A DNA stretch of 64,000 bases. It comes from Endomicrobiales bacterium. GTDB taxonomy: Bacteria > Elusimicrobiota > Endomicrobiia > Endomicrobiales > CAWCFT01. The notes below the pieces were generated by a model. It was not told the DNA's origin. It did no database searches and saw only the letters and a list, made by a program, of their open reading frames with translations. Positions within the stretch are counted from its first letter, which is position 1; the number at the start of each line of letters is the position of its first letter. The position numbers and the translations under genes are program-made. The stretch covers positions 121,454-185,453 of the forward strand of contig CAWCFT010000015.1 of NCBI GenBank assembly GCA_963794945.1. The letters run 5' to 3'. Shown piece by piece: positions 1 through 64,000 of the stretch.

Positions 1-78
1 CAGCACAAGCACCACGTCGGTAAAAGGCGTGATGTTTATCTCCGCCATGAGTTTTTTGCGTTTAAAAGGTTTGATCAT
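1..78 (-). CDS. exbD: ExbD/TolR family protein, 5' part (runs off the window)
   Basis: Manual translation MIKPFKRKKLMAEINITPFTDVVLVL carries the EINxTPxxDV motif; directly follows the ExbB/TolQ gene. Confidence 0.9.
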   Translation of the reverse strand, partial: MIKPFKRKKLMAEINITPFTDVVLVL

Positions 79-79
79 C

Positions 80-707
80 TTATTTCCTCATGCCGAGTAT
101 GTCTATCATCTCCGAAGAGCAGTATTCCATCTCGGTAACGAAATTGTCCACGCGGCGTATAAAGTAGTTGTAGAATATAACGGCCGGTATCGCGACGAGG
201 AGCCCTGACGCTGTGCAGATGAGCGCCTCTGACACGCCGCCGATCACCACTGATATGCCACCGGAACCTATCTTGGAAATGTTGTGGAATGAGCTCACTA
301 TCCCTATGACCGTGCCGAAGAGGCCGATGTAAACCGCTATGTTGCCTATAGTGCCGACGACGCTTGTGTAGCGCTCAAGTATGACCGTCTCAACCATTAT
401 CTCGCGCTCCATCGCGCTAGAATATACTTTTTCTTCGTGCTTATAGTTCTTCAGCCCCGCGAGCACAAACGCCCGCTATGGGAGAATCCTGCCTATCGCA
501 TTCCTTCATCGCTTTTTCAAAATCAAAGACATCGACGCAGGCCTTTATCCTGGCCATAAAAGCTTTTCTGTCTAGCCTGGACTTGATATAGTAAGTCCTT
601 ATGCGCTCAAGTATGACGCCGATCGAAACAATAGAGCACGCGAGCAGTATGTACATCGTGAACCCGCCCATACTGAATATCTGGAAAAGCGATTTTCCCT
701 CGAACAT
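80..707 (-). CDS. exbB: MotA/TolQ/ExbB proton-channel protein, split by a 1-bp frameshift near 465
   Basis: ORFs 441..707 and 80..466 join (IAG-VV-LAGLKN) if one T is removed from GTTTGTG; motifs GLFGTVIGI and EALICTASGLLVAIPA. Confidence 0.88.
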
Positions 708-724
708 TTTTGACTCCTTATTTC

Positions 725-805
725 AGGGATAAGGGTTATTGGGTAAGGGGTTAGTTACGGCTTTTGCCTGTCTTTCACTTATCCCTTATCATTACCGCTT
801 ACCGC
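725..805. repeat. Inverted heptamer tandem array, (GGGATAA)n-like ... (TTATCCC)n-like
   Basis: gggataa-gggttat-tgggtaa-ggggtta, then cacttat-cccttat-cattacc-gcttacc. Confidence 0.7.
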
Positions 806-810
806 TGTCG

Positions 811-2253
811 TTATAATTTTAAATTAAGCCCGATATAAAAAATAGGTGCGTCCCTGAAATAGCCCGGCTGTGTCTCTATCTTCTCGGACTGCAGGTTGTC
901 GCACGAAACGTAAAGCTCGATATCCCTGCCGATGGCTTTTTTTACGGACGCAGATAAATTCCCGTAGGCCGCGAGCTGCGCGCCGCTTGTGCTCGTATAG
1001 CGGACCGCGCCTGTATACCCGTAACCCGCGCCAAACACCCAGGAGCCCGCGCTGTATTCAACGCCGGCAGACAACCTGTAACCCGGAACGAACGCTACGC
1101 TGTCGTCGAGATTGTGTTCGCCGGTCAAGGCAAAGGAAACTGGCCCTTGTTTCATCTTCGCTTTGACGCGCATGCTGGCCGCGTAAAAACTGTTCATGTT
1201 CCCGGGAGTTATGAGGCCCACGCCGGGGACATCTTCCCAGAAAAGGTAATTATTCCATTGCGCTTGTGAAAGCTCAAAATCAACGGAGTTATTCTCGTCA
1301 GCATAATACGATATATTTTCGTTAAAATCATACACGCTTTCAGGATAGAGTATGTTATTGTTGACCAAAACATGGTCGTCTCCGGCATAGAGCCTGTTCC
1401 AGTTCAACTGTTCTATGCCCGGTAGGTAATTCACGCTGAATTTTAAGCCCGGGACAATACCCACTGCCAAATATCCCTGCGGGAATATTCTGTCCTTTGT
1501 GTAGCGCGCCCCTCCGCCAAGCACCACCTTGGAAAACAACATAACATCGTACCGAAGCGAGCCCGTGTCGAACTCGCCGGTACCCCCACCAGCAGCGCCC
1601 AGCGCAGTGTCTTTATGGGGACATAGCTCTATGGTCGCGTTTTGGCCTTCAAAAGGCTGCCAGATCACAGAAAGGTTTCCCGAGACGGCCTGATTAGAAT
1701 CCTGCCCTTTTACTTCGCCTGTTTCGTAAGAGGCCCCGATCTTGGCATTGAGGTTTTCCCTTATGTAAAAGTCGCAGCCGGTTTTGAGTCCGTAAAAATT
1801 CTTTTGCAGCTGGAACAGGCTGGATTCGTCGCTCTGCGCGCTGGCATAAAAATTCTTATCGGGAGATATTTCCTTTTTAAAATACAGGTTGAAAATATTC
1901 TCTTCCTTCACAAGATTAGGGTACTCGCCGTCGGTGTTGTTTACGCTGTACGACGCGTCCACGTTCTGCGTGGACTTGTAAACGAAATCCGCGCCCCTAG
2001 AAGCGAAACTCCCCTGATAAACGTTTACTTTCACCGGCTGGTCAACGGAAAGGAAATCGTGGAACCTTAGGCCCACAAGCACCGGCGCGGGGGAAAGGTC
2101 GAACTCGGAAATGAAGTTCTGCATCCTGAGGTACGGCTGGTCCAAGGGAGGCTCTTTGACCCTCTCGATCGTAGGCGGGGCCTCGGGAAGAATGAAATGC
2201 TCTACATCTTCCTCGGCACACAGCGCACTCGAGAACATAATTCCAAAGACCAA
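811..2253 (-). CDS. Outer-membrane beta-barrel protein (TonB-receptor-like C-terminus, no clear plug); start uncertain
   Basis: Alternating amphipathic strands, SCDNL strand-turn, C-terminal FYIGLNLKL beta-signal-like end. Confidence 0.65.
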   Translation of the reverse strand: MVFGIMFSSALCAEEDVEHFILPEAPPTIERVKEPPLDQPYLRMQNFISEFDLSPAPVLVGLRFHDFLSVDQPVKVNVYQGSFASRGADFVYKSTQNVDASYSVNNTDGEYPNLVKEENIFNLYFKKEISPDKNFYASAQSDESSLFQLQKNFYGLKTGCDFYIRENLNAKIGASYETGEVKGQDSNQAVSGNLSVIWQPFEGQNATIELCPHKDTALGAAGGGTGEFDTGSLRYDVMLFSKVVLGGGARYTKDRIFPQGYLAVGIVPGLKFSVNYLPGIEQLNWNRLYAGDDHVLVNNNILYPESVYDFNENISYYADENNSVDFELSQAQWNNYLFWEDVPGVGLITPGNMNSFYAASMRVKAKMKQGPVSFALTGEHNLDDSVAFVPGYRLSAGVEYSAGSWVFGAGYGYTGAVRYTSTSGAQLAAYGNLSASVKKAIGRDIELYVSCDNLQSEKIETQPGYFRDAPIFYIGLNLKL

Positions 2254-2374
2254 AGTTACCTGCCGCGCGTTCCCAAAGTCTATTTATCATTTTGATGCCG
2301 ATGTTCCGTTTCAATAAGTTACTTTGAATATCTTATTCTGAAAAATACTAAATATTTAAATCAAGTACTTGCAG

Positions 2375-2457
2375 TTGTAGCAGCAGAGCTTGCTCTGCCG
2401 ATATTGCTTTAAAATGTTTAAAACCTAACTGACGCGAAGCAAGCTTCGCAGCTACAA
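2375..2457. repeat. REPIN-like inverted pair of GTAG-type REP palindromes
   Basis: GTAGCA-GCAGAGC-TT-GCTCTGC (2377-2398) and, on the opposite strand, GTAGCT-GCGAAGC-TT-GCTTCGC (2434-2455). Confidence 0.75.
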
Positions 2458-2503
2458 AATCATCAAACTTAATACTGAAATAGTTTTATATTCGAAATTG
2501 TCT

Positions 2504-5269
2504 TTATTTGCCTTGCAGTTCTTCCAGCCTCTTGTCGGCTTCTGCGGCCCAGAGAGTGGTCGCGAAAAATTCTTTTGTGCGCTTGTAGGCGTTCTTGGCC
2601 TCGGCAAGCTGTTTGTACGCCTCGCAGGATTTACCGGCGAGGAACTGCGCCTCGGCCGCGAACTGCGGATAATTGCGGAAAAGATAAGCGGTCTTCAAGT
2701 ACTCTACGGTAGCTTCCTTGAACGAACCCTGCTTATAGTAGCAGTCGCCTAACTTCTTCTGCGCCTCGGCGGATATCTCGCCCTGGTAAGCGTCGGCCGT
2801 TTGACGGTAGCCGTCCATTGCCGCCGGGAGGTTGTTCGCCGCGGCAGCTTCATTGGCTTTGGCCAGCAGCATACCAGCTGCCTCGCGGCTCTTCGGGAAC
2901 TTGGCCACCAGCGCCTCGTTAGCCTTCTGCGCGAGAGTTTTCTCCTGCAAACTTTCCCAAACTTTAGCTATCTCTGCCTGCGCCCTCGGCGCGAACGGCG
3001 TCGTTCCGAAATTCTCCACGACTTTCTGGAAGTTCTCAATGGCTTCCCTCGGTTTGCCTAGGGCCGCGCTGCACTCGGCCAGCCTGTACTGGGCGTTGGC
3101 CCCCTGGTCGGTCGACGGGTTATTCTTAACTATCTCCGAAAACTGGTCCACGGCCGCCAAAAAGTTGCCAAGGGCGTACTGTATCTCGGCAAGCTTCATT
3201 TCGGATTTGGCGGCGAACTCTGAGTTTGGGTAGTTGTTCTTAAGGTTGGTATAGACTTTCTGCGCAAGCGTGTAGTTCTTTTCGCTCAGGAAATATTCAG
3301 CCACCTGGTAGCTTATCTCGGCAGTGAGGTTAGAAAGCGGGTAGTTCTCGACAAGTTTGCCCCAGACCTTGAGCGACTCATCTTTCTTGCCTTCCCTCGA
3401 GTAACACTCGCCGAGCGCGTAGAGCGCGTAGGGTGCGACAGAGCTCTTTGAGTACATGTCCACGACTTCACGGTATGTAGCCTCGGCCTTGTCTATTTCC
3501 TTTTTGGCCCAGTAAACATCGGCGAGCCTCAGGTGTGATTCCGGCGCAAGCGCCGAGTTTGGGTATTCCTTGATCACAACGTTGAACTCATCCATCGCTT
3601 CATCGTAAAGTTTTTGCTTAAAATATGACCAGCCGAGGTAGTAGACCACCTCGTCGCGATTAGAGGCGCGTTTGTCTTTGAGCGGCAGGAACTTCGCACC
3701 CGCCTGCTCGAAGTTGCCCTGCTTATAATACGCGAAGGCTATGCGGAACTGTATGTCGTCGGCAAGCGGCCCGGACTTATACTCGTCAAGGAGCCCGTTG
3801 AATATGTCTATAGCCTGTGCGTAATCGCCCTGCAGCAGCAGTGTGTTGCCTATCTCTACTCTCGCCTCAGGCACTAGCCTGCTTGCCGGGCACTTGATAA
3901 CGAGCTTCTGGTACACCTCTCTCGCCATGCCGTAGTTGCCGCGCCCAGCGAAACACCTGCCGATGCCGTACAGCGCGTGGTCGAATAGCACCGAAGAGGA
4001 GTACCTGTCGAGGAAAGACTGGTAGTATTTCCTCGCGGTATCGAACTCGCCGGTCTGGAAATAGCACTCGGCCTGCATGTACTCGGCCTTCTCGCAGTAC
4101 TCAGACTGAGCGTACTCCCTTATCACACGCTGGAAAGATTTGAGCGCGCCGTCCGTGTCCTTCTGCTTGAGCTTGCTCCACGCGAGCCAGTACGCGGCGC
4201 CGTCTGAATATATGCCCTTCTGGTACTTCTTTAAAAAGCGTTCCATGGCGCCCTGCGCGGCGGCGAACTCGCCGTCGCTGTATAGGCTCAAGGCAGAAAG
4301 GTAAACCGAAGTCCTCGAGAGGTCGGCGTCCGTGCGCCTGTATTTCTCGGCGAAAGAATCGAACACCTGTTTGGCCTTAGCGAAATCTTCCCTTTCAAAA
4401 CTGCACCAGGCGAGCCCAAAGTAAGAGTTGCGCGCGACGTCGAGGTCGGGATATTTATCTGAAACTTCCTTGTAGTATTTAGCGGCCAGCTTGTAGTTCT
4501 CTTCCACGTAGCTAAGCTCGCCGAGGGCGTAGAGAGTGGTGGCCCTCAAGTCCCGTGGTATATCGAGTTTCAGTATATTCTCGAACTCCTCGCGAGCGGC
4601 TATCATCTTGCCGCGGCACCTGAGCGTCTCGCCCAGGCGATACCTTGCTATGGGAGTGTAGGCTGAGTCGGGGTTCTGCGAAAGGAATTTCCTGAACTCT
4701 TTTTCGGCCTCGGCGTAACTGCCTCGCTGGAACCAGGCCTCGGCAACGTAATACTGCGCGCCTTCCCGCAGGTCCTTGCGGTCATTGAACCTCTTTAGCA
4801 GCATGCCGAAAGTGGACAACGACTGCGTGTACCTCTCAACGTAGAACATGCTGGATGCCTGGCCGTAGGCGGCGTCCGCAAAAAAAATGCTTTTAGGGTA
4901 TTTTGCTATGAACTCGGTGTAGGCAGGAAGGGACTCGTCGTACTTGCATTCGCGGAAGAGCGACCTAGCGAGGTAAAACTCGCCCTGGTCGCGGTAATCG
5001 CTGCGAGGGTAGGTCTCAAGGAATTTCCTGTAGTATTTCTCAGCCTTCGCGTAGTCTTCCAGCCCGAAATAGCAATCGGCTCGCCGGAGGAAGGCCTTCT
5101 CGCCTTCAATGGTACCGAAAGCCGAAAGAGCGACAGCCGAGTACTCGGAAAGGGCCGCGGAATAGTTTTTCGCTACGAACAATTTTTCCGCAGTCAAAAG
5201 GTCCGCTCGAGCAACTGTTGATAGTAATATGAATAAGCCTGTTAAAAGCAGGTTTTTGATAATTTCCAT
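2504..5269 (-). CDS. Large secreted TPR protein (921 aa, BamD/CpoB-like TPR units)
   Basis: Signal peptide plus many YP.S..A..A.Y TPR pairs. Confidence 0.9.
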   Translation of the reverse strand: MEIIKNLLLTGLFILLSTVARADLLTAEKLFVAKNYSAALSEYSAVALSAFGTIEGEKAFLRRADCYFGLEDYAKAEKYYRKFLETYPRSDYRDQGEFYLARSLFRECKYDESLPAYTEFIAKYPKSIFFADAAYGQASSMFYVERYTQSLSTFGMLLKRFNDRKDLREGAQYYVAEAWFQRGSYAEAEKEFRKFLSQNPDSAYTPIARYRLGETLRCRGKMIAAREEFENILKLDIPRDLRATTLYALGELSYVEENYKLAAKYYKEVSDKYPDLDVARNSYFGLAWCSFEREDFAKAKQVFDSFAEKYRRTDADLSRTSVYLSALSLYSDGEFAAAQGAMERFLKKYQKGIYSDGAAYWLAWSKLKQKDTDGALKSFQRVIREYAQSEYCEKAEYMQAECYFQTGEFDTARKYYQSFLDRYSSSVLFDHALYGIGRCFAGRGNYGMAREVYQKLVIKCPASRLVPEARVEIGNTLLLQGDYAQAIDIFNGLLDEYKSGPLADDIQFRIAFAYYKQGNFEQAGAKFLPLKDKRASNRDEVVYYLGWSYFKQKLYDEAMDEFNVVIKEYPNSALAPESHLRLADVYWAKKEIDKAEATYREVVDMYSKSSVAPYALYALGECYSREGKKDESLKVWGKLVENYPLSNLTAEISYQVAEYFLSEKNYTLAQKVYTNLKNNYPNSEFAAKSEMKLAEIQYALGNFLAAVDQFSEIVKNNPSTDQGANAQYRLAECSAALGKPREAIENFQKVVENFGTTPFAPRAQAEIAKVWESLQEKTLAQKANEALVAKFPKSREAAGMLLAKANEAAAANNLPAAMDGYRQTADAYQGEISAEAQKKLGDCYYKQGSFKEATVEYLKTAYLFRNYPQFAAEAQFLAGKSCEAYKQLAEAKNAYKRTKEFFATTLWAAEADKRLEELQGK

Positions 5270-5311
5270 AGGTTAATATTATACAAAATTATATAAACGA
5301 GTATATAAATC

Positions 5312-5411
5312 GTTCAAAGGATCAAAAGTTCAAAGTTAAAAGGTTTAAACCAATAGTCATATTTTTCTGTTTGTTTATCTTTGAATTTTGAACCTTGAAC
5401 TTTGAACCTTT
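5312..5411. repeat. Inverted heptamer tandem array, (GTTCAAA)n ... (TTTGAAC)n
   Basis: gttcaaa/agttcaa/agttaaa, then tttgaat-tttgaac-cttgaac-tttgaac, immediately after the tolB stop. Confidence 0.8.
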
Positions 5412-5412
5412 G

Positions 5413-6714
5413 TCATGGCGACCAGGCCGGGGTGTAAGACGACCCCTTGGCGTCCAGTACTTTCCGCAGGCCGGAACCGTCAACAGCAATTGTATACAAC
5501 TCATTCTTGCCCGTACGGTCGGAAGTGAAAACAATGAACCTGCCGTCAGGCGCCCAGGAGGGGTTCTCGTTGTTCCTTTCGTCCTGAGTTAAGCGCGAGA
5601 CCGTCGCGGTGGGCAGGTCGTAAACGTAAAGATCGTAGTGTTCCCTTCCAAGCCTCATCGTGAAAACTATTTTGTCCCCTCTCGGCGACCACGCGGGCGA
5701 ATCGCAGAAACCGGAAGTGTTTATCCTTCTTATGTTGAAACCCTCAGTATCCATTATATACAACTGCGGATAGCCGGCCCTGTCGGATATCAAAACTATC
5801 TCCCTGCCGTTAGGCGCGAAGCAGGGGCTTGTTTCTATTGTATTATCAGTGGAAAGCCTCTTTATTATCCTGCCGGAACGGTCTATAAGGTAGAGGTTCG
5901 GCTGGCTGCCGCGCGATATCGTGAGCGCTATGACCAACCCGTCGGGAGAATATGACCCGGCGATATTTAGCCCCTGGATATCTGAAACTTTTCGCAAGCC
6001 GGAGCCGTCCGGAGAAATGGCATAGAGGTCGGGATTGCCGTAGCGGTAGGTAGTGAATACTATTTCGTCGCCCTTGGGCGACCATTTTGGCAGAAGGTTT
6101 ATAGAGTTGTAGGACGTAAGTTTTTTTAGATTGTACCCGTCGTAATCTACAATGTAGAGTTCTTTGGACTTTGAGGCGTTATTGACAAAAACGATCTTAG
6201 TGTGCGCTATGCCGCTCTCACCGGTGTAGTGTTTGACTATCTCATCGTTTATCTCGTGCGCGAACCTTCTATACTCACTTTTTGGCCCCGTGTAAACATG
6301 CTCCCATATCATCTGCCGGCTGCCGAGGTCAAAAAGCTGAGCCGTGATCGAGGCCTGGTCGCCTGTAATACTTATCTTGCCGCAAACAAGCACATCGCAC
6401 CCGCGGTTGGTCCATTCCTGTATCTCCTCGGGCTTTCCCGTAAATAGCGGCCCGCCTTCGGCTATGTTGAAATACCTTGAATACAGCATGTCCGCGAGCA
6501 GCACTTCTCCCAGCTGCCTGCCCACTTTTGCCTCTTCAAGCGTGCCGTTAGAAGGAAAAAAGCCCGCGAACCCGAACTCCGCCCTCTGCCCGTGGGCAGA
6601 CAGGCCCAGGTAAACATCCGCCGCTCCGGCGCAAACAGAAAGAAGCATCAATATAATAAATATCAAGCCCTTGAATCTGTAATTTGTGATCTGTAATTTG
6701 TAATTGTTCTTCAT
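5413..6714 (-). CDS. tolB: Tol-Pal beta-propeller protein TolB
   Basis: AH.I.DEI....TG..GIA.TKI.FV motif and PD40 repeats (PKWSPKG, PAWSPRG, PSWAPDG). Confidence 0.95.
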   Translation of the reverse strand: MKNNYKLQITNYRFKGLIFIILMLLSVCAGAADVYLGLSAHGQRAEFGFAGFFPSNGTLEEAKVGRQLGEVLLADMLYSRYFNIAEGGPLFTGKPEEIQEWTNRGCDVLVCGKISITGDQASITAQLFDLGSRQMIWEHVYTGPKSEYRRFAHEINDEIVKHYTGESGIAHTKIVFVNNASKSKELYIVDYDGYNLKKLTSYNSINLLPKWSPKGDEIVFTTYRYGNPDLYAISPDGSGLRKVSDIQGLNIAGSYSPDGLVIALTISRGSQPNLYLIDRSGRIIKRLSTDNTIETSPCFAPNGREIVLISDRAGYPQLYIMDTEGFNIRRINTSGFCDSPAWSPRGDKIVFTMRLGREHYDLYVYDLPTATVSRLTQDERNNENPSWAPDGRFIVFTSDRTGKNELYTIAVDGSGLRKVLDAKGSSYTPAWSP

Positions 6715-6715
6715 T

Positions 6716-7378
6716 CTACTCCCTATAAGTAAACTCGAAATATACGCCCAGGTCGTTCTCCGCGTAGCCTTCGGGAAGCGGAGGGAACGGGCTCGCCATC
6801 TTTACCGCCCTCATCGCCTGCTCGTCAAAAAGCTGGTCGCCGGACGAGTCCTTGAGCGACACTTCCGAAACGCTGCCGTCCTTAAGTATCTTGAAATAGA
6901 CAACGCTTTTGAGCTTGCCGAACTCATTTGCCCACTGCCAGTACCTGCCTATCTTCCTTACAATAAGGTTAGTGTAATAAGCGTAAGGGAACCGCGTCAT
7001 ATCGACGCTTATCGAACCCGAATAGCCCGACGCCTGGGCTTTAGGCGCGGCCTGCTGGGGCTGCGCAGGCTGGGATTGAGGCTTGGCCTGCTGGCTCTCT
7101 TCCGGCTGAGGCTTTTTTGGGATCGGTATATCCTTGGCCTTGCTGATCTTTTTAGGGATCGCTATCTCTTTCTCTTTTTTCTTTATCTCAGCTTTCGGCG
7201 CCGGCGCCTGGATCTTTGCTTCTTTCGCTGTGTTTTCTTCCGCAGGCGGAGTGTTGAGCAGGAGGTCGATAGGCATCACTATGTACATCGAGCGTTTAGA
7301 ATTGATTCCGAACACCGCAAAGAGGGTAACGTGTATGACGAGCGACAGGGCTAGAAAAACCTTAAAATCATTTTCCAT
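6716..7378 (-). CDS. tolA: TolA/TonB family protein (start reassigned to MENDFK)
   Basis: TM segment with SxxxH, Pro/Lys-rich linker, TonB_C end (SSG..FD..A.RAV...SPFPPLP). Confidence 0.85.
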   Translation of the reverse strand: MENDFKVFLALSLVIHVTLFAVFGINSKRSMYIVMPIDLLLNTPPAEENTAKEAKIQAPAPKAEIKKKEKEIAIPKKISKAKDIPIPKKPQPEESQQAKPQSQPAQPQQAAPKAQASGYSGSISVDMTRFPYAYYTNLIVRKIGRYWQWANEFGKLKSVVYFKILKDGSVSEVSLKDSSGDQLFDEQAMRAVKMASPFPPLPEGYAENDLGVYFEFTYRE

Positions 7379-8090
7379 CGGAACCGGGGACATTGAGCTT
7401 TTCGCGGGCAGTGGCGGATTCGGCGCTGTTGGGGAAATCCCTAACGAGAGTTTGGAGGAGTTCACGCGATTCTTTGACTTTTCCCAAAAGCTCCAGGCAC
7501 AGGGCTTTTTTAAGGCGCGCCGGGGCCGCCTGGTCGCTTTTCGGGTAATTTTTTTCTACAAGATCGAACTGATCATACGCGTTCTGCCAGCTGCTCTGCG
7601 AGTAGTAGCACTCGCCGAGATAGTACTGGGCGAGGTTCGCGAGCTCGCCGGTCGGGTATTTATCGATATAAGACTTGAAACCCACTATGGCTATATCATA
7701 TTTACCGCTTGAGAAATCGCTGTAGGCTAGGCGGTACATCTCTGAAGGGGGCGGCGGAACTTTGAGGGCGGTGCCGGAGAGTTGTTCGAATAGCTTGTTC
7801 ATCCTGCTGGACATCGTTGACTCGACGTCGTCAAGCCTCTGGCCCAGAAGCGACATCCTGTTCTGAGTTTCCTGCAGCTGAGAGCTCAAAGGCCCGAGTT
7901 GCGCGGACAGGTTATCCATTTTAACCGAAAGATCGGCCTGGTTGCGCTGGACCTCATTAAGCTTGAGCTGGAGCTCGTGCATGTCGTCGCGAATGCCAAG
8001 CATCTCATCGGATGTAGCAAGGCAGCCGGATAGCGACACAGCCGCGACGCCGCACATGAGCAAGCTTAAGATCCTGATTTTCTTTTTCAT
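7368..8090 (-). CDS. cpoB: Tol-Pal coordinator CpoB/YbgF (lipoprotein)
   Basis: LSGC lipobox, coiled coil, three TPRs; follows pal. Confidence 0.88.
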   Translation of the reverse strand: MKKKIRILSLLMCGVAAVSLSGCLATSDEMLGIRDDMHELQLKLNEVQRNQADLSVKMDNLSAQLGPLSSQLQETQNRMSLLGQRLDDVESTMSSRMNKLFEQLSGTALKVPPPPSEMYRLAYSDFSSGKYDIAIVGFKSYIDKYPTGELANLAQYYLGECYYSQSSWQNAYDQFDLVEKNYPKSDQAAPARLKKALCLELLGKVKESRELLQTLVRDFPNSAESATAREKLNVPGSDGK

Positions 8091-8099
8091 TTATACGGG

Positions 8100-8606
8100 T
8101 TATTGCTGTTTGTTGCGTATCTTGGTCTCGGCGCGCCTGTTCTTTGCCCATGCTTCATCGTTGTGCCCGGGATCTACAGGCTTTTCGCTGCCGTAAGAAA
8201 TAGTGCCTATCTGAGCGAGCGGAACACCAAGTTCGCCATAATACTGCCTGACCGCGGCCGCGCGTTTCTGTCCGAGCGCGAGATTATAAGCCACAGTGCC
8301 GCGTTCGTCGCAATGGCCTTCAACGAGCGCTATCATGTCGGGGTTGGCCGCGAGGTAATCCGCGTTCTTCTTCAGCACGTCCCTGTCATCGGCGCGCAAC
8401 TCATATTTATCAAAATCGAAATGTACAGCTTCCAGCTGGGGCACTGTCGTCCAATCCGTGTACCTTACTGAGGGCTCTTCTTTGGGCGCTTCCACTTTGG
8501 GAGGCGGAGGAGGAGGAGTTTCGGTAACCGTAGGCTTTATTATCTGCTTCTTGGCACAACCGAAAATAAGGAACAACACAGTAAAGATAAGTATCGTTTT
8601 CTTCAT
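8100..8606 (-). CDS. pal: Peptidoglycan-associated lipoprotein Pal
   Basis: FGC lipobox; HFDFDK and EGHCDERGT..YNLALGQKRA OmpA-like motifs. Confidence 0.95.
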   Translation of the reverse strand: MKKTILIFTVLFLIFGCAKKQIIKPTVTETPPPPPPKVEAPKEEPSVRYTDWTTVPQLEAVHFDFDKYELRADDRDVLKKNADYLAANPDMIALVEGHCDERGTVAYNLALGQKRAAAVRQYYGELGVPLAQIGTISYGSEKPVDPGHNDEAWAKNRRAETKIRNKQQ

Positions 8607-8640
8607 TTTTCTACCCCTTTTTGTATCAGATTTCTATAAT

Positions 8641-8669
8641 ATTCTATCTAATATTGCGACGGGTGTCAA
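8641..8669 (-). promoter_or_regulatory. Sigma70-like promoter upstream of pal
   Basis: TTGACA-N17-TAGAAT on the minus strand. Confidence 0.65.
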
Positions 8670-8689
8670 ACTTAAGGCGCATCCGGTTT

Positions 8690-9445
8690 TCAGAGCTTCA
8701 ACTTGCCGAACGCCCATGTCCCGACTAGTATACAGGCCGTGTCGAACCCAAGGAGGACAAATATGTCAGCCGTGATCGGCATTGAAGAGGCGCCTATGAT
8801 AATGCTTCTTAAACCGTCAACCGCGTAGGTGGCCGGATCAATATGAGTTAGAACTTTCATCCAGGGCGGCAGTTTGTCGAGAGGGTAAAGTGCCCCCGAC
8901 AGCAAAAAAAGCGGGTATATGACAAAACTTGAAATTATGCCAAACCCTTCTAGGCTTTCCATGAAAGAACCGATTATAAGGCCCATGCTTACAAGCCCCG
9001 CCGCAAGCAGGAAAAGCATTCCCATACTTAACACTACGCTTCTTACGGTCAACGGCACACCCAGTATAATGCCTATTAGAAGCAGTATATACGACTGCAG
9101 CAACGCGTCCGTCATCCCGCCCGCCATCTTGCCAATGAATATGGTTGTCCTTGAAGGCGGTGAAATAAGGACTTCTTTTAGAAAATCTATCTTCTTATCC
9201 CAAACTATATAGGCCCCGTTGAAGAGAGCCGTGAAAATCACTGTCATGGCAAGGAAGCCCGGGAAGATGAAATGCTTGTAGTTGCCGGGCACGTTGCTTA
9301 TAGTGCTCACGCCTCCGCCAAAAATAAAATACCAGAAAAGCGGCAGGAACAAGGCGGACACAACCCTGCTTTTTTCCCTGGTAAAAACCTTAAATTCCCG
9401 GTACCGAACCGCGTATATGCCTTTTAGGGCCTTTTTTATCTTCAT
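8690..9445 (-). CDS. ABC-2 type exporter permease (DrrB-like)
   Basis: Six TM segments; LSGALYP...LPPWM...DPATYAVDGLR. Confidence 0.9.
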   Translation of the reverse strand: MKIKKALKGIYAVRYREFKVFTREKSRVVSALFLPLFWYFIFGGGVSTISNVPGNYKHFIFPGFLAMTVIFTALFNGAYIVWDKKIDFLKEVLISPPSRTTIFIGKMAGGMTDALLQSYILLLIGIILGVPLTVRSVVLSMGMLFLLAAGLVSMGLIIGSFMESLEGFGIISSFVIYPLFLLSGALYPLDKLPPWMKVLTHIDPATYAVDGLRSIIIGASSMPITADIFVLLGFDTACILVGTWAFGKLKL

Positions 9446-9452
9446 TTATACC

Positions 9453-10412
9453 TCAACTTCTGGCGCTGCTTACATCGCGCATATAACCGCCTGTCTCTTC
9501 TTCTTCCCTCATCTCCCGGCCTGTGTAATGCAGGAACACATCGTTGAGGTCGGGAGAATGGACTTCAACAAAATCCACCGAACCTGCATCGCAAAGCAAA
9601 GCCTGGAGGTTCTTCGCGGCATTCTGTATGGAAAGCCGGCAGCCCTCCGGAGATTCCTTGATCTCTTTTACGAACGCTAGCTGTTTGATCTTGTTAAAAT
9701 CGATGGCGCCCTTCAAAAGCACGGTGTCGCCGCCCAGCCCTCGGATAAGGTTTTGAGGCGAATCCAGCGCTACTATCCTGCCGTGGTCGACTATCGCTAT
9801 CCTTGTGCAGAGCTTCTCGGCCTCTTCCATATAGTGCGTCGTGAGGACTATAGTCATGCTCGCCTTATCTGCGAGCGATTTGATGTATTGCCAGACGTGG
9901 GCTCTTGTTTGCGGGTCTAGCCCGAGAGTCGGCTCGTCTAAAAAAAATACCTGCGGCTGGTGGAGGAGGCCACGTGCTATCTCCATTCTGCGCCTCATGC
10001 CGCCAGAAAAGTTCTTGACTAGGTCATGTTTTCTCTTTTCAAGATCGACAAGCGTTAGCACTTCATCTATTTTGGAATCGATTAATTTCATCGGCACATC
10101 GTACAAAAGCGCGTGGAGCTTGAGGTTCTCGTAAGCTGAGAGCACCCTATCCGAACTCGGGTCCTGAAAAACCATCCCTATCGACTCCCTCACACGCATT
10201 GGCTCTTTGAGGACGTCAAAACCGTTTATGAACGCTGTGCCGGATGTCGGCTTGAGCAGGGAAGAGAGCATCATGAGGGTAGTCGTCTTGCCCGCCCCGT
10301 TCGGGCCCAGCAGGCCGAATATCTCACCCTTTTTCACTGTGAGGTCTATGCCGTCCACCGCGATCAGATCGCCGTATCGTTTGGTCAGTTTAGATGTTAC
10401 AATGGTTTCCAT
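9453..10412 (-). CDS. ABC exporter ATP-binding subunit (DrrA-like; start reassigned to METIV)
   Basis: GPNGAGKT, FSGGM, LDEPT, TTHY. Confidence 0.92.
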   Translation of the reverse strand: METIVTSKLTKRYGDLIAVDGIDLTVKKGEIFGLLGPNGAGKTTTLMMLSSLLKPTSGTAFINGFDVLKEPMRVRESIGMVFQDPSSDRVLSAYENLKLHALLYDVPMKLIDSKIDEVLTLVDLEKRKHDLVKNFSGGMRRRMEIARGLLHQPQVFFLDEPTLGLDPQTRAHVWQYIKSLADKASMTIVLTTHYMEEAEKLCTRIAIVDHGRIVALDSPQNLIRGLGGDTVLLKGAIDFNKIKQLAFVKEIKESPEGCRLSIQNAAKNLQALLCDAGSVDFVEVHSPDLNDVFLHYTGREMREEEETGGYMRDVSSARS

Positions 10413-10419
10413 AGTTTTT

Positions 10420-11073
10420 TCAGAGCCAGTTATTTTCTTTCCAGAATTGATATTCAGCAGGCCAATCTTCTTTTCTGAACCCGATGATCCGCTTGAAGCT
10501 CTCTTTGCCGGCATTGATGGAACCCTGCTGGTCAGCGAATATATTTTTGTCTTTTATCGCGTTTACAAGCGCCACTCCGAGCCCGCGCGCTTCGCCATTT
10601 TTCTTTTCATCCACAGGAACCCCGGATGACACCCCGCCCGCGTACTGCGCCCCGCAAGAGTTGCTGTAATGTTTTATATAGTCGAGGACTTCCTTGTTCT
10701 GCCCGCTGCCGGAGGTAACTACTCCGGCGATATATTTACCCAGAAGCCGCTTGCAATGGATAAAATGGGAGGAGCGGTCGAAGAGGGCCTTCATGGAGGC
10801 TGTGACCTGGTTAATGTAGTTCGGGCTCGCGAATATTATGCCGTCCGCGGCAAGCATTTTGTCGAGTATTCCCGAAACATTGTCCCTTATCGGGCACTTC
10901 ATGATCTTTTTGTGGCACATCTCGCACTGCCTGCAAAATTCTATTTTGTTATCGCATAGATGTATGACCTCGGAATTTACTCCGGATCCAAGCCCTTTCA
11001 ATACTTCGTTCGCTAGAGCTGAAGTCCTGCTCTCGGACTTGCGCGGGCTTGATGTGATCAGTAATATATTCAT
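10420..11073 (-). CDS. Iron-sulfur flavoprotein / NADPH-dependent FMN reductase family
   Basis: SSPRK..S.T, CxxCxxC-x6-C, ADGIIFASP. Confidence 0.85.
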   Translation of the reverse strand: MNILLITSSPRKSESRTSALANEVLKGLGSGVNSEVIHLCDNKIEFCRQCEMCHKKIMKCPIRDNVSGILDKMLAADGIIFASPNYINQVTASMKALFDRSSHFIHCKRLLGKYIAGVVTSGSGQNKEVLDYIKHYSNSCGAQYAGGVSSGVPVDEKKNGEARGLGVALVNAIKDKNIFADQQGSINAGKESFKRIIGFRKEDWPAEYQFWKENNWL

Positions 11074-11094
11074 TTTACCTCCGGCACAATTTTT

Positions 11095-11815
11095 TTACTT
11101 ATACCATTTTAGCATCTTCACGGCAACGCCTTTGTCGCCTGATACAAGTTGTTTGAACTTGTTTACATCGGCAAAACCGTTCTTCTGCCTGTAGTGGTAC
11201 GGGAACACCACCCGCGGCCTGAACGCCAGAACAGCCAAGGCCGCCTGATCAACCGACATTGTGTAGGGCAGGTTCATGCAAACAAAAGCGTAGTCGATAT
11301 TTTTTAAGGCCCTCATCTCCGAAATATCTTCTGTGTCTCCGGAAATGTATATTCTTTTACCCGAGACGGTAACGATATAACCATTGCCGACACCTTTGGG
11401 ATGGTTCTGCAGACCTATCCGGAGTGATATTGTAAGCGGGGACAGCCTCGATCTTGATACCGGCCACTTCTTTGCTTGCACCGTTGTTGAGGGCCTGGCC
11501 GTATGAAAGCTGGCCTATAACAATTTTTGGGCCGATGACTATAGTATTTTGTTTTTTTAATGCTGCAATAAGGTTTTTATCAAAGTGGTCAAAATGTTCA
11601 TGCGTGACCAGAATTATATCCGGCGACTTGAAATTCTCATAACTCTTCGCGTCTCCGGTAGGGTCAACGTAAACCGCAGCGCCGCCGGCCAGTATAACAA
11701 AACTCGCGTGAGAGATAGGTACAAAATCGATATCCGCCGCACCGCCCTGCACCTCGATCCCGCTCATCCCGAACATAACCGCTCCGCAAAATAACATTTT
11801 AAATATCTTTTTCAT
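11095..11815 (-). CDS. Secreted MBL-fold metallo-hydrolase, frameshift near 11415
   Basis: THEHFDH, PAYN...HPKG.GNGY and SGDT spread over ORFs 11357..11833 and 11095..11481. Confidence 0.85.
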
Positions 11816-11856
11816 ACAGCCCCCGTTATTCAATCAGTAATTTTTCATTATGGTTT

Positions 11857-12564
11857 TCACAGAAAACAGTGGGACACGACCTGTATATCTTTGCGGTTAA
11901 TGTTTATCACTTTGCATCCGAACGAGTTGACTACAGTGGTTGAGTCAACTAAAGTGATCTGGTTGGTATACTGGTTTTGAAGGTGTACGTGACCGTGAAG
12001 CCACAAAAGCGGTGATACCTTTTCTATGAAACCCTTAAAGCACTTGAAACCCCTGTGAGGCCTGTCGGAAAGGTCGTGAACCGCCAGTATGGGCGCGTGC
12101 GAGACCACTATGACTTCCCTTTGCGGCCGCCGCATGAATTTATCCTGAAGGTGCTGCCACGTGATAGCCCGTTCTACGCTTTTGACTACCTTGGCCATCT
12201 CCGCTTCAGTGTACTGATTCTCTTCTCCATTGTACCATATGGAACCGCCGAAGCCTGCGAATATATAATCCTTGTAGACCTCCACCCTTCCGTGCAGGTC
12301 GGCATAGCCCGCTATGTACTTTATGCTTCTTAGCGAGAATGCCAGTTTCTCCGGCTCGAAATACTCGCCGCTGTTCTCCAGCGGATGGTTGCCCCTGATA
12401 AAGAACAGGTCGCGGCCGATGCCGTCCACGAGGTATTCCAGGTACTCGGTGTCGAGGTCTCCGCAGGAAACTATGACTTCTATATCGCCGAACTTTTTAG
12501 GATCGTTCGCGATCAATGTCTCCAGGCTGCGGCTCGGTTCATCCGAAACTGCGAGGATCTTCAT
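11857..12564 (-). CDS. Calcineurin-like metallophosphoesterase
   Basis: VSD, CGD, GNH, SHAP and HGHVH motifs. Confidence 0.88.
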   Translation of the reverse strand: MKILAVSDEPSRSLETLIANDPKKFGDIEVIVSCGDLDTEYLEYLVDGIGRDLFFIRGNHPLENSGEYFEPEKLAFSLRSIKYIAGYADLHGRVEVYKDYIFAGFGGSIWYNGEENQYTEAEMAKVVKSVERAITWQHLQDKFMRRPQREVIVVSHAPILAVHDLSDRPHRGFKCFKGFIEKVSPLLWLHGHVHLQNQYTNQITLVDSTTVVNSFGCKVININRKDIQVVSHCFL

Positions 12565-12621
12565 CGATATCCTTTAACCGTTTGAAAGTTCCGGTGCAGC
12601 GTTAAATAACGGCCTTCGCTG

Positions 12622-13500
12622 TCACTGAACTTTTGGCAGATACCTGACCTTTAATTCCTGTTTAATTCCCTGAACGATCTCTCTTATAACCGGGGGCACA
12701 AGATCATAGAATTTAGTTTTCCTGTATTTCTTGAGAAAATCCTCTTTAGTAAAATCAAAACCGACATCATGCCCGGCTTTCTGGCTGAGGAAGTACTTGT
12801 GCTGCTGTATCCAGAGGTAGAGGTCCGTGTAAGTACGGCTGGGGAACCTGTCTAGTATATTCTCTTCGATTATTATCTTGACCGCCGGCAGGAACCTCGT
12901 CTCGTACCAGAGAAGGCTGGCATAGACAATAGCTTTTTTAGCAAGCTCACCGTTATTGTAGTTCCTTTTGAAATCAAGTATCTCTTCATAAAGCTTGCTG
13001 AAACTCGTGAGGTCGGTGACCTTGAGAGGATAAACCAGTATTTCGTTATTGAGGAATGTGTTTTTCATGAAAGCATCCTCTTCGAGCCTTATGAGAAACC
13101 TTTTGGCATGTTCGGTGTCATAAGTATATTTTTTATCGGGTGAAAGCCCGATATCGAAGTGGATTTCAGTAACTTCGGCGTCGATCGCCGCGGCATTAAG
13201 CTCTTTTTTGGCTACGGTTACCCTGTGGTGGCCATCTATGACAAAGTAGCTGTCGAATATCTGATAGACCTTGATAGGCGGAAGGATCTTACCCCCCATC
13301 ATCGCATCCTTTACATTCTCGTACTTGGGGCTTATCCTGTTGTTCTGGGGCAGGAACTCATCATTAAAATCGTTGTACCGGCCGAGACTGCCCACGATCT
13401 TTTCAATGGGGATAGCCTCAACACCCTTGAACTTCTGGTGAGTATGTTCCAGATTTTTTTCGATGGTATCAAAATCGATCAGCTTATTTGTTTCTTCCAT
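12622..13500 (-). CDS. ParB/Srx-domain protein (DUF4032-like)
   Basis: IVGS.GRY.DF and PPI.VY....YFV.DGHHR. Confidence 0.75.
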   Translation of the reverse strand: MEETNKLIDFDTIEKNLEHTHQKFKGVEAIPIEKIVGSLGRYNDFNDEFLPQNNRISPKYENVKDAMMGGKILPPIKVYQIFDSYFVIDGHHRVTVAKKELNAAAIDAEVTEIHFDIGLSPDKKYTYDTEHAKRFLIRLEEDAFMKNTFLNNEILVYPLKVTDLTSFSKLYEEILDFKRNYNNGELAKKAIVYASLLWYETRFLPAVKIIIEENILDRFPSRTYTDLYLWIQQHKYFLSQKAGHDVGFDFTKEDFLKKYRKTKFYDLVPPVIREIVQGIKQELKVRYLPKVQ

Positions 13501-13662
13501 TTTACCCTGCCATGCCCGAGATCGGTAATCTTAATGCCTTTGTACACCCGGAGAGAGTGTCAGTTAAGTCTCTGGCAAATTCGCTTTGTTTACGGGATAC
13601 TTCTTTATTTGAATCTTTCTGATGCCCGCATTATATGATATTTACTGAAAAAATGTAACTTA

Positions 13663-13748
13663 TGCCGGGGGAGGGAATTGAACCCTCACGCCCCTTGCGA
13701 AGCTCAGGATTTTAAGTCCTGTGCGTCTGCCAGTTCCGCCACCCCGGC
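13663..13748 (-). tRNA. tRNA-Leu(UAA), long variable arm, CCA not encoded
   Basis: GCCGGGG/CCCCGGC acceptor stem, CAGGA-CTTAAAA-TCCTG anticodon arm, GAGGG-TTCAATT-CCCTC T arm. Confidence 0.97.
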
Positions 13749-13751
13749 ACT
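13708..13751. repeat. att core (left), 44 bp
   Basis: gattttaagtcctgtgcgtctgccagttccgccaccccggcact. Confidence 0.95.
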
Positions 13752-13756
13752 ATATA

Positions 13757-14851
13757 CTAATTCATTCTATTTTCAATCGCTTTTAATTCAACCGGGATTT
13801 TTACGTTTTCAGAAGTTTGTCTAAAGTTTGTTTGTTCGCTTCTTTTTTCGTAAAAAGCAGACAGCTTATTAAGGCTGTTTATTTCTTCCCTTTTTGAATC
13901 CGGCGATAAATGTGCGTAATACTTCTCAGTAATCATTACGCTTGAATGCCCAAGCCATTTACAAACCTGAAACACGTCCACGCTTGCCATTACTAACTGG
14001 CTCGCAAAGGTATGCCTGAAATCGTGAAACCTGAAATCCTTAATCCCAAGTTCCCTGAATTTAGCCATAAACTTATGCGAAACATGGCAAGGGTGTAAAA
14101 TGCCAAATACAAGCTCATCATCCGGCTTCCCTTCTCCGTAAAGCCTCAGCAATAGATCATAAAGCACATTGCTTACGGGTATATGCCTTGATTTACCTGA
14201 TTTGCTCTTAGGAATAAATATATCTCTTAAGGGCAAAGTAACATCTTTCCACTTCACCCCGCAAAGCTCCCTAAGCCTCATTCCTGTATGCAAAGCACCC
14301 ACGAAATAAGGGTATAAGCTCGTATTTGTTAGATTTGCCTCAAGCGATTGTATCTCAGCCTTATTTAAGAACCTGATATGAGCATTCGGCTCTCTTTTCA
14401 GCTTTACCCCGTTTGCCGGATTAAAGCCCTCAAACCTCTGCCAGATAATCATTTTATTAAACATAGCTTTTACAAGCGAATGATACCTGTCAGCTGTTGA
14501 GTTAGTCAGCCCTTTGCCTACCAAATGGCTTCGCATATGCTGAATATCAAGGGGTGTAAAATCAATTAACCGCTTTTTCCCGAATAATCGGCAAAGATAC
14601 TCTGCTTTACTCAAATCTATTTTCCAAGATTGCTCTGATTTGTTTGGCTTGGAATGATTTTCAATGAACAAGTGGACAGCTTCTTTAAAAGTAATCTCAC
14701 TGCCCTTGCCTGAACCCCTTCCGAGTTCAAGCCTTTTTGTTGCCTCAAACTTTATAGCCTGTTCTCTGGACTTAAACCTTTTTCTGTACCTCTTTCCCAA
14801 CTGCCAAAAGTCATAAGCCCAAGTGCTATTTGAAGTGCGAAGAATACTCAT
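13757..14851 (-). CDS. int: Tyrosine recombinase / phage integrase
   Basis: HTGMR, KSKSGK, FHDFRHT, LGH and Y catalytic residues. Confidence 0.95.
   Translation of the reverse strand: MSILRTSNSTWAYDFWQLGKRYRKRFKSREQAIKFEATKRLELGRGSGKGSEITFKEAVHLFIENHSKPNKSEQSWKIDLSKAEYLCRLFGKKRLIDFTPLDIQHMRSHLVGKGLTNSTADRYHSLVKAMFNKMIIWQRFEGFNPANGVKLKREPNAHIRFLNKAEIQSLEANLTNTSLYPYFVGALHTGMRLRELCGVKWKDVTLPLRDIFIPKSKSGKSRHIPVSNVLYDLLLRLYGEGKPDDELVFGILHPCHVSHKFMAKFRELGIKDFRFHDFRHTFASQLVMASVDVFQVCKWLGHSSVMITEKYYAHLSPDSKREEINSLNKLSAFYEKRSEQTNFRQTSENVKIPVELKAIENRMN
13813..13835. repeat. Putative integrase arm-type site (left)
   Basis: aagtttgtctaaagtttgtttgt, 22/23 identical to 23677-23699. Confidence 0.7.
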
Positions 14852-15081
14852 TTTATATACTCCTCGCCCTTCACCTGTCCATTATTATAACATTTTTCAA
14901 TGCCAAATGGAACATACGTTTTAGCCTCTATCCATCTTTCAATTAAGCCCGTGTCAAACCTCAGCCTATTGCCTATTTTGGTATATGGTATCTGCTTTCT
15001 GTATACCAGATCATAAATAGACGCTATTTTAAGGTTTAAATAGCTTGATAATTCAGTAATGTTTAATAGCCGTTTTTCCAT
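14848..15081 (-). CDS. xis: Excisionase-like HTH protein
   Basis: LL.I.EL..YL.....IY......IP..KIG..LRF; overlaps the int start by 4 nt. Confidence 0.85.
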   Translation of the reverse strand: MEKRLLNITELSSYLNLKIASIYDLVYRKQIPYTKIGNRLRFDTGLIERWIEAKTYVPFGIEKCYNNGQVKGEEYIK

Positions 15082-15109
15082 AAAACCTTAGCAAAACTTA
15101 GCATCCTGC

Positions 15110-15689
15110 TTACTTTAAAAACTTAGACATTTTGAATATTTTGTACATAAATCGCCAATCGCTTAAGTTAGATTGTTCCACAAAGTAACCGTGCCTATCT
15201 ACCAAATAATCAAACGTTTTTTGCCTCAGTATATTTTGGTTTGTAAAAATATTCCTTTCCCTTAATTTTCTTTATCTTCAACTTATTAGCTATTATTTCT
15301 GCTCTCCATGAATATACATTCGCCAAGTTCCGTTTTCGTCTCTGCTCATAAGTCAAATCATAACAAGCCCTACATTTCCAAGCCTGCACTCTTACGCCGT
15401 TACAGTATAAATTTGTAGGCAAGTACAACCTTCCAACTCTCCGGTAACAATGAGGGCAATTATACCAAAGCCTTGTATTGCCATAGTTACATGGAGTTTT
15501 TGTCAAAGTGATTTCTTGTAAATTCTTAGTTCCATCCCTTTTATGCTCAATTACAGCCTTCCCGTTTTTGTCCTCATACCATTTAACTTTAAAGTTAGGA
15601 TCATCTTCGCCATGCATAGCCCAGATAAAATCCCCCCAGACTGATAAAGAATGGCAATTCTCAACTGATACATGCCTCAGATAAGCCAT
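15110..15689 (-). CDS. Hypothetical Cys-rich zinc-finger protein, frameshift near 15230
   Basis: PCNYG..R.W..CP.C...CRAC..L.Y; an alternate frame continues RQKTFDYLVDRH... to a stop at 15110. Confidence 0.6.
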
Positions 15690-16088
15690 AAGTACACCTT
15701 TTTTCCGTTTTTGCCATAAATCAATAAGCTATTTATTCTTTTTGAACGTTCTGAAATTCTATTTTCAACTTGCTTATTAGTTCAAATCACTCTTAAAGCT
15801 AGAAAAAACTCTTTAAAATGTTAACTTTTGTTAACATCTAAGCCTCTCTTAAAGCGTAACGAAACTCTTTGTAAAAAGTCTAGTTTTGTCTAGTAGTTAA
15901 CTTTTCTTTAGCTTCCCAAATAATAACTTTTAATAACTACCCAAATACTAACTTTTACTAACACTCAAGCCTCTTTTTATAGCGTTGGAAAATCTTTCGC
16001 CTGTTATAGGCACACAAAAAATATTTATCAGATCCGCTACAATGACGTTTTTTAAAGAAATTAAGCCCTGAATACAGAGATAATGAAA

Positions 16089-16331
16089 TTATACGCTGGA
16101 TACCCTATTTGTTGAGATTTGAGCCTTGATACTATCAATGTGCCTATTGTTCAAAAGCTTTAAATCTGTCCGCTTAACCTTCTTTTCCGGTTTACCAAGC
16201 CTAAAACGATACAAAGAGCATTTTGGATCAGTGCAGAGCCTTACATCTTCACTGCTATTATTCACGCAAGCAAGACACTGCTTTCTAATCGCTTTCCATA
16301 ACTCACTTTTTGAAACCTGTACTTTTGGCAT
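16089..16331 (-). CDS. Small Cys4 hypothetical protein (phage-type)
   Basis: KAIR..C..C......VRLC....C.LY.FR.G; GAGG RBS. Confidence 0.6.
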   Translation of the reverse strand: MPKVQVSKSELWKAIRKQCLACVNNSSEDVRLCTDPKCSLYRFRLGKPEKKVKRTDLKLLNNRHIDSIKAQISTNRVSSV

Positions 16332-16419
16332 TTGACACCTCTAAATCGTATAATCCCGCATATTCGGGTATCTTAGTTCCCGCACTTTTGGGTATCTTCC
16401 TTAACATCTCTGCTTTTAA

Positions 16420-16899
16420 TCATAACATCTTTGTTCCCGTCCTTTGATTTGCCTTTAAGGGTAAAATGCTGAAAGCAGGTGTTGACTTTGCTGTGCCTTT
16501 CTTACGTTGTGTTGCCTTTTGCTTTCTTGCCCTAACTCTATCAATATGTTCTTGAGTAAGAAAAGCCGGTTTATTTAAGTTCAACTTATAATATCTAACC
16601 CACCCGGTCTTTAAATTAGAAACAAGTCCCAGTTCCGTTAATTCTTTAATATAATCGCAAATATGATCTCTACTTACTTCCGCCTCTGCCGACAACGTCT
16701 TATTTGCCAATTTTCCCACATAGTCCCTAACACAAACATATCGCTGTAAAACATCATATACCCTGCGTGCAGTAGGGCTTAAAATGTTATACATTGCATT
16801 ATCGTAAAACCAATCAGGTGTCATACGAAAATACTTGTCTACTAATTTTGGCTTTACTTGTTGAATATCCGGCATTTCCGGAGCAAATTCTGTTTCCAT
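16420..16899 (-). CDS. Winged-HTH protein, replication-initiator-like
   Basis: LSPTARRVY...L.....VSR..I...IKEL...GLV; followed by direct repeats. Confidence 0.55.
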   Translation of the reverse strand: METEFAPEMPDIQQVKPKLVDKYFRMTPDWFYDNAMYNILSPTARRVYDVLQRYVCVRDYVGKLANKTLSAEAEVSRDHICDYIKELTELGLVSNLKTGWVRYYKLNLNKPAFLTQEHIDRVRARKQKATQRKKGTAKSTPAFSILPLKANQRTGTKML

Positions 16900-16928
16900 C
16901 TCAATCTCACCGTTTTCTTATTAAATTA

Positions 16929-17222
16929 TTACATTTCCCGTTTCCTAGAGAAAAGCCAGTCCTTTGTTGATCTCAGGCTGTCAACATACTTTCTAATACT
17001 AACCTTTAAATCCCCTGACCAGTATTGAACCGCCAGTTTATCTGTATCACCTGAGAATATAAATATTAATCTATCGCCTTCTTTGTCTAATCTAATTGGT
17101 TTTTGAAACAAGGAAAGTGCCGAAGCTTCATGCAGGTCTGCCGTGCGGTATTCTTTATCAATCTGCTCTTGTCTTTTCTTCATCTCTATCCTCCGTATTA
17201 TAAATATTTTCTGTTGATACAT
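16929..17222 (-). CDS. Small hypothetical protein (DUF5659-like); true start probably the internal MKKRQ
   Basis: Y.T.DL..ASAL ... IF.F ... YWSG.L.V; GGAGG RBS before the internal ATG. Confidence 0.55.
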   Translation of the reverse strand: MYQQKIFIIRRIEMKKRQEQIDKEYRTADLHEASALSLFQKPIRLDKEGDRLIFIFSGDTDKLAVQYWSGDLKVSIRKYVDSLRSTKDWLFSRKREM

Positions 17223-17360
17223 ATTCCTTCTACTATTAACTATATCAGAGATTTACCCCACCCTGCCAAACGACTTTTTTTGGTGTAATAAAATCTTGAA
17301 CATATCTCCTGAAATGCTTCACCTGCAAACTGTCATCAATCCTGAAATAGAGTTGACAAT

Positions 17361-17406
17361 AAAAAAAGCCCGAACAGGCGTAATTTTCATTACGTCCATT
17401 CGGGCT
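17361..17406 (-). terminator. Hairpin with U-tract (terminator/attenuator) upstream of the replication-like genes
   Basis: Minus strand AGCCCGAA...TTCGGGCT followed by T-run. Confidence 0.6.
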
Positions 17407-17680
17407 CTCTGGCTCTGGGTTACTTTATTAGGCTCACTGGCTCAAGTTGTCAATCAAGAACCCACGAAATAAACGTATTCTTACGCTAATTCGGGTGTTC
17501 TGTTTTTTCAGATTGACCCTGAATTTTGATATACAAAAAACAGAAGCGGAAAAATCAACATTATACGCATACCTTTTTTGTAATCATATTCAGTTCAGAA
17601 AGATCAAATACAAACTTTGCATATATATTAAATCATATTGAAAACAAAAAATCAAACGTTATCTTCCAAGTACAGCATTA

Positions 17681-18094
17681 CTATTTTTGAGCAGTAGGTG
17701 CTGAGTCAATTGTTTTTTTAAATCCCGGCATCTGTATTTCCTCTAATTGAGCATGCAATGCGTCCTCGTCTATTGAGTACCAAGCCCCAGTAGAGGCATC
17801 TACAATCATGGGAAGGAATCCGCATATACAATCCAACAAAACCCAGCCTATTTCTATATTATCTGAAACAATACTATAGCTACTTTCGTACCCTTCTTTT
17901 TTAAACTGTATGTAAGCATATTTATTGTTTCTAAATTTTAACCGACAGGGCGTTCTGCCTGCGGGTAAACCATTAATTAGAACAATAGCATCGCTTGGAA
18001 TCGATGTTAAGGTAACTATACTGGAATTATTGCCTTTAATAATTGTTGCACAACTTGATAAAAATACACACAAAACCAAAAGACACTTTTTCAT
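17681..18094 (-). CDS. PEGA-domain lipoprotein
   Basis: LSSC lipobox; S.PSDA.V.ING...GRTP...KKEGY; VDA.TGAWY. Confidence 0.8.
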   Translation of the reverse strand: MKKCLLVLCVFLSSCATIIKGNNSSIVTLTSIPSDAIVLINGLPAGRTPCRLKFRNNKYAYIQFKKEGYESSYSIVSDNIEIGWVLLDCICGFLPMIVDASTGAWYSIDEDALHAQLEEIQMPGFKKTIDSAPTAQK

Positions 18095-18332
18095 TCATTT
18101 TCTCCCTTTGATCAAAACTGCTATCGCAATATTTTGGCAACCATACAGTAAACTCATCTAGCATTATATTGCTAAATGTTTTTACAAACACTCTTTCCCA
18201 TTTTTTTCCTGTAACCTGTTCATGATATTTCTTTTTCTTTAATATACTTAATAATTTATTGACTTCTTTGCTATTATAAGCGTGATCTAAACTGCTTTTT
18301 GAATATCTTCTTTTAAATATCGCTTGGCTCAT
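18036..18332 (-). CDS. Hypothetical protein
   Basis: ORF with GAGG RBS; overlaps the next gene by 59 nt. Confidence 0.4.
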   Translation of the reverse strand: MSQAIFKRRYSKSSLDHAYNSKEVNKLLSILKKKKYHEQVTGKKWERVFVKTFSNIMLDEFTVWLPKYCDSSFDQREKMNEKVSFGFVCIFIKLCNNY

Positions 18333-19029
18333 AAACTACCTCTTATCCGGATTCCTTACCACTTCCATTAGCTAAATATGACCCGTTTCTATTTCATTGC
18401 TTTTATTAAAAGGTGAATTTCATTTGCTAACCCCATATTCACTTTCTCTAATTTCGGGATCAGCTTCTGTGCTTTTTCTTTGTTATTGCTTATTAAATAC
18501 AAAATGCTTAGATAATAAAGCGTGTCTTTTTCATCAGGCTTGGACATCAGTACATTTTCATAAGCTTTAATGGCTAGATTATATTTCCCTATATCTTCAT
18601 ATGCATTACCAAGGTATAAATTAATATCTGGATCATTTTTAATATGAGCGTTCGCAGTTTCCAAAAGTTTTACTTCTTCATCATATTTCGATGTTTCATA
18701 CAATATTTGAGAATAATCAATATATGCATATAAATAGTTTTTATCTATTTCAAGAGCTTTAATGAAATAGTCTACTGCCTTATCGTATTCTTTTCGATTT
18801 TTAGCTACCATTCCATTAGCATAATAATAATCAGGGCTTCTATCTTTGTATTCTTGATTTTTACTATTAGATACTAGCTCCACATTTTCAATAGGTATTG
18901 CAAAATTAATATTTTGCGTATCGGAATTGCCTTTATTAACAAGTGAACTCGAAGTAATTCCAATTATCTTTCCATTTGAATTAAAAAGTCCGCCACCACT
19001 ACGAGAATTTCCTATAATCAGTTGAAATA

Positions 19030-19058
19030 TTGAACCACGGTCTCACAAACGCTATAAT
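19030..19058 (+). promoter_or_regulatory. Transposase promoter
   Basis: TTGAAC-N17-TATAAT, then AAGGAG RBS. Confidence 0.6.
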
Positions 19059-19098
19059 GGGTTTTGCTTAAGAAACTCAAATAAAGCGAAAGGAGACC

Positions 19099-20361
19099 AT
19101 GGCAATGAAAAGAGTAGCTAAAAATGGAGTAAAAAGCAATGAGGTAAGAAGTGAGGAAGTGGTGTCGGCGGATGCAAGCCGAGAAGCGCGAATTGCAATG
19201 ATACAGGCGCTTATTCCATTAGGACTGGAAGCGGTATGCCAAGAGTTGCAACGAGAGGTTACGGAGCTTGCGGGAGTACGGTACGGGCGAGAAGGCGAGG
19301 CATACCGGTGGGGTAGCAACAAGGGGTCAGTATACGTCGGTGATCAGAAGTTGCGCATAACGGTACCCCGAGTGCGCAAGGCTGGCAGCAATGAAGAGAT
19401 TCCGCTTAAAGGGTACCAGCGGTTACGAGAGACAGGTATAATTGATGACATTGCGTTACGGCGTGTAATTCACGGCGTGAGCAGCCAGAACTACCGTGCG
19501 GCTGCAATAGCGATTCCAGAGACCTTCGGGATAGCACGCAACAGTGTGTCAAAGTTATGGATACGCGCATCAAGCAAGAAACTGAGAGAGTTGCAGGAGC
19601 GTTCTTTGGATGAGTACGACATTGTTTCGATCATTCTTGACGGTAAATCGTTTGGCGACAATGAGATGATTATAGGGCTTGGTGTGACCCTGACAGGGAA
19701 TAAAGTAATCCTGGGGATGATTGAATCGAACACAGAGAACTTTACGGTATGCCGTGATTTTCTTAACAGTTTGGTTGCCCGAGGGTTGAGTTTGGACAAA
19801 GAATACCTGTTTATTATAGACGGTGGCAAGGGATTAAGAAAAGCGATTGGATCGGTGTTCGGAAAGAAGGGCATTGTGCAGCGGTGTCAGTGGCATAAAC
19901 GTGAGAACGTGGCCGGATATTTGCCGAAAGAGAAGCAGGCGGAGTGGCGAAGAAAGCTACAGGCGGCGTATGAACAGCCGGACTATGAAAAGGCCAGGAA
20001 GCGTTTAAAGTCGCTGCGGAACGAACTGGAGCGGATAAATATTTCAGCAGTACGAAGCCTTGATGAGGGGTTTGAAGAAACGCTTACACTACACCGGCTG
20101 GGCGTATTTGAAGAGCTGGGAATCAGTTTCAAAACGACCAACCTTATTGAGAACGTCAACAGCGGTCTTCAACGCCGGACAGGAAGGGTAACGCGCTGGC
20201 ATACGAGTGACCAGCGTCAACGGTGGGTGGCAACAGCGCTGCTAGAAATAGAACCTCGGTTAAACAAATTGAGGGGTTACAAATATCTGCCGATGTTGCG
20301 TATGGCGATGAAATCATTTGCGTCGGAAAACGAAGATCAGGAACTTGGGCAAGCGGCTTGA
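19099..20361 (+). CDS. IS256/Mutator-family DDE transposase
   Basis: VPRVR, LDG, IIDGGKGL, QRCQWHK..N, TTN.IE..N. Confidence 0.95.
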   Translation: MAMKRVAKNGVKSNEVRSEEVVSADASREARIAMIQALIPLGLEAVCQELQREVTELAGVRYGREGEAYRWGSNKGSVYVGDQKLRITVPRVRKAGSNEEIPLKGYQRLRETGIIDDIALRRVIHGVSSQNYRAAAIAIPETFGIARNSVSKLWIRASSKKLRELQERSLDEYDIVSIILDGKSFGDNEMIIGLGVTLTGNKVILGMIESNTENFTVCRDFLNSLVARGLSLDKEYLFIIDGGKGLRKAIGSVFGKKGIVQRCQWHKRENVAGYLPKEKQAEWRRKLQAAYEQPDYEKARKRLKSLRNELERINISAVRSLDEGFEETLTLHRLGVFEELGISFKTTNLIENVNSGLQRRTGRVTRWHTSDQRQRWVATALLEIEPRLNKLRGYKYLPMLRMAMKSFASENEDQELGQAA

Positions 20362-20983
20362 CTGTGGCTTGTTTCAACTAAGAAAAGGATTGACTCCACC
20401 ACTACTACCGGGAGAAATAGGTGCTGTAAATTGTATAAGTTCAACACCGTTGTATTTTCTTTTTGGATAGCTAATTATCCCCTCACCAACAGTAGCCTCT
20501 AAACCCATTGGAGAACCAATTGTAAATACTTTTTCGCCTACTTTAATATTTACTGAATCGCCTATTCTTGCGAATGGAGTTCCCTTTGCATCAAATTGGA
20601 GTATGATAATATCATACTCAGGGCTAACACCAACAACATCTTTTAATCGATAATATGCTCCGGAAGGAAGTTTGGCTTGAACGTCATATGCCCTACTAAC
20701 AACATGATAATTTGTTACTAGCTTGCCTTTAGAGTCAAGAAAAATACCGCTTCCAGTAGCAATAGTATTCCCTTGTCTATCTAAAGAAATAATAGTCGCA
20801 ATTGCTTCGGAATTTTCAGAAAGTATAATAGTTTTGTTCCTATCCAAATACTTTTCAATAACAACACCCGCAATGAACGCTAAAATTAAGGCAATAATTA
20901 TTTCTTTTGCAAATTTTCTAAATAAAAATAGTATTTTCATTCTCAATACCTCTCTAAACAGGCTAAATTTGACTTAACGACAT

Positions 20984-21310
20984 TTACTCCCATTTATCCT
21001 TCTGTTTAGCTTCTTCTTTAGTTTGCCATTGCATATTAGAAGGCGTATCTGCACCACCACGCTTTAAGGGTACAACATGATCAACTACATACCCTTTTCT
21101 GCCATGTGGATACCCAGTTTGTTTCTCAAAAGCTCTTTTGGCTTTTTCGCTTCTCTTTATTCTACCCTTAGAATCTCTTTGTACACCCACAGCATAATTA
21201 GATTTATGCTTGCCTGTATGAGAATAACCTGAATCATACTTTTTTGTGCGTGCCTCTACATGCGAAAAAGCAAGTAAGCATAAAGTCATTAATACAATTA
21301 TTCTTTTCAT
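20984..21310 (-). CDS. Secreted HNH-type endonuclease
   Basis: Signal peptide ending HVEA; VDHVVPL.RGGAD...NMQW. Confidence 0.8.
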   Translation of the reverse strand: MKRIIVLMTLCLLAFSHVEARTKKYDSGYSHTGKHKSNYAVGVQRDSKGRIKRSEKAKRAFEKQTGYPHGRKGYVVDHVVPLKRGGADTPSNMQWQTKEEAKQKDKWE

Positions 21311-21345
21311 ACTCTAGAGAGTGGTTAGTGCAGTTTATTTCAAAT

Positions 21346-22551
21346 CTATTTCACGCTATTTCGTGGCACTGTGCTGTCCAATTTGGACACAAATGAATTT
21401 ACAATTGAACTAAATACATTATCATTTTTATTAGCAATTCTATTATACTTATCTACCTCTGAATTGTATTCGCCAATTTCCTGTGTAATCTTTTGAATTA
21501 ATTTATTGTGCGGATTAACCAGATTATTGTAATCATTTATATCATTACTCTTTTTATCATACTCCATTTCATTATTAACAGATGTTAACTGAAGTTTATC
21601 GGTTTCTATTTGGTTATTTAATGCTATTAACTCAGTTTTATATTTGGCAAGTTCTGCACCTTTCTGTTGTTTAGCATTCATGAATACAATATAACACGTA
21701 ATACAAACGGCAACTAATGCAACTTGTATAATGTTCGTTTTTCTTTTTTGTTTTTCCAATATTTTAATTGTGTTTGGGACATGTTTAGGTTTAATAAACA
21801 TATTATTGGACAAATAGTATCGGGCATCCGGTTTTATGAAACCAATTACATCTTCCAAACTGCTTCCTCGTTCTTTTAAATATATCCGTGTAAAACGGCT
21901 ATATTCTTCTGGCTTAAAATATCCAAATGAAAATTTTTCTGTACGCCAGTAAAGAAACCCTATACACACCAAAATTATTGTTAGCCACCAGTTTGATGAA
22001 TATTTATAGCCATTTATTACAAGTAATGGTAATCCTGTATATATTGTAGCCAGATCAGTCAATAGTTCGTTTTCTCTCACATCTTCTAATCTTATACCTA
22101 AGCGATCCAAATACAGATGCATTATTTCGTGAGCAAGAACTGCACCAATTGCGAAAGGGTCATTACAATATCTAGTGTTTACCAATATTATTTCTGTTGT
22201 CTTATCCTCTATAATTCTTTTTGTGAATATGCCCGGCACATCCCCCGCCCTAAGTTCTACAAGCATTTTTGAATCTACAAAATCCACAATACAGTTATTT
22301 GCAGGAATCTTAAGAATATCAAATATACTTTTTGCCATATAACGTATGCCGTCAGAACCACCTATGAAATATTGTTTGTAAATGTCATCCGGAAAAAATA
22401 GATTATTTTGAACATCTATGGGTAGCTTGTCTTTCAGAAGTTTAATTTTATCATTCGTATTTATAGATGTGTTTAAAAGCTTTGCCTTACATTTAGTACA
22501 AAACGTATTTATATCGTTATTTTTAGTTCCACACGCTTTACAAGTAAGCAT
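21346..22551 (-). CDS. Zinc-ribbon + HExxH metallopeptidase-like membrane protein with coiled coil
   Basis: N-terminal CxxC-x10-CxxC, AHEIMH...ENELLTD, two TM segments, C-terminal heptads. Confidence 0.6.
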   Translation of the reverse strand: MLTCKACGTKNNDINTFCTKCKAKLLNTSINTNDKIKLLKDKLPIDVQNNLFFPDDIYKQYFIGGSDGIRYMAKSIFDILKIPANNCIVDFVDSKMLVELRAGDVPGIFTKRIIEDKTTEIILVNTRYCNDPFAIGAVLAHEIMHLYLDRLGIRLEDVRENELLTDLATIYTGLPLLVINGYKYSSNWWLTIILVCIGFLYWRTEKFSFGYFKPEEYSRFTRIYLKERGSSLEDVIGFIKPDARYYLSNNMFIKPKHVPNTIKILEKQKRKTNIIQVALVAVCITCYIVFMNAKQQKGAELAKYKTELIALNNQIETDKLQLTSVNNEMEYDKKSNDINDYNNLVNPHNKLIQKITQEIGEYNSEVDKYNRIANKNDNVFSSIVNSFVSKLDSTVPRNSVK

Positions 22552-22571
22552 TATATTTTCACCTCTATAAT

Positions 22572-22604
22572 AAAAAAAACCACACCGCTGTTAAACGTGT
22601 GGTT
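22572..22604 (-). terminator. Intrinsic terminator just upstream of the metallopeptidase gene
   Basis: AACCACAC...GTGTGGTT followed by T-run. Confidence 0.7.
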
Positions 22605-22677
22605 ACTTAATTATCTGATTGCCGGATTCCTGCCCCAAATCTCCATCTCATACCCCAAGAAATGCGACTATGTAGAT

Positions 22678-22706
22678 ATGATATATCTTTGAAAGGTGGG
22701 TGTCAA
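22678..22706 (-). promoter_or_regulatory. Sigma70-like promoter
   Basis: TTGACA-N17-TATCAT. Confidence 0.65.
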
Positions 22707-22718
22707 GGAATGCAATAT

Positions 22719-23210
22719 TTATTCAAACCATCTAACAGACAAAAATTTATTACCTATTCTATTCAATCTTCCATCTCGTGTAAGAATTGTTACGTTTTCT
22801 TTCCCGTGAATATAGCACAATTCTATTCCCATCGCGATTATTAAAATATCAAGTGAACTTAGATAGCCTTCTTTCTTACCAATAGGCGTTGTGTGTTCTT
22901 CTTTAAATATTTTATCTGAATTTATATTATGATACCTATGTAAATCATATGCATATAGCAAGTTCCTATCATGGACAGCTTTAATAAAGTTTCCTCTCCA
23001 TTCGTTGTATATCTTTTCATCCAGCTTCCCATTTTTATAATCCCTAAAACAGTATTTTGCAAACGTATTCAATACTTCCGTTATACAAAACTGTGGGATA
23101 TATAAAAAAGCTTGCCCCAAAGCTTTTTCTTGGAAAAAATCAAGTTTAGTTTTTCCGGCATTTTCTATAGCATAGACAAAAGCCGAAGTATCTATCAAAT
23201 AATACTTCAT
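22719..23210 (-). CDS. PIN-domain (VapC-like) ribonuclease
   Basis: YLIDTSA, TEV, SSLDILI and LTRD acidic PIN residues. Confidence 0.85.
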   Translation of the reverse strand: MKYYLIDTSAFVYAIENAGKTKLDFFQEKALGQAFLYIPQFCITEVLNTFAKYCFRDYKNGKLDEKIYNEWRGNFIKAVHDRNLLYAYDLHRYHNINSDKIFKEEHTTPIGKKEGYLSSLDILIIAMGIELCYIHGKENVTILTRDGRLNRIGNKFLSVRWFE

Positions 23211-23221
23211 AATTAAACGAT

Positions 23222-23386
23222 TTAGCGATAACGGCGAGATTCTTCGAGTAATCTGGATGGAGAGCCTTTACATTCTTTCGTGATATTATGCATTTTTTCA
23301 ACAGCTCTAAGCCCCATGACAATATTATTGTCAATCTTCTTGCCATTGTCCTTAGCTTCTTTAATAATCTTCTGAACGTAAGTCAT
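23222..23386 (-). CDS. 54-aa ORF absent from the ORF track; candidate antitoxin
   Basis: MTYVQKIIKEAK...SRLLEESRRYR; AAGGGG RBS; 11 nt before the PIN start; TTGCTA-N17-TATAAT promoter at 23420-23448. Confidence 0.6.
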   Translation of the reverse strand: MTYVQKIIKEAKDNGKKIDNNIVMGLRAVEKMHNITKECKGSPSRLLEESRRYR

Positions 23387-23676
23387 ATAATTGCCCCTTT
23401 TAAACGGTTGTTCTCTATAATTATAATATCACACAACATGATTAGCAATGACTTTTTCGAATTAAGAATGATTGAAGTGTCACCATACTATCTTAAATAG
23501 CTACAAAAGTCAAATCCCCCTTCCTAAACTATCCCCCAACTAAAGATAAAGTCTCGGTGGGTCAAACTCTAGAAAATACCACCATTGGTGATCATTCTTA
23601 TTATCTACAACCCCTAAAAGAATGCTTTGCTAAAGACATCCCTTGTTTTACATGGGTATACGATACCCAAGTGAAA

Positions 23677-23699
23677 AAGTTTGTCCAAAGTTTGTTTGT
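23677..23699. repeat. Putative integrase arm-type site (right)
   Basis: aagtttgtccaaagtttgtttgt. Confidence 0.7.
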
Positions 23700-23810
23700 G
23701 ACTGCCCAAAAGCAGGGCAAACCAAACTGAAATACTCAGAAATTGACAGCGTAATAGTTTATGTGATTTATCGTAGGAAAAAGGAATATAGGTGAAGGGC
23801 TGTTGTTATA

Positions 23811-23854
23811 GATTTTAAGTCCTGTGCGTCTGCCAGTTCCGCCACCCCGGCACT
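23811..23854 (-). repeat. att core (right): 5' half of tRNA-Leu only
   Basis: Identical to 13708-13751; sequence diverges after the anticodon loop. Confidence 0.95.
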
Positions 23855-23869
23855 TTTGAAAATCGCTTT

Positions 23870-23899
23870 ATTATACAATAAGGTTTCTGTTAGTGTCAA
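23870..23899 (-). promoter_or_regulatory. Native tRNA-Leu promoter
   Basis: TTGACA-N18-TATAAT, 18 nt upstream of the tRNA 5' fragment. Confidence 0.75.
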
Positions 23900-24027
23900 T
23901 TTAGCCTGTTTTTCATCAAAGCCGTTTGTTCCCAAGTATTGCCTATCCCTGAACACCGAAACTCTACAGTTGGCTAACGCCTATTTTTTGCGCCGCACCA
24001 TCTTCACGAAATGCCCAAGATATTTAA

Positions 24028-25479
24028 TTAATGCAGTTTTGTACGAGTCGTTGGTATGTTTTTATCCTTTAACCAGGATTTGAATATTTGTTTAGCAAAA
24101 GTTGCGCAGGCCGCTTTTAAGCCTTTTAAAGAATCGGCTTGTTTAGTAAAAGTGTGCGTTACCTTTCCTGATTTAATATTAATAATATTAACCTTAAGGG
24201 AGTAGCCGCCTTCAACCTTTGTCAAAGAACCGATAATAGTTTGTTTTACGTTAAGTATTCTGCCTAACTCAATTGCGCAGTCAAGCTCGCTGCAGCCCTG
24301 CTGGTTAAAGTACTGCGGTTCAAGCGTTCTCTCCATATCGGGCCTGTCAACTACATCGAATTTCCCTATCTTAATGAGCTCCTCGCGTAAAGAATCTGAT
24401 ATATATGAAGCGGTCAATTGCGGTAACCCAACCGCAGAGAACCTTGCGACAGCCATATCCATTGGCATCCTAAGCTGATAGCGCGGCGGCTGAAACTTAG
24501 GCGGTGCAGGGACCGTCTTGTGTTTAGGAGGCATTTTTTTGGCGGCAGGGAACCTGTACCCAATAGTCAGGCTTTGCGTGGGGCCAAGATAAACCCCCGG
24601 TAAGTACGCGTACCCTATCACGATATTCTTAATAACGAACTGGATGCCTGTGTGAAAATTTGTTTCATCGTCATTGAATCTGTAACCAAGGTTCATTGAG
24701 ATGTTCCCAATCCCTATTTCCACCCCAGCCTCAGGGAACTGCGTGTTGTCCTGAATATTGTTCGTTACTCCAGCTCCCGTAAGCACATAAAAATTGCCAT
24801 TGTTCCAGACATACCCCATGCCGATATAGTTTGAAGTAGGTAAAGGGTTTGACTGGTCTATAAATTTCGTTGAACTGCCGATATTCTGCATAGCAAGCGA
24901 CACGGTAAGGTTTGGAAACGGCAGGTAAAATATTCCTATATCTCCTGCTACTGCAGACGCGGTGCTGCGCTGGGCTATATTGCTCGTGGCGCCCTTTAAC
25001 GTCATCCCCGCGTAGAGGTTGGACAATATCGGATGCTCATATGACAATAGCCCCAGAGTGTCGCTCTCCAGAGAAACGTTTTCGGTATTTAATCCTCCGT
25101 CGTTCCCTATCCAGTTAAGATCAACCGAGCCGGCATCGTAGTAGCCTCCCCCAATGCTTAACATGCCTTTACCTACCGGTATGCCTACAAGCGCGGCTCC
25201 AAGTTTGTCATCGGCAAAACCGAGTTCTGAAATGAACAGGAGCTGCTTTGATGATAAGGTCCCGGCCATAGCCGGGTTATAAAGCACACCTGCGAGGTTT
25301 GAATAACCGGGAGAGGTCACGGACAGCGCCCTGAATTGGGAGGACTCTATCCTGTTAAATATAGTCCAGCCCGAAGAATCGGACGCTGCATAGACGCTGC
25401 AATTATAAAAAGCAAATATGATCAGTGATAAAAATACTTTACGGCGGCTATTATTCATAACAATATTACAATGCTCCAA
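24028..25479 (-). CDS. PorV/PorQ-like barrel fused to a CsgG/FlgO-like C-terminal domain
   Basis: LYNPA, YYDAG, AGDIG and QNIG barrel motifs; Pro-rich linker; F.VVDR......GC...CAIELG..L.V. Confidence 0.65.
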   Translation of the reverse strand: MEHCNIVMNNSRRKVFLSLIIFAFYNCSVYAASDSSGWTIFNRIESSQFRALSVTSPGYSNLAGVLYNPAMAGTLSSKQLLFISELGFADDKLGAALVGIPVGKGMLSIGGGYYDAGSVDLNWIGNDGGLNTENVSLESDTLGLLSYEHPILSNLYAGMTLKGATSNIAQRSTASAVAGDIGIFYLPFPNLTVSLAMQNIGSSTKFIDQSNPLPTSNYIGMGYVWNNGNFYVLTGAGVTNNIQDNTQFPEAGVEIGIGNISMNLGYRFNDDETNFHTGIQFVIKNIVIGYAYLPGVYLGPTQSLTIGYRFPAAKKMPPKHKTVPAPPKFQPPRYQLRMPMDMAVARFSAVGLPQLTASYISDSLREELIKIGKFDVVDRPDMERTLEPQYFNQQGCSELDCAIELGRILNVKQTIIGSLTKVEGGYSLKVNIINIKSGKVTHTFTKQADSLKGLKAACATFAKQIFKSWLKDKNIPTTRTKLH

Positions 25480-25503
25480 AATACTGCTTTAGCTATTTTT
25501 AAA

Positions 25504-25545
25504 GCTACAGGCTACAAGCTCAGCCTAAAGCTCGTAGCCTGAAGC
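25504..25545. repeat. Inverted heptamer array, (GCTACAG)n-like
   Basis: gctacaggctacaag versus ctcgtagcctgaagc (13/15 inverted). Confidence 0.6.
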
Positions 25546-25582
25546 GTAGTGTTGTCCTGCGGGACACGGCTCACTTCTTAAC

Positions 25583-26884
25583 CTAAAGTTTGATTATTTT
25601 GCTGCTTTTTGATCCCTTTTGTCGCGTTGCGGCTGTCTATAATAAGCGGCGCGCGCGTTTTACTATATCGGCGTAATCTATGGCAGTGTGATTGGTAACT
25701 ATCACGGCAGCGTCATAATTGTTGATATTCTTAAGATTCTTAACAGACTTGAATGTTTTGCCGCCCATCTTGAAATACGGTATGTAGGGATCGTAGTATT
25801 CGGTTACCGCTTTCCTGTCCATGAGAAGCTTGAAAACATCCAAAGACGGTGATTCCCTGATATCATTCACGTCCTTTTTATACGCCATACCGATGAGCAG
25901 GATCCTCGCGCCGCGTATGCTCTTTCCGTGGTCGTTAACCGCGTCGACTATTTTTTGGACCAGGTGTTCGGGCATCTTTGAGTTCATTTCTCCAGCAAGC
26001 TCTATAAAACGAGAGTAAAAATTGAGCGTTTTAAGCTTCCACGACAGGTAGTGAGGGTCAAGCGGTATGCAATGCCCTCCGATACCGGGCCCCGGGTAGA
26101 ACGGCATGAACCCGAAAGGCTTCGTGCCCGCAGCGTCTATTATTTCCCAGACATCAAGTTTCAGGCGGTCACACATAAGGGCGACTTCGTTGACAAGCGC
26201 GATATTTACGGCCCGGAACGTATTCTCGAGCAGTTTTACCATCTCCGCCGCTTCCGGAGAAGAGACGTATTTTACGGAAGAAGTTATTTTAGAGTAAAGG
26301 CTGCTGGCAAGAGCGCCGCACTTAGGCGTTATGCCGCCAACTACTTTTGGCGTGTTGCTTATATTAAATTTGGGGTTGCTCGGATCAACTCTCTCGGGGC
26401 TGAACGCCAGGAATATATCCCTGCCGCATTTAAGCCCGTTCTTTTCTATCATTGGCAGTACAAGCTCGCGTGTTGTGCCGGGATACGTTGTTGATTCAAG
26501 CACGATCAACTGCCCTTTCCTTATGGTTTGGGATATACTTTTAGTAGCGGAGATTATATAGGATACGTCCGGATCCTTTGATTTCCGGAGAGGTGTCGGT
26601 ACACAAACTATTATGGCATCCTGGTACTTGAGCTTTAAAAAATCTACCGTAGCCTTTAGTTTGCCGGAGGACACCAACGCCGCAAGGTCGGAGGTTTTAA
26701 CATCTCCTATGTAAGACTTTCTCGCGTTTATACTTGATACCTTCTTGCTGTCAACCTCAAAACCTGTAACTTCAAAACCCGCTTTACCCAGCTCAACAGC
26801 AAGAGGAAGCCCTACGTACCCCAGCCCGATGATGCCCACCTTTGCGTTGCATCCGTTGATCACTTCGCTCAATTTTTTGTACAT
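25583..26884 (-). CDS. UDP-N-acetylhexosamine/UDP-glucose 6-dehydrogenase (WbpA/WecC family); 3' end frameshifted
   Basis: GLGYVG, CVPTP, LEST, SPER, GGHCIP, AYKKD..D.RES; IDSRN continues in another frame. Confidence 0.92.
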
Positions 26885-26931
26885 CGCAAATTCTCCTTTT
26901 GATAACTATTGACTTTACCGCGCCTTAAATC

Positions 26932-29900
26932 TTATCTTAGGACAGCTATTTTCTTAGTTACATTCAAGCCGGGGCCTTTAATGCTGGCGACATATCCCCC
27001 CGAAGAGGTATTTTTTGGTATCCATTCAAACATTCCGCTTGAAACATTGTCCTGGGTATCCTGCCAGATCAATATACCGGTCAAACTGAATATTCTGCAT
27101 TCGTATTTGCCTGTTTGAGAACCCTGGAAATATATCTTTGCAGTATCTCCCTGATCCGGGTTTATTACACCCCTGTTCTTCGTTGATCCTATGACGATGA
27201 TCCCGCCGGACTTTATCCTGTCCATTATTATTGTATAGCTTGAAACAGCACAATAAGTTACAGTGGAAGTTTCATTTGAATAAAATGAATCGGTATATGC
27301 GTTTGTCGCTTTGACCCTGTAATAATATGTCGCTCCAGCGTTCAGGCCGGCATCGGCATAATTGGTAGCGTTTGCGCCAGCCGTTGTTATCTGTGAATAA
27401 ACTCCGGAAACCGAAAGTTTTCTTTCGATCTTAAACCCGGTGTCGTTATTTGAATTACTTATCCACGCAAGGGTTATTGTTGACGAAGACACCGCCGTTG
27501 CGGTCAAGTTAGAAGGAGCACACATAAACCAAACTGTATATGTTGCAGTGCACGCAACATTGCTGCACGCTGAATCCCCGCCGGCGTTTGTCGCTTTAAC
27601 ACGGTAATAATAGGAAGTTGAAGCGGACAAGGCAGTATCGGTATATACCGCAACACCTGCGCCTGTTAAAAATATTTGATTGAAATTACTTCCAGGAACC
27701 GTGCTGCGTTCGACCTTGAAACCGGTCTCGTTTGCTGAATTATCGGTCCAAGCAAGGCTTATTGCAGATGAAGATACAGCCGTCGCGGCTAAATTAGAAG
27801 GCGCTAAAGGCACGAGAGGGTATGTTATAGTAGAAGATACATTACTGTAAGCCGAATCCCCGCCGGCATTTGTGGCCCTGACACGGTAATAATACATTGA
27901 CTGCGCCGATAACCCGGCATCGGTATATCCTACAACATTAGCTGTCGTGAGGTATATCTGGCTGTAATTACTGCCGGAAACTATACTTCGTTCTATTTTA
28001 AACCCGGTTTCATTGGTTGAATTATCTGTCCAGGCAAGGTTAATTGCGGCCGAAGATACGGCCGTAGCCGTTAAATTCGATGGGGCCGCCGGAATTGCCG
28101 GATATGTTGAAGTGGATGCCACATTACTATATGCCGAATTCCCGTTGGCATTATACGCATACACCCGGTAATAGTAATTAGATGATGCCGCCAGGCCGGT
28201 ATCGGTATATGTGACAAAATTCATTCCAACCGAATTTACAGTGCTGAAAAGCCTGTTAGAATAAAAACTGCGCTGGATTACGAACCCTGCTTCATTGGAC
28301 GAATTATCTGTCCAGGTGAGGCTTACTGTAGATGAAGACACCGGCACAACTGTTAAATTGGACGGGGCGTATATTAAAGTAGCAGAAAATGTCTCAGTGG
28401 ACGCTACATTGCTGTACGCAGAATTTCCTCCGCTATTGAATGCATCGACTTGATAATAATAAGTAATCGATGCGGACAAGGCATGATCGGAATATGCAAA
28501 TATATTCGCGGTCACTGTGGTTACTGAAACGTAATAATTATTCGAAACGGTGCTGCGCCATATTTGGAACCCTGTCTCGTTGCTTGCATTATTAGCCCAT
28601 GCCAGATTTATCGTTGATGACGAAACAGCCGCCGCCGTTAAACTTGAAGGAGGGGCTATGTACATCGACGAATATGTTACAGTAGATGCTTCATTGCTGA
28701 ATGCAGAATTAACGAAGGCATTTATCGCCCTGACCTGATAATAATAGGTGGTTGACGCGGACAAAGACGGATCAACATATCCGACTGCACTTGTGCTGCT
28801 AACATACACTTCACCGCCAGAATATGTACTGCGCCAAATTTGGAACCCTGTCTCGTTGCTTGCATTATTTGTCCACGCCAGGTTTATTGTTGTTGATGAT
28901 ACAGGCGTTGCAGTCAAATTAGACGGCGGGCTTATGAACGGAGGAGGATATGTTGCCGTGGACGCTTCATTACTGTATGCCGAATCCCCGCCGGCATTTG
29001 TCGCCCTGATGCGGTAATAATATGTAGATGAAGCGGACAGCGTTGGATCACTATATGCGACAGCATTAGCCACCGTTAAATATATTTGGCTGTAGCAAGT
29101 GCCGGAAACCGTGCTTCTCTCTATTTTGAACCCAGTGTCGTTGCTCGAATTGTTTGTCCATGCAAGGTTTATTGTGGATGAAGATACCGCTATTGCCGTT
29201 AAATTAGCGGGGGCGTTCATATACCAAGCTGGATATGTGACGGTAGACGCTTCGTTACTGTACGGAGAGCTCCCTACAGCATTTATTGCCCGGACCTGGT
29301 AATAATAAGTGGAAGATGCGGACAGGGTCGGGTCACAATACGCGACAACATTCGCGGTTGTTACAGCTATTTGAACTTCACCGCCAGAATACGTGCTACG
29401 CCAGACTTGGAACCCCGTCTCGTTAGTTGCATTATTTGTCCACGCCAGGTTTATTGTAGACGAAGATACTGGCGCTGCAGTTAAATTAGATGGAGCGCTT
29501 ATTACAGAAGAAGCGATAACTGTAAAACTATATGCAACCTGGGGCATGATATTGCCGGCAAGGTCTTTCGCGTTTATCGTGACATTTATCTGATCGCTGT
29601 AATTGAAATTTGCCGGAGAAGTATAAGTAACGGTATAATCCGCGCTTGTACCGGTTACCGTAGTATAGGGATGCGGGGATACTCCGTTGAAAACCGTAGA
29701 ACCGTTCACGGACAGCACTAGAGAGGAAACGTCGACGCCGCTGCTGTCGTCGAGCACCTGAAAAGATATTGTAGGCGGGCTCACCGCTACCCCAGTAGAG
29801 CTTTGTGGCGGATTAAAGGCAGCCGTATACGGCGGAGTTGTATCGATGAACGTCGCACCTAGATCAGTATACCAGTGAGCCGGCAGATCTACCTTGTTAA

Positions 29901-31257
29901 CTTCCATGGCACCTGTAGTGTAATTTCGCCAGTCCGAAGTCCAGTAAATCCTTTGGCCGTTAGTGGTAATTGCGGCATTTGGCTGGTCAAAATAATAGTT
30001 CGTATTACATATATTTTGTGTAAAGCCAACCCGCCAGAGCCGAGGATGGACAGTCGTTGTGCTTGTTCTTGTCTCGTCAAGTTCTACCATCATAAGCTGG
30101 TTATCAGCCCAATCACTATATTGAACACCATCTCCAGGCCCAGTACCTGAGTTTGAACCTGTATTAGGGCCGTCCCACTCTGTGTTCTGCCCATACGTGG
30201 ATATTAAACCCCAGCCCTTTGCGGCAATACCGGGGCATGAAAGATTGATATTTGAACCATTCCATCCGAAATCACCTTGATATATAACAGGGTAGGCTTT
30301 CTGGTTATCCAGTCTTACAAACTGCATGGTGTCTGTCCAATTTCCTACAGGCGAAACTGTCTGCTGCATAAAAAACACTATTTCATTCCCCTGTTTGTCA
30401 TAGCCGAACGATACATGTGGAAACATTAGCATCGGACTAAACCCGTTTGTAAATGTGTTAGAATAACACATCGGTGTTGTATCATATCCTACAAAAGCAT
30501 AATTGCCGGACTTGGACATATAAACAGCGTTTGGCGCGCTTGTTGTTGCCATTGAAGCAAGCACTACATCATTTGTCTTATCATACGTAAAGACCTCAGG
30601 GATATTTGTATTAGAGTTACCTATCATAAATATCCAATACCTGCTGTTTTCAGAGGTCTCGCCTTCATCTCCGTTCCATATAAAGTAACCGGCAGCAGCA
30701 TACGTCGGAAAATCATTGGCAAAATCATGTACCAGATTATCTGTTTGAGCAGCCACATCATAATACCTTAATTGCATGTTTTTCCTGTAATATAACCAGG
30801 AAGGGTGGGAACCTGAATTATCCCACCGCACTTCTGGCTGCTCCCATCCCAATCTCCCACATACGTATTTAGATTCATCAGACAACCGCCTGTGGAAGTG
30901 TATAAGTAATAGTCGCCACCATCTTGAACATTAACTTCACCTTCAAAAACCAGATATTTCCCATCACAAGATTCTGGGTTATATGTGGCATATTCAACAT
31001 TGGTGCCGAACGGCTCATCCGAATGGTTCTGTTGCCGCATTTGTCAAGCGTGTTACCGTTGTGTTGAAATAACTGTCAACGTAGGGGACACCTTGTGCGG
31101 GTTCTGCCTGCGTGGAATATATGGGCGTACCAGTCCCGTACGGAACCAGATCGTACGTAGAATAGTTAATTATGTAATTAATATCCTGGGCATAAACGCG
31201 CCCAGAAACAGCAAAACAACTCATTATAAATACAATAATTATGTGTTTTATTTTCAT
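26932..31257 (-). CDS. Large secreted protein: propeller-like domain, Ig domain, eight FN3 repeats and CTD-like tail; two frameshifts near the 5' end
   Basis: Signal peptide in 31015..31257, continuing via 30768..31040 into 26932..30885; eight P.NL..VSS..I.L.W repeats. Confidence 0.8.
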
Positions 31258-31459
31258 ATATTCATTTCACACGCAAATTATTTGGGGTATTTTTTGCTGC
31301 GATAAACCTAACCGCCATCATCCATATATAGGCTGCATGAACAAAGCGATCAGCATCTATCGTGGGTTATATGGTATGGAAAAGTTGGTATGCATAAAAT
31401 ATCACCAAATAATTGGGACGTTCCTTTGAACACATCCACAGAGTAAATATAATAAAATA

Positions 31460-33440
31460 TTACTTAAAAATCAATGCTTTCTTTTTAATATTCATATCCG
31501 GTCCTGTAATTACAGCTACATACTCTCCCACAGGCGGGTTTTTCACGGCCCAATCGAATACTCCGCTCTTGATATCATCTTTTGCATCGTACCAGGCTTG
31601 TTCACCTGTCAGAGCGAATATCCTGCATTCATACGTACCGGTATATTTTCCTTTAAAATATATCTTTATCCTGTATTCTGTTTCAGTTGTCTTGATGCCA
31701 GATGAAATTACGATCGCCGCTTCGTTTTCCGCTATTGTGTCAAAAGGGTCCACAGGAACAGCTACCCGGGTGAACGTAGACGTTTCATTCGAATATTCCG
31801 AATCGGAATCGGCATTGTAAGCTTTGACCCTGTAGAAGTAGCGCGTCATTGGAGCAAGCCCTGTATCGGCAAAAGTTGTTATATTAGGACTCACGGTGCC
31901 TATTTGAGTATAGCTGTCTGTTAACTTTTCTTTTCTTTCAATCTTAAAACCGGATTTATTATCAGAATTATATTTCCAACTCAATACTACCGAATTGACA
32001 CTGACTGAGCTGACATAAAGCTCTGAAGGAGCCGGCAGTGGAACTGCAGGGACAGGGGCTGGGTCCGCTATTTCAGCTTCGTGTACAATCTGCGGCTCCT
32101 GAACAACAGGTTCCGGTTCATCTTTAACTGGCAAAGACTGCGGCTTAACCGTATACGGCAGGCCTTCAAGGTCTTCATACCAATGCTCCGGCAGATCCAC
32201 CCTGTAAACTTCGGCGTTGCTTATCCCCCGCCAGTTGGAATTAAACCACAGCTTTGTTCCGGTCAGGTGCCAATCCATCTGGGCGTGCCCCTCATCAAAA
32301 TAATCGCCCTTATAAATATGCTGTGAGAACGTAACGCGGAAAATGCGTCCATCGGCCTTTAATTCAATGAGATATATCTGGTCATACGCCCAGGAAGAAT
32401 GAGAATTAGGCGTGCTGATAGTGTACATACCGGCCCAACCCGGTTTTCCTGTGTTGAAAAAATGGAATCCGCAGTTCCAACCCATACTTTTATGAGCCAT
32501 AATATTGTATTTTTCACCCGTAGCCACATCGCAAACCTGCATACGGTCGGTTTCATTGTTCTGTGAAACTACAGCAAGGTCTCCGTTTCTCATTTGCGCC
32601 CAGCACCAGTGTGTCGCGTCGTTTTTAACGGGCCAGGGCGAGCCGGTTGTCGTAAAATCGAGGTTATATGCGACCGGGCCTTTTCCGCGGTTATGCGGCA
32701 CATATTGCCAGTCGACAAGGACTTTAGAACCATCCGGTGCAACACTGACGCAATTGATATCATACGGGAAACTGGTCATCCTTCCAAGGATCTGGTTCTG
32801 TCTTCTTATCGTAAGTAACAATGCTCAATATTTTCCATGCGCTGTCTCTGACCTCAAAAGCCCAATATCTTGAATCCGAGGAACAATCGCCTTCTTCATC
32901 GCATTTGATATAGGTACATTTTGGATACTGCTGGCTGAAATCATGCACACTAACAGATGTCCCCAGGGGGTTCTGAAGCATTAACATCCATCCGCATGAG
33001 TTTAGGCCCACGGACATAATACAGCCATGAAGGGTGATTACTGCTCCCGTCCCACCTGGGTTCGGGGTCACCGTTCCAAGATTCCAGCCTGAGATCCTTG
33101 ATATAAACATTCGTAACTGCGTTGTAAAGAGCGTACTTAGCAGAAGCATCGCACATCATTAACAAAATATATTTCCCATCGGAACTGACTCCTGAAAAAG
33201 TAGAATATCCGGTGATCAGCCTTTTCCCTGTATACTTGTCGATTTTTTTATCACTTACCCTTGTGATCGTTGTATGAAAGACAGGATCAACATAAGATTT
33301 ATTCTTAGCCGGCTGCCTTGCGTAGAATACGGGTACAGGGTGTTTCCAAGCACATAGTTAAACGCGAATAATTTTAACTGGAAAAGTGTTATCATTAGAA
33401 GAACTGAGATAACAGCCGTTTTTAAATAACTACCGCGCAT
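31460..33440 (-). CDS. Paralogous secreted protein: propeller-like domain, Pro-rich linker, one FN3 and CTD-like tail; several frameshifts
   Basis: Fragments 33255..33440, 32950..33165, 32760..33149 and 31460..32821 share EPRWD..HPSWLYY, SRYW and VDLP.HWY.DL with the neighbour. Confidence 0.75.
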
Positions 33441-33454
33441 TTTCGTTCCTTTGC

Positions 33455-34069
33455 TTAAAATATATTTCGTTTCCAGATATTATAGATCCATTTTAAATAC
33501 TCGGTTTGGGTCTCCATCAGGCCGTCTTTAGATTTCCACCAGTTATCCTTTTTATACCAGCTTTCCTGCACCGGATATACCATTACCTTGATCCCCGAAC
33601 CGGCATAAACCTTTTTAAATGTGTAGTAGGCCCGCTTTGTATGAAAGGGTTCGCTTACAACGATAAGAGTCCTGAACTTGTTTTCTACGCAGATTTCTTT
33701 TGTCAGAGTAGCGTCGGTATGGGTAGTTGACGAATTAAGCACCAGTATGACCCTGTCTTTCGGCAGGCCGATCGTTTCAGCGTATTTCTGCGCCTGTATC
33801 GCCCAATGATAACTGTGAGCATACAAATATTGCTGGTATTCACCGGTAAATATGACCTTGTTCCCATATTTCTTAAGATAAAGATCGACCCCCTGCACTA
33901 TTCTTTCTTTCCTGCCGCCGCCAAGCACGAGTATGGCGTCTGCCGGAGAGATTTTATCTTGATAGACCAAAAATGCCCCGATCTGCGTCAGCCAATAGCG
34001 GTAAAACAGGGCAAACTGTGCGAGCAGAAGCATGAATATAATCAAGATCAGTAAAAGGCATTTTTTCAT
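33455..34069 (-). CDS. YdcF/DUF218 family protein
   Basis: ADAILVLGGG, S.TT..DA, VVSEPFH.KRA, EY.K. Confidence 0.85.
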   Translation of the reverse strand: MKKCLLLILIIFMLLLAQFALFYRYWLTQIGAFLVYQDKISPADAILVLGGGRKERIVQGVDLYLKKYGNKVIFTGEYQQYLYAHSYHWAIQAQKYAETIGLPKDRVILVLNSSTTHTDATLTKEICVENKFRTLIVVSEPFHTKRAYYTFKKVYAGSGIKVMVYPVQESWYKKDNWWKSKDGLMETQTEYLKWIYNIWKRNIF

Positions 34070-34109
34070 GTTAAATTACGGTATTTTGCTTACCGGCAAC
34101 GGATAAATT

Positions 34110-35300
34110 TTAGTTAGCTGAATATATTCTTCTCATCTTCTCGTAAACAATGTTCCAATCATACTTATTCATTGCGGTCTTTCTCGCGCTTTCTCCAAGG
34201 GCATGTATTTTTTGGGGGTCTTTGAGCAATTTTACGATTTGTTCCGAGAATTCCTTAGGGTCGTCAACTACAACGATGTTCTGCCCGGAAACCACATCAA
34301 TACCTTCGCTGCCGATAGAAGTAGAAACAATAGCTTTCCCCATGGCCATGGCATCGAGTATTTTTAACCTTGTTCCACCGCCAACGCGCAGAGGCACTAC
34401 AAATATCGCCGACCTCTCCACCCAGGGCCTTATATCATCAACGATGCCTGTTTGGATGACATTGTCTTGATAAACCTCGGGAACGATATTATTATTCGCT
34501 TTTTTCCCAATCACATAAAGTTTTATATCGGGAATAGCAGCAACTATATCTTGGAATATCTTTGCGAAGAAATATCTTAAGCCGTCGGAGTTAGGGTGCC
34601 AGTTCTGACCGCCTACAAAAATTAGTGTGTTCCTCTCGGGAGGATTTGTGCCGGGTTTAAAGAATTCTGTAGACGTGCCGTTCGGCACGACCTCTATCTT
34701 TGCCCGGGGAGACATCTCCAACAGGTCAGCTTTATCCACTTCCGAGACAACTATTGTACAGTCCAGCGCGTTGCATACTTTAGACTCATATCTTCTTAGT
34801 TTTAGATATTGGAAATAAAGGAATATTTTAGTCAGGACATGTTTCTCATGATAATAGCGCCTCAGCAATAGGCTCGATTCTATATTGTGCTCGACCATAA
34901 CTATCCTGGAGCCCTGGACCTCATTTTGATATACAGCGAGCGGCAGCAGGTCAAGATGCACGGCGTCGAATTTTACTGTTGATCTTAGTTGCCTGATCTC
35001 ATTTCGTATCTCAGGCTCGTCGTATTTGGCGCAAACGAACGGTAATGCCGAAAATAAATTGCCTGCAAGCTTTAGCGCAAGGTTAAATTTTGATCTATTG
35101 GCTCCAACCCTCACTCCCTTCACATATTTACACATAGTTTTGAGGTGTTCAAGCCCTTCAAATTCCTTTTCGTCCTGGATAAGGCTTAGCAGGTATATAT
35201 CTGCATATTTTGCGGCCTGATTAATGAGATTATAGGTCCTGAGGGTCATTCCTTCCCGCGGAGGGTATGGGCACTTAGTTGTAATGAACAAAAGTTTCAT
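34110..35300 (-). CDS. GT4 glycosyltransferase
   Basis: PYPPREG, HNIES, VVPNG, PLRVGGGTRLKILDAMA. Confidence 0.9.
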   Translation of the reverse strand: MKLLFITTKCPYPPREGMTLRTYNLINQAAKYADIYLLSLIQDEKEFEGLEHLKTMCKYVKGVRVGANRSKFNLALKLAGNLFSALPFVCAKYDEPEIRNEIRQLRSTVKFDAVHLDLLPLAVYQNEVQGSRIVMVEHNIESSLLLRRYYHEKHVLTKIFLYFQYLKLRRYESKVCNALDCTIVVSEVDKADLLEMSPRAKIEVVPNGTSTEFFKPGTNPPERNTLIFVGGQNWHPNSDGLRYFFAKIFQDIVAAIPDIKLYVIGKKANNNIVPEVYQDNVIQTGIVDDIRPWVERSAIFVVPLRVGGGTRLKILDAMAMGKAIVSTSIGSEGIDVVSGQNIVVVDDPKEFSEQIVKLLKDPQKIHALGESARKTAMNKYDWNIVYEKMRRIYSAN

Positions 35301-36145
35301 TTCTGTTTCCTTTTCTTGAGAGAGTTGACTTGAAATATTGCATCATAAACGCGTTTATATGTTTTTTCTCCGATACAGCTACGTACAGATTGCTTTACAA
35401 ACTTTGCAAATACTAATTTATTGATTGAAAATGGGTCCGCTTTTATAATCTTTTCGAAATCATCAATAGAGAGCGCCTTATTTATGTTTATTCTATTAAA
35501 AAGGAACTGCTGCGTGGCGGGAGTGTTTAGTCCGGCCCGGGATGAACAGCCTCCTATATACCCGGACCGCAGAGCTAGCTCTTTAAATGTTTTGCCGTAG
35601 CTGCCGTGAGGGAGAGATATAAAATCGATGTTGATTTTGAGTTTGCTTTCCAAAAGCCTCTTCGACTCGCTCAGCTCGTGCAGTATCTCTTTTTCTCCGA
35701 GCTGCTTAAGAAAGCGATGTGTTAGAGTATGGGATTGGATCGACATCCCGGCATCGGCCATTTCCTTCAGCTGTTTCCAACTCATCATGTTTTGTTCGCC
35801 AACAAGGCCGGCGGCCACGAAGATTGTCGCTGTAAACCCGAATTCCTTCAGGATAGGCAAGGCAAAAAGATAGTTGCCTATATACCCGTCATCAAATGTG
35901 ATTACTACCAGTTTTTCCGAGCCGCTAACTGCCAATGACCCGTTGAAATAATCCGTTAGCTGATACAAAGATATGGTCCTAAAACCATTTTTCTTTAAAG
36001 TTGCCATCTGGTCACGAAAAGCTGCTTCCCTGAGGAAATACGGCCCCACTGAATTCTTATAAGATGTTTCCGCAGTGGAATCGGCCCTAGTAATTTCGTG
36101 ATACATAAGAATGGGGACTGCGCCAGCTCTATTCATTTTACCCAT
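35297..36145 (-). CDS. Polysaccharide deacetylase (CE4/NodB-like)
   Basis: PILMYH, ITFDDG, SHTLTH. Confidence 0.9.
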   Translation of the reverse strand: MGKMNRAGAVPILMYHEITRADSTAETSYKNSVGPYFLREAAFRDQMATLKKNGFRTISLYQLTDYFNGSLAVSGSEKLVVITFDDGYIGNYLFALPILKEFGFTATIFVAAGLVGEQNMMSWKQLKEMADAGMSIQSHTLTHRFLKQLGEKEILHELSESKRLLESKLKINIDFISLPHGSYGKTFKELALRSGYIGGCSSRAGLNTPATQQFLFNRININKALSIDDFEKIIKADPFSINKLVFAKFVKQSVRSCIGEKTYKRVYDAIFQVNSLKKRKQK

Positions 36146-37269
36146 GTTACCTTTTGTGACCTGTTGAAATAAAATAACATCCCTTTAAGTGCGTCTATAT
36201 TCAACGCGCAGAATGCATATGGTATAGTAAACAACTTCAACTCTGATCCGATCAGTTTTGAACCGAATAAAGCGCACAGATAGAAAAATACCTGCAAAAT
36301 AAATATAAAAACGTACAAATGCTCATTTAAGGCAAATATATTAGAAGCAAATGCCAGGATCAAAAAAAATGGCACAACAACTCTCAAAACCTTGTGCGAT
36401 ATGAGTTGAAACGCTATTCTGCTAGCGAATGGGTTCAACATATCACTGCATTTAAAAAATATCTGCCAGTTCCCGGCAAGCGTCCGAACCTTTCTTCTGG
36501 ATTCAGTCTCCCTTGACGTTGAAACCTCATCGTAAGCCACGGCGAGCTGTTCGAAAATTGAGCGAAATCCTTTTTTAACCGTCATAAGCGGTATAAAGAC
36601 ATCGTCTAGTAGTGTATCACTATCCGACCGCGTGAACAAATCCTTCCTGATCGCATATATGGCGCCTGTCGCGCCTATCATAGAGTCAACACTGCTTTCG
36701 CATTTTCTTATGAACTTCTCATATTTCCAGTACGCGCCCAGGCTGTCCCCGAATTTATTGGTACCGCTATTTTTGAGAATAAGAGCCCCGCTGACGCAAC
36801 CGATGGACGTATCTGCAAAATTCCTAACAAGTTCAAGTATGGCATTATTTTCAAATACCTGCCTCGCGTCGGCGAAAACGATTATCTCACCTCTTGCTTC
36901 AGCAACGATACGGTTCAGAACATTTACTTTTCCTTCTCTTGAGCTGAATTTGTAGCATCTTACTCTTTCAGAACTATTTTTGTCCAAGATCTCATTTGTT
37001 CTGTCGGATGAGCCATCCGAGCCGATCAGTATTTCCAGCTTTTCCTCCGGGTAATCAAGTTCAAGGCAATTATGTATCTTTCTTTCAATTGACGCTTCCT
37101 CATTATAAGCGGCTATAACTATACTGACAGAGGGCAGGATATCAGCTTTTTTAACCGGTCTATTGAAAAGCACGCTCATGGCCCATATAATGAGCGGATA
37201 TAGGACATAAGTATATAGAATAACTAAAATCGAAATAATAAAGACTGCCTTAAAGAACATATAATTCAT
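36133..37269 (-). CDS. GT2 glycosyltransferase with C-terminal TM helices
   Basis: AAYNEE, SDGSSD, FADA, LLDD, RKVRTLAG. Confidence 0.9.
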   Translation of the reverse strand: MNYMFFKAVFIISILVILYTYVLYPLIIWAMSVLFNRPVKKADILPSVSIVIAAYNEEASIERKIHNCLELDYPEEKLEILIGSDGSSDRTNEILDKNSSERVRCYKFSSREGKVNVLNRIVAEARGEIIVFADARQVFENNAILELVRNFADTSIGCVSGALILKNSGTNKFGDSLGAYWKYEKFIRKCESSVDSMIGATGAIYAIRKDLFTRSDSDTLLDDVFIPLMTVKKGFRSIFEQLAVAYDEVSTSRETESRRKVRTLAGNWQIFFKCSDMLNPFASRIAFQLISHKVLRVVVPFFLILAFASNIFALNEHLYVFIFILQVFFYLCALFGSKLIGSELKLFTIPYAFCALNIDALKGMLFYFNRSQKVTWVK

Positions 37270-37278
37270 ACCTGTCCT

Positions 37279-38391
37279 CTAATTATAGAGCTTCGAATAC
37301 AGGCTTGTGTATTCTCTGCTCATATTTTCAGATGAATACTCATTTACAACTTTTCTATAGGCATTTCCGGCTAAAAGTACCGACAAACTCTCGTCGTTAA
37401 GCAAACTTACCATAGCCTTATGTAAACCATCTGTATCTCCAGGCTTTACAAGTATGCCTGTTTGCCCATTAATTATTAATTTGGGTATGTCTCCGGTTTC
37501 CGAAGCGATGATGCATTTACCAGAAGCCATTGCTTCCAATAATGCTATAGGCATTCCTTCTACTAGCGAAGGCAGCACAAAAATATCTATTATACTCAAC
37601 ACTCTGGGAATATCTTTTCTTACGCCCGCAAAAACAACTTTATCACTGATACCGAGAACCCGTGCGGCCTGTTCGAGGCCGCTCCTAAGCGGCCCGTCCC
37701 CGGCTATCAGAAGCTTTGTTCCGGGAACACTTTCCATGACCCTCTTGGCAGCCTCCAGAAGATGGATGTGACCTTTTTCCTGCGACATCCTGCCTACCGT
37801 GCCGATTATCTTGTCGCCCGGGGAAAAACCGAGCTCTTTTCGAAGGTTTTCATCCTTTTTCCCGCTCGAAAATCGCTCCAAACCGATACCGTTGCTGATA
37901 GTTGATATTTTTTTGAGCGGTATACCGGAACTGATAAGTTCGTTCTTTATGTCGCCTGAAACTGCCACTATGGCATCAAAGAAGCGAAGCAGTATTTTAT
38001 CGATGACAGAGTATACTATAAGAGTGCGGTCCGTCTTTATCCAGTTGTGAACAGTGGACACCTTTTTGACCTTAGAAAATACGGTTGCCGTCAAACCGTA
38101 CATATTTGATTTATATCCGTGGCAGTGAATGATATCGATGTTTTGAGTTGACGCGAATCTGCGAATTTCCGATACAGTAATAAGATCGAACCTGCCGCCG
38201 CATTTGAAAAGTACAGCGGGGAGTTTCTTTTCTATAGCGGCTTCATAAAGCTCAAGATGTGGATTGTGAAGGTTATTTAGAACACCGATAGTGGCCTGCG
38301 TTGCACCGCCGTTCATCTTAAGACATAGTTCGAGTGCAACATTTTCAGCGCCAAAATATCCTATACTGCTAATTAAGTGAAGTATCTTCAG
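37279..38391 (-). CDS. GT4 glycosyltransferase (extended to an in-frame CTG start)
   Basis: LKILHLISS.GYFGAE N-terminus is in frame; AGGAG RBS; EGMPIALLEAMA. Confidence 0.88.
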   Translation of the reverse strand: MKILHLISSIGYFGAENVALELCLKMNGGATQATIGVLNNLHNPHLELYEAAIEKKLPAVLFKCGGRFDLITVSEIRRFASTQNIDIIHCHGYKSNMYGLTATVFSKVKKVSTVHNWIKTDRTLIVYSVIDKILLRFFDAIVAVSGDIKNELISSGIPLKKISTISNGIGLERFSSGKKDENLRKELGFSPGDKIIGTVGRMSQEKGHIHLLEAAKRVMESVPGTKLLIAGDGPLRSGLEQAARVLGISDKVVFAGVRKDIPRVLSIIDIFVLPSLVEGMPIALLEAMASGKCIIASETGDIPKLIINGQTGILVKPGDTDGLHKAMVSLLNDESLSVLLAGNAYRKVVNEYSSENMSREYTSLYSKLYN

Positions 38392-38413
38392 ATATTTTTC
38401 TCCTAGCTATAAC

Positions 38414-39715
38414 TTAAATTGGAGTTTTAACTGGATTAAGCTTGTCCTTAAGATCATCGCAAGCTATTAAACACCCTCTCACAACCAGTGCCAGGAAAAC
38501 CCAAAAAAATGTACCTACTTCGGTGTGTGTCCATCTATCGCCAAATAAATTTGATACCATTAGCGATACTACACACATAATGAACCCAACGCCTAATCCT
38601 TTAAGAAAGCTGTCATTTGCTGTTTTATACAGCCTCCATCCGTACATTAAGGCATATCTGAAAAGCATAAGTATTATTATTATGCCTACAAGCCCCTCCT
38701 CAGCAAGGATTTTTAGATATAAATTATGTGTATCGTGCAGTCCTCCGGGCAAATCAACATACGGAATGACATTATAGCCTACCCCGGTTAACGGATTTTT
38801 ATAAAAGAGATCCAGGCTTACTTTCCAAATATCAAGCCTCGTCTGTGAAGAAACATCAAGAGTGCCTTCTTCAGTTTTGGTTTCGCTTATCCTGTCTATG
38901 ACTGTTTGTGGCAGGAACGACTGCCAAAACAACAACAAAGCGGCAATCGGTATTAATAAAATTTTTTTATTAATAAGGGAGATAACTATTAAAGCGGCAA
39001 TTACACCTATATAAGCTCCCCTTGAATACAGGAACACAACACAGAAAAAGCCAAGGATAGCTGATATAGCAAAAAGTATTTTCGTAATAATTTTGCTTGA
39101 AGGTAATGTTCCAAAAAAGACAAAGATATAACTACCAAGGAAGGCTGCCAATTCATTCGGCCCCAAATATGAAAAAGTTCCGTTGATTCTATCTCTGTAC
39201 TGAGGTCCCGACATCCACCTGATCTGCATAAGCGTATAATAATCTATTAACAGAACCGCCATTGCCATAAAAAAGATAAGCCTTTTTATATCTTTGATGC
39301 TCTTAACATTATTTAAAACGATAAAAAATATTATAGGGAACATTATGTAATTCTTCCAATTTTGAAGACGTTCGTCCGCAAGACTGAAAGGAAGAGGTAT
39401 CTGAAGATATAAAGAGCCGAGACATAGCGATATAAATGTATAAATAATAAAAAATATTAGTACATAATTCAGGGGTGTATATTCTAACTTGAAGTTTTTT
39501 CTGGATTTGAAAAACCATCCGATAAGCATCGCGATAAGAACTATATTAATAATATCCTTCCCTAAAGGAAAGGCTTGTAATCTATCTATTACATTTCTTA
39601 AAGGTAATAAAGGGATGAGGAAAAGCAGGCCCAGATTTATTTTTCCTGCCAAGGAGAAAAGGACAACTAATATCAATCCCACAACGTATATAACAACAAC
39701 TGCTAAACTAACCAT
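38414..39715 (-). CDS. wzy: O-antigen ligase/polymerase family (Wzy-like)
   Basis: Polytopic; SRGA, R..IW and HNLYL..LAE.G. Confidence 0.8.
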   Translation of the reverse strand: MVSLAVVVIYVVGLILVVLFSLAGKINLGLLFLIPLLPLRNVIDRLQAFPLGKDIINIVLIAMLIGWFFKSRKNFKLEYTPLNYVLIFFIIYTFISLCLGSLYLQIPLPFSLADERLQNWKNYIMFPIIFFIVLNNVKSIKDIKRLIFFMAMAVLLIDYYTLMQIRWMSGPQYRDRINGTFSYLGPNELAAFLGSYIFVFFGTLPSSKIITKILFAISAILGFFCVVFLYSRGAYIGVIAALIVISLINKKILLIPIAALLLFWQSFLPQTVIDRISETKTEEGTLDVSSQTRLDIWKVSLDLFYKNPLTGVGYNVIPYVDLPGGLHDTHNLYLKILAEEGLVGIIIILMLFRYALMYGWRLYKTANDSFLKGLGVGFIMCVVSLMVSNLFGDRWTHTEVGTFFWVFLALVVRGCLIACDDLKDKLNPVKTPI

Positions 39716-40259
39716 TTATGTTCACGTGACTGTTGATTTTTATTACTTTAGCCGGTATGCCAACCACTGTAGCATTATCAGGCACATCGTGAAGAACGAC
39801 CGCATTTGCCCCTATTCTTACGTTATTGCCAACCCTTATATCGCCCAATACTTTTGCTCCTGCTCCAATATATACATTATCGCCTAATTTTGGCGAGCCC
39901 TTTTTGCCCACACCAAGAACTCCGATTGTAACGCCTTGAGCTATATTGCAGTTTTTGCCGATGATTACGTCTTTATAAACAACGATGTTGCCAAAATGCC
40001 CTATATAAAAACCAGGCCCTATGCAAGTTTCAAATGAAATTGATATGCCCGTTGTCATCTCAACAAATTTCTTTAGGAAAAAACATATAAATCTTCCAAT
40101 AGGCGCGATAACGGGGGTTGAATTCCTATTAAAGTAGGCGCCAATACGATGAACCACTATTGCCCAGACTTCTTGCGTGAACGCTAAATGAAAAAGCCTT
40201 TTTGTTAACGATTCCTTTTTATCTGAATAACTGTATCTACTAAGGTCTTCTTTGATCAT
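39708..40259 (-). CDS. Serine O-acetyltransferase-like hexapeptide acetyltransferase
   Basis: IG.G.YIGH, P.LGDNVYIGAGAKVLG, VVGIPA. Confidence 0.85.
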   Translation of the reverse strand: MIKEDLSRYSYSDKKESLTKRLFHLAFTQEVWAIVVHRIGAYFNRNSTPVIAPIGRFICFFLKKFVEMTTGISISFETCIGPGFYIGHFGNIVVYKDVIIGKNCNIAQGVTIGVLGVGKKGSPKLGDNVYIGAGAKVLGDIRVGNNVRIGANAVVLHDVPDNATVVGIPAKVIKINSHVNING

Positions 40260-40307
40260 TTTTAACCGTCCCCATACATACTTACCGCGAAGTACAAATA
40301 ATGTCAA

Positions 40308-40856
40308 TTACTTTTTACCCCAAAAATAAGCCTTTAATTGCTCAGGCCATGTTTCTCTAGGCCCATTTATTCCCATTTTTGCCCAGTTAGCAGCACATTT
40401 TTCTTTATACTCAGTGACCGAACATATAACTTTAGCAGGCACTCCGGCCACAATAGTGTCCGGAGGAACATCTTTTGTAACTACTGAACCTGCTCCAACA
40501 ATTGAATTAGGCCCTATAGTGATGTTTGGCATTAGAATACTATTTATACCTATAAAACAATTGTCTTTGATCTCGATAGTTCCATATTTATTTAAATCCG
40601 GCATTTCTTCTCTATATATCCAACAACTGCCGTCATGTGTAAGGAATATAACTCCGGCAGTGATTGTGCAATGATTCCCAATCCTTATTAAATATGGCTC
40701 AGTCCCTAAACTTAAAATGAATATTCTGTTATTTGTTCCTATTTGACACCCTTGTTTCCTGAAATAATTCTCTATCGTCATTTCATTGCAATTCATCATA
40801 TCAATCTTGTTTAATAATGCTCTGTAAATCTTCTTAAATAGAGATACCAACTTCAT
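40308..40856 (-). CDS. Hexapeptide-repeat acyltransferase
   Basis: TEPYLI.IG, THDG, GAGSVVTKD, AGVPA. Confidence 0.88.
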   Translation of the reverse strand: MKLVSLFKKIYRALLNKIDMMNCNEMTIENYFRKQGCQIGTNNRIFILSLGTEPYLIRIGNHCTITAGVIFLTHDGSCWIYREEMPDLNKYGTIEIKDNCFIGINSILMPNITIGPNSIVGAGSVVTKDVPPDTIVAGVPAKVICSVTEYKEKCAANWAKMGINGPRETWPEQLKAYFWGKK

Positions 40857-40898
40857 TTAAACCTCTTATGTATACAACTTTTAGAAAAACACGGTTTA

Positions 40899-42338
40899 TT
40901 ACGGTTTAATCAACTGTTTGATTTCATTAAATGCATCTTTATCTGTTAGATATAAGATAGCAGCAAATGGCAATACAGCTATAAACATCAAACAACCAAA
41001 TCTCAAAAATAAATTACTAATATAATGGGCATAATTGCATTTAAAAACCACCACAGCAATAAACATTACTGATGATGACAATAAAGCAGGACCAAAAACA
41101 TTAACCAAATTACTAAAGCTTATCGTGAGGTACTTTCTTATCCAGTAGATCTCAAATGATAATCTTGCCAGTGCAGCCACAGAAACTACAACTGCCACTC
41201 CATTCACCCCGAATATCTTTGCCGCTGGGATAATAAATCCCAAGAATAGGCTTACCTGGATTGATGCACTCCACAAATTTATCCTGGGTTTTCCCATCGC
41301 TAGGAATAAAGCGGATATGGGAAGAGAGATAAGGCTAAACATTCCTCCCCATGCAAGGATCTTTAAGATTGGGATAGCACTGACCCATTTATTTCCATAT
41401 GCCAGTTTCAAGAATTCGCTCCCCAACAAAAATAACCCGACACCCAAGGGGATGGCTACTATCGAAATATATTTTAAAACCTTAAGAAATGCTTTTTGAA
41501 GAGCTTCTATATTATAGCATAATCTTGTAAATGCCGGATACACCACACCGTATACCTTGTTGCCGAAATAATCCGACCCTATATTCGCGACATTAAAGGC
41601 TATTGAATAAAATCCAAGCATAGCCGTTCCTAGCAGTTTACCAACTAGGATATTATCCAAATATGTTTTTAAGAATAACAAAATTGAGGTAAGAAAAACA
41701 TATTTCCCGAAGTTGAGCATTTCTAATGCCAATTTCAGATTGAATTTAAATTTCGGTTTCCATTTAGCGGCAATCCAGATAATGGCCATATATACTAACA
41801 TCCTTAATAAGTATGCGTAAACCAGTGACCATATTCCAAATTTAAAAAATGCTAGAATTACTGCACCTGCATTATAAACCAGCGACCCGTAAAAATCGGC
41901 CATAGAAGAGTATTTAAATTGCATACGCTTATCAAGAGTAACTGCTGGTACTTTAGTAAAAGAAGTAATTACAAACATCAGGCCTAAAGCCCTTACTACC
42001 ATTACTAAGTCAGCACTATTAAGGAATACCCCTAAATATGGCGCGGAAAAATACAGGAGCGCATATAAAGACAGCCCCAAAAAAGGTATTATAAAAAATG
42101 CCGTGTTAGCGGATTCATCAAAATCCTCATTTCTTCTCATGAGCGCTGAATCGATACCTATCGTTTTAAATAGTTCAAAAGAACCTGCGACAATTATGCC
42201 AAAGGCGAATAATCCAAAAGTAGAAGGATCCAAAAGACGGGCAAGCACTATCGTTACCGCAAAAGAAATGATTCTCTGCGACACACTAGTAATCACCTGC
42301 CATTTTATACCTGATACTGTCTGTTGTTTAAGACTCAT
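40899..42338 (-). CDS. wzx: Polysaccharide flippase Wzx
   Basis: LARLL.P..FG, D..LVGK.LG...LG.YS.A; ~12-14 TM. Confidence 0.9.
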   Translation of the reverse strand: MSLKQQTVSGIKWQVITSVSQRIISFAVTIVLARLLDPSTFGLFAFGIIVAGSFELFKTIGIDSALMRRNEDFDESANTAFFIIPFLGLSLYALLYFSAPYLGVFLNSADLVMVVRALGLMFVITSFTKVPAVTLDKRMQFKYSSMADFYGSLVYNAGAVILAFFKFGIWSLVYAYLLRMLVYMAIIWIAAKWKPKFKFNLKLALEMLNFGKYVFLTSILLFLKTYLDNILVGKLLGTAMLGFYSIAFNVANIGSDYFGNKVYGVVYPAFTRLCYNIEALQKAFLKVLKYISIVAIPLGVGLFLLGSEFLKLAYGNKWVSAIPILKILAWGGMFSLISLPISALFLAMGKPRINLWSASIQVSLFLGFIIPAAKIFGVNGVAVVVSVAALARLSFEIYWIRKYLTISFSNLVNVFGPALLSSSVMFIAVVVFKCNYAHYISNLFLRFGCLMFIAVLPFAAILYLTDKDAFNEIKQLIKP

Positions 42339-44562
42339 GATCTACCCCGAATAATTTACCATAATTCGCTAATGACCCTTTGGTTATACTTAGTTCAAAC
42401 CTGTTGCCCGAGAATACTCCCGGCAGCCAGGAAAGCATTCTGGGGCTTACGCCGTATCTGCCTATCGAGAATAGAGAAAAATCCTTATTTGTTGCGGGGA
42501 ACAAAGTGCATGCGCTGCGGTAACCTGCATTTTTCAGCAAATTTACTATCTCACCATTAAAATCCTGCCCGCTGCCATTAGGATAAGCGAACATATTGAC
42601 TTCCTGGCCTGTTCGTTCCTGAATAATATTTTTTGATTCCGCTATCTCGTACCTGATGCCTTCCGGAGAAAGTGTCGTGAGTATTGAATGGCTCATCCCG
42701 TGGCTTCCAAATGTTATCCCGTGTTCTTTCATTTCATTAATCTGGGCCCAACTTAGTAAAGAAGCTGATCCAATTTCACTCGTTCCATTCGTCTTTAATA
42801 CATCTTTCAAGTAAACTGCAACCTGTTCTCTTTTGTCTTTGGGCATATACTTCATTATCCATATTAATTTCTGGCAGGCTGAAATCTTTTCCTTGTAGCT
42901 GCCAATTTTGAAAATACCGGCATCGTATTTCGTTAGGTCAATTATATCCATTGCTGAGTTATAAATAGAAAGCGCTATATCATCATACCAGAGAATAGTA
43001 TTAGTGTTAACAGACTCAGTGCTAAGAAATATAGTGGCCGGAATATTGTATCTCTTAAGAAGCGGCAACGCATTCGTATAATTATCTCTGTAACCGTCGT
43101 CAAAAGTTATAACTATTGCATTATCGGGAAGCTCTCTACCGGATCCCATGCATTCTATGGCCTGCTCCATACTTACAGGCTGGTAATGCTTCTTGAGGTA
43201 GATTAAATGCGACTCGAACATACTGACCGAGAGATTCATTGACAAAGGGTCAAATAGCTCATCGTTGATCCTGTGATAAGCAAGTATCTTAGGATATCTG
43301 GCAGCTCTTTTTATCAAAAATGCTGCTCCGGAGTATCTAGTACCGGCACCGATCAATACTTTAACAGTATCCAACAAGCATCTGCCGAACGATGTATATA
43401 TATTTTCCGCGGCGTATTTAGATTTGAAATCATATTTTTGCAAAAGCCCCTTATAGAGATCTTCTATAGAGGATATCATTTTATTTACGCTGAATGCATC
43501 GACCGCTTTCTGCTTTGCCGCATTACCCATGGCAGCATGCAGTTGCTTATCACGCAATAATCGCAGTATGCCTTCTGCAAGCGCTTTCGCATCGCACGGC
43601 GGGACTAGTATTCCCGTTATTCCGTCAATGACCGCTTCCGGCGTACCTCCGGTATTTGTGGCTACAACCGGTTTGCCGGCGGACATAGATTCTAATATTG
43701 TATTGGAGAAGCCTTCGTTTAGCGAAGCCAAAACAGAAATATCAAGGATCGACAATATTTCAGGAGTGTTCGTGAACTCACCCGTGAAAATAACGTTATT
43801 TTGAATACCTAGTGAATATACCAGCTCTTTCAGCTCATCGAGATACTTGTAATCTTCGGGAGTGCCTATGATCAGGAAACGTGATTCAGGAAATTCTTTC
43901 GTAACTATGGAGGCCGCTTCAATAAAGTACCTGTGCCCTTTAACCTTCCTCAAAGCCGCGAGTATGCCTACCACAGGTATATTATTGTCTATACCGAGCT
44001 TCCTTCTTGCCTCCGTCACCGGAATTACTGAGCTATATTTACCAGTTTCAACACCGTTGTGGATCGTTATTATCTTGGAACTAAGAGTGTGTTCTCTTTT
44101 AACTATTATCTCCTTTACGGCATCGGATACGGCAATAATCCTATCGAACAGCCTATTGATTATTCTGTACAAAAATATATGCCTTTTAGTCAGCCGGTAC
44201 CCCATATCCCTTCTGCTGGAAATAACTACCGGGATACCCGCCAGCCGGGCAATTACACCGCCGTAAAAATCTGAACCCTCATGATATGTGACTACTATCT
44301 TTATATTTTCCTTCTTCATGAAACGTAATAGTTTTAACGCCTTTATAAACGCGCCGGGCGAATATATCTGTTTGATTTTCAAGTCATAAGCCCTTATATT
44401 CTTTTCACTGAACAGATGGTTCGCGTATCCTGAATGCAGAGTAAAAATAATAGGTTCAAATCTATCTTTATTGGCCAGCGTTGACACCTCCAGGAGGTTT
44501 TTCTCGGCACCTGCGAGTTTATTAAAAATATCGATCATATACAGGACTTTGACTCTATTCAT
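42328..44562 (-). CDS. GT4 glycosyltransferase fused to a polysaccharide deacetylase
   Basis: EGFSNTILESM (GT4), then YHRI, TFDDGY, SHG..H and FAYPNG. Confidence 0.88.
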   Translation of the reverse strand: MNRVKVLYMIDIFNKLAGAEKNLLEVSTLANKDRFEPIIFTLHSGYANHLFSEKNIRAYDLKIKQIYSPGAFIKALKLLRFMKKENIKIVVTYHEGSDFYGGVIARLAGIPVVISSRRDMGYRLTKRHIFLYRIINRLFDRIIAVSDAVKEIIVKREHTLSSKIITIHNGVETGKYSSVIPVTEARRKLGIDNNIPVVGILAALRKVKGHRYFIEAASIVTKEFPESRFLIIGTPEDYKYLDELKELVYSLGIQNNVIFTGEFTNTPEILSILDISVLASLNEGFSNTILESMSAGKPVVATNTGGTPEAVIDGITGILVPPCDAKALAEGILRLLRDKQLHAAMGNAAKQKAVDAFSVNKMISSIEDLYKGLLQKYDFKSKYAAENIYTSFGRCLLDTVKVLIGAGTRYSGAAFLIKRAARYPKILAYHRINDELFDPLSMNLSVSMFESHLIYLKKHYQPVSMEQAIECMGSGRELPDNAIVITFDDGYRDNYTNALPLLKRYNIPATIFLSTESVNTNTILWYDDIALSIYNSAMDIIDLTKYDAGIFKIGSYKEKISACQKLIWIMKYMPKDKREQVAVYLKDVLKTNGTSEIGSASLLSWAQINEMKEHGITFGSHGMSHSILTTLSPEGIRYEIAESKNIIQERTGQEVNMFAYPNGSGQDFNGEIVNLLKNAGYRSACTLFPATNKDFSLFSIGRYGVSPRMLSWLPGVFSGNRFELSITKGSLANYGKLFGVDHES

Positions 44563-45673
44563 GCCAGGACTTCCTTCTTTGCTATAAATGATCTTAAACC
44601 TTTTAGCAACGGGATTATATTGCTCTCAACGCGATAAAGCGCATTGCCTAGAATGCTATCGTTAAAAACGATATATTTTACATGCTTTCTGGCTATGTTT
44701 GTCCACATCCTCTTATATGCATCATTGTCACCTAGAAAATCATACTCGGACTTTCCTTTATCAAAACTGTCCCTAACCGCGTTTAGGCTGATAAATACTC
44801 CAGGCGCATATTTTGAATATTCCTTATCATAACCCACCTTTAACATATATGTTTTATTATTGAACATCAGGCTAAAATCGAACGCTGCAGGCTTAGAATC
44901 TATTTCCAGCACCCAGATGCTTAGGCTATTCTTATCTGAAAATACTTTTGCCAGCTCTTGATAGAACTTTATATTTTCCTTACTGCTGGCTATAGCTGTG
45001 CCGGCATCATATTTCCACGTTTTTCTTGATATCGCCAATAGATCGTCGATTACTTTACCTGTCTTATCAACAGTATATTGTGTTATTTGATATTGATCGA
45101 TTTTGTTATAAATATTCCTTGTGCGGTTAATTTTCTGGCGTAAATCTTTTTGAACAGTTTTCAGATATTCTTCCCATGTCTGGTCAATTTTAATGAATGG
45201 CGATGTAATGGAACCTCTTTTAACGTATTTCACTTTCATTTCATTTAGAATATCAAAAATTAACGCATTATTTTCTGAAACTTCAGAAATAAAATCAAAA
45301 AGATATACATCGATATCAGATATTTTGCTAAATATATGACCTAAGACAAGACCAAGACATCTTTCCTATTTTTGGGGAATATAAATCCCGACCTGTTTGA
45401 ATGATAATTAGCTATAAACGTGACAGCCTTTAAAGGCACTCCCCTGTGTTTTATCTTGGTTTTCATCAATGGAGCGATACCGATAACCGCGCTGTCTTCT
45501 TTTGCAACCAGTATTTGCAGCTCACTGCCATGTCCAAAACTTTGCCACCAACATGATATCCATTCAAATGCCAAAAATGGATGGTCAATTCCTGCCTTTG
45601 CAGCCATATCATTCCATATTGGTTCCAGCGCGGTCAGGCCCTGAAAAGTTGTTACAGTTTCAATAATTATCAT
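44559..45673 (-). CDS. CelD/BcsL-type GNAT (Acetyltransf_6), frameshift near 45345
   Basis: PF..FEW...WW, GIAPL, GYD.EY...APG, DFLG....YK..W. Confidence 0.8.
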
Positions 45674-45678
45674 ATTTT

Positions 45679-46779
45679 TCAGACTTTTAGATCCGTTATT
45701 GCCTGTCTTTTAAATAAATACCTGGCGCTATTCGCAAAAATGCTTTCAAATAAATATAAAAAAAGGCCCCAAACCGACTCTTTATAAATAAAATATTTTA
45801 TGTGCGGCCGGACTTCCGAAGTCCAATGCATTTTATATTCGTTATTTTCGCCCATCCAGTCATATTCGTTGAAATTACTGTTGAAATAGTATTTCAAGGA
45901 TATAGCATTTAAATGTTCACCGGTTGATATTTCCGCATAAGATTTATCATAACCAGAGAGAAGAGCGAATATTTTACTGTTAAAAATAATGTCATAATTG
46001 AAAGAAACGGGTTTGGATTGGATTTTCAATACCCATATCGTTAACCATCCTTTAGCAGCGAATTCCTTTGCTAACTGCCTGTAAAACAATGAATTATCCT
46101 TTGCATTGGCAATTGATATCCCTTCATCATATTTCCAGCTGTTTTTTGATATTTCAATTACTTCATCAATAGCTTTATCTATGTCTTTGTCAGTGTATAT
46201 CGTTATTTCGGCGTTACTTAATGCCTTAGACGCGCGCCTAAGCTTATACCTCTGTTTTTTTGACATGGACTTTAGATAATCTTCCCACCCGCAGTTGATC
46301 CTTGTGAAAGGTGAAGATTGGGACTGCCTTTTAATAAAATGCGTCTTACTGTTCTCAACGATATCGGACAATATGCGGGTTGTTTCGGAATCTTGTGACA
46401 TATAATCAAACAGTAAATGCTCATTAAAAGATAATCGTAAATAATCTATCATGGCCTGCAGGACTTCCCGCTTTTTTTTGATTAATATGAAATCATTCCG
46501 CAGTGAGTGAAATACCCCTATCGAAGTGATAACCCTTATTTTAGACATTCTGTAAGGGACTGAAGACTTCATTAAAGGCGCTATCCCGATGATCTCGTTA
46601 TTTTCGCGCGCTATCAATATCAATAGATCATTTGAATGCCCAAAGGCTTGCCACCAGCAGGAAATCCACTCAAAAGTTAGTGACGGATGTTTTGAATCAC
46701 TTAAATCCAAACATAGATTCCATTCATTTTGTAGTGATTGAAAATTAGAAAATGATGTTATAGCCTCAATTTTTATCAT
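45679..46779 (-). CDS. CelD/BcsL-type GNAT
   Basis: Same motif set as its paralogs. Confidence 0.85.
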   Translation of the reverse strand: MIKIEAITSFSNFQSLQNEWNLCLDLSDSKHPSLTFEWISCWWQAFGHSNDLLILIARENNEIIGIAPLMKSSVPYRMSKIRVITSIGVFHSLRNDFILIKKKREVLQAMIDYLRLSFNEHLLFDYMSQDSETTRILSDIVENSKTHFIKRQSQSSPFTRINCGWEDYLKSMSKKQRYKLRRASKALSNAEITIYTDKDIDKAIDEVIEISKNSWKYDEGISIANAKDNSLFYRQLAKEFAAKGWLTIWVLKIQSKPVSFNYDIIFNSKIFALLSGYDKSYAEISTGEHLNAISLKYYFNSNFNEYDWMGENNEYKMHWTSEVRPHIKYFIYKESVWGLFLYLFESIFANSARYLFKRQAITDLKV

Positions 46780-46831
46780 ATCTTGGCATTTCGTGCTAAT
46801 CCAAACCAAACTTTATAAAACACTTAAACCT

Positions 46832-47962
46832 TCAGTTTATAGTATCTCTGCCTTTAAAGACCATCTTTAAAACGCGAATAATCTTCGTATCAATGAAATT
46901 TACAAGTTTCCCTTTGACAGTATTGCTATATATATAATATTTTCGGTGCGCCCTGCAGCCGGAAGCTAGCTGCATTTTAAAACGCTCTTCTTTCCCTAGG
47001 AAGTCATATTGCCTGAAACCACTGGCAAAGGCTGCCTTCATGGACTGGCTGATAAGCAATAGCCCCGGCGAAAATCTGCCGTACTTCTCATCATACCCTA
47101 TCTGCATCGCATATACGGTATCTTTGTATTCCAGATCAAATTCAAAAGCTATTGGGTTATCATTAAAAGTCAGTATCCATATTCTGAGCCAACCATTCTG
47201 AGACAGTGTCTTTAGCATCTCAGTAAAATATGCGGTTCTTTGTTTACTTGCGTTGATCGCGCCTTTTGAGTTCGATTTCCATGATCGTTTTAAAATATCA
47301 AATATATCTAAAATGGCTTTCTCCGTATTTTCGTTACAATATTGTATTATTTCGTACTTCCCGGCCTTATTTATCATATTGTTCTTATAGTTTATATTTG
47401 AACGTAGGTGTTTTGCTTTTTTTTTCAGGTAAGTGTCCCAATCTCCGGCAATGTTTATGTACGGAGAATTATCGCCTGCCATCTCTTTATACCCAGTGCC
47501 GCGTCTTTTCAGTTCTTCATGAATAAGGATATCTGTATCACTGTCTTTTACTACAAAATCAAAATATGCCAGGTCAAACCTATACTTTTTTTTATCCAGA
47601 TATTCGAATACTGATCTAAGAACTTCGCTGCTGTCGCCGGTTAATATCATTCCAGTCCTGATAGAATTGTGATTAGCCATAAATTCAACAACCTTAACCG
47701 GCAACCCCCAAACTTTCATTGTACCTCTTTTAAGCGGAACTATGGCCCTTATACCTTCATCACCGCCCACTGCCAGTATCAGCATCTCGCTTTCTTTGCC
47801 ATAGATCTTGTGCCAAAGATCGAACCACTCAAAAGTCATGAAAGGGACATCCATTCCGCTCTTGGCCAGTAAAGTATTCCACACGGGCTTAAGAGACATA
47901 AACCCGCTGTATGTTTCTATAGCTTCTACATGCAGTCCGCTAATTTGATTCACCTCCAGCAA
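46832..47962 (-). CDS. CelD/BcsL-type GNAT
   Basis: PFMTFEW, GYDEKY..FSPG, DFLG..E.FK. Confidence 0.85.
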   Translation of the reverse strand: MLEVNQISGLHVEAIETYSGFMSLKPVWNTLLAKSGMDVPFMTFEWFDLWHKIYGKESEMLILAVGGDEGIRAIVPLKRGTMKVWGLPVKVVEFMANHNSIRTGMILTGDSSEVLRSVFEYLDKKKYRFDLAYFDFVVKDSDTDILIHEELKRRGTGYKEMAGDNSPYINIAGDWDTYLKKKAKHLRSNINYKNNMINKAGKYEIIQYCNENTEKAILDIFDILKRSWKSNSKGAINASKQRTAYFTEMLKTLSQNGWLRIWILTFNDNPIAFEFDLEYKDTVYAMQIGYDEKYGRFSPGLLLISQSMKAAFASGFRQYDFLGKEERFKMQLASGCRAHRKYYIYSNTVKGKLVNFIDTKIIRVLKMVFKGRDTIN

Positions 47963-49061
47963 CGAACATTGCTTTTAAAAACATTTTTATATGGAACAGA
48001 TTCATGACTAAACAGGATAGTGGAGATTTATTCCAAACAATCGTTTCCGAACTTTGCCTAAACTGCCTTGTCCAGTGAAACTTATATGATTCGCGTCCTC
48101 TGAGGAAATCATACTCCGATAACCCTCTTTGAATTGCTTCTCTTATCATGTTCCCAATTAGAACTGCCCCCACACCATATTTATTAAAAGATATATCAAT
48201 TCCTGATTGATAATAGTAGGCTTTCCCTTGATATTGAAACGCATACTGAACCGCAACAATTCTTTTGTTTGCCTTAAGAATGCCCAGCATCAGCCAGCCT
48301 TTTTTTAAAAAGATAACAGCTAGCTTCCTGTGGAATTTCCAGAAAGGCGAGCTCATAGAACTTCCTGTTTCTTTTTTATCAACCATTCGCTTCTTGTGAA
48401 GTTCTTCTAGCGCATCAAACACAGGCTCAAGTTGAGACCAGTCTTTCAAGATTGAGAATTCAACATCATAGTCCTTGGAAATATTGCGTTCTTTTCTTCT
48501 GATAGAGTACCGGGCCTCCGGAGACAACGAAGCGAGGTAATTCTCCCATGACCCCGGCAGAACAAGGTAAGGGCTTATATTTTCCAGGTCCTTAACAACA
48601 TCAAAATTATACTTTCCTTTAAAAACTGATGATATCACATCCGTAAATTCATCGTCCAATGTCATATCCCCGAATTTCAGTATATCCCATTTAACAGATT
48701 CGGATATTAATAGGTTAAAGACTTCTTTTCGGAAATTATTTCTATATTCTTTCAACGCAAAAATGTTCAAATGGTCAGGTAGCGACTCATTTCCCGAACC
48801 AATGAATCCAACGCTTTTCAACCTAATACCGAACACACTGGCATAACTCTTCATCAATGGGGCAATGCCCACAAGTTCGCCATCGTTATACCCAAGTATT
48901 ATTAGAAGCTCTTTATTGTCTTTGAATTCATCCCACCAGTTCTTTATCCATTCCCATGTTAGGAAAATAGTATTATTATTCGTTTTCGCGAGCAAATCAT
49001 CCCACTGGCCGCTAAGCCCAGCAAATTGCTCATAAGAATTTACTATCTTCGTTGTTAACAT
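47940..49061 (-). CDS. CelD/BcsL-type GNAT
   Basis: FLTWEW...WW, GIAPL, YYQSG, DFLRG.E.YK..W. Confidence 0.88.
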   Translation of the reverse strand: MLTTKIVNSYEQFAGLSGQWDDLLAKTNNNTIFLTWEWIKNWWDEFKDNKELLIILGYNDGELVGIAPLMKSYASVFGIRLKSVGFIGSGNESLPDHLNIFALKEYRNNFRKEVFNLLISESVKWDILKFGDMTLDDEFTDVISSVFKGKYNFDVVKDLENISPYLVLPGSWENYLASLSPEARYSIRRKERNISKDYDVEFSILKDWSQLEPVFDALEELHKKRMVDKKETGSSMSSPFWKFHRKLAVIFLKKGWLMLGILKANKRIVAVQYAFQYQGKAYYYQSGIDISFNKYGVGAVLIGNMIREAIQRGLSEYDFLRGRESYKFHWTRQFRQSSETIVWNKSPLSCLVMNLFHIKMFLKAMFVAGGESN

Positions 49062-49087
49062 ATCTTTTTATGGTCAATAAATAAAGG

Positions 49088-49831
49088 TTACAAAATAACT
49101 CTATGGAATTCATCATATGGATTGCAATTAGGTGTCATTTTAATGCGTATGCCATAGATTGAACGTTTTCCTTCTTTAGAAAATATCCACTTAATATAAA
49201 TTCGTAATATACCCAAAAGACGCAGATACATTATTTGTTCGATAATTCTAGCCCCGTATTTAATATTTGATTGTATTGATCTGTCATTTACGGCATCAAT
49301 ATACGAAAATATATTCTTAGTTGAATGCTCAATAGCATACTTTCTGGTTTCTTCAGTTAAATTAACCCACATGTTGCTTAGCCGGTATTTTGGGTCAATA
49401 TAAGTCCAAAGCAGCAGCGCACTATTTTCTGGGAATTTTATCAGATAATCATCTTCAGGGATAAGATAATCAGGCTTCAACCTTATCCACTTCATTCCTG
49501 CGATTTTCTCGTCAAACTCTGCGATTATGCCAATATCTCCGTTTTTGAGCTTATCTTCGTATGAATTCCCTTGATAATCCAACTCGTTTAGCTTAGGGAT
49601 ATCAGTTATATCTGCTACCCTAAATTTAAACATGGTAGATCTTTTACTAATTTTTTGCGGGACATCGCCCCATACTAAGATATAAAAGCGGTCATAAACA
49701 AATATAGGGCGTAATATGGAGAACGATACTGTATTCAATATAAGCTCAAATAACCTGCCTATTCTACCGGTTTTTATAATATTGACGGCTTTTTTGATAT
49801 TATTCTTACTGAATATACTTACAATTACCAT
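49088..49831 (-). CDS. GNAT-fold protein of a different subfamily
   Basis: YIDPKYR ... N..S......G GNAT motifs. Confidence 0.6.
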   Translation of the reverse strand: MVIVSIFSKNNIKKAVNIIKTGRIGRLFELILNTVSFSILRPIFVYDRFYILVWGDVPQKISKRSTMFKFRVADITDIPKLNELDYQGNSYEDKLKNGDIGIIAEFDEKIAGMKWIRLKPDYLIPEDDYLIKFPENSALLLWTYIDPKYRLSNMWVNLTEETRKYAIEHSTKNIFSYIDAVNDRSIQSNIKYGARIIEQIMYLRLLGILRIYIKWIFSKEGKRSIYGIRIKMTPNCNPYDEFHRVIL

Positions 49832-49964
49832 GTTCTTACCGCCATATTTCTTTTTTCATTCCACTAAAGATAATTTAATCTGATTATGGCTATTATACGT
49901 ATGTCCAAAAAGTTACAAATCAGCCCAATATTATTAGAATCTAAGTTACTTGTGATTACTAATT

Positions 49965-50210
49965 CTATTTTCTCTCAATAAATTCGATGATTTTTTCGAC
50001 TGAATCAAAATTGGCTGATATCATTTCTGTTTCAGTTATACAAATATTGAATTCATTTTCTATGAATTCTATTAGCTCAAGTATACCAACAGAGTCTATG
50101 ATACCTAGTTCTATGAAAGAGTCCGTATCATTAACTACGATAGATTTCCCAACTAGGTATTTATTTTTGATAAAGCGAATTAGTTTTTCACGCATTTCTA
50201 ATTTATTCAC
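49965..50210 (-). CDS. Acyl/aminoacyl carrier protein (DltC-like)
   Basis: G.IDS.G.LELI.FIE..F.I phosphopantetheine site; NFDSV..I. Confidence 0.9.
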   Translation of the reverse strand: MNKLEMREKLIRFIKNKYLVGKSIVVNDTDSFIELGIIDSVGILELIEFIENEFNICITETEMISANFDSVEKIIEFIERK

Positions 50211-50230
50211 AATACTCTCCTATCAAGACT

Positions 50231-51330
50231 TCATATTTTGAGCGAGTGTTTAATCGCATAAACACTTGGAATAATGGCGCAATCGATGAAACTTATTATC
50301 CTACCGCGAAACGTATTTTTGAAGATGAAATATTTGCTGTGCTCTCTATAATCCGAAGTAAACAGCATTTTGTAAGGCTCAGCTTTGCCGATTAGATCAA
50401 ATTCAGTGTCTTTATTTTCAAATGACTCTTTAAGTACTTTGATAGCCAGAATGTATCCTGGAGCAAAATGCCGGTATCTATTGTCATACCCACTTTTAAT
50501 CCCATATACTTTCCCTTTATATTTAATATCATATGTGAAGGCAATGGGCTTATTTTGATATTTTAATACCTCTATTTTAAGCCAGTTATTTTTAGCCAGT
50601 ATATCAGACAGCTGGCTGAACCAATTAATTCTTTCTTGGTTCTCGCGATCGCGGAATTATTTTTAAATTTCCAAGTATTCCTGGAAATCTCCAGTATCTC
50701 AGCAAAAGCCTGTTGAATATTATCTTTCCTGTAATGTACAATCTCGTAATCTCTGTTATTTTGAAGAAGATTGTTAGTTTTTTTGATCTTTAAACGTAAT
50801 TCTTTCGGTCTTTCTTGAACGTATTTATCCCAATCACAATCTATCTTTATATACGGAGATTTATTGCCGGGCATCTCCTTAGACTTTAATCTTCCTTCTT
50901 TAAGCGCATCTTTAATCTGCCTGTTTGTTACGGAATCTTTTACTATCTGGTCAAGCCACATCATGTCCCAATCAGTGTGCATTTCATTTAAGTATTTAAG
51001 CAACTCAGGAAAAACGATCTGGTTTCCAGTTACTATCATTCCGGCTCTGACAGAATAATAGTTTTCCATAAATTTAATAGCTTTAACAGGGATACCTCTC
51101 AGCTTTATCTTTTCTACTATAAAAGGAGCTATAGCTGTGATAACATCCGAATTATCCTTCACCAAAAGTATCAGTATCTCTTTACCCTTGCCGAACAACC
51201 TCAGCCAGAGCCTGAACCATTCAAATGTCATAAAAGGCATGTCCGCATCGCTTTGAGCGAGCAGATTGTTCCAATAAGGTTCAAGTTTTAAAAATTCATC
51301 AAATGATTTTACAGCTTCAATTCTTGTCAT
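50231..51330 (-). CDS. CelD/BcsL-type GNAT, frameshift near 50620
   Basis: ORF 50572..51330 continues in another frame (...SGYD.RY..FAPG...FDLIG..EPYK) to TGA at 50231. Confidence 0.8.
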
Positions 51331-51582
51331 AGGCTAATTCGTCGGGCTCATAAAATAATTATTTTATACTCCATTATAGGATTATGTTTTAGATTTATAA
51401 ATATTTTGTCCGCGTTTTCCAGGCTGCAAACCATATCTATAATAGTTTGGATGTTAATTGGATTATTGTTGGTGGGATTAAATAGGCCGCATATGACACA
51501 CATTATACAGATAAGACCCTTCGATTGGGGCTATATTCAACAAAACTATCATTAACAATATTAACTACCTGTAAACTAGTAA

Positions 51583-52566
51583 TCAGTCGGCCCCTATCTT
51601 CATTGTGATGGATAGCTTGTTTACATTGCCGAGTTCTGAATTTGGAATAAAGGCATAATCTATCCTGACTTCGCTGGCATATAAAAATAATACGTCCAGC
51701 TGCTTTATGCTCATTCCTATGCCGGTTGTAATACCGCTCGTATATGAGTACTTATTATTGTATCCCAGGCGCAAATACAGTGTATCCATAAAATTATATT
51801 CGGTACCGAAATTGTATGTTTGCTGCGATGCGTCCGGCATATTAAGATCAACGTTCATGGTGAGCGCCCCGTAAAGAGCTTTTGCGCTTGCGCTTAACTT
51901 TGTATTTGACGGCAAGGCAAAAGATTCTTCTTCATATTGCATGCTGCTGCCCATGTTCTGCCGTGTCAGGCCCACACAAGCATTGTAAACTGGCATCTTC
52001 CACAAAAGGCCAGCGTCGAAAGCCGTCGCCTTTGTATTGTTGTCGCTTATTTCTTCAGTGACAAATTTCGTGCTTAATCCCGCCGCGAACTGGCCGATAG
52101 ATTCTTGTTCATAAATAGTTTTGGCGTATGAGAATATAAGCAGCTGATCCCTGGCAGTAAAACTGCCTGTCGGGTTGCCGTTCGCGTCCATCCCGTTTAT
52201 TTGCCCTGAATTTAGATCTGAAAACGCGACTGCCAGGGTTCCAAGATCAATAAGGTTAGACGAACGTACATCATGCAGGCTGTATGCCATTCCCATATAC
52301 TGGTTAGTCATTCCCTGCCATTGTTCGTTTGAACATGTATATTCCACATTTTTTACCGTTGCTAAACCGGCAGGGTTATAATACAAGCAGCCTATTTCGC
52401 CGTTCAGCCCGGAATATGTATCTCCCATCGCGGCTGTTTTCGCGTCAGGCATAACCTCGAGTATCTGGGCCCCGGTAGTGCCCAAACCGTCAGCTGAAGC
52501 ATTCTTAACTACGGGCAGCACTAAAAATGTTAATAGTACGCCAGTGAATATTGCTTGTTTTTTCAT
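51583..52566 (-). CDS. PorV/PorQ-family outer-membrane barrel
   Basis: GA..L.....A...AMG, YYNPAGLA, AFDAG, QNMG, G.EY......LR.GY, IDYAF. Confidence 0.8.
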   Translation of the reverse strand: MKKQAIFTGVLLTFLVLPVVKNASADGLGTTGAQILEVMPDAKTAAMGDTYSGLNGEIGCLYYNPAGLATVKNVEYTCSNEQWQGMTNQYMGMAYSLHDVRSSNLIDLGTLAVAFSDLNSGQINGMDANGNPTGSFTARDQLLIFSYAKTIYEQESIGQFAAGLSTKFVTEEISDNNTKATAFDAGLLWKMPVYNACVGLTRQNMGSSMQYEEESFALPSNTKLSASAKALYGALTMNVDLNMPDASQQTYNFGTEYNFMDTLYLRLGYNNKYSYTSGITTGIGMSIKQLDVLFLYASEVRIDYAFIPNSELGNVNKLSITMKIGAD

Positions 52567-52598
52567 TTTCAGTTCCTGTATTATGATTATTAAAATTC

Positions 52599-52958
52599 TT
52601 ATTTTAGTATTGCGATCTTGCCGTTAGATTTACTGTCGCCGCTTGTTATTAAATAAATATATATCCCTGAAGCAACACTCGAACCACTATTATTGGTTAG
52701 GTCCCAAATTGCACGGCCGTCCGCTGTGGTGACAACTCTTTCGTAGATCAATTCGCCGGTCTTTTTATATATCTTTATTCTAGCGGTGCCTGTAAGGTTA
52801 TCGAACGTGATATTGGTATGGCCAAGCTTTGTCTGAAACGGGTTAGGGTACACTATCACGTTGTTAAGATCTGTGCATAGCGCCCCCTGCGCGCAGTTTA
52901 CATTGCTAAGCAATGCGGATAACGACAACATGACGGCCAGCATAAATACTTTTTTCAT
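52599..52958 (-). CDS. Signal peptide plus stand-alone T9SS type-A-like CTD/FlgD-Ig domain (119 aa; start reassigned)
   Basis: VYPNPF...IKIY..TGELI...WD..N.SG..VASGIYIY......GK.AILK; AGAGGT RBS. Confidence 0.8.
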   Translation of the reverse strand: MKKVFMLAVMLSLSALLSNVNCAQGALCTDLNNVIVYPNPFQTKLGHTNITFDNLTGTARIKIYKKTGELIYERVVTTADGRAIWDLTNNSGSSVASGIYIYLITSGDSKSNGKIAILK

Positions 52959-52974
52959 TTCACTTTTACCTCTT

Positions 52975-55113
52975 TCATTTATAACTGTAATAGTAGTCAT
53001 ACAAATATCTGGGCATATAATACTGCACGTTAGTAAGCACAAACCCTGCGATCTTGGTATCAACCTGCTGGAGTTTTTCCTTTGCGTGTATAACATCCTT
53101 TTTCTTGGCGCGCCCGGCCTGGATCACGACTATAACGGCATCCGCGAGCCTGCACATTACCGATGCATCTGGAAGATTTATTATGGGAGGAGAATCTATT
53201 ATGATATACTCGAACCTTTCCTTTAATTTTTTCATTAATGTTATCATTGCCGGGGAATCAAGCAGCTCGGAAGGCCTTCTGTTGCCTCCACCAGAGTGAA
53301 GTACATAAAGGTTTTTAATTTTTGTTTCTTTGATAGCCGCATCTACTTGTATCTCCCCGGAAAGCACATCTATGAGCCCTTTTGACGCCGGTATAGAGAA
53401 CAGATTCCCGACAGTCCCTTTCCTGAGGTCGCAATCCATGAGCAGTGTCTTTCTCCCGCTGTCAGCGATTGTCACCGCAAGGTTTGACGATGTCGTGCTT
53501 TTACCTTCCCCTCTAAGCGTGCTTGTAAGGATCAGTGTTGTGGGAGGTTTTTCATCGCCGGCGCCGTGAAAAATATGGGTTCTTAGTATCCGGAATTCGT
53601 CAGAGATGACTGAGTTTGGTTCATGATAAACGACAAGCTGTGCGGAGATATCTTTATCGCGGATCTGTTTCGCGATGTGAGGCGTTACAAATGTCAGCCC
53701 GGAAAGCATTTTATTTGTCTGAATAAAACCGTTTATCTTCTCTTTGAGACCAATGATAAGGCTTTTCTTGGCATTGTCTTGTTCCAATATCATTTTTGAG
53801 ATCGAACTCAAGAACGGTATGTCGAGCATGTCCTGAACCTGCTCTTTGGTTTGGAAAGCTCCGCTTAAATTTTCAACCGCGAACACAAGCCCAAGCCCGC
53901 TAAGAGCGCCAAGCGCGAGGCCCATGAAAGCCACCATGGCCATTCTGGGTTTTACCGGCTGCAGAGGAAGCCTGGCATATTCCAGAACTGAGTATTTGTT
54001 GCCATTTTCAGAATTCTCAAGCCTTTCTGCAACATATGCCGCTTCAAGCTGTTTTAGCAGCATTTTGTATATGTCTTCATCAACCGCCCTATTTCTTTCA
54101 ATGTTCGTTATCTCTGTTTCACTTACATTAGCGGGAACAGTTTGATCCTGTCCCTCAGTGCTTTTCTTGCGTTTATTAAGAGTCTCCAGTTCCATCTCAA
54201 CTTGTTTTAATTCCTGTTTTGCCTGAACATAAAGCGGATTGAGCATGAATACATTTTCTTTAACGTTCGATTTGCCCATTTCCGCATCAATCTTGTCTTT
54301 GATTTCCTTAATTTCTGTTTTTAACGACAAAACCCTTGGATTATCCGGCTTTGCGTCGAAACTGATCTTAGCAAGCTCCATCTCCAATTGTCCCTGGCGA
54401 GCCTGCAGCTGGGCGATTGCAGGGTTTTCCGCGTTCGTTATCTGGGAAGGCACTATCCTCTGCATGCTCTGGATCTTTTCCAGAAGCAATAACTTTTTCT
54501 GAACCGCGGTTTGCAGGTCAGTATCCAGTTTGCTGGCTGAAACATCCTGTTGGGAGCTGTCAAGTTTTTGCTTGTAAATAGCCAGCTGCTGCTGAATAAA
54601 CCCTATCGCTATCTTTGCCTCTTCCTTCTGCATACTGTCGTTCATAGATATTAGCGAGCTGGCCAGGGCGTTAACGACCTGCTGCGCATTATAGGGGCTT
54701 CTGTCCTGATAAGCTATCTCCACCAAATTCCCGTTTTTCAAGACAAATCTCATCCTGTTCTTAAAAGCCTTGATAACAATTTCGCGGTCCGCAGGCGAGG
54801 TTATATTATCTGCCAAGTGTAGCTGAGATACCATCTGTTCCAGCCGGGGCCACGCTGTTACCTGTTTTACAATTGTCTCAAACTCATTCTCAACATCATG
54901 AGATGTCGCCTGATCTTTTACAACAGCGCCGACAATGTTTTTTGTTTGAATTTGCACGAGCGCGCTTGTTTCATAGGTCTTAGGAAGCATTGACCCTACA
55001 ATAACCGTTATAATAGATATAATGATCAGGGGTATAATAAAGAGGTTCAGTCTTCTTATAACTACCCCTACGATCTCATCAAAATTGCGCTGTGTATTTG
55101 CTTCTTTGTCCAT
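52975..55113 (-). CDS. wzc: Wzc-type polysaccharide co-polymerase / tyrosine kinase
   Basis: Wzz N-terminus, coiled coil, GEGKST, D.DLR, IIDSPP, C-terminal Tyr cluster YYMPRYLYDYYYSY. Confidence 0.93.
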   Translation of the reverse strand: MDKEANTQRNFDEIVGVVIRRLNLFIIPLIIISIITVIVGSMLPKTYETSALVQIQTKNIVGAVVKDQATSHDVENEFETIVKQVTAWPRLEQMVSQLHLADNITSPADREIVIKAFKNRMRFVLKNGNLVEIAYQDRSPYNAQQVVNALASSLISMNDSMQKEEAKIAIGFIQQQLAIYKQKLDSSQQDVSASKLDTDLQTAVQKKLLLLEKIQSMQRIVPSQITNAENPAIAQLQARQGQLEMELAKISFDAKPDNPRVLSLKTEIKEIKDKIDAEMGKSNVKENVFMLNPLYVQAKQELKQVEMELETLNKRKKSTEGQDQTVPANVSETEITNIERNRAVDEDIYKMLLKQLEAAYVAERLENSENGNKYSVLEYARLPLQPVKPRMAMVAFMGLALGALSGLGLVFAVENLSGAFQTKEQVQDMLDIPFLSSISKMILEQDNAKKSLIIGLKEKINGFIQTNKMLSGLTFVTPHIAKQIRDKDISAQLVVYHEPNSVISDEFRILRTHIFHGAGDEKPPTTLILTSTLRGEGKSTTSSNLAVTIADSGRKTLLMDCDLRKGTVGNLFSIPASKGLIDVLSGEIQVDAAIKETKIKNLYVLHSGGGNRRPSELLDSPAMITLMKKLKERFEYIIIDSPPIINLPDASVMCRLADAVIVVIQAGRAKKKDVIHAKEKLQQVDTKIAGFVLTNVQYYMPRYLYDYYYSYK

Positions 55114-55138
55114 TTTCTCCTCTATATGGTTTTCAGGT

Positions 55139-55858
55139 TCAAGGGGTTGCCGTTGTCGGAACCATGGCCTGCCGGGCCGTCGTAACAGCTGTGGTAGGGC
55201 TCAGCAAATCAGTCAAGAACGATACGAGCTGACCCCACAGGGTTTTTGGGACGTAAACAACATCTCCCGGTTTTATAATGATATTATTTTTAGTTTCGCC
55301 ACGGTAAAGTACCCTATAAAGGTCGACTACTCGCTGCACCGGCCTGTTTTCAGAAGTTGTAATTATATAAACTCTGTGAGTAGCGGCAAAATGCGTAGGC
55401 AAATTAGCCATAATTATCGCATCCCTGAGCGTTATTTTTTTCCCTCCGGTCGAGTACCGCCCGGGCAGATTCACTTCACCAAAGACATAAATCATTTCGC
55501 TGGCATAACGGGTGATATCTACTGTAACTTGCGGATTATTTATATATTTATCCATTATTGCCTCGCACGCCACCTCAGCTCCCGTTTTTGACAGGCCGGC
55601 CAATTTGATATCTCCAATGCCCGGCACCAGGATCTTCCCATCTGGCTTTATGGTATAATCACCGCTCCACTCGGGATGGCGTTCAACCATTATACGAATT
55701 ACATCATCCTGGCCTAAAATATAATCATCCATTTTCGCGTTGATATTCGTCATTTTTTGGGCATCGCTCTTTTTCATGGTTGCGCATGATGATGCCATAA
55801 TCATGACGGACAACAACGCCGAAACTAAAAACAAGGCCTTCACATTTTCATTATTCAT
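55139..55858 (-). CDS. wza: Wza-type polysaccharide export lipoprotein
   Basis: ASSC lipobox; Y.LG.DDVI, PDG.I..P..G, V.GEV..PG SLBB motif. Confidence 0.9.
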   Translation of the reverse strand: MNNENVKALFLVSALLSVMIMASSCATMKKSDAQKMTNINAKMDDYILGQDDVIRIMVERHPEWSGDYTIKPDGKILVPGIGDIKLAGLSKTGAEVACEAIMDKYINNPQVTVDITRYASEMIYVFGEVNLPGRYSTGGKKITLRDAIIMANLPTHFAATHRVYIITTSENRPVQRVVDLYRVLYRGETKNNIIIKPGDVVYVPKTLWGQLVSFLTDLLSPTTAVTTARQAMVPTTATP

Positions 55859-56197
55859 CTTTTCCTCAATATTGCCGCCCCATCTCTAACATGACAGGCA
55901 GCTTTGGCACAACTCTATACAAATCTTTAGCCTTTTAGAATAGTACATCGTTACAACTTTAACAAATATCTTGAGATTATGCAAGTGTATTTTAGTTGCA
56001 AAACAAATGAATTTACTATTTTGCACTGCCGCTTTGTTGCGGCTGGGTTTAGCCGGGAGCGTATTTAGTCCACAGGCAATGCGTTAAATGTAACCGACAT
56101 TTAAGGCAGTGATGTCTATTTCCATTTGCAGTCCGACCAAGTGTCGCGATTCCGCCTGATCTAACAAACACTTTTACGCTAAATCCGTTTAAATGCT

Positions 56198-57055
56198 TTA
56201 CAAAACTATGTTTTTATTTTCGAACTCTCTGTGCATTAAAAGCATCAGCGCAGCAGATACAGTTATTACAAAATCTATCGCCGTGGTCATGATTACTTTC
56301 ATCACGAGCATCCATAAGGTAATTTCCGGGAACAGAGCACTCATAAAATACGTCATTTTAAAATGCAGGTAATACATAGGCGCAAGAAGCATGTTGGGTA
56401 GCAGTATAATAGCAAGCGATATTAAAGGATATTCCTTAACTAGAAACAACGTCCTCTTTATGGATGCCAGTATTTTTTTGTTCTCTATTATAATTGCCGG
56501 GATAGAATAAACAAAGATTGTTTGAGCTACTGTTCCTGCGAAAAACTCAGCGATAAATATATGCTTCGGGGAATGAAATACTATATAAAAACTGCCTAGA
56601 AATTTTACCATTATAGAGTTGGCCGTCATCACCAGCGCCCAGATGAAGAACATGGCAAAATATTTGTTGAAAGTTTTTGAGATGCATATTTTCCAATCCG
56701 GCTCCGTATTGCTTAGAATTTGAAATATCACAGCTATAGTCACACCGCTGGATAGTAAGCCGGTAACAAACATTAGCATGTTTTTTCCGTAACCGAATAG
56801 CTCGGGCAAAATGAGGAAGTTCGCAGGATAGTGGAGGTACTTCTCACCCCAGAGAGACCTGATATAGGGAGTGAAATTCGGCGAGACTGGAGGCTTCGAG
56901 GCATAATATAAAGCGGCCAAGAGAACCAGGTCAAGGAAACCCATTATGAGGAAAGGTGTCATTGCCCCGGGATATTTCCTTAAAGTCCTCCAAAGCTTAG
57001 TGAATATCTCATGTATATCTATCTCATTATCTAGAAGCATTGTCACCTGTTTCAT
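56198..57055 (-). CDS. Polytopic membrane protein of unknown function
   Basis: ~6 TM segments; PAIIIE......SIKR. Confidence 0.65.
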   Translation of the reverse strand: MKQVTMLLDNEIDIHEIFTKLWRTLRKYPGAMTPFLIMGFLDLVLLAALYYASKPPVSPNFTPYIRSLWGEKYLHYPANFLILPELFGYGKNMLMFVTGLLSSGVTIAVIFQILSNTEPDWKICISKTFNKYFAMFFIWALVMTANSIMVKFLGSFYIVFHSPKHIFIAEFFAGTVAQTIFVYSIPAIIIENKKILASIKRTLFLVKEYPLISLAIILLPNMLLAPMYYLHFKMTYFMSALFPEITLWMLVMKVIMTTAIDFVITVSAALMLLMHREFENKNIVL

Positions 57056-57279
57056 TTGTAATAGTAATATAGTAATACACTTTTTCAGAACTCAAATCAA
57101 GATCTGATGTTATTTCTAGCTGTAATACTCAAAATAAATCCAAAAGCGGAAAGACCTTCGATTTATTTAGATTTAAAACGACGAACACTACCGCTTGGAG
57201 GGTCGCAAACGAGGCCTGGAAGTGTTATATCAGTTCTTGCCACGATACTTTTCTATTTAGTCAGGGCATCAAAATTTTC

Positions 57280-58275
57280 TTAGTGCGCGGCCTTATCAGC
57301 CACAACTCTTCTGGCAGTATCCAATAGTATTGCAATATCAACTGTTATGCTTTGCTTTTTTATATACAGTTTATCGTATTTTAGTTTTCTCTTAGTTTCA
57401 TCCAACGTGGCCGCGTAGCTTTGCCTGACCTGCGCTAGTCCTGTTATTCCAGGTTTTACACTATAACGCCCATGAAAATATTTTTTATGCTCATTAACGA
57501 ATACCGGCCTTTCCGGCCTGGGCCCGATTATGCTCATATCTCCCATAATAACATTGTAAAATTGAGGTATCTCGTCTAAATGAGTCTTCCTTAGTATTTT
57601 TCCTATGCGCGTTATCCTGTTATCGTTCTTTTTTGCCCAAATCGGCCCGCTTTTAGCTTCTGCGTTTTCATACATTGTTCTCAGTTTATAAACATGAAAT
57701 AGTTTTCCAAGGTTACTATCATTTCTTCTGCACCAGTTCTGGAATTGAGAGTTATATCTTTTCCTTCTATTTATGCCGACCCTAGTCTGTTTAAATAATA
57801 CCGGGCCTTTCGACTCAAGTTTTATAAGAACCGCGCACAATAAAAGTATCGGAGAAAGCACGAGAAGCGCCAGCGATGATATAATAATATCGAACATCCT
57901 TTTTGCATCATCATATCTTATTTGGCCAAAAATAATAAATAGACCGATCACAGCCGCAAAAATGTAGAGAAACCTCGAGACCACGTTTAATAATAGCATG
58001 CTTTCATTATTGCCAATGTTATGGCTGTCAGAAAGAAGGCAAAGAAGGCCCGGATTATTCGTGCTATCTGCACGCGCATGGGTGTCTATATTAAATAATT
58101 TTATAATATCTGAGCACAAGGGTATATAGGAATCATTGCCGTGAGCACCACTAACAAGCGCTGAATCATTCTTTATGCGGTTAGGCACATTGAAGATCAT
58201 GTATGCTCCAGCCTGTGAAGCGGCACAAAACATAAGCACACATACTACAACTCTGAAGGCTTTTGTTTTGTTCAT
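57280..58275 (-). CDS. Priming sugar-phosphate transferase (Bac_transf) with atypical N-terminus
   Basis: KR.FD, GPV.FKQ.RVG, K.RTM, LDE.PQ..NV..GDMS..GPRPE, KPGITG.AQV. Confidence 0.92.
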   Translation of the reverse strand: MNKTKAFRVVVCVLMFCAASQAGAYMIFNVPNRIKNDSALVSGAHGNDSYIPLCSDIIKLFNIDTHARADSTNNPGLLCLLSDSHNIGNNESMLLLNVVSRFLYIFAAVIGLFIIFGQIRYDDAKRMFDIIISSLALLVLSPILLLCAVLIKLESKGPVLFKQTRVGINRRKRYNSQFQNWCRRNDSNLGKLFHVYKLRTMYENAEAKSGPIWAKKNDNRITRIGKILRKTHLDEIPQFYNVIMGDMSIIGPRPERPVFVNEHKKYFHGRYSVKPGITGLAQVRQSYAATLDETKRKLKYDKLYIKKQSITVDIAILLDTARRVVADKAAH

Positions 58276-59098
58276 GTTTTTGTTACTCCTTTTGCCGTTT
58301 TTGCAGTGATATCTGTGCAGAATCTGCTTTATAATTTTGTGAATTAATTAAGCTTTCTATATACAGAAATAATACTAAAATTACAAGGGAATGATCCAAT
58401 TAAATTTACATTTTATGCATGATATTATGCATGATAATTTCATCGTAATAGATTTATTTCCTAACTATATGGCAATAACCCTCCCCGCAACTAGCTACGA
58501 GGAATTGTACAGTTATAGAAGCTTAAATAAGGTTTATTTTGCCCCAAACTAACTTCCAACTGTATTCGGTCATAAGTTTTTTGTAGTTGCGGCTTTTCTT
58601 TATAATGAGCATTGTATTGTTCAGATGGGTAATAATATTAAAATAGGTGTCAAATATTTGTGAAACAAGATATGCCGGATAGAATAGTGTTTATTTGAGA
58701 TTCAATATAGTTAACAAATACTAAAATTGATTAAACCACTAACAATATGTTTGTATTATCAGAATATATGATTTATCTGTGATATTATTAAACGTGCCTT
58801 TGATATTTTGCCCCCTTGTATGCCTGCCAGTGTGGCTCGCTGGCAATTTTCAATATTATGTTGATAAATATAGCATTTCAGCCTTGAATCAAAAGGCTCG
58901 ATTGATTTCAAATATTCATAGTTATTCCGCATTAAGCATATTGATCTCGTTTTATGAATTAGATTATACCAAAAACCTCCCAAATTGGCAACATAAAATC
59001 AAACTCTTGACTCGGATAAATGCAAATGATACACTTCTATTGATTTGAGACTTCATCAATCTCATATTCAATTATTTCCCTAACAACAGCGTTAAAAA

Positions 59099-60691
59099 AT
59101 GATTTTCCCAAAAACAGTCAAACCTTCAGGACAAGACACAGTTGCATTTCTCTGCATAATGTTAATGCTGCTGTTTCATTTTATAAACAATTATATTGTA
59201 TTAAAAAGCAACTGCAATACCGTCATTGGCAATGACAAATCCTACTATGTTCAGCCAATGCTTGGCATGGCTCATGATATCTCCAATCCTCTCACGTTCC
59301 CGTATAAAAAATATCTGCTCCAATCCTGGAAGCCACCGTTATACTATTTTACCGCAGTCCCTTTTTTATTAATTAAGCGTGACATAAATATGGCTATCAT
59401 GTCTAACATGGTATATTTAGCGATTATAATGTTAACTATATACGGAACAGGCAAACTTCTTTTCAATCACAGAACCGGGCTCCTAGCGGCGTTCTTGTGT
59501 GGAATGTTCCCGGCAATATTTAACTTATCACGCATACTTTTACTTGAAACAGCTTTAACAGCTATGATATCCCTTACATTCTATCTCTTTGTCCTTAATA
59601 GATTTGACGATCTAAAGTTTTCGTTACTGACTGGGGCTACTATAGGGCTTGGTCTACTGACTAAAGAACCATATGCTATATTTTTGATACCTTTGCTTTT
59701 CTATTTTTTCCAACAACCCGGCAATCTGGCGAAAAAAAGGATATTATTCTTATGTTTCTCTTTGCTGATCGGTTTCGCCTTGGCTTTACCTTGGTACTTG
59801 AGCACATATATTATAAAAAATGGATTCGGCGGTTATATTTTTGTTTTCTCAAAATTTAAAACTTTCGGCTCTTCTCACCTAAAATATTTATTTACACTCT
59901 TTTTTAATCAGCTGCTGCCCTTTTATGCATTTTTAGCGTTTGCTGCATTAATATATTTTATACTTAAGAAAAAGTATTTTATTCCTTTTTTTTGCGTGTC
60001 CATGATATTGTTCTGGTCAGCAGGCACAAATCTGCAAGGCAGGCTAATACTTCCGATCTTTCCTTTTATCGCACTTATGATATCCTTCTTTTTTTTATCA
60101 ATTACTAAAAACAATAAGTATCTTATTTGTTTATTTGTTTTTTCAAGTATTGCCCAGTACGCTTTAATGACTTATTTTCCCCTAACACCTATTAGAATAT
60201 TTAGATTATTTGCTGTCAATAATGCTGCTTTTAGCAATTTTATTGAAAGCCAATTGAGGAACAATGAAGAAATTTGTTTTTTCAATCTGGATAAAAATAA
60301 TTGGCGTATTCCTTCAAAAAATATCGCCGCAATCATAAATAGATATTGCGAAAATAAGCATACAAACATTGTTGTAATTTCAAAATATTGGCCAAACATT
60401 GAATATGAATTAACCAAATCTGTTAATGATTATGAATTTAGACGCATCGGAAGTAATTTTGATTGGGGGGCATATAAAGATTCGGCTATAGAGAAAATAT
60501 TCTCTACGGATATCCATAAATCCAGCTTTGTAATTATCGATAATAAACCCGAGGATTATACCATCAGGTCGAGGAATATTTACACCAAAGTATTCAACAC
60601 CAAAATAAAGGAATTCAAATGCATTTCAACTGAGATATGCCCTGACAAGACTATAATCAATTTGTATAAAAGAAATGACACAACTACTTAA
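59099..60691 (+). CDS. ArnT/PMT-like (GT-C) glycosyltransferase
   Basis: KPPLYY, LLE, GL.TK, LPWY; polytopic. Confidence 0.8.
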   Translation: MIFPKTVKPSGQDTVAFLCIMLMLLFHFINNYIVLKSNCNTVIGNDKSYYVQPMLGMAHDISNPLTFPYKKYLLQSWKPPLYYFTAVPFLLIKRDINMAIMSNMVYLAIIMLTIYGTGKLLFNHRTGLLAAFLCGMFPAIFNLSRILLLETALTAMISLTFYLFVLNRFDDLKFSLLTGATIGLGLLTKEPYAIFLIPLLFYFFQQPGNLAKKRILFLCFSLLIGFALALPWYLSTYIIKNGFGGYIFVFSKFKTFGSSHLKYLFTLFFNQLLPFYAFLAFAALIYFILKKKYFIPFFCVSMILFWSAGTNLQGRLILPIFPFIALMISFFFLSITKNNKYLICLFVFSSIAQYALMTYFPLTPIRIFRLFAVNNAAFSNFIESQLRNNEEICFFNLDKNNWRIPSKNIAAIINRYCENKHTNIVVISKYWPNIEYELTKSVNDYEFRRIGSNFDWGAYKDSAIEKIFSTDIHKSSFVIIDNKPEDYTIRSRNIYTKVFNTKIKEFKCISTEICPDKTIINLYKRNDTTT

Positions 60692-62101
60692 AATATTTCA
60701 TTACACTCTAGGATTTTTCTGATGAACATTGATATCTTTCCTCGAACACAATCATCAATTCCGGCATAAATATCATTTTTCTCCGCAGCTGGTTCGGCCC
60801 TGCATCTCCAGTTGTTACAGTAAATCCTTCTGAAAATGCATGAGAGGCACGGTTCTTTTATGGAATCTGGACAGAATATGTTCTTATAATTGGCGGAATG
60901 CCATATTTCGAGCAAACCCTGCTCCAGAATGTTACCAAAAGGTATCCCGCGCGGCATCTGCGAACAGTAATGGCAATTGCCTAAATGATCTATATGCACA
61001 TAACTATTGGCGTCGCAGCGTTCTTTTACACAAAATTTCGTTTTTCCAAACACGAAAACGGCTTTGAGCAGATTAACCCAAATGAAGTACAGAACGCTGT
61101 TAACGACCAGAGAATCATTGTTTTCTCTTCCCCTTCCAAGTGAATGAAACGGCCCTACCGAGAATATTGGTACGCCTATCTTGTTCGCAAGCCTGTATAA
61201 TCCGGCGAGCCCCAAAATATTCACACGAGTAGCTGTGCAGTTGAGCTGTATATTCAATCCTGTAGCCATGGCTCTTTTAATATTATCTACTAGAAGGTCG
61301 AACGATACACCTTTCCTAATTTCAGATAGTTTGTCGGCTGAATGCGCATCCAAGCTAATATGCAGCGACGCGACATTGAGCTCTTTCAACCTGGAAACAG
61401 TGCTGATATCGAGCAAAGTTCCGTTAGTGTTAATGATCACTGCCAACCCTGACTTTCCGGCATATTCGATGATATCAAATATATCATTTCTAAGAAGTGG
61501 TTCTCCTCCGAAAAGGTTCACGTTTTTATTTTACTTTCAGCCAGCTTGTCTATTATAAGCTTTACTTTTTCGATCGGGAGGTCTTCGGGATTGATTGACT
61601 GTTCTAAATAACAATGCCGGCAGGACAAATTACAGTTTCTGGTGACGTCAAAATTAACTTTTATTGGAGAATGGAATTGTTCATAAGAAGCATACCGGCC
61701 TAGGTTATGCGACCATTTTTCGTGCATCTGTCCCTTGAAAGTCTTTTTTAGCAATACACGCGGGGAGGGTAATCCCGAACTAACAGCGGGAAGCTTCAGT
61801 GCCCTAATATCATTCAAAATTTCATCTTTAGAGTTGCGAAAAATAGATATAAACGGTAACTTTTCAATATATTGAATGAAGTTATATATTTTTCTTTCCT
61901 GGGCTCTTACAATGGTGTAGCCGGCTTCTTTTAAATAAACTGCCACAATTTCTTTTGGGTGCCCGGAGCCAGAAACGCAACGATAAACGAACCTTCGCGG
62001 TTAAACTTTAATGCTGTAGATTTAAACTCATTTTCCGTTTCTCCTTCCGTGAAGGCCAGAAGAAGTTCACCCTTAGAGCTAATTTGCCAATTATGATACA
62101 T
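60688..62101 (-). CDS. Radical SAM/SPASM protein with N-terminal extension; two frameshifts (~61965 and ~61520)
   Basis: CNLSCRHC in 61518..61946; GGEPLLR and a multi-Cys SPASM tail in 60688..61521; upstream ATG at 62101. Confidence 0.78.
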
Positions 62102-62107
62102 ATCTGT

Positions 62108-62770
62108 TTACCGTGTTTTTCTTGCACTGATTATGACGCTGTTGCCAAATAAGGGTGTGTGAGGCAGGAAAACCAATTTTTTCCATGGACGTTTTTTAGT
62201 AGGAATCTCTAACCCGCCGTTACTGTATTTTATATCTTTTACCGAAAAACCAGAACTTTCCAGATGTCTCGCCAACAGCCATGACGGCAGAGGCATTATG
62301 TGCCGGTCCTCACCGTTCCTGTCAACACACGAGTCATCGTTATTGAAAAAATTTGCGTATTGGCCGGAAAAGAGGAATATTGCCCTTGAGATCAGTGAAG
62401 TGATGTTCGGGGTGGACAATATAAGCCTGCCGTCAGGTTTAAGTATCCTTCTGAACTCGCCAAGACAGAAACCTGTATTACGAACGTGTTCAAAAGTCTC
62501 AATGCACATAATACAATCGAAAACTTCATCCGTGTAAGGAAGGCTTTTGTTAATATCCGCTTTTGTGACAGGGATACCTTCTATTTTAAACTGAGAGGTC
62601 TGAGCATCAGCGGCATTAACTGTGAAGCCCATTTGCTGAAGCCGGTAACTTAAGCGGCCCTCGCCTGCCGCTATGTCTAAAACCTTCCCGCCACTCATGT
62701 CATTAAGCATTTTCAGAGCTATATCATGCGTGTCTCCAAAAGCCCTTGCTTCGATATTATCTAAATTCAT
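62108..62770 (-). CDS. Class I SAM-dependent methyltransferase
   Basis: VLDIAAGEG, FD.I..IE.FEH, RILKP.G.L.LSTPN. Confidence 0.9.
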   Translation of the reverse strand: MNLDNIEARAFGDTHDIALKMLNDMSGGKVLDIAAGEGRLSYRLQQMGFTVNAADAQTSQFKIEGIPVTKADINKSLPYTDEVFDCIMCIETFEHVRNTGFCLGEFRRILKPDGRLILSTPNITSLISRAIFLFSGQYANFFNNDDSCVDRNGEDRHIMPLPSWLLARHLESSGFSVKDIKYSNGGLEIPTKKRPWKKLVFLPHTPLFGNSVIISARKTR

Positions 62771-62908
62771 ACAAGTTTACTCCGTACGGCTAATCTAACA
62801 TAGCTATGCATTCAACAACAGTCGCATACCAGAGAATCCCGCCTTTATTTATTACATATTCTAGTATTACATGCAATAGAAAATTAATAAATAGTGCTTG
62901 ATACTATT

Positions 62909-64000
62909 TCAGGCCCTAGATAAACTACGTCCGCTAAAATAATTTTTTTTCTTAATTCTATAAAGAGGATGAATTGCTCTAAATATATCCATATTAAGTG
63001 CAATATGCAAACATTCACGGCATCTCATAATGCTGCCAATACTGTTTTTTGCGAACACATTGGCCCCATCTCGTCGGAATTCTTGATATTTGTCTGAATT
63101 CCATATTTTGGAAAATGAGCTATCAAATACGTTGCCCATATAGTAACTCGTACAGCCAGCACGGAACGACGTTCCCATCTGCGAGTATGTTTGCATATAC
63201 CCATCCTATGTAGCATTTATTTTTCATGTAAAACTCACTAGCAACACTTGTTGCCATCTTTCCGTTATCAACAAACATCGGTCGAAAATCGCTATAAAAC
63301 AATATTTTAAGTTTATTTGCGGCTTTTTTTGCTTCTCCAAGCAGCCTGAAAGTCTCTTGTTCTTGTAATCGGTTCAAGGCAAGGGATTCTGTTGCAGATG
63401 TATTATCCATATGCTTAAAGTATACCAGGTCAACTCCTATTGTAGAATACAATTCAATCGCTTTGACTATTTCCATATAATTTTGATTGCAAACCACAAA
63501 TACTACACTGATGAATGGCTGCGTACTGCGATTCTTTTTTTTAAGTTCGCTCAGATGCCGAATTTTTTCGATAACGGAGCCGAAAGTTGATGCATTCAGC
63601 CTTGGATGCATCTTCTTATAAGTATCATCCGTTGCGGCGTGAATACTGAATTCTGTATGATCAACTCTTTCGCTAAAAATGCAACCGAGGCTTTCTTTAT
63701 TAAAATAAAGCCCGCTAGTAGTAAGTTTTATTCCGATCCCGGCCTCTTTCGTTGCCTTTATTATTTCCAGAATATTTGGATGTAATAGTGGGTCACCGGA
63801 ACCCGATAAATTAAGCCGTTGAATATCGATATTTTTGAAATCCTTTAACAATTTGCTGAAATTCTTGTAATCAAAACACTCATTTTTGGGGATTTTTTGA
63901 TCGTTTTCTGAAATATATGGCGACCATACCCAGCACATCGAGCCAGCTGAACATTTGTTAGTAATATCGAGATTAACTGTGATTGGTCCCGTTAAAGGTT
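62909..64000 (-). CDS. Radical SAM/SPASM(twitch) protein; 5' end outside the window; frameshift near 63155
   Basis: DITNKC, GSGDPLLHP, CY.GW......G.V.PC, GN......IWNS.KY..FR, C.EC. Confidence 0.78.

Follow-up and report, generated by a model that had tools for sequence, protein, structure and literature searches.

How does a tRNA gene come to be transcribed when a mobile element lies immediately upstream of it and the native promoter stands at the far end of that element? The question is raised by a window of 64 kb (the whole stretch of DNA that was analysed) from an Endomicrobiales (Elusimicrobiota) genome (GenBank GCA_963794945.1, contig CAWCFT010000015.1), in which an ∼10.1-kb low-GC element lies within the tRNA-Leu(UAA) gene (Table 1). 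The element is bounded by two direct repeats that are identical at 44 of 44 positions and run, in the tRNA sense, from three bases of leader to tRNA position 41, the anticodon loop included; these bounds coincide exactly with a low-GC block (0.30–0.37 within, 0.44–0.50 outside) that holds genes for an integrase and an Xis-like protein. The intact tRNA gene is made up of a 5′ part to about position 41, from the repeat beside the integrase gene, joined to the host 3′ part, and a displaced 5′ fragment lies 10,103 bp upstream in the tRNA sense, in the same orientation as the full tDNA. The first-pass annotation had described a 44-bp att span from three leader nucleotides to the anticodon loop, a duplicated 5′ half, a host promoter that is detached and faces into the element, element DNA upstream of the intact tRNA, and a consensus promoter ahead of the half-tRNA. 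All of this was recovered, the exact repeat at both ends and the promoter as a 12/12 match that now precedes only the displaced 41-nt half. It seems quite likely from these sequence features (a probability of roughly 0.85) that this is a 10.1-kb tyrosine-integrase element lodged in tRNA-Leu(UAA) in the reversed target orientation, and that the intact tRNA, with element DNA upstream, is transcribed from the element.

Table 1. Positions, in window numbering, of the element's features and of the host features next to them
Feature	Position	Strand	Basis or remark
Host gene downstream of tRNA, marks native 3′ flank	12622-13500	-	62–69% identical homolog adjoining tRNA-Leu(UAA) in 5/6 relatives' loci
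Intact tRNA-Leu(UAA)	13663-13748 (Rfam) / 13662-13749 (ARAGORN)	-	ARAGORN; Rfam RF00005, 60.9 bits
att repeat, integrase-proximal copy	13708-13751		exact 44-nt direct repeat; leader -3 to tRNA position 41
Tyrosine integrase, 364 aa	13757-14851	-	PF00589, E 2.4e-26; Int_N PF24624; phrog_1 integrase, E 6.5e-71
Candidate replacement promoter TTGAAT-N16-TAGAAT	13764-13791	-	9/12; inside last integrase codons; predicted
Tandem arm-type repeat, GACAAACTT-like, 11-bp period, inside integrase 3′ tail	13813-13835		96% identical (22/23) to 23677-23699
HTH_17 protein, likely excisionase or regulator	14848-15081	-	PF12728, E 4.6e-10; phrog_66 excisionase and transcriptional regulator, E 4.7e-06
Unknowns, weak replication-initiator/HTH-like ORF (16420-16899), PEGA-domain protein, TPR protein	15210-18883	-	Pfam/PHROGs profiles
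Mutator-family transposase (insertion sequence)	19099-20361	+	PF00872, E 2.3e-34
Cargo: Trypsin_2 peptidase, HNH-like ORF, 401-aa zinc-ribbon ORF, PIN-domain ORF, 66-aa ORF	20374-23346	-	profile searches
Second arm-type tandem repeat, 112 nt inside integrase-distal att	23677-23699		repeat pair with 13813-13835
att repeat, integrase-distal copy; displaced host 5′ half of tRNA-Leu(UAA)	23811-23854	-	exact repeat partner
Orphaned native tRNA promoter TTGACA-N18-TATAAT	23870-23899	-	12/12 consensus

The rebuilt tRNA gene is full length, its Rfam score standing well above the gathering score of 29 for that sequence model, and ARAGORN finds it as the sole tRNA in the window; neither ARAGORN nor Rfam calls a tRNA at the displaced half. 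In three relatives that lack the element (G013, G005, and G007, all from families other than the host's), TTGAC(T/G/C)-N17/18-TA(T/A)AAT lies 17–18 nt before an intact tRNA-Leu(UAA) and matches the orphaned promoter in both sequence and distance. Comparison with the empty site, as raised by the first-pass annotation, thus finds in these other families an intact tRNA with the homologous promoter immediately before it, and precise excision of the element would restore that native junction. UUA is decoded only by the tRNA with a UAA anticodon; TTA codons are present in 1557 of the genome's 1746 long ORFs (89%), and their frequency per 1000 codons is 29 in the island and 9.9 in the host.

The integrase gene ends with a TAG stop 8 nt before the tRNA +1, and its start is overlapped by the HTH_17 gene. 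Integrase residues R192, K217/K220, H276, R279, H302, and Y312 fall in invariant columns of a 25-sequence clade alignment, and we take them to be the catalytic R-K-H-R-H-Y set of tyrosine recombinases. The arm-type repeat within the integrase 3′ tail is a predicted integrase-binding site of attP, which would have its core flanked by tandem arm-type repeats, with one of the two pairs in the non-conserved 3′ part of the integrase gene. A test for shared words of at least 9 nt gave matching pairs around the core in five of six complete elements, and the repeat word differs between elements. A related arm word in the sixth element was noticed by eye only. As to the other genes, PHROGs profiles on 14 ORFs recognized an integrase, an excisionase/HTH protein, a weak replication initiator, a protease, and an HNH protein, and no capsid, tail, terminase, or lysis gene; in the section from 15210 to 18883 neither a phage structural gene nor a PADLOC match was found. 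Pfam matches of the element's 15 ORFs, among which small unknown ORFs remain, include no relaxase, coupling protein, or type IV secretion gene. A defence island was considered and rejected: PADLOC recognized no system, the protease ORF resembles the C-terminal part of RT-Protease_XI, and the HNH-like ORF gives a marginal REase_II match (E 0.00071). The idea that the captured host promoter drives a conserved module was likewise dropped, since each of the five complete elements has different ORFs past the displaced half, and the first gene in one of them (G012) is on the opposite strand. The insertion sequence, present as a single copy in the assembly, has a GC content of 0.47–0.48 against ∼0.33 around it.

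In this integrase lineage the reversed layout is the rule. Close relatives (integrases at least 51% identical) were taken from a search of 401 Elusimicrobiota genomes; contig collections gave one locus at 27% identity among metagenome contigs, relatives at 26–39% among genome contigs, and, among viral contigs, only loci no more than 31% identical over >100 matched residues. Ten of the 11 close integrase genes have a co-oriented tRNA gene (Leu, Glu, Arg, or Ser) directly after the stop codon, the eleventh, part of a tandem array, stands before a displaced half, and one more copy that is cut off by the contig end (L004) is arranged likewise. The sister clade integrases sit likewise in tRNA-Glu(CUC), Arg(ACG), Ser(GCU), and Leu(CAA), and specific targeting of the UUA-decoding tRNA was rejected on that ground. 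The first-pass annotation had also proposed that the element might control the supply of this tRNA, penalise imprecise loss, and affect the translation of AT-rich genes; the other tRNAs used by the sister elements, and a layout that recurs as a catalogued class, speak against a reading specific to UUA. The 5′-half repeats that bound three elements of the clade measure 44 bp (the Leu(UAA) element), 42 bp (G012), and 40 bp (G214), and two tandem tRNA-Glu(CUC) elements on one contig (C17 of G000) are bounded by 5′ halves of 39/40 bp; each of these repeats (39–44 bp) ends in or just past the anticodon loop. All 17 tRNA-adjacent Elusimicrobiota loci are co-oriented, and 80 loci of the wider family divide into 27 co-oriented, 24 convergent, and 29 without an adjacent tRNA, so that the reversed layout accounts for about half of those next to a tRNA. 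Where displaced fragments were found, they are the 5′ half in 3/3 co-oriented loci and the 3′ part in 5/5 convergent ones. Orientation is heritable on the integrase tree: for 65 labelled integrases it needs six changes, against a mean of 17.2 for shuffled labels, and none of 500 shuffles came as low. The repeat blocks end at tRNA positions 38–43 in reversed elements and begin at 29–32 in relatives of the same family with the usual orientation; because the two kinds of block overlap only in the anticodon stem-loop, strand exchange may well take place there.

Could the locus be something other than a functional integration into the genome's one tRNA-Leu(UAA) gene? That the repeat arose by local duplication or by mis-assembly is extremely unlikely; the assembly is indeed of metagenome type (19 contigs, 86% complete, 5.9% contamination), but the repeats coincide with the edges of an integrase-bearing block, the same architecture occurs in independent genomes and at other tRNAs, and the host flanks on both sides match the relatives' native context. 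It is unlikely, on a different ground, that the element is a fixed remnant which no longer moves, so that the arrangement is a scar through which nothing is controlled dynamically. An insertion sequence with host-like GC has entered the element, and the related loci include an islet (G003) that is bounded by the same kind of repeat (47 bp of 5′ half) and carries no clade integrase, both of which would fit decay; yet here the integrase ORF is full length with its predicted catalytic residues in place, the Xis-like gene is intact, the att repeats match each other without a mismatch, and arm-type repeats that differ at one position are present at the two ends. A second tRNA-Leu(UAA) in the unassembled part of the genome would make the rebuilt copy dispensable; completeness is 86%, and several expected tRNAs (for example, Ile, Asn, and Leu-CAG) are in fact absent among the 38 that the 19 contigs yielded. 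The first-pass annotation had pointed to other copies as something to look for; Leu(UAA) occurs once among those 38, a genome-wide search returned the intact gene and the 44-bp half only, and the relatives have one match at least 90% identical to tRNA-Leu(UAA) per genome among the matches listed, the anticodons of weaker matches being partly typed. A further copy is accordingly quite improbable.

On the source of the tRNA transcript there is a live alternative within the reading preferred here, an integrated element from which the tRNA is likely transcribed. Transcription would start at TTGAAT-N16-TAGAAT or reach the tRNA by read-through from the integrase gene, and RNase P would then trim the leader. 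The former sequence, proposed as a replacement promoter by the first-pass annotation, is present and well placed, its -10 ending 15 nt before the tRNA +1, and is weaker than the native promoter; it scores 10.0 bits in a positional PWM (shuffle p ∼0.01), the top value of 47 reversed loci. Four promoter-like sites lie between 13500 and 15300 against a shuffle mean of 4.4, and it is therefore a positional candidate that is not statistically secure on the scan alone. Another match, TTGAAA-16-TATAGT (10/12), extends right up to the tRNA start, too far for a full tRNA to be made from it. A terminator-like hairpin at 13878-13861 (minus strand) was discarded, as it has only five pairs and lies within the conserved LNKLS coding motif. 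It is possible, if somewhat unlikely, that the TTGAAT-N16-TAGAAT match is fortuitous and that the tRNA derives mainly from read-through of integrase (or xis-int) transcripts followed by RNase P processing, in which case tRNA supply would follow transcription of the integrase operon, with no dedicated promoter. The 8-nt gap with no terminator fits such read-through, as does the extension of the integrase ORF 10–24 nt into the tRNA in 8 co-oriented loci of 110 examined, and so does the regional count of promoter-like sites. The close relatives point the same way: scores in the close clade range from 2.0 to 10.0 bits, in a 300-shuffle test only the Leu(UAA) element of this window reaches p <0.05 (a sister Leu(UAA) element in G016 has 7.2 bits and p 0.13), and 81% of the 47 reversed loci have p ≥0.05. 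On the other side, transcription of the integrase gene in a resident element is usually weak, as a matter of general knowledge, yet 89% of long ORFs need this tRNA. As a set, moreover, the 47 reversed loci reach a median score of 4.84 upstream of the rebuilt tRNA, above the 2.51 of a control set of 22 integrase tails (Mann-Whitney p 0.0036), although PWM frequencies taken from general knowledge and the relatedness of the loci make the p-values overstated. The G003 islet has, on the element side, the native promoter as a complete 12/12 copy, which shows that dedicated tRNA promoters can come with elements of this kind.

An element that restores the 5′ part of a tRNA gene must also bring a means of transcribing it, and a core component of translation is thereby placed under mobile-element sequence. 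One may speculate further, though we consider it doubtful, that in this lineage the tail of the integrase gene serves as cis-acting DNA (arm sites plus tRNA promoter), and that each integration makes an essential single-copy tRNA depend on element signals while handing the host's strongest class of promoter to the element, a hostage-type stabilisation joined to promoter capture in which orientation flips only rarely. A rule that holds for a lineage, a layout found at about half of the tRNA-adjacent loci of the wider family, and an orientation that is inherited with the integrase are relevant to island-finding tools and to the choice of integrases for genome engineering.

Among known systems, the element belongs, by its sequence, to the reversed-orientation tRNA islands, a known minority class, and as a single case it adds no new principle to a layout that has already been catalogued. 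A literature word search on 5′-end integration with promoters returned nothing useful, from which absence from print is not claimed. The Islander algorithm accepts the displaced-5′-fragment configuration, and Table 1 of that paper gives 3760 islands with a 3′ fragment and 159 with a 5′ fragment, of 3919 (PMC4383910), figures that agree with the first-pass annotation in taking duplication of the 3′ part as the norm; a 2019 paper, with reference to Zhao and Williams 2002 and to archaeal cases, describes 5′-distal recombination as “considerably less frequent” (PMC6563490). Like the other members of this class, the Leu(UAA) element has a tyrosine integrase, and the island separates the regenerated gene from a 5′ fragment that lies upstream of it and is oriented alike; what differs is the host, from a lineage of uncultured Elusimicrobiota where this arrangement is usual (17/17) and not the exception. 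Anticodon-centred sites are reported for 2083 islands in Islander (PMC4383910). The present site resembles these anticodon-loop (“A”) sites of tyrosine integrases in that the core common to reversed and usual relatives is the anticodon stem-loop, and differs in being their mirror image, the block running toward the 5′ end. A crossover within the anticodon loop would fit a block that stops at position 41 and, at positions 29–43, overlaps with those of relatives in the usual orientation, the point of exchange itself being hidden within an exact repeat. In phage lambda, attP carries arm-type integrase sites and int reads toward attP. The Leu(UAA) element is similar in that the integrase 3′ end adjoins the core, the protein has an N-terminal domain of the arm-binding type (Int_N PF24624), and tandem direct repeats lie ∼60–100 nt and ∼90–130 nt on either side of the core. 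It departs from lambda in that one predicted arm pair, and with it the candidate tRNA promoter, lies inside the non-conserved tail of the integrase ORF.

The intact tRNA-Leu(UAA) gene is the only tRNA gene that ARAGORN finds in the window, and no other Rfam family was detected between 13400 and 24200. An exact direct repeat runs, in the tRNA sense, from 3 nt upstream of this gene to tRNA position 41, just beyond the anticodon loop, and the 10.1 kb between its two copies (the element) has a GC content of 0.30–0.37 versus 0.44–0.50 outside. The integrase stop codon (TAG, 13757–13759) lies 8 nt away from the first nucleotide of the tRNA. All coordinates given in the first-pass annotation, those of both promoter motifs included, were confirmed, and its observations are correct in every particular. 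Neither phage structural genes nor conjugation genes were found in the element. Its transposase gene is present once in the assembly, and 13 nt separate its start from the Trypsin_2 stop codon; the Trypsin_2 ORF matches just the C-terminal protease part (positions 326–471 of 506) of the PADLOC RT-Protease_XI model, and no reverse-transcriptase part was seen near it.

Features of the tRNA-Leu(UAA) element (window coordinates)
Feature	Position	Strand	Evidence or remark
tRNA-Leu(UAA), intact	13662–13749 (ARAGORN); 13663–13748 (Rfam)	minus	Rfam tRNA model, 60.9 bits
44-nt exact direct repeat (att)	13708–13751 and 23811–23854		repeat search
Tyrosine integrase, 364 aa	13757–14851	minus	PF00589, E 2.4e-26; Int_N domain
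Candidate promoter TTGAAT-16-TAGAAT, 9/12	13791–13764	minus	promoter scan; precedes intact tRNA
HTH_17 Xis-like ORF			overlaps integrase; inside element
Replication-initiator-like ORF			weak match; inside element
PEGA, TPR, Trypsin_2, HNH-like and PIN-domain ORFs	Trypsin_2: 20374–20946		inside element
Mutator-family transposase	19099–20361		inside element; GC host-like, 0.47–0.48 vs about 0.33 around
Promoter TTGACA-18-TATAAT, 12/12	23899–23870	minus	promoter scan; precedes displaced half

The window's genome assembly comprises 2.9 Mb in 19 contigs, with a completeness of 86% and a contamination of 5.9%. Its own family is not represented among the genomes compared, and the comparison is with genomes of the same order, 40 of 41 of which have a tRNA-Leu(UAA) match. 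Three relatives (G013, G005 and G007) carry TTGAC(T/G/C)-N17/18-TA(T/A)AAT at a distance of 17–18 nt ahead of the intact tRNA, set within sequence such as ...CTTATTGTATAATAAA..., and by its sequence this is recognisably the same promoter as the one at 23855–23900 before the half copy of the tRNA. On the other side, a homolog (62–69% identical) of the gene downstream of the tRNA (12622–13500) adjoins tRNA-Leu(UAA) in five of six relatives' loci. The matching promoter and the syntenic gene indicate that both the 3′ flank and the distant promoter are native, and therefore that the element comprises the whole stretch between the repeats, with all the DNA beyond −3 on the upstream side of the intact tRNA. 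The earlier interpretation is right on structure, with the host promoter left on the half copy; its functional part, element control of the UUA-decoding tRNA, is a hypothesis.

The assembly contains one tRNA-Leu(UAA) gene among 38 tRNAs, and a whole-genome search returned only the intact gene and the 44-bp half. UUA is read by the UAA anticodon alone, and TTA accounts for 10.7% of leucine codons and is found in 1557 of the 1746 ORFs that are 200 aa or longer; since only this single gene was found, it must be transcribed. All the DNA upstream of it belongs to the element. Whether the transcript starts at the TTGAAT-16-TAGAAT candidate or reads through from the integrase gene is about an even bet, and either way tRNA-Leu(UAA) depends on element DNA. 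Outside the window, ARAGORN reports a “tRNA-Stop” (anticodon UUA) on another contig of this genome (C8:108533–108607); the acceptor and anticodon stems of its predicted cloverleaf contain mismatches, and the call is probably spurious.

Promoters were scored as the best sigma-70-like site with a −10 ending 4–35 nt before the tRNA (consensus frequencies). The element side in the window reaches 10.0 bits (shuffle p about 0.01), compared with 14.4 bits for the orphaned native promoter and 13.1–13.7 bits for the native promoters of relatives. Element-side sequences of reversed loci, where the integrase is followed by a tRNA in the same direction (n = 47; median 4.84 bits; shuffle p < 0.05 in 19%), score above the control, integrase tails of usual-orientation loci (n = 22; 2.51 bits; 0%; p 0.0036), and below native tRNA upstream regions (n = 22; 6.83 bits; 45%; p 0.011), which lends statistical support to putative element-borne tRNA promoters. 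Against the window's own candidate, the count of promoter-like sites in the region equals that of shuffles, close relatives score 2.0–7.0 bits, and the sister Leu(UAA) element reaches 7.2 bits (p 0.13). A 4.8-kb islet at tRNA-Leu(UAA) in a related genome (L137, G003:C28, 1261–6142), which lacks an integrase and has a 47-bp 5′-half repeat at its ends, carries near-identical 12/12 promoters ahead of both repeat copies; as its element side bears a near copy of the native promoter, elements of this kind can bring true tRNA promoters. The element side of this islet carries host-like upstream DNA, and its contents are a Schlafen AlbA_2/HATPase_c_4 gene, an IS21 pair (IstA/IstB) and a truncated CsgG-like ORF similar to window gene 24028–25479.

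The orphaned promoter points into the element and has the same direction as 14 of the element's 15 ORFs; about 220 nt downstream from the half, there is a weak terminator-like hairpin. Across the five complete elements the genes after the displaced half are all different, and among these no conserved use of the captured promoter was found.

Twenty-six further integrase-family proteins are 47–69% identical to that of the window (25-sequence alignment or BLASTP; all E ≤ 2e-97), after which identity falls to 36–38%; the source names of this close family are Endomicrobiales and Elusimicrobia. In 401 Elusimicrobiota genomes, 10 more copies of at least 51% identity were found, in the window's genome G000 (two more), G012 (two), G004 (two), G214, G003 and G016. 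A co-oriented tRNA immediately follows the integrase stop in 10 of the 11 full-length clade copies, and these tRNAs are Leu(UAA), Leu(CAA), Arg(ACG) (two), Ser(GCU) and Glu(CUC) (five, including one on G000 contig C17). The layout is not specific to the UUA-decoding tRNA, as sister integrases adjoin Glu, Arg, Ser and Leu(CAA) tRNAs. A twelfth copy, in G016, is cut off by the start of its contig and lies before tRNA-Leu(UAA). The sole exception, on C17, lies directly ahead of a displaced 5′ half of tRNA-Glu(CUC). The first 39–40 nt of that tRNA occur there three times (12663-, 30489- and 91409-), forming a tandem array of two reversed-orientation elements of 17.8 kb and 60.9 kb. On this contig (12663–91448, outside the window) the intact tRNA occupies 12663–12739 and the partial copies 30489–30527 and 91409–91448, and clade integrases at 12775–13851 and 30578–31630 precede the copies at 12663 and 30489, respectively. 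Where contigs extend far enough for assessment, the far-end 5′-half repeats are 44 bp in the window element, 39/40 bp in the two C17 elements, 42 bp in G012 and 40 bp in G214; at two loci (L132 and L135) none was found within 17–19 kb. The reversed layout is the rule in this Elusimicrobiota integrase lineage.

Among 80 more distant relatives (many phyla; 26–39% identity), 51 have a tRNA no more than 400 nt past the integrase stop (27 co-oriented and 24 convergent, the latter being the usual layout) and 29 have none; the 30 Elusimicrobiota loci from the search of 401 genomes comprise 17 co-oriented, no convergent and 13 without a tRNA. A displaced fragment was sought in the 33 distant loci with at least 1.5 kb upstream. 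Three of 13 co-oriented loci had one, in each case a 5′ half that ends at positions 38–43, and 5 of 20 convergent loci had one, in each case a 3′ part that begins at positions 29–32; none was found in the upstream DNA examined at the remaining 25. The anticodon stem-loop is the only part that the 5′ and 3′ blocks have in common, and strand exchange therefore probably occurs there. A quick maximum-likelihood tree of 102 integrases, 65 with an orientation label, requires six orientation changes, at least four of them forced by well-supported branches, compared with a mean of 17.2 for shuffled labels (0 of 500 shuffles were as low as six). The window's integrase falls in a 29-row branch with 19 co-oriented and no convergent rows. 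As the rows are mutually related, this clustering reflects inheritance and not independent events; orientation is inherited along with the integrase.

The 3′ tail of the integrase gene contains a 23-nt tandem repeat (ACAAACAAACTTTAGACAAACTT, 11-bp period) 62–86 nt upstream of the tRNA, and a second copy (22/23 identical) lies 112 nt inside the other att copy. Five of six complete elements have pairs of matching repeats (shared words of at least 9 nt) at similar distances either side of the core, with a word that differs between elements (GACAAACTT, CGTCAAAC, GGACACTTT); the sixth gave no match in this test, and a related, offset word was spotted by eye. The integrase proteins show no conservation beyond residue 330. 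The co-variation of the repeats, the Int_N domain and the unconserved tail are consistent with arm-type integrase sites that would be embedded in the last part of the integrase ORF, and attP would consist of a core with arm repeats, one set inside the integrase tail. At 8 of 110 loci (L022, L025, L039, L040, L110, L119, L122 and L127; all co-oriented) the integrase ORF ends 10–24 nt inside the tRNA gene, and the coding sequence for its C-terminus therefore spans the att core. Several elements share AGCCC(T/C)(T/C)CAC just inside the displaced half (window 23780–23810; also G012, G214 and C17) and (C/A)CGA(C/T)GATAA-like words about 30 nt in; both may be attP sites of the core type or for accessory proteins.

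New here are the lineage rule of reversed layout, the heritability of orientation, the proposed attP with arm repeats in the integrase tail, and the statistical case for possible element-borne tRNA promoters. The window element itself belongs to a known minority class, the 5′-fragment tRNA islands. The Islander algorithm as outlined in its paper admits islands whose 5′ fragment lies on the upstream side of the tDNA, and Table 1 of that paper gives 159 5′-fragment versus 3760 3′-fragment islands (PMC4383910). A passage in a 2019 paper describes 5′-distal recombination as considerably less frequent, citing Zhao and Williams 2002 and archaeal cases (PMC6563490). The putative crossover in the anticodon stem-loop is likewise like the catalogued anticodon-centred sites, of which the Islander table has 2083 (PMC4383910).
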